A DNA stretch of 22,703 bases from Campylobacterota bacterium (GCA_034722955.1 JAYEOM010000022.1:1-22703); one strand, 5' to 3'; counted from the stretch's first letter, positions 1-22,703 are shown. The notes: generated from the letters alone by a model not told the origin. Program-made: numbers and translations.

Positions 1-102
1 TAAAATCTACACAATTGCTCTAGAACTACACATGTAGTCAAGCTATAGTATTGTCAGTGAAGCGTAATATTGATATGATATAGTGTAAACCAAGGAGATC
101 AT

Positions 103-1587
103 ATGAAAAAATCACTGAAAATTCTATTTGTTGCATCTGAAGCGGTTCCATTTGCAAAAACTGGCGGACTGGCAGATGTCTCTGGTGTTTTGCCAAAAGC
201 TCTGAAAAAGCTAGGTCATGAGATTATCGTAGTTATGCCTCGCTACTACAGTATCGACAAGAGTGAGCTTACAGAGCTTCCCGGTGCATTGGGTGTCCCT
301 ATGGGACCGATGGGTGAACTCTGGGCAGGTATATATAGCTCAACACTGCCTGGCTCTGATGTACCTGTCTATTTTATCGATTATGAAGAGTTTTTTGGAC
401 GCAGCGGCCTATACGCTGATGAGAGCGGTGTCTCGTATGATGACAATGACAACCGCTTCGTCTTTCTCTCCAAAGCAGCCTTTCAGCTGGCTAAAAAACT
501 AGACTTCAAGCCAGATATCATACATGGCAACGATTGGCATACGGCATCAGTACCTATCCTTAAAAATAGTAGATTTGCTCATGATGAGCATTTTGCCAAT
601 AGTGCTACCGTGTTGACCATACACAACATGCAGCATCAGGGATTTTTCTTTAAAGGGATAGTAGATGTGATGGAGATAGACTGGGAGCACTTCAACCCGA
701 TGGGACTAGAGAGTATGGATGGAGTCAACATGCTCAAAGGGGGTGTAGCATTTGCGGATGCTGTCACAACTGTCAGCAAGAAGTATGCCCAAGAGCTGCA
801 GACGGCAGAGTTTGCCTTTGGGATGCAAGACCATATGTGGGCACACCGTGATAAGACTTTCGGTATCCTCAATGGTGTAGACTATGATGAGTGGAGTCCA
901 TCAGTTGATCCACTGATACCGGCAAAGTTTGATAGTGATGATATGAGAGGAAAAGGGATATGCAAAAATGATCTAAGAGAACATTTTGGGCTACCTGAGT
1001 GGGATGTGCCTCTCATCGGTTTTGTAGGACGATTTGCAGAGCAGAAAGGGATAGAGCTGATCGCAGGTATTATCGAAGGTGTACTTCATCTGGATGTACA
1101 GTTTGTCTTTTTAGGTACCGGGGAGAAGTGGGCAGAGGGCTTTTTCAGTGAAATATCGGCAAGATATCCTGACAAATTTGCCATTCATGTAGGCTACGAT
1201 AATGAGCTGGCACATCAGATAGAAGCGGGGAGTGATCTATTCTTGATGCCATCACTATTTGAGCCTTGTGGTCTCAACCAGATCTATAGCCTTCGATATG
1301 GCACGCTCCCTATAGTTCGTGCAACAGGTGGTCTCGATGATACTATAGAGAACTATGACCCAGTTCACAACACAGGGACTGGTTTCAAGTTTGAGTTTCC
1401 GACAGAAGAGGCACTCTATCATACGATCAAGTGGTCAGTAGATGTCTGGCATAATGACAAAGTATCATTTGCCGAGATGCAAAAACGAGCCATGGAGGCT
1501 CGCTACAGCTGGGAAGAGGCTGCAAAAGGTTATGAAACAGTATACAACTGGATACTTATAAATCGTGAAATTAAGCAGTACCGTTAA
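103..1587 (+). CDS. glgA: Glycogen synthase (GT5, ADP-glucose type)
   Basis: N-terminal ASEAVPFAKTGGLADV motif, IHGNDWHT, TIHN and MPSLFEPCGLNQIYSLRYGT; RBS AAGGAG upstream. Confidence 0.97.
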   Translation: MKKSLKILFVASEAVPFAKTGGLADVSGVLPKALKKLGHEIIVVMPRYYSIDKSELTELPGALGVPMGPMGELWAGIYSSTLPGSDVPVYFIDYEEFFGRSGLYADESGVSYDDNDNRFVFLSKAAFQLAKKLDFKPDIIHGNDWHTASVPILKNSRFAHDEHFANSATVLTIHNMQHQGFFFKGIVDVMEIDWEHFNPMGLESMDGVNMLKGGVAFADAVTTVSKKYAQELQTAEFAFGMQDHMWAHRDKTFGILNGVDYDEWSPSVDPLIPAKFDSDDMRGKGICKNDLREHFGLPEWDVPLIGFVGRFAEQKGIELIAGIIEGVLHLDVQFVFLGTGEKWAEGFFSEISARYPDKFAIHVGYDNELAHQIEAGSDLFLMPSLFEPCGLNQIYSLRYGTLPIVRATGGLDDTIENYDPVHNTGTGFKFEFPTEEALYHTIKWSVDVWHNDKVSFAEMQKRAMEARYSWEEAAKGYETVYNWILINREIKQYR

Positions 1588-1596
1588 GGAGGAACT

Positions 1597-3510
1597 ATGT
1601 CTTACACTATACACTATGATGTGACCCGATTCGGGGATACTGATATCTATCTCTTTAAAGAGGGAACACACAGCAAGCTCTACAACCACTTTGGTGCTCA
1701 TCCTATGAAGAGAGATGGTGTTGATGGTTACTACTTCTCTCTCTGGGCACCCAATGCCTCTCATGTCACCATAAGGGGTGATTTCAATGACTACGATCCC
1801 GACTCTCATCCTCTGCAGATCAGACTGGATGACTCGGGTATATGGGAGTGTTTCATTGAGGGTATATCCAAGGGTGAAACATACAAATTTCATATCCACT
1901 CTCATAATCAAGGCATAATACAGGACAAATCAGATCCATACGCCTACTATACAGAGAGGGCTCCCAATTCAGCTTCTCGTGTATGGAACCTAGAGGGGTA
2001 TGAGTGGGATGACAGAGAGTGGATGCAAAAACGCCATAAACACAACAATCACCAATCCCCTATCTCCACCTATGAGATCCATCTCGGCTCTTGGCGTCGC
2101 AAAGGAGAGTTTGGTGAAGAGTATCTCACATATACAGAAGCTGCCGAAGCTCTAGCTATATATCTAACTGAGATGAACTATACCCATGTCGAGCTTATGC
2201 CCATCACAGAGTTCCCTTTCAAGGGCTCTTGGGGTTATCAAGTCACTGGTTATTTTGCACCTACCTCTAGGTTTGGTACACCTCAGGAGTTTATGGAGCT
2301 CGTAGATATACTGCACCGTCATGGTATCGGTATCATCTTGGACTGGGTACCCTCACACTTTGTCACCGATGGTCATGGACTTATGAACTTTGATGGTACT
2401 TGTCTCTTCGAGCATGAAGATCCTCGTCTGGGTTATCATCCTGAATGGGGCAGTGCTATATTTAACTATGAACGAAATGAAGTTCGTGCATTTCTCATCA
2501 GCTCTGCTATGTTCTGGTATGATATCTACCATATAGATGGTATCCGTGTAGATGCTGTAGCATCTATGCTTCATCTCGACTACGCTAGAGAGGATGGAGA
2601 GTGGATACCCAACAAAGATGGCGGCAACAAAAACCTAGGTGCCATCACTTTCCTCCGTCAACTCAACGAGACACTATACAGAGCATACCCCGATACCATG
2701 ACTATCGCAGAGGAGTCTACAGCTTTCCCTATGGTGAGCCGACCTGTCAGCGAGGGGGGATTGGGGTTTGGGTTCAAGTGGAATATGGGGTGGATGCATG
2801 ACACTCTCAAATATTTCAAACAAGACCCTATACACCGCCAACACCACCACAATACACTAAGTTTTAGCTTTGTATATATGTACAATGAAAACTATCTACT
2901 CCCACTCAGCCATGATGAAGTAGTTCATATGAAAGGCTCCCTCATCAACAAAATGCCCGGGGATGAGAAGCAGAAGTTTGCTCAGCTGCGAGCCCTATAT
3001 GCACTGATGACTGCACACCCCGGTAAAAAACTCCTATTTATGGGTGGTGAGTTTGCCCAGTATGCAGAGTGGGATTTCGACAAGAGTCTCGACTGGCATC
3101 TTCTCGAACATGCCGATCATAGAGGTATACAGTTGGAGATATCCCAACTCAATGCACTCTATATCAAAGAGAGAGCACTGCACCTTTATGATTGTGAGCC
3201 GATGGGGTTTGAGTGGATAGATGAGACAGATTATCAGCACAACAATCTTGCCTTTATCCGGAGAAGTGATGAGGATGAACTGCTCATAGTATGCCACCTT
3301 GCCGATGAAGTACAGGAGAAGTATCGTATGGGTGTACCCAAGGCTGGAGACTACAAAGTCATCTTTGACTCCCAATCTCCAGAGTATGAAGGGTGGACAG
3401 GTGCCGTAGGTACCATACTGCAGAGTGAACCTGTAGAGTGTCATGGGAGAGAGAACTCTATCGTTTTTGATCTGCAACCCATCTCTGTCCTCTATCTCAG
3501 AGAGGTTTGA
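1597..3510 (+). CDS. glgB: 1,4-alpha-glucan branching enzyme (GH13, short N-terminus type)
   Basis: WAPNA, SWGYQVTGY, DWVPSHF, catalytic DGIRVDAVASM, AEEST and LSHDEVVH motifs; RBS AGGAGG. Confidence 0.97.
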   Translation: MSYTIHYDVTRFGDTDIYLFKEGTHSKLYNHFGAHPMKRDGVDGYYFSLWAPNASHVTIRGDFNDYDPDSHPLQIRLDDSGIWECFIEGISKGETYKFHIHSHNQGIIQDKSDPYAYYTERAPNSASRVWNLEGYEWDDREWMQKRHKHNNHQSPISTYEIHLGSWRRKGEFGEEYLTYTEAAEALAIYLTEMNYTHVELMPITEFPFKGSWGYQVTGYFAPTSRFGTPQEFMELVDILHRHGIGIILDWVPSHFVTDGHGLMNFDGTCLFEHEDPRLGYHPEWGSAIFNYERNEVRAFLISSAMFWYDIYHIDGIRVDAVASMLHLDYAREDGEWIPNKDGGNKNLGAITFLRQLNETLYRAYPDTMTIAEESTAFPMVSRPVSEGGLGFGFKWNMGWMHDTLKYFKQDPIHRQHHHNTLSFSFVYMYNENYLLPLSHDEVVHMKGSLINKMPGDEKQKFAQLRALYALMTAHPGKKLLFMGGEFAQYAEWDFDKSLDWHLLEHADHRGIQLEISQLNALYIKERALHLYDCEPMGFEWIDETDYQHNNLAFIRRSDEDELLIVCHLADEVQEKYRMGVPKAGDYKVIFDSQSPEYEGWTGAVGTILQSEPVECHGRENSIVFDLQPISVLYLREV

Positions 3511-3513
3511 TAG

Positions 3514-5010
3514 ATGAGTACAAAACGCCGCAGTGGGATACTGCTGCACCCAACTTCACTGCCAAGTGCTTATGGCATAGGGGATCTTGGCTCATCCTCT
3601 TATGCTTTCATAGACTTCCTGAAGGAGTCTGGACAGAGTATATGGCAAATGCTGCCACTAGGACCCACAGGATATTCAAACTCACCCTACCAAGCCCTCT
3701 CTGCCTTTGCCGGAAATCCTGCACTAATCAGCCCTGAACTACTCATAGAAGATAGACTGCTCGATACTACAGAGACCTATATAGCTACAGATGATCTATC
3801 TATCGTTGATTTTGACAGAGTTATACCCTGCAAGCTTGAGCTACTTCAAAAAGCTTATGAGAGTTTCAAGCTTCAGCCACATCACCACTTGCGAGAGGAG
3901 TTTCATACTTTTTGCAGCAAAGAGAGCTATTGGCTTGATGACTTTGCACTCTTTTTGGCACTTAAATCTTATTATGAAAATACTCTATGGACAGAGTGGC
4001 CCGCAGATATCAGATCGCGTCAGCCCAAAGCACTCGAAGAGTATAGAGAGAAGCTGGATGATCGGATAGAGAGCTATTGCTTTATTCAATTTCTCTTTTT
4101 TCATCAATATGACAAGCTCCATCTATATGCACAGAAGCAAGGTATCGAACTCATCGGTGATATACCTATATTTGTAGCTCAAGATAGCAGTGATGTCTGG
4201 AGTCATCCTGAGTGGTTTTTACTAGATAAAGATGGCAACCCTACCGTAGTAGCCGGTGTTCCGCCAGACTACTTCAGCCAGACAGGACAGCGATGGGGTA
4301 ATCCTATATACGACTGGAAACAATTGAAAAAAGAGGGATACTCTTTTTGGATTGATAGATTTAGACATACTTTTGCGATGTTTGATTGTGTTCGTATAGA
4401 TCACTTTCGTGGTTTTGTAGACTACTGGGAGATTCCTGCCAGCCAAGAGACAGCTATCGATGGTGAGTGGCGTAGAGGACCTGGTCTCGATCTCTTTAAA
4501 ACCATTATGCATGAGTTTGGCGGACTGATACCTGTTATCGCTGAAGATCTTGGTATCATCACAGATGATGTTATAGAGCTTCGTGATATGCTTGATTTTC
4601 CGGGGATGGCAGTTTTGCAGTTTGGTTTTGAGTCTATGCAGAGTAGTGACCCCTCCTCGTTTCTCCCCCATAACCTCAAGGTCAATCAAGTCGTCTATAC
4701 GGGTACACACGACAACAACACCACGATAGGCTGGTGGAGTGAGCAACCCGAAGAGGTAGATGATTTCCTCCGTTGTTATCTCAATACAGATGCCAAACTT
4801 ATAAATATGGATATGATCCGTGCTGCACTCAGAACTACCTGTCACATGGCGATATTTCCTATGCAAGACCTCCTTGGGTTGGGAAGCGACTCAAAGATGA
4901 ATATGCCAGGCACTACATACGGAAATTGGCAATGGAGAATGCTCCCCGATGCGATCAACTCCTCTATAGAAAAAAATCTTCTGAGAATGACTAAACTCTA
5001 TGGACGGTAA
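3514..5010 (+). CDS. malQ: 4-alpha-glucanotransferase (amylomaltase, GH77)
   Basis: RRSGILLHPTSLP, SPYQALSAFAGNP, RIDHFRGF, AEDLG and YTGTHDN motifs. Confidence 0.96.
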   Translation: MSTKRRSGILLHPTSLPSAYGIGDLGSSSYAFIDFLKESGQSIWQMLPLGPTGYSNSPYQALSAFAGNPALISPELLIEDRLLDTTETYIATDDLSIVDFDRVIPCKLELLQKAYESFKLQPHHHLREEFHTFCSKESYWLDDFALFLALKSYYENTLWTEWPADIRSRQPKALEEYREKLDDRIESYCFIQFLFFHQYDKLHLYAQKQGIELIGDIPIFVAQDSSDVWSHPEWFLLDKDGNPTVVAGVPPDYFSQTGQRWGNPIYDWKQLKKEGYSFWIDRFRHTFAMFDCVRIDHFRGFVDYWEIPASQETAIDGEWRRGPGLDLFKTIMHEFGGLIPVIAEDLGIITDDVIELRDMLDFPGMAVLQFGFESMQSSDPSSFLPHNLKVNQVVYTGTHDNNTTIGWWSEQPEEVDDFLRCYLNTDAKLINMDMIRAALRTTCHMAIFPMQDLLGLGSDSKMNMPGTTYGNWQWRMLPDAINSSIEKNLLRMTKLYGR

Positions 5011-5048
5011 GGCTATAAGATAGTACGGGATTGTTTTTGTAAAGTGAT

Positions 5049-5125
<77 letters not shown>

Positions 5126-5150
5126 ACAATGAAGTTAAATATAAAAGATT

Positions 5151-5227
<77 letters not shown>

Positions 5228-5272
5228 ACAAAAATTATAGTTAAGTAAAGATCAAACAGTGATCTGTATATT

Positions 5273-5347
5273 TGGATGGGGCGGAGGGATTCGAACCCCC
5301 GAGTACTGGTACCAAAAACCAGTGCCTTACCGCTTGGCCACGCCCCA
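5273..5347 (-). tRNA. tRNA-Gln (TTG)
   Basis: Reverse complement TGGGGCG TGGCCAAGCGGTAAGGC A CTGGT TTTTGGT ACCAG...TTCGAATCC...CGCCCCA T CCA. Confidence 0.95.
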
Positions 5348-5390
5348 ATGGATACTAAGCTAAGCTAACTAGACTTGCTTTGTGGACGGC

Positions 5391-5419
5391 ATTATAGCCC
5401 AAAAAATAAAATTTGTCAA
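5391..5419 (-). promoter_or_regulatory. Consensus sigma70 promoter of the tRNA operon
   Basis: Minus strand TTGACA (5419-5414), 17-nt spacer, TATAAT (5396-5391), followed by the GC-rich discriminator GCCGTCC typical of stable-RNA promoters. Confidence 0.9.
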
Positions 5420-5501
5420 GAGATTTCTAAAAAATGTAAAAATTTATTGGTATTGGGTATAATTCAAGTGATAACTATACCTATTAGATATGGAGAGACA
5501 A

Positions 5502-6536
5502 ATGTCAACAGATGCAATTAAGAGAGTAGAGAGAGCGATCGAAGAGATCAAACGGGGCAATATGGTCATCATGATGGATGATGAAGATCGTGAAAATGAG
5601 GGTGATCTAGTCTATGCCGCGACTTTCAGTACTCCTGAGTTGGTCAACTTCATGGCAAAAGAGGCTAGAGGATTGATCTGCACGCCTATCACCAAGAGTT
5701 TGGCCAAGAGACTTGACCTGATGCCAATGGTAGTCAATAATGTATCTAACCATGAAACAGCATTTACCGTATCCATAGATTCGACTACTGCTACTACAGG
5801 TATATCTGCTGCTGAGAGGGATGACTGTATAGCCAAACTAGCAAACCCACTCACTACAGCAGGGGATTTCGTGCGTCCTGGACATATATTTCCTCTCATC
5901 GCCAAAGATGGTGGTGTATTGGTGCGTACAGGACATACAGAAGGTTCTGTCGATCTCTGCAAGTTGGCAGGATTGGCTCCTGCTGGTGTCATCTGTGAAA
6001 TCATCAAAGATGATGGAACAATGGCAAGGAGAGATGACCTAGAGGAGTTCTCAGGTAAGTATCAGATGCCTATAGTCTATATATCCGATATAGTAGAGTA
6101 TAGACTTGCCAATGAAAAACTGGTAAAGAGGATCTCTGAGGAGCAGATAGAGGTGATGGATGCGAAGGTCAACAAGATCAGCTATGAAGATCATCTAGGT
6201 CGTATCCATCAGGCTATACTCTTTTATAAGATCCATGATACATCCAATGTACGATTTCAAAATATTGGACTTGATATAGATCTCATACTAGATGCCAAAC
6301 GCTTCGATGCGATGACACAATCACTAGAGTACCTCAAGCAAAATGGAGGAGTATTGATATTTCTGGATACTCAAGTCATCTCTAGTGAACAGGCGAAGGA
6401 GTTTGGTGTGGGGGCTCAGATACTCAAAGATATAGGGATTCAAAATATCAAGCTCTTGACGACCAACAAAGAGACAGAGTATGTAGGGTTGAGTGGTTTT
6501 GGATTGGATGTAGTAGAGAAGATTGAAATTATCTAA
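5502..6536 (+). CDS. ribB: DHBP synthase fused to a degenerate GTP cyclohydrolase II-like domain (RibBA/RibBX type)
   Basis: DDEDRENEGDL, TAFTVSID, TGISAAER, RPGHIFPL and RTGHTEGSVDL motifs; C-terminal GVGAQILKDIG. Start moved from 5490 to 5502 because GGAGAG precedes that ATG. Confidence 0.92.
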   Translation: MSTDAIKRVERAIEEIKRGNMVIMMDDEDRENEGDLVYAATFSTPELVNFMAKEARGLICTPITKSLAKRLDLMPMVVNNVSNHETAFTVSIDSTTATTGISAAERDDCIAKLANPLTTAGDFVRPGHIFPLIAKDGGVLVRTGHTEGSVDLCKLAGLAPAGVICEIIKDDGTMARRDDLEEFSGKYQMPIVYISDIVEYRLANEKLVKRISEEQIEVMDAKVNKISYEDHLGRIHQAILFYKIHDTSNVRFQNIGLDIDLILDAKRFDAMTQSLEYLKQNGGVLIFLDTQVISSEQAKEFGVGAQILKDIGIQNIKLLTTNKETEYVGLSGFGLDVVEKIEII

Positions 6537-6554
6537 AAGTTTTCATAAAGTAAC

Positions 6555-6579
6555 AAATAGGAGAAAATTACTCCTATTT
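6555..6579 (+). terminator. Probable intrinsic terminator after ribB
   Basis: AAATAGGAG / 7-nt loop / CTCCTATTT followed by a T-rich tract. Confidence 0.6.
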
Positions 6580-6664
6580 AAATTTTTATTTGATATTTAT
6601 TTTTATAAATCTGTATAATTATGCTACACTTATGACAATAAAAATGATTTAAAAGGAGTAGATA

Positions 6665-8623
6665 ATGCTAGAAGAACTTTATCAGCCACACCAAGAGATC
6701 TCCAAAAATGCAGCGATCAAAAGTATGGATGAGTACTATGCTATGACGGCAAAAGCCAATAATGACTATGAGGGTTTCTGGGCAGAGTATGCCAACGAAA
6801 AGATAGACTGGTTTAAGCCATTTGACAGAGTACTCGATGAGAGTGATGCACCATTTTACAAGTGGTTTGGAGGTGGAGAGCTCAATGTAGCACACCAGTG
6901 TATAGATAGACATCTTGCTACCAAGAAAAACAAAGCAGCCATCATCTTTGAGGGTGACAATGGTGATCAGCAGATGCTAACCTATAGAGAACTTGCCTAC
7001 GAAGTGAACAAAACAGCAAATATGTTCAAAAATCAATTTGATATAGGCAAAGGCGACAGAGTTGTCCTCTATATGCCTATGATCCCCGAAGCTGCTATCA
7101 CTATGCTAGCTTGTGCAAAGATAGGTGCGATTCACTCTGTGGTATTTGGTGGTTTTTCTGCTGAAGCACTGCGTGATCGTATCATAGATGCCAAAGCAAA
7201 ACTGGTCGTAACCGCAGATGGTGCGTTCAGAAAAGGCAAGCCATATATGCTCAAGCCTATAGTTGACAGTGCTCTTAGTAAAGGGTGTGAATGTGTCAAT
7301 GCAGTCTGTATCGTAGAGAGAAATGGTGAAGATATTCACTGGGAGCCGGGGCGAGACTATGCCTATAATGAGTTGATCAAAAGCGAGTCTCCCAGGTGCG
7401 AAGCTGAAGTGATGGAGAGTGAAGATCCACTTTTTCTCCTCTATACCTCTGGTAGCACAGGCAAACCAAAGGGTGTACAGCACTCAAGTGCAGGGTATAT
7501 CCTATGGGCTCAGATGACGATGGAGAGTGTCTTTGATCTCAAAGATAATGATACCTACTGGTGTACAGCAGATGTAGGCTGGATCACTGGACATACATAT
7601 ATAGTCTATGGACCGCTTGCTGCAGGTGCTACGACTGTGATGTTCGAGGGAGTTCCTACTTTCCCAGATGCCGGCAGATGCTGGCAGATGGTAGAGGAGT
7701 ATCAAATCAACCAATTTTATACAGCACCAACCCTCATCAGACTCTTGCATAAAATGGGAGAGAATGAACCAGACAAATATGATCTCAGCTCTTTGAGGGT
7801 TCTTGGTACCGTAGGTGAGCCTATAGATCCACCTGCCTGGAAGTGGTATTATGAGAAGATAGGTGGCGGAAACTGTGCTCTAGTCGATACATATTGGCAG
7901 ACAGAGACAGGCGGACATGTGATCTCTCCACTCCCTGGGGCTACACCGATCAAGCCAGCTTGTGCGACATTCCCACTGCCTGGCATCATAGCTGAAGTAT
8001 TGGATGCCGATGGCAATCCAGCTGCTCCGGGAGAACAGGGTTTGATGTGTATCACCAAGCCATGGCCTAGTATGATCCGTACTATCTGGGGTGATCCTGA
8101 GAGATTTGTCAAGTCATATTTTGGTGACTGTACCAAGGATGGCAAAGCTGTCTATTTTACCGGTGATGGTGCGATCATCGATAAAGAGGGCTACATTACG
8201 ATCACTGGTAGAACTGATGATGTCATCAATGTCTCAGGTCACCGTATGGGTACAGCAGAGGTAGAGGCAGCGATCAAAAAGCATCCAAATGTAGCTTCTG
8301 TAGCTGTAGTCGGCAAACCACACCCTATCAAAGGTGAGGGTATCTTTGCTTATGTAGTACTCAAAGGTGAAGATACTATAGGTGAAGAGATCGAAATGGT
8401 ACAAGAGATCAACGCCATCATCAAACAAGAGATCGGTGCTATCGCACTATGTGACTCGATGATATTTGTGCCGGATCTACCAAAAACAAGATCTGGAAAG
8501 ATTATGCGTCGTATCCTCAGAGCTCTTGCCAAAGGCGAAGAGATCACCCAAGATACTTCAACACTAGAAGATCCCTCTATCGTAGATACGATCAAGAACC
8601 GTTGCAATCAGGCAGGCGTTTAG
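6665..8623 (+). CDS. acs: Acetyl-CoA synthetase (AMP-forming)
   Basis: [31 protein letters not shown] and [11 protein letters not shown] (acetylatable Lys) motifs; RBS AAGGAG. Confidence 0.97.
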
Positions 8624-8637
8624 GGGGCTACCAGACC

Positions 8638-9300
8638 CTATCTCATCAGACTCTTTATCAGCTTCATATCTGCAAATGCCTCTTTTTTTGCAGAGGGGTT
8701 TCTCAGTAGGTAGCTAGGATGGAAAGTCGGTACTATGGTATACCCGTCACGCTTCTGCAAGGTACCTCTGATCTGCGTGATGCTACTCTCATCCCCCGTC
8801 AAGTAGTGGTATGCTGTGCTACCTAGAGTGACTACAATGTGAGGTTTGATATTTTCGATCTGTTTTTGTAGGTATGAGATGCAAGTATGTGCCTCTGTAG
8901 CTGATGGGGTACGGTTATTTGGTGGTCGGCACTTGACTATATTGGCTATGTAAACTTCACTGCGAGGTACAAGTAGAACATTTTCGATCATCTTGGTCAG
9001 AACATCACCGGCACGCCCTACAAAAGGTCTACCTATATCATCCTCTGTCGCCCCAGGTCCCTCACCTACAAATAGTATCTGTGCATGTTCGTTACCTTCA
9101 CCAAAGACTACATGGTTGCGTGATTTGCTAAGTTCACATAGATGACAATCCATAGCCTGCTTTTTGAGTGCTTCCATAGATGAGGGGAGTAGGAGTTCTG
9201 ACTCTCCCTGCTGTGATACACTTAAGTCAGTATAGCGATATCCTAACTGCTTCAATTGAAGTAGATGTTTGAGTAGGAGAGCATTATGGAGATTTTTCAT
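8638..9300 (-). CDS. Uracil-DNA glycosylase family 4 (4Fe-4S)
   Basis: CHLC...VGEGPG...GRPFVGRAG, NIVKCRPP and FHPSYLLRN motifs. Confidence 0.93.
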   Translation of the reverse strand: MKNLHNALLLKHLLQLKQLGYRYTDLSVSQQGESELLLPSSMEALKKQAMDCHLCELSKSRNHVVFGEGNEHAQILFVGEGPGATEDDIGRPFVGRAGDVLTKMIENVLLVPRSEVYIANIVKCRPPNNRTPSATEAHTCISYLQKQIENIKPHIVVTLGSTAYHYLTGDESSITQIRGTLQKRDGYTIVPTFHPSYLLRNPSAKKEAFADMKLIKSLMR

Positions 9301-9306
9301 GTTGCT

Positions 9307-9315
9307 ATTATATCC
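9307..9315 (-). promoter_or_regulatory. -10 box of UDG (leaderless arrangement)
   Basis: GGATATAAT with only 6 nt (AGCAAC) before the ATG; no Shine-Dalgarno sequence. Confidence 0.65.
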
Positions 9316-9326
9316 AAATTTACCAC

Positions 9327-10790
9327 TTACTTTATCTTGATCGTAAATTGTTTTATCGCAAAACCCTGCTGATCATAAAGAAAGCTGTTTGTCGGTATTT
9401 CACGCAGATCATCTCTATTTTTGATCCATAAAACACCCCTGACATTTACTTTTAGAGTATTCAAATCTCTTGGTGCGACAAGCTCAACAGAGAAAGATTT
9501 TGCTCTTCCGTATGACCATCTTTTGCTTTGCCACCCCTCAATCATAAAATATTTAGCTTGCAAAGCTTTTCTTGCCTGTTTATTGTAAATCTTTTGTGGA
9601 TAACTATATCCATCTATTCTGCTAAAGTTGTTTTCTAAAACTTTTACTCTCATTGACCTTATATCAGGAAAAGAGAGTGTTAGCCCGCCCTGTTTGGCAC
9701 GACTATTACTATTTGTCATTCTCGCATGAATAGAAAACTTCTGCCCCGCTCCAATAACACTCGGATAAGTAAGATGGATATCTATACCATTTTCCTTAAA
9801 AGTAAACAGATCTTTTTGAAGCTTTTGTTTGCGCAGCTGTCTCTCTTCTATATCTCGTAATTGTGTCTTTTTTTCGAACTCTCTCAGGCGAGCAAGCTCT
9901 TCTCTATTTCTCTCTATCTGTTGTCTCTCTCTCAGTCTTAAATGTACCAACTCAGCTCTATCTGTATCTGACATACCTGAAGATACCAAAGGTGTTGATA
10001 TAGGTTTATTGCCCTTTGATCTCTGCTCTGATTGAAAGTAAAAATCACCTATCACAGAGGAGCTTGTCCATGGGAGTTGATGATAATTACTCTCTTTATG
10101 TACAGAGGCTCTAGTCTTTTTAAAGACATCATTCAGTTTCAAATTATTTTGATCTATATTTTTGATGAGATGTTTTGTAAAAAGTCCATTTCTCCCGGCA
10201 CCGCCATCACTTGCGATCTCTCCAGGTGCTGTAGCAAAGGCTATATACATACCCTTGGCATTATTGATAGCAGCAAGCCCACCAGCTCCACCTCTCCCCA
10301 AAGGATTATTTCTGCAAGCATCCAATACAATGATATTGAGTCTATTGTGGCTCTTTTCCATCTTGTTGATTATCATCTTGACAGGCAAAGTTTCAAACTC
10401 TACCTCTGTGCTATCGGGAATATCAGCTTTTGTAGGCACAAGATAGTTTTGCCCCTCCAATTCCATACCATGTCCTGCATAGTAGAAAAATCCCACACCA
10501 CCTTTTCTAAGTTTATGGGCAAATTTCCTGACTATTTTTTTCATACTTCTCAAGTCCCCATTTTTTAAATAGAGCACATCGAAACCTTTTGCTTTGAGAA
10601 TACGCTGCATATCTTCTGCATCATTTACCGGATTTTTAAGTGTAGTAAAGTGATCATAATCACTGTTACCAATGACCAATGCTACTCTATTTTCATCTCC
10701 ATGCTTTTTTCTGTAGATGGATCGGTCATCGCCGGCTTCTATATGGAGAGTGAGCAGCAGTATGGAAAGTAGGAGCTTTATAATCTTCAT
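9327..10790 (-). CDS. Exported caspase-family (peptidase C14) protein with a coiled-coil linker and a beta-rich C-terminal domain
   Basis: Signal-like N-terminus MKIIKLLLSILLLTLHIEA; RVALVIGNSDY, LKNPVNDA, catalytic YYAGHG and LDACRNNP, RNGLFT, QLPW. Confidence 0.9.
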   Translation of the reverse strand: MKIIKLLLSILLLTLHIEAGDDRSIYRKKHGDENRVALVIGNSDYDHFTTLKNPVNDAEDMQRILKAKGFDVLYLKNGDLRSMKKIVRKFAHKLRKGGVGFFYYAGHGMELEGQNYLVPTKADIPDSTEVEFETLPVKMIINKMEKSHNRLNIIVLDACRNNPLGRGGAGGLAAINNAKGMYIAFATAPGEIASDGGAGRNGLFTKHLIKNIDQNNLKLNDVFKKTRASVHKESNYHQLPWTSSSVIGDFYFQSEQRSKGNKPISTPLVSSGMSDTDRAELVHLRLRERQQIERNREELARLREFEKKTQLRDIEERQLRKQKLQKDLFTFKENGIDIHLTYPSVIGAGQKFSIHARMTNSNSRAKQGGLTLSFPDIRSMRVKVLENNFSRIDGYSYPQKIYNKQARKALQAKYFMIEGWQSKRWSYGRAKSFSVELVAPRDLNTLKVNVRGVLWIKNRDDLREIPTNSFLYDQQGFAIKQFTIKIK

Positions 10791-10944
10791 TGAGTTTTCT
10801 TTTCATGTTTTTATGTCGATTGTACTATAAGCTAGAACTACTTATGACTTATATTCCCATAGGACTTACTGCACTACACTTGTTTAGTTTGACCATCAGA
10901 TAAATACAGCATACCATCCTTTCAATGATAAACCAAGACTCCTG

Positions 10945-11100
10945 TTATCTCTTTTTACTCTTTTTTTTACTCTTCTTCTCTAATTTTTCTTTCTTCTTAT
11001 AGTCTTTGATATTTTTTTTGATCTCCTGCTTCAACTCTTTTTTGAGCAAGCTATCCTTCTGTTTTTTGATGTTCTTTTTCATCTCTTTCTTTTTACCCAT
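10945..11100 (-). CDS. Small lysine-rich basic protein (51 aa, absent from the ORF track)
   Basis: Translates to MGKKKEMKKNIKKQKDSLLKKELKQEIKKNIKDYKKKEKLEKKSKKKSKKR; RBS AAGGA upstream; extended -10 TGATAGAAT at 11137-11129. Confidence 0.7.
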   Translation of the reverse strand: MGKKKEMKKNIKKQKDSLLKKELKQEIKKNIKDYKKKEKLEKKSKKKSKKR

Positions 11101-11297
11101 TTTCAATCCTTATAATATTTTAGGCTCTATTCTATCATATAGACCTTTGTATCTAATAGTAGGATAAAAAAACTTTGAATTTTATAAAACCTTCTTTTGG
11201 GAAGTTCAAAATGACCCAAATTAACTCCTCACTCCACTTTAACTTATTTTTAATCTACTACTGCTATCCTTAAGAAGTGTATAAATAAAGGGATATT

Positions 11298-11777
11298 ATG
11301 ACAAGTAAAAAACTCTATCTTCTCCGTCATGCCAAATCAAGCTGGAGTGATTTCTCGCTCGATGATTTCGACCGACCACTCAACAAGAGAGGCAAACGAG
11401 ATGCACCATTGATGGCGGCACGCATGGGCGAAAGAGCCATTGACCCGGAAGTTATCATCTCAAGCCCCGCAAAAAGAGCCAAAACCACAGCCAAATACTT
11501 CTCTAAAATGCTCAATACTAAAGTCATTTACGATGAGAATATTTACGAAGCTAGTACTCTGCAACTCAAAGAGATCATCAATCAAGCATTTGAGGATCAT
11601 GATACGATCATGTTAGTGGGTCACAATCCATCTTTGACGATGCTGAGCAACTCTCTCTGCGGATACCATATAGAGAACATTCCCACTGCTGGTATAGTAG
11701 GAGTAGCTTTTGATAACAAAGATATAGCTAGAACCAAAGGCACTCTGCTCTTCTTTGACTACCCGAAAAACAGTTAG
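11298..11777 (+). CDS. sixA: SixA-family phosphohistidine phosphatase
   Basis: LLRHAKSSW, DFDRPLNKRG, SSPAKRA and LVGHNP motifs. Confidence 0.9.
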   Translation: MTSKKLYLLRHAKSSWSDFSLDDFDRPLNKRGKRDAPLMAARMGERAIDPEVIISSPAKRAKTTAKYFSKMLNTKVIYDENIYEASTLQLKEIINQAFEDHDTIMLVGHNPSLTMLSNSLCGYHIENIPTAGIVGVAFDNKDIARTKGTLLFFDYPKNS

Positions 11778-11883
11778 GTTAACCTCTGTGTGGCTTCTAT
11801 TTTGGTGTTTAGTTAGCCTAAATCACACATGCGGTACGGTTTGTCAGTAGACTCGTTAACTATTCAAAAAGGTTAGAAGTAAT

Positions 11884-12363
11884 ATGAAAGCAGAATTAGT
11901 AACAGGAAACATTCTTGACCAAAAAGTTGATGTTATCGTTAATAGTTGGAATCGTAATATCATTCCTTGGTGGCTATTGTTGCCACAGGGTGTTTCTGGA
12001 GCAATAAAAAAAGTTGGTGGGACAAAACCTTTTAAAGAGGTTGCTAAGTTTGGTCCAATACCTTTGGGTGAAGCGAGACTAACATCAGCGGGAAATCTTA
12101 ATTTCAAAGCCATAATTCATGTAGCCGGTATCAATATGTTTTGGTTTGCCACTGAGTATTCGGTAAAGCAATCTGTAATCAATGCAGTTAAAATCGCAGA
12201 AGAACAAGGATTTGAAAGTATAGCTTTCCCCTTAATCGGCTCTGGCTCGGGTAATAAAGGGGATGACTGGTCATTAAAGTTAACGAATAGTGCTCTAGAA
12301 TCTATTGATGGTAAGGTAAAAGTAATTATCGTGAAATTTACACCAGAAGTAGAGAAGATTTAA
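11884..12363 (+). CDS. Macro-domain (ADP-ribose binding/hydrolase) protein
   Basis: GNILDQKVDVIVN, GVSGAI, GEARLTSAGNL, IIHVAG and SIAFPLIGSG motifs. Confidence 0.9.
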   Translation: MKAELVTGNILDQKVDVIVNSWNRNIIPWWLLLPQGVSGAIKKVGGTKPFKEVAKFGPIPLGEARLTSAGNLNFKAIIHVAGINMFWFATEYSVKQSVINAVKIAEEQGFESIAFPLIGSGSGNKGDDWSLKLTNSALESIDGKVKVIIVKFTPEVEKI

Positions 12364-12427
12364 GTCAGATTATCTGGAAATAGGATGTAGCAGTATATAA
12401 TGAAAAAGATAGACCTCTCTCTATTAA

Positions 12428-12450
12428 CAATGCCCAACAGTAGGGCATTG
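12428..12450. terminator. Hairpin between convergent genes (terminator or REP-like)
   Basis: CAATGCCC / 7 nt / GGGCATTG. Confidence 0.6.
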
Positions 12451-12457
12451 CAGAGGT

Positions 12458-12841
12458 TTAGCTAACCGCTACTTCTACAGCTGTACCTTCCCAGATACCG
12501 TGTTTTGTGCAGTAACCGTGTGCTACAAGATTCAACTTCTTTCCTGTTGGAATGATAGTAAATGTAGTTGTGTTGTGAGCTTTTATATTTCCTAGTGTAC
12601 CTGGAATATAAGTTGCTTGAGCTAGTTTTGTATCACCATTGAAAAGTGTAATAGACTCGATAAAGTGATCAAAATCATCAGGATGAGTATATTCGTTACC
12701 CATCTTGACAGTTACCTCAAATGGCTCTCCTGCTGTTGCAGTCTCCGCACATGTGATAAACGGTGAGTGTCTATCAATAAGGTCTTTTTTTGCTTCTCTA
12801 TCTACTTCGCTGATGTCTATGTACTTGTTAATTTTTGGCAT
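12458..12841 (-). CDS. Superoxide-reductase-like (desulfoferrodoxin/neelaredoxin, class II SORL) protein
   Basis: DRHSPF, HPDDFDHFI and YCTKHG iron-ligand pattern; extended -10 TGCTATACT at 12883-12875; RBS AAGGA. Confidence 0.88.
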   Translation of the reverse strand: MPKINKYIDISEVDREAKKDLIDRHSPFITCAETATAGEPFEVTVKMGNEYTHPDDFDHFIESITLFNGDTKLAQATYIPGTLGNIKAHNTTTFTIIPTGKKLNLVAHGYCTKHGIWEGTAVEVAVS

Positions 12842-12957
12842 GTTGTATCCTTTTTTATATTTTTGTTATGAGGTAGTATAGCATAAAAAAAGTTAAATAG
12901 GATAAATTTAGTCTTATTTAGAATTTATAGTTAACTGTGTGTAGTATCGAAACACTG

Positions 12958-12979
12958 TAGCTACCCCAAAGGGTAGCTA
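12958..12979. terminator. Hairpin downstream of the CCG subunit gene
   Basis: TAGCTACCC / CAAA / GGGTAGCTA, a perfect 9-bp stem with a weak U-tract. Confidence 0.5.
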
Positions 12980-12998
12980 AGATATCCAGAGTCTGAAG

Positions 12999-13886
12999 TT
13001 ACGCAGTATATAGTTGTGTAGCTTTTTGGACATGGAAATCGAGACCGATCTCTCTCTCTGTACATCCAAGAGCTAAGGCAACCATCTGTGGCATATGAAG
13101 TACCGGCAGCTCTACATCACGACCCATCACTTTGCCTACATCATCCTGATATGTATCCATCTTCAGGTGGCATAGAGGGCAGGGTGTCACCATAATATCT
13201 GCATTGTTATCTATAGCGTCCAACAGGGCATTGCCTGCGAGTACCTCTGATGTATGGTTTGCTTGAAGCTCCACATGGAAACCACAGCACTTGTTTTTGT
13301 GAGTATAATCAACAGGGTGACCCTCTAGTGCATCTATAAGCTGATCTAGTGAAGTAGGATTATATGGGTTTTCACCACCATTACTACTGTTTTGAAGCTC
13401 AGAAGGTCGTATATTGTGACAACCATAGAAAGGTGCTATATTCAAGTGACTAAGGGGTACTGTGACTTTATCTTTGATATTCTCAAGTCCATACTCATCT
13501 ATCAGAGTATACAAGAAGTGTTTGATTTGGGATGTACCTTTGTACTCTAGTCCAACCTCTGCAAGCTTCTCATTGACTCTTGCCTTGAGCTTTGGATCAG
13601 AGTCAAGTGCATGTTTGGTCATAGCAGAGTTGAGTTGACATGTATTGCAGATAGTGATCATAGTCAAGCCTAGCTTCTCTGCATAACAGATATTTCTGGC
13701 ATTGAGTACATGTGCCAAGAACTCATCAAAGTCCTGAAGGTGACTCGCACCACAACAGCTCGCTTCCTCTAAGATGGTGATCTCGATCCCTAGCTTCTCT
13801 GCTACGGCAAGTGTAGAGGAGAGCAGTTCAGGTGTTGATTGTTTAGCTGTACAACCTGTAAACAGTGCATATTTTAATTGGCTCAT
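12999..13886 (-). CDS. CCG-domain (HdrB-like) subunit of E-type succinate dehydrogenase/fumarate reductase
   Basis: Two CCG motifs: FTGC...SCCG...CNTC and FYGC...KCCG...CPLC. Confidence 0.9.
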   Translation of the reverse strand: MSQLKYALFTGCTAKQSTPELLSSTLAVAEKLGIEITILEEASCCGASHLQDFDEFLAHVLNARNICYAEKLGLTMITICNTCQLNSAMTKHALDSDPKLKARVNEKLAEVGLEYKGTSQIKHFLYTLIDEYGLENIKDKVTVPLSHLNIAPFYGCHNIRPSELQNSSNGGENPYNPTSLDQLIDALEGHPVDYTHKNKCCGFHVELQANHTSEVLAGNALLDAIDNNADIMVTPCPLCHLKMDTYQDDVGKVMGRDVELPVLHMPQMVALALGCTEREIGLDFHVQKATQLYTA

Positions 13887-13895
13887 TGTCTCTCC

Positions 13896-14900
13896 TTATA
13901 TCTTAGGCAATTTGTTTGTTTGTGAAATTTTGATCAATTTCTGGATCTCATCAAGATTTTTGGACTTTGGCATGTTGTCTACAAATGGAAGTGCATCAGA
14001 GAAGTGGATCTTACCGGCTTTGAGCATCTTCATCGCGGTCTTGACATGTTTGTGCATACCCAATGGACCTTCGGAGTAGAGAACGATATCTGCTTCATCT
14101 AGGAAACCATTTTTCTTGATACTCTTCACAAAACCTTCTGCATGTTTGGTAGCTACATTGCGACGGGCAATATTTTGTGCAAACTGCATATTGTGTAGCT
14201 TTGTGATCTTCTCTATAGGGTTGACCTCTTTAGGACAAGCCTCTGCACACTCAAAGCACTTGACGCAGTCCCAGACACCCTGAGATGATTGTGATGTGAG
14301 CTCAAGTCTCTCTTTTGCTTCATCATCACGAGGATCTATGCTAAATCTATATGCAGCGGCAAATGCAGCCGGTCCAAAGAACTCTTCATTGGCTTCAAGG
14401 GCAGGACAAGCGTAGTGACAGTTTCCACACTGAATACAGTAGTCTGCATCGAGGAAATCTTCTACTTGTTCTGGTGACATCTTTGTCTCATGCTTTGGAT
14501 GAGACTCTATATTGGCTATCACAAATGGTTTGACAGCAGCATGTTTCTCCCAGAAGTCTGTTTTGTCTATGATCATATCTTTGATGACTCGTTTTTTACT
14601 CTGCGGATCAAAGATCAACTCATCTCCAAAGAGATCTATCATATCCCAAGCATTCTCTTTGCAGGATAGTACAGGTTTGCCATTGACTTTGATAGAGCAG
14701 GAGCCGCATATACCGTGACGACATGATCTTCTATATGAGAATGAACCGTCATGTTCCCACTTGATACGGTTAAGCAGATCAAGGATCAGCTCATGGTTTT
14801 CAACTTCCATCTCATATGTTTTATAATAAGGAAGGTAGTCTGTCTCTGCATTAAATCGAAATGCTTTGATGGTTATTTTTTTGTATTTGTGTGTAAACAT
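13896..14900 (-). CDS. sdhB: Succinate dehydrogenase/fumarate reductase Fe-S subunit (E-type, C-terminally extended)
   Basis: SCRHGICGSC...C (2Fe-2S), CIQCGNCHYACP, and CVKCFECAEACP with four Cys. Confidence 0.92.
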   Translation of the reverse strand: MFTHKYKKITIKAFRFNAETDYLPYYKTYEMEVENHELILDLLNRIKWEHDGSFSYRRSCRHGICGSCSIKVNGKPVLSCKENAWDMIDLFGDELIFDPQSKKRVIKDMIIDKTDFWEKHAAVKPFVIANIESHPKHETKMSPEQVEDFLDADYCIQCGNCHYACPALEANEEFFGPAAFAAAYRFSIDPRDDEAKERLELTSQSSQGVWDCVKCFECAEACPKEVNPIEKITKLHNMQFAQNIARRNVATKHAEGFVKSIKKNGFLDEADIVLYSEGPLGMHKHVKTAMKMLKAGKIHFSDALPFVDNMPKSKNLDEIQKLIKISQTNKLPKI

Positions 14901-14911
14901 CTCTCTACTCC

Positions 14912-16636
14912 TTAGTATGTTCGCTCTTGAGGCTCAAATTTACCCTGAACTACATCTGCATATTCATGAGTCATATGGTAGTTTTCATCCATATAAGCAT
15001 ATGTATGTTTCATAAATTTCTCATCATCTCTAGTCGGGAAATCCTCACGGAAGTGAGCACCGCGACTCTCCTCTCTCGCCAATCCTCCCTCAACAATAAA
15101 GAGTGAAAACTCCAACATGTGCTCTAGCTCTATAGCCTCTTGGAGTTCGGTATTGAAGGTATTGCTCTTATCATCTATACGGATATTTTTAAAACGCTTA
15201 AGCAGCTTCTTGATGATATTGCTCTGGTGTTTGAGTGATTTCTCTGTTCTAAATACACCGGCATTGTCGGTCATACTCTGCTGAAGCTCCTCTCTCAGAT
15301 CAGGAACCCTCTCTGTTCCATTGTTAGTTTTGATCCATTCGATCTCATCTAACATCTTTTGGGCATCATCGGTTGTGACCTCTCTAGTCTCTATATTGTC
15401 TATATCTCTGAGCATGCTCTCACCGGCATGTCGTCCAAAGAGCAGTGCCTCCAGAACAGAGTTGGCTCCGAGTCTGTTGGCACCATGTACAGATACACAG
15501 GAGCACTCACCTGCCGCATAGAAGCCCTCTACCAACTCATCTGGAGATCTCCTGACATGGCAGTTGATATCTGTAGGTATACCACCCATAGAGTAGTGTG
15601 CAGTTGCAGCGATCATGATAGGCTCTTTGAGCATATCCTGACCTAGGAATGTGATAGCAAGCTCTCTAAGTTCAGGTAGTTTGGTTAGGATGATATTGGG
15701 ATCAAGATGAGTGAGATCGATCCATACGGCATCTTTCTCTGGTCCAATGCCACGACCCTCTAGTACCTCTTTGGTAATGGCTCGTGCAACTACATCGCGC
15801 GAAGCTAGTTCCATAGCATTGGGAGCATACTTTTCCATAAATCTCTCACCCTCTGAGTTGAATAGACGACCTCCCTCACCACGAGCTGCTTCTGATATAA
15901 GGATACCCGAACCACCTAGTCCGCTAGGGTGAAACTGTACAAACTCCATATCTTCTAGTGGCAATCCATGTCTAGCTACTATAGAGAGTGCATCTCCTGT
16001 GTTGGCGTGGGCATTTGAGTTGATCTTAAATGCTCTACCATATCCACCAGTAGCAAACATGACAACTTTCGCACCAAAAACAGCAGGTTTGCTATCTCTG
16101 ATATCATAAGCAGCAACACCAGATACTTTGCCATCTTTGTATATGATGTCAGCGGCATACCACTCATCAAATACTTCAATGCCTGCACGGTCTGCCTGCT
16201 CATAGATAGTCTGAAGCAGTGTCAAACCTGTGCGGTCTTTGGCATAACATGCTCTAGGCTTGGATTGACCCCCAAAAGGTCTGATCGCGATATCACCCTC
16301 TTCATCCCTAGAGAAGACAGCACCCATTCTCTCAGCCCATCGAACGGTCTCTGGTGCCTTGCTGCAGAGCAGCTCTACACAATCCTGATCAGCGAGGTAG
16401 TCACTACCTTTGACTGTATCGAACTCATGTAGCTCAATGCTGTCATCTTTACCTAATGCTGCATTGATACCCCCCTGTGCTGCACCAGAGTGGCTTCTGA
16501 GCGGGTGAAGCTTGGTGATGACGGCTGTTTTTTTACCAGCTGCAGTCAGCTCTCTGGCGGCTGCGAGACCAGCCAAACCAGCACCAACAATGACAGCGTC
16601 ATATTTGTAGATTTTAACATCTGGGTTTGTATTCAT
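14912..16636 (-). CDS. sdhA: Succinate dehydrogenase/fumarate reductase flavoprotein subunit
   Basis: [16 protein letters not shown] (covalent-FAD His), [32 protein letters not shown] and ESRGAH motifs. Confidence 0.95.
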
Positions 16637-16865
16637 AGTAACTACATCCTTATATTGTAATTTGCATTGATTATATCTATTTATGGATCTATTTTAGTTA
16701 TAAAAGTAGATGATTTTTAAAGATATCTGAGGATGTGTTACACTTTTCCATACATCAGATATCCTGTTGGCTGAGATATTTGGGAGAATCCCTAGCAGTC
16801 TGCCTAGCTCATCTGATGAAATTTTGTAGCCAGTTGGGTGTGAGACCAACAGGCTTTGGAGTTAT

Positions 16866-17930
16866 CTATACTTGCTCTGCGTTGCTAACTCGAATGAAAT
16901 CTTCTGAAGAGATAAGTTCCAAGCGTATATCTCTACCGATAGTCTTCTCCATATCATTCAAATTTTTTCTAAACATATCATATGCTTTCTGCTCTTCTAC
17001 TATGAGAACTTGAGCACCAGAATCCAGTGCATCCAACAGGGTAGTCGCTGCTTTGGTATAAGCCAAAGTTTTGTTCTCATCAATGATAGAGAGACCGGAA
17101 AGTTTGTTTGCTCTTGAGAATGGGACTACTGTTGAGTTTGCTTTGGCAATCTTATCATACATGCTTTCTCTGTTTCCGGTAACTGCACCTGCATAGTAGG
17201 CGATCTGTTTTCCCTCTACAGTCTCAAATGCTGGCTCTCTCTCCTCTTTTTTAAGGAGTTTATCTTTTTTCTCAGTAAATTGAACAACAAGATTATCTAT
17301 AATAGAGGGGTTTTTGTGATGTTTTGCCATCATCTTGAGCTCCTCTATGGCATCTGTATGCTCTTGTGCATTGAAGAAGTTGTTCTCATATTCACAGTCA
17401 AATAGTCCAGAGTGTGGAGAGGTGATAGCTTTGAGTATCTCCTCTTTCTGCCCTGAGCCTTCACTTATCATCTTGTGTGCTAGCAGGAGTACTGCATCGC
17501 CTATGTAGTCACGGTCAAACTTCACTGTCTCGGAAGCATAGTGCAGATCATAGAGTGTTTTATAGTACTCCAGCTCCTCCTCGGAGGCAAAAGGTGCCAA
17601 TAGTTCATAACTCTTCATGAAGTCACTATCGTCGATGTTGAGTCCATTGGTAGAGCGATAAGAGTCTACAGGATCGATCTGCAATGAAGTACCTAATCTC
17701 TCCACAACTTCACTCATACTCTGATCACTATCAACAATCAAATCATTGACCCTAAATAGAAGATTCTCTTTGGGATATGAAAAACTTTCATTTTGTTCTT
17801 TTATTGAAGTCAACAGGTCTCTGCTATTCATATCCTCTCTCAATTCAATACTAAAATTTTTATAGTAAGGGAGATAGTCTGTCTCTGAGTTAAAAAAGAA
17901 TGCTTTGATCTTTAGTATAGTAGGTTGCAT
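16866..17930 (-). CDS. Hypothetical protein; Cys-depleted paralog of SdhB plus the CCG-subunit C-terminus (possibly DUF5644-like, from memory)
   Basis: IKAFFFNSETDYLPYYK matches SdhB IKAFRFNAETDYLPYYK; RBS AAGGGAG. Confidence 0.8.
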   Translation of the reverse strand: MQPTILKIKAFFFNSETDYLPYYKNFSIELREDMNSRDLLTSIKEQNESFSYPKENLLFRVNDLIVDSDQSMSEVVERLGTSLQIDPVDSYRSTNGLNIDDSDFMKSYELLAPFASEEELEYYKTLYDLHYASETVKFDRDYIGDAVLLLAHKMISEGSGQKEEILKAITSPHSGLFDCEYENNFFNAQEHTDAIEELKMMAKHHKNPSIIDNLVVQFTEKKDKLLKKEEREPAFETVEGKQIAYYAGAVTGNRESMYDKIAKANSTVVPFSRANKLSGLSIIDENKTLAYTKAATTLLDALDSGAQVLIVEEQKAYDMFRKNLNDMEKTIGRDIRLELISSEDFIRVSNAEQV

Positions 17931-18041
17931 ATGATACTCCTTGGGTGTTATTGCGGTGATTGTATCCTATATTATATATCGGTTTGATGATCTAGATCTA
18001 TACTAGAGGTAAACAGGGTTAAGTATGTTACAATTCCTGCC

Positions 18042-18869
18042 ATGAATAGATTAGATAAAGAACACTACCTTATAAATGCTCTCAGTTCGAAGTATATCGG
18101 GGATGATGCCGCTGTAGTCGGAGAGAGGCTCTATAGTATGGATGCTTTCTTTGAAGATGTACATTTTCACAGAGCTTGGATGACTCCACGGCAGATAGCC
18201 CGAAAAGCGATGCTGATCAATCTCTCAGATGCAATCGCTATGAATGCTACTCCCCTCTATGCGTTGGCTACTATCGCCATACCTAAAGATTTGGCTCTAG
18301 ATGATATAGAGGAGCTTGCCCAAAGTCTGGAATCAACAGCTAGAGAGTATGGATGTGAAATTATCGGTGGAGATACGATAGGCGGTGACAAGCTCCATAT
18401 TTCGATCACTATCATCTCAAAAAGTGATGACCCTCTACTACGAAAAGGTTTGCAAGAGGGTGATCTGCTAGCCTACACCGGCATACTTGGCAAAAGTAAA
18501 CGAGATCTAGATAGACTCTTGCGTGGCGAAAAGATAGCCAATGATTCCAGATTTTATGAGCCGATACTAAGAAGAGAGTTCATCAGCAAAGCGAGATCAT
18601 ATCTCTGTGCCGGCATGGATATCTCAGATGGGCTATATTGTGACACTAACAAAATAGTCGACTATAACGATATGGGCTTTGAGCTTATGATGGATATTGA
18701 TGATGAGATAGGCTTGAGTGGTGAAGAGTATGAGATGTTGGTAGGATTTTCACCTGCAAACAGAGAGAGAGTAATGAGAGTCGCAAAAGAGAGAGATCTA
18801 CCACTGACTATATTTGCAACAGTTACAAAGAACCAAAGACGGTTTACCTGCAATAGCCATCATTTTTAG
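18042..18869 (+). CDS. thiL: Thiamine-monophosphate kinase
   Basis: IGDDAAV, DVHF, NLSDAIAM, IIGGDT, AGMDISDGL and SGEEYE motifs; extended -10 TGTTACAAT at 18026-18034. Confidence 0.93.
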   Translation: MNRLDKEHYLINALSSKYIGDDAAVVGERLYSMDAFFEDVHFHRAWMTPRQIARKAMLINLSDAIAMNATPLYALATIAIPKDLALDDIEELAQSLESTAREYGCEIIGGDTIGGDKLHISITIISKSDDPLLRKGLQEGDLLAYTGILGKSKRDLDRLLRGEKIANDSRFYEPILRREFISKARSYLCAGMDISDGLYCDTNKIVDYNDMGFELMMDIDDEIGLSGEEYEMLVGFSPANRERVMRVAKERDLPLTIFATVTKNQRRFTCNSHHF

Positions 18870-18882
18870 CCTTGGGTTAGCC

Positions 18883-19518
18883 CTATATCAACTCTGCACA
18901 AATATTTTTAACAATATCAATATATTCAGAGTTTTCTCTGTATAGTATATAGTACTTTTTTACAATGGGAGTATTGTTGATAGAGGATTCATATAGATGA
19001 TTATATTTTAGTTCATACTCAATAGCGGTCTTAGAGACGATAGCTATATCGGTGATTGGGTTGCTTGGTCTTGACCATTTTATGCTTTGGATAATGGCTG
19101 TTTGGTTATCTACTTCTGATATGGAGTCGAAATCATAATAGAATAACCCCTGCTCTTCGAGGAGATCCTCAATAAATGCTCTACTAGATGAGCCTCTTTC
19201 GCTACTGATCAGTTGGCATCTGCTCAAATCATCTCTATCTAGTGAATTTGGCAGTCTCTTTTTGGAGCAGATAACCCACTCATCATCCATCCACTCTCTA
19301 CAGACTAGACTATCATCAAAAACAGGAGACTCTACGAAGCCCAAATCAACTCTATTCTCTTTTATCGCTTTGGCTATCTCACTACAGGGGGCAATAGTCA
19401 ATTTAATTTTACAATCTGCCTTCTGGTGAATAGTGTCAATTATCTCACCAGGGAGTATATGTGAGCCGATAGTATATGAAGCCCCAAGTCTAAATTTATC
19501 TTCTGTTTGTGTTGACAT
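18883..19518 (-). CDS. LysR substrate-binding-domain-only protein (no HTH)
   Basis: Begins at FRLGASYTIGSHILP, followed by DLGFVES and ERGSSSR (CysL-like effector domain); only 211 aa. Confidence 0.8.
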   Translation of the reverse strand: MSTQTEDKFRLGASYTIGSHILPGEIIDTIHQKADCKIKLTIAPCSEIAKAIKENRVDLGFVESPVFDDSLVCREWMDDEWVICSKKRLPNSLDRDDLSRCQLISSERGSSSRAFIEDLLEEQGLFYYDFDSISEVDNQTAIIQSIKWSRPSNPITDIAIVSKTAIEYELKYNHLYESSINNTPIVKKYYILYRENSEYIDIVKNICAELI

Positions 19519-19922
19519 TATATCTCTTTTTTTATCTCGATATCTGCATGAAAAGCCATAGCCAAGTAGTTTAGAGAAGAGAAGAACTGTTTTTCATCCA
19601 GTGGCTTCATGATGTAAGCATCGATCTCTAACTCTAAAGCTTTCTCTTTGAACTCTGGCTCATTATATGCAGTAAATAGAGAGATTATCTGTTTGGGGTT
19701 GAGCTCTTTTATCTTCTCACTCATCTCTATCCCGTTCATATTTGGCATAACTATATCAGAGAGTACAATATTGGGGTGTATCTTTTTGTATAGAGCTAAA
19801 CCCTCTATACCATCATTGGCGACAAAGACCTCTTTACAGTATCTATTGAGAATTTTCTCTATCAACTTCTGAGTAGCAAGATCATCTTCGACATACATTA
19901 CAGTTGTATCATTCAAATACAT
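19518..19922 (-). CDS. Single-domain response regulator (receiver)
   Basis: YVEDD, SDIVMPNMNG (phospho-Asp), FTAY and YIMKP motifs; its stop overlaps the next start (TAATG). Confidence 0.92.
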   Translation of the reverse strand: MYLNDTTVMYVEDDLATQKLIEKILNRYCKEVFVANDGIEGLALYKKIHPNIVLSDIVMPNMNGIEMSEKIKELNPKQIISLFTAYNEPEFKEKALELEIDAYIMKPLDEKQFFSSLNYLAMAFHADIEIKKEI

Positions 19923-20005
19923 ACCTCTGCCTTTTAGCTTTTATTTATTTGACATAATAACTAAATATTATTTAAATATATGTTATTTTTTATATTATTG
20001 GAATT

Positions 20006-20155
20006 AGGAGTTGTACAAAAAACAAATATACTCAAATGACACAGGAATTTTGCCTCTAGTTGGATTGTCTCAAGAGGAGCATAGTGGTTCTGAGACTATT
20101 CAAATAGGAACAAAAGAACAAGTCAGATGGGTATATTTGTTTTTGGGAGACTCCT
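20006..20155 (+). other. ~150-nt long imperfect hairpin (candidate ncRNA or miniature palindromic element)
   Basis: AGGAGT/ACTCCT; 14-bp perfect AAAAACAAATATAC/GTATATTTGTTTTT; TGAC/GTCA; GTCTCA/TGAGAC. Confidence 0.6.
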
Positions 20156-20198
20156 TAAACAATCATAAGCTATAATCAACAAAAAATAGGTAAACATA

Positions 20199-21359
20199 AT
20201 GGAAAAGTTACTTTCAGAAAACAACAGTGAGTATATACAGTTTATTCTAGACTCACAAGAGAATATTTTGCTTCTTACAAATGGACATGAGCTAAAAAAG
20301 GCAAACCAGGCAATGTTAGATTTTTTGGGATTTGAAACAATAGATTATTTTCGTCATAAACATGAGTGTATTTGTGATTTTTTTATCGAAGAGGATGGCT
20401 ATTTAAAAAAAAGGATGAATGGAGTTCTCTGGATAGATAGCATGTTAAATGATCAAGAGAATACTCCAAATATTGCCAAGATAAAGGGAATGGATGGCAA
20501 AATTCATCTCTTTAGAGTAAATATCAATGAAAAACAAGCAGATGAAAACTTCTACTCCATTACTCTGACAGATACTACTGAAATAGAGACATACAAGAGT
20601 GAGCTTCAAGAGAAGATTAAAAAAATAAGAGAGAAGCAGCAGATATTGATCCAAAATAGCAAAATGGCATCAATGGGAGAGATGATAGCCAACATAGCAC
20701 ACCAGTGGAGACAACCACTCAACTCACTCTCAGCACTGCATACAGTTTTGATGATGGACTATGAGGATAGTGGGAGACTTACACACGAGGAGCTAACTCA
20801 GTTCAAAGAGGAGTCAAGTCAGTATATCCACAAGATGAGTAGTACCATAGATGACTTTAGAAATTTTTTCTCTCCTACCAAAGAGAAGGAGCAGTTTGTA
20901 GTCTTAGATGCTATAAAGGAGTCTATAAAGTTCGTTAAAGACTCTTACCTAGATAGCGGTGTTGAGCTAATAGACAGAACTCAAGATAGAGATACCCAAA
21001 TGTGTAGCTACAAAAATGAGCTGATGCAGGTGATCATGATCTTGCTCAACAACTCAAGAGATGCTGTTACAGGAAACAATATAGAAAATCCACAAGTTAT
21101 CGTATATATTCTTGAGAATGATGGAGAGATAAAGATATGTATCAAAGATAACGGCGGGGGCATAGATGATGAGATCATGGATAGAATATTTGAGCCTTAC
21201 TTTACGACAAAATTTAAAAGTGACGGAACAGGAGTGGGGCTCTATATGTCCAAGATGATCATAGAGGACTCCATAGGAGGAGAGCTGGTGCTTGAAAATG
21301 ATGATGATGGAGTTTTAGCAACCTTGATTCTATCTCTATATAATAGTAGTATAGTATAG
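20199..21359 (+). CDS. Cytoplasmic sensor histidine kinase (PAS-like + HisKA + HATPase)
   Basis: IAHQWRQPL H-box, LLNNSRDA, DNGGGI, FEPYFTTK and GTGVGLY motifs; no transmembrane segment. Confidence 0.94.
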   Translation: MEKLLSENNSEYIQFILDSQENILLLTNGHELKKANQAMLDFLGFETIDYFRHKHECICDFFIEEDGYLKKRMNGVLWIDSMLNDQENTPNIAKIKGMDGKIHLFRVNINEKQADENFYSITLTDTTEIETYKSELQEKIKKIREKQQILIQNSKMASMGEMIANIAHQWRQPLNSLSALHTVLMMDYEDSGRLTHEELTQFKEESSQYIHKMSSTIDDFRNFFSPTKEKEQFVVLDAIKESIKFVKDSYLDSGVELIDRTQDRDTQMCSYKNELMQVIMILLNNSRDAVTGNNIENPQVIVYILENDGEIKICIKDNGGGIDDEIMDRIFEPYFTTKFKSDGTGVGLYMSKMIIEDSIGGELVLENDDDGVLATLILSLYNSSIV

Positions 21360-21428
21360 TTATAGTGTATTTTTAACGCCTCGTAGAGATAAAAATTATA
21401 TGATATTATAATAGGAAAGGAGTTCATT

Positions 21429-21671
21429 ATGATGCAACTATCAATACAAGAACCAAAGATAGAACAATTTTTTAATCACTCTAAAGATGAGATTATTAAA
21501 GCATTGAAATTTATTGTTGATAATAATATCAAAGATTTTGATGCCATTAAAAGTAATTTAGAACTTTCAATTGAGCAAAAAAAAGAATTAGATGTAAGAA
21601 TAAAATCATTTCACAATAACCCATTAATGGGGCGTTCTTGGAGTGAAATTAAGGTTAGAGTGGCCTGGTGA
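21429..21671 (+). CDS. Putative addiction-module antitoxin component
   Basis: C-terminal ELSIEQKKELDVRI...NPLMGRSWSEIK resembles the TIGR02574-type pattern (LTxxQKxELDxR...W.E.K); TATAAT and AAGGAG upstream. Confidence 0.7.
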   Translation: MMQLSIQEPKIEQFFNHSKDEIIKALKFIVDNNIKDFDAIKSNLELSIEQKKELDVRIKSFHNNPLMGRSWSEIKVRVAW

Positions 21672-21714
21672 TCGTATCTAGCTCTATGATCACGATCACC
21701 AGACCCCTTTGCCT
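21652..21714. repeat. REP-like palindrome built from two inverted AGGGGTCWGGTGAT motifs
   Basis: Perfect 11-bp stem CTGGTGATCGT (21665-21675) / ACGATCACCAG (21692-21702); reverse complement of 21695-21710 is AAAGGGGTCTGGTGAT, a 15/16 match to 22544-22559. Confidence 0.75.
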
Positions 21715-21773
21715 CCAATCTCCACTTTTATCACTCTTGATAATCATAGAAATAGCCGACTTAGACAAGCTCT

Positions 21774-22460
21774 CTACTTCAAATGTTTCTTCAACTCATC
21801 TATTGATATATTCAACTCTTTAGCTACATCTTCTACAGATAACTTGAATTTATTTATCATTGTAATAGCTGTTGTTATCATTCCTTGTGATATACCTCTC
21901 TCTTCCCCTCGCTCCAGAGCAATCTTATACCCTGGTAGCTCTTCTATCTTCATATCTCTTAGCATTCTCTCTACCTCCTCTAAGGTGTTTTGTAAGTTTC
22001 TGTTTGTTGATAGCTCTTCTAGGGCTAGCATATATTTACCTAACTTATGGTTATTATCTTTTGTCAACTCTCTCAATCTTGTGATGATGTAGGTTATAAC
22101 ATCTTTTTCATCTCTATCTTTAAAGTCACATAGTATAGCTAGTACTAGTGCATCAGGGCTATCCATAGAGAGAAACTTTTCACAGTCTATCGTATGCATA
22201 TCTACAATATTATAGCTAAATGAGAGATTTGTTTCAACTATCTTTTTTTTCATTGATAGTTTTGGTCTCCCTATGTATACTACGAATTGATGTACAGGTA
22301 GCTTATCAAATCTCTGTTTTATATCTGTATAGTATCTAAGCATTCTATGGTGCATAGTTTTATCGTTATCATTTTGTATCTCTAAGTGTAGTATAGCTTT
22401 TATACCATTTATGGTTCCTTCTAAAAAAGTGTGGGTAATCCAAAATCCGCTATAATGCAA
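21774..22460 (-). pseudogene. Rpn/YhgA-like PD-(D/E)XK protein, probably 5'-truncated
   Basis: ILHLEIQ...MHHRMLRYY...QFVVYIG and a C-terminal ERGEERG repeat; TTG start; the upstream 'D' motif region that normally precedes HLEIQ is missing. Confidence 0.6.
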
Positions 22461-22486
22461 ATATCTCTCAATGGTAGGAAAATATG

Positions 22487-22622
22487 AGGTAGAGGGAGAG
22501 GTAGAGGGGTCAGGTAGAGCAGGTAAAGGTAAAGGGGTCAGGTAAAGGGGTCAGGTGATGCCAATGCTACTATAATCTACAGAAGTAGAGGGGTCAGGTG
22601 ATGCCAATGCTACTATAATCTA
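22487..22622 (+). repeat. G-rich short repeat cluster upstream of the RAYT-like gene
   Basis: AGGGGTCAGGT at 22505, 22533, 22546 and 22589; tandem GGTAAAGGGGTCA at 22528 and 22541; 34-bp direct repeat at 22546-22579 and 22589-22622. Confidence 0.9.
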
Positions 22623-22655
22623 AACTACGCTACAATCCTCACAAAGGATTAGCCG

Positions 22656-22703
22656 ATGCCAAGAAAACCACGCATAGAGATAGCAGGTTATTACCATATC
22701 ATC
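22656..22703 (+). mobile_element. 5' end of a probable REP-associated tyrosine transposase (Y1/HUH, IS200-like superfamily); runs off the window
   Basis: RBS AAAGGA then MPRKPRIEIAGYYHII, matching the typical MPRxxR...GxYHI N-terminus; only 16 codons are visible. Confidence 0.72.

Follow-up and report, generated by a model that had tools for sequence, protein, structure and literature searches.

Features of the locus

The window analysed here is an entire 22,703-nt contig (C22) from the draft genome of a Campylobacterota bacterium (GCA_034722955.1; 140 contigs, 2.51 Mb, 40% G+C), and the features at its right end, downstream of a histidine kinase gene, are collected in Table 1. Here, an ORF resembling an antitoxin is followed by a hairpin, by the tail of a RAYT gene and a 5'-truncated Rpn-family gene, both on the reverse strand, and then by an array of repeat heads (the outer parts of inverted repeats) that leads into the start of a further RAYT gene.

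Table 1. Features in the right-hand part of the window, in window coordinates
Feature	Coordinates	Strand	Remarks
Antitoxin-like ORF, 80 aa	21429-21671	+	Last ~5 native codons and toxin partner lost
Degenerate hairpin of the GGGGTC[AT]GGT family	21660-21707		Arms 21660-21675 and 21692-21707; typical flank GTTAGA before it
RAYT gene remnant, last ~17 codons (LSKSAISMIIKSDKSGD)	21716-21770	-	Itself a dispersed repeat (blastn)
5'-truncated Rpn-family (PD-(D/E)XK) gene	21774-22460	-	Residues 52-271 of a 271-aa relative; homology from ~22415 downward
33-nt stretch common to contig C139	22413-22445		On C139 beside another broken Rpn piece, in opposite relative orientation
Stutter array	22487-22556	+	Short units, each joining flank (GGTAGAG / GGTAAAG) to all or part of a head; includes the heads 22506, 22534 and 22547
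43-nt tandem duplication of the left-end head	22547-22632	+	33 nt identical (22547-22579 = 22590-22622)
Left terminal inverted repeat head (GGGGTCAGGTGATGCC...) and leader	22590-22655	+	TATAAT 22614-22619; AAAGGA 22643-22648
TIRYT/RAYT gene, first 16 codons (MPRKPRIEIAGYYHII)	22656-22703	+	From ATG 22656; ended by the contig end

The motif GGGGTCAG occurs four times on the + strand of the window, at 22506, 22534, 22547 and 22590, against an expectation of 0.28 and with none of 100 shuffles reaching four; at each of these sites its full form is the 11-mer AGGGGTCAGGT. As originally predicted, the four copies stand ahead of a RAYT-like start, and this start belongs to the Y1/HUH RAYT-like family, its 16 residues being identical (16/16) to the N-terminus of a paralogue on contig C104 that matches Pfam Y1_Tnp with 67 bits. 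The 16 codons run to the last base of the contig, and therefore what had been taken for a promoter-RBS-ATG stub is not a truncated gene, and no stub in the biological sense: the contig simply stops within a gene, where the assembly broke because that gene is repeated. Leaders akin to that of C22 occur on C63, C25, C113, C104 and C117, each within ~200 nt of a contig end. The final 20-127 bases of the window recur on no other contig of the assembly. The HUH motif and the catalytic tyrosine expected from an extension of the contig were seen in paralogues, but the window copy itself has only its 16 codons. A promoter scan returned no + strand site in the leader, despite its exact TATAAT and AAAGGA. 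Truncated RAYT starts that are real do occur at other places in the genome, on C8, C113 and the far end of C104, and copies severed by heads or shrunk to 9-53 codons are found on C8, C113, C104 and C68.

Affinities of the nuclease family

Matches to Pfam Y1_Tnp exceed the cut-off at 7 places in the genome, the best reaching 67.4 bits. Two paralogues score 73.7 and 65.5 bits against the NCBIfam model for REP-associated tyrosine transposases (REP_Tyr_transpos, NF047646), under its equivalog cut-off of 80, and 25.3 and 17.5 bits against that for IS200 (NF033573), under its cut-off of 55, with the former model scoring above the latter in the C104 paralogue (73.7 versus 25.3 bits). The sole full-length intact RAYT of the assembly, on C67, encodes 258 aa. 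In an alignment of this protein with four relatives from other genomes and two more paralogues, the HUH motif N58-H59-Y60-H61 is invariant in all seven sequences, as is Y118 in the motif YIE[HQ]NP (Y118, I119, E120, N122, P123). An AlphaFold (AF2) model of the C67 protein (pLDDT 77) finds its top PDB match in the E. coli RAYT-REP complex (4ER8_A; E 1.5e-5, TM 0.70 on the target), with ISDra2 and IS608 TnpA next in rank. A phmmer search of the PDB found no relative at E up to 1. The C-terminal 60-100 residues of the family match HTH_23 only below threshold (E 0.017 and 3e-4; cut-off 24.6 bits), and the model has helices at 217-256. The C67 gene comes with degenerate repeats and has no exact head within 400 nt; since it is the sole intact RAYT, the assembly offers no copy that can be shown to be active.

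RAYT-like genes flanked by inverted repeats have been named TIRYTs and placed in 'TIRtrons'; GGGGWSAS is common to many of their inverted repeats, and some TIR families are moderately abundant, in dimers or clusters (Di Nocera, De Gregorio and Rocco, 2013; PMC3733652). They have been equated with TnpA-REP subclass 2.1, which corresponds to RAYT Group 1 (the '2.1 (1)' table entry), displays NH[YF]H, YIELNP and a C-terminal HTH like Bac_DnaA_C, HTH_23 or HTH_28 (Table 1 of that study), is prevalent in epsilon-, beta- and delta-proteobacteria and, by the count given there, ranks second in size among the classes of RAYT-like proteins (Quentin et al., 2018; PMC6006769). The tie between GGGGWSAS and a RAYT subclass, to which the original prediction referred, is thus in print (PMC3733652; PMC6006769), and the motif of the window is indeed the inverted-repeat head of a RAYT-like family. 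As GGGGTCAG fits GGGGWSAS, and the protein motifs and length fit subclass 2.1, the RAYT family of C22 belongs to this described TIRYT class. The likeness comprises a Y1/HUH protein of ~240-260 aa with NH[YF]H, YIE.NP and a C-terminal helix-turn-helix (here a putative one, with sub-threshold HTH_23 matches), a gene set between inverted repeats with a GGGGWSAS head (here GGGGTCAG), an epsilon-proteobacterial host and a behaviour more IS-like than that of other RAYTs. In contrast to TIRYTs as described, the copy number is unusually high here (45 gene pieces and 87 heads), and many copies are truncated and a short tandem stutter lies outside the heads, which sets the family apart from the class at least as portrayed in the sections of those papers drawn on here. 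Likewise, whereas the account of subclass 2.1 in Quentin et al. (PMC6006769), in the part bearing on this point, records no REP-like sequences near the genes, here there are at least five families of short palindromic derivatives. We found no report of biochemical activity for any TIRYT in the two papers that use this name in the literature searched.

Other Y1/HUH systems offer more distant parallels. The E. coli TnpA-REP is single-copy, is devoid of a C-terminal HTH and recognises GTAG-tagged REP hairpins. Together with its REP-BIME partners (4ER8) it resembles the present family as a single-domain HUH Y1 nuclease associated with extragenic palindromes, which are dispersed and also border its gene, but here the copies are many, the repeats are GGGG-headed and the identity in the structural alignment of the C67 model with the E. 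coli RAYT is 15%. The IS200/IS605 elements (IS608, ISDra2) have subterminal hairpins and no inverted terminal repeats. They share with the present family the HUH Y1 fold, multiple copies and, by analogy, a probable single-strand cut-and-rejoin chemistry, but in our case inverted repeats bracket the gene and the best score against the IS200 model (25 bits) is well under the cut-off of 55.

Dispersal of the element and its short derivatives

The element is seen whole on C130, where 867 nt between inverted heads, identical over 22 nt, enclose a RAYT pseudogene. That head and gene belong together follows from seven relatives of four genera, in which the exact 11-mer AGGGGTCAGGT ends 45-62 nt ahead of a RAYT match. 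The motif is not special to this locus; mapping it across the genome gave 85 occurrences of GGGGTCAG, 51 of AGGGGTCAGGT (27 forward, 24 reverse) and 87 heads of the form GGGGTC[AT]GGT. The count of 51 compares with 0-11 in 40 relatives, and with 0-2 for the reversed-pattern control. Heads lie within 300 nt of a contig end in 44 of the 87 cases, though this zone makes up 3.3% of the genome, and of the 280 contig ends, 49 are equally close to a head or a RAYT piece. They also avoid genes, a mere 6/87 falling within ORFs of at least 150 aa, as against 84.5% of the genome that is taken up by such ORFs. By tblastn, 45 RAYT pieces were recovered, 16 of them beginning at residue 1-4 and 12 touching a contig end.

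Besides the left and right ends of RAYT genes, the head-led repeat families include a perfect palindrome of 50 nt (5 copies), a hairpin of 73 nt (4 copies) and hairpins of 59-61 nt with a conserved loop (15 copies), each family having two 6-7-nt subrepeats inside the head. Complete hairpins, of 50-81 nt, number at least 25 (25 by a strict rule, which misses the window's own degenerate hairpin). Rfam yielded no family, its two matches being below threshold and due to chance. Other species of the genus also have the 61-nt hairpin family, with at least 28 matches in one (G006) and at least 30 in another (G012). A hairpin on C1 is absent at the syntenic intergenic site of a related genome (G001), the divergence at this empty site being too great to place the insertion point. 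No direct repeat indicative of a target-site duplication was found by eye in the flanks of the hairpins and of the C130 element. The flanks of the hairpins are often inverted (GTAAA...TTTAC).

These observations bear on whether the nuclease could be a domesticated, vertically inherited RAYT with REPIN-like partners, comparable to Groups 2 and 3, the hairpins then being long-lived replicators and the fragments old debris. Abundant extragenic palindromes that also flank the gene are a real likeness to the REP/REPIN-RAYT systems of Groups 2 and 3, and such an origin would accommodate the position of the heads outside genes, the sharing of the 61-nt hairpin family among species of the genus, and the conservation of the intact C67 gene, with its degenerate repeats, at 64-74% identity in five other genomes. 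Yet the genes of those groups are single-copy, in contrast to the 45 tblastn pieces here, whose 16 beginnings at residue 1-4 represent as many separate N-terminal starts, and the heads here begin GGGGTC rather than GTAG. Moreover, copies of the C22 type are many and young, the leaders of C22 and C63 differing at 1-2 of ~72 nt, and Group 1 is described as the most IS-like of the RAYT groups (Bertels et al., 2017; PMC5581495). We accordingly consider domestication unlikely and hold that the window from 21652 to 22703 is, with high probability, a patch of ends of a multi-copy TIRYT/'TIRtron' element family.

Gene breaks in the window and variability of the region

At the left edge of this patch, the palindrome noted in the original prediction is present, 799 nt from the first head, in agreement with the ~800 nt given there. 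Its folding energies in single-stranded form are -12.6 and -16.6 kcal/mol (z -3.7 and -5.3), and none of 200 shuffles is as stable. Its arms, described as two inverted copies of the motif, are only degenerate copies, the one on the - strand beginning GGGGTCTG (1 mismatch) and the other GTGGCCTG (3/8 mismatches), and for this reason an exact motif search misses them. The adjoining RAYT piece at 21716-21770 has 6 other copies in the genome (blastn, 87-100% identity), of which the one on C31 closes a longer reading frame for the putative C-terminal helix-turn-helix of a RAYT. Hairpin and 17-codon tail together are the remnant right end of another copy of the element.

The antitoxin-like ORF gives weak matches, below cut-off, to Unstab_antitox and TIGR02574 (E 3.7e-4 and 3e-4). 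Its relatives, 13 proteins of 68-84% identity, come from metagenomes, and none was found at E 1e-5 in 150 genomes of the family. In 11 of the 13, a ParE/RelE-like ORF of ~96 aa directly follows the antitoxin, and in two it is truncated. The homology of the window's ORF to these relatives breaks off near 21651, ~8 nt short of the hairpin, and GTTAGA plus the hairpin stand in the place of the toxin. The antitoxin thus is toxin-less, as had been proposed: no adjacent toxin is present, and a search of the rest of the genome for the cognate one found only distant toxins of two other pairs (C56, C63). Judged from this homology, the loss of the ParE-like toxin is a deletion with an edge at a repeat head, which makes at least one case of a gene break at a copy of the motif. 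On C104, cas2 too ends exactly at a head.

The Rpn-like gene tells a different story with regard to the motif. It is 5'-truncated, as had been noticed: its ORF matches TIGR01784 over positions 66-272 of 273 only (E 4.6e-9; 36.5 bits, cut-off 52.1) and shows 86% identity to residues 52-271 of a relative (P0004), with the first 51 residues of the 271-aa relatives absent. The nearest head is 88 nt away from its break. On C124 (at the contig end), C139 and C9 there are N-terminal pieces of this Rpn subfamily, all of which stop after ...VDNTK, beyond which their continuations differ. Given the distance of 88 nt, and the same codon at the break in three other copies with different partners, the element does not explain this break, contrary to the expectation that breakpoints coincide with the motif, and the Rpn genes seem to have been broken by something other than the TIRYT element.

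In G003, the closest species, an 86% identical histidine kinase precedes an unrelated ORF on the reverse strand. What lies beyond the kinase thus varies between species, as would fit a hot spot of accessory genes. Parts of the window occur in four brine-metagenome runs, all from one study, as contigs of ~100-700 nt, none of the pieces listed spanning 21663-22013 or 22361-22582; joints within the kinase gene were disregarded, their sides being shorter than 30 nt. Single metagenome contigs depart from the window at 22462, 22487 and 22668, the last one entering another head, and probably come from other copies or organisms.

These findings allow an evaluation of the broader claim of the original prediction, namely that a domesticated HUH nuclease maintains one hypervariable locus, where it would shuffle or sample foreign DNA by cutting the strand at the motif and rejoining it. 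Broken genes do occur beside heads (the toxin-less antitoxin, cas2 on C104 and the RAYT stubs), the DNA downstream of the kinase does differ in G003, and the stutter arrays considered below suggest repeated cutting and rejoining. Nevertheless, a dedicated device for sampling foreign DNA is highly improbable: the motif is spread genome-wide instead of being confined to one locus, the supposed stub is a contig end, the Rpn break lies away from the motif, and the DNA between the motifs consists of a truncated resident Rpn-family gene and transposon remnants, with no ordered foreign pieces and no spacer-like regular array. A simpler account is that the TIRYT family, miniature derivatives included, has multiplied in this genome, and we read the locus as a junkyard of nested, truncated transposon ends and adjacent deletions.

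Tandem stutter outside the heads

The four heads of the window belong to a tandem structure of graded units. The array at 22487-22556 is detected by TRF with a period of 13 (5.3 copies, score 73), its units GGTAGAG and GGTAAAG occurring with or without GGGGTCAGGT, and the 43-nt head duplication comes next. Stutter arrays lie on C41, C69 and C138 as well. A head duplication similar to that of the window, with a period of 41, is present on C25. Across the genome, the base ahead of the head is A in 77/84 heads, and the 6-mer formed by the last five flank bases and the following G recurs exactly within 40 nt upstream in 20/84, compared with 0-5/84 at random places (20 trials). TRF arrays touch the outer 12 nt of 24/87 heads, against a mean of 4.2 and a maximum of 9 at random places. 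These random places are the valid control; one placed inside the element (26/87 heads) is unusable, because the inner part of the repeat consists of two 6-7-nt subrepeats.

The phenomenon extends to related genomes. In six left-end heads of relatives, chosen solely because they precede a RAYT match, the flank recurs in five, the exception being G022. The units are specific to the locus or subfamily (AGTCTAG, GCTTAG, GAATAG, GAGTAAAG, GGTAAAG), and five further loci show stutter, these being a biased choice that was fetched for closely spaced heads. Overall, a stutter has 2-7 units, in each of which 5-8 flank bases with TA or AA at their end are joined to a head prefix of variable length. Among 151 genomes of the family, 19, representing 9 of 11 genera, contain the arrangement 'partial head, 4-14 bases, full head', at 27 places in all, whereas the reversed pattern gave 0 matches in the same 151 genomes. 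This breadth makes it very hard to regard the four-head array of the window as an assembly artefact at a repeat-induced contig end, a notion that derives from the array lying within 220 nt of the contig end and from half of all heads being at contig ends, since the tandem also occurs well inside contigs, as near 1.05 Mb in G070:C1.

Tandem clusters of REPINs, including their flanks, adjoin RAYT genes in Pseudomonas fluorescens SBW25 (Bertels and Rainey, 2011; PMC3116915). As presented there, the likeness lies in a repeat and its flanking sequence being reiterated in tandem beside a RAYT gene, but the SBW25 units, as far as that account describes them, are whole REPINs plus flanks measuring hundreds of bases, as opposed to the 7-43 nt and the mere head prefix seen here. 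We found no description of units this short with partial heads in those portions of the TIRYT/RAYT literature on which we draw.

A model for the locus and its implications

Taken together, the element is a unit of ~0.87 kb in which inverted repeats surround the gene for a ~260-aa HUH Y1 nuclease with a putative C-terminal helix-turn-helix. Each repeat comprises an outer head, GGGGTC(A/T)GGT, with an A before it and two 6-7-nt subrepeats after it. On this reading, one copy contributes its left repeat, leader and first 16 codons to the right end of the window. If it works like E. coli TnpA-REP and IS608/ISDra2, the enzyme may bind the repeat head on single-stranded DNA, cut between the A and the GGGG and rejoin the ends, and in so doing may move or copy the element itself along with its short palindromic derivatives. 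Repeated processing of ends, and insertions beside older ends, could leave truncated host genes next to heads, as could deletions running from one end or between two ends, which in the window would have removed the toxin of the ParE-type pair. The same processing of ends might generate the short tandem stutters outside the heads. The weaker core of the original prediction, a nuclease whose cutting and rejoining at the motif harms the genes beside it, is in our judgement a fair and testable inference.

A more specific possibility, which we advance tentatively and hold to be rather doubtful, is that the stutter constitutes an in vivo footprint, left by the TIRYT enzyme as it repeatedly cut and rejoined DNA between the A and the GGGG. 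If true, it would yield the cut site from sequence alone, would show that this class of enzymes is active and would tie the enzyme to the deletions by which adjacent genes are truncated, the part of the original prediction that would then hold true.

Finally, a practical caution arises for annotators, in that gene 'stubs' and broken genes at the contig ends of such assemblies are mostly by-products of repeats. In terms of the biology of the family, this genome, which combines numerous young copies with several families of short derivatives, deletions bounded by heads and stutters at the junctions, may serve as a natural test bed for whether and where TIRYT enzymes cut.

Recurrent breaks in Rpn-like genes

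At three other places in the genome, Rpn-like genes of the same subfamily as the one in the window are broken after identical residues (...VDNTK, about residue 58), and the terminus of one of the contigs concerned, C124, is exactly this break point. The shared break residue, the different continuation beyond it at each of the three places, and a 33-nt stretch adjoining the break, which is common to the window and contig C139 in opposite relative orientation, together suggest a recurrent, site-specific rearrangement inside the Rpn-like genes of one subfamily.

Coordinates of the features discussed
Feature	Location	Remark
Broken Rpn-like gene piece	C124:31139-31310	break after ...VDNTK
Broken Rpn-like gene piece	C139:5776-5970	break after ...VDNTK
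Broken Rpn-like gene piece	C9:5711-6098	break after ...VDNTK
33-nt stretch at the break	window 22413-22445
TIGR01784 (Rpn-family) place	C117:478-1353	listed with a repeat head
TIGR01784 (Rpn-family) place	C13:18386-19339	listed with a repeat head
TIGR01784 (Rpn-family) place	window 21774-22460	listed with a repeat head
cas2 gene	C104:678-818
Antitoxin/toxin pair	C63:41860-42512
Hairpin pair (L052)	C1:25686-25830
Intact RAYT (L008)	C67:1589-2362
High-depth segment	window 22389-22495

Genes beside RAYT ends

The genome contains four TIGR01784 (Rpn-family) places, and at three of them a repeat head, the start of the terminal inverted repeats of the RAYT element, lies about 50-220 nt upstream of the 5' end; on C117 and in the window a RAYT left end points away from the Rpn gene. 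On C104, a cas2 gene covering positions 1-41 of the 74 in Pfam CRISPR_Cas2 terminates exactly at a repeat head, followed by a reversed RAYT tail and then another RAYT copy. On C63, an intact pair of Unstab_antitox and ParE-like genes is flanked by a degenerate repeat end on one side and, on the other, by a RAYT left end, the leader of this RAYT being nearly identical to that in the window.

Subrepeats, metagenome depth and a possible separate lineage

Across the heads genome-wide, each repeat family carries two direct 6-7-nt subrepeats 3' of GGGGTC(A/T)GG (for example, TGATGC/TAATGC, TAACAAC/TACAAC and TGATTTG twice), to which the C-terminal helix-turn-helix may bind. A repeat is also partly duplicated in tandem at L052: the 61-nt hairpin there is followed by a second copy, from which the first 11 bases are missing.

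In public brine-metagenome contigs, one segment of the window reaches a summed depth of about 10,000-60,000 versus about 20 on the adjoining unique sequence; in that brine community, this segment or a related sequence is highly abundant. Window bases 1-55 are identical to the final 55 bases of contig C61, an assembly overlap by which both contigs are probably joined.

The sole intact full-length RAYT of the assembly, on C67, has degenerate inverted repeats and relatives conserved in five other genomes at 64-74% identity; it may represent a separate, host-kept lineage alongside the multi-copy one.
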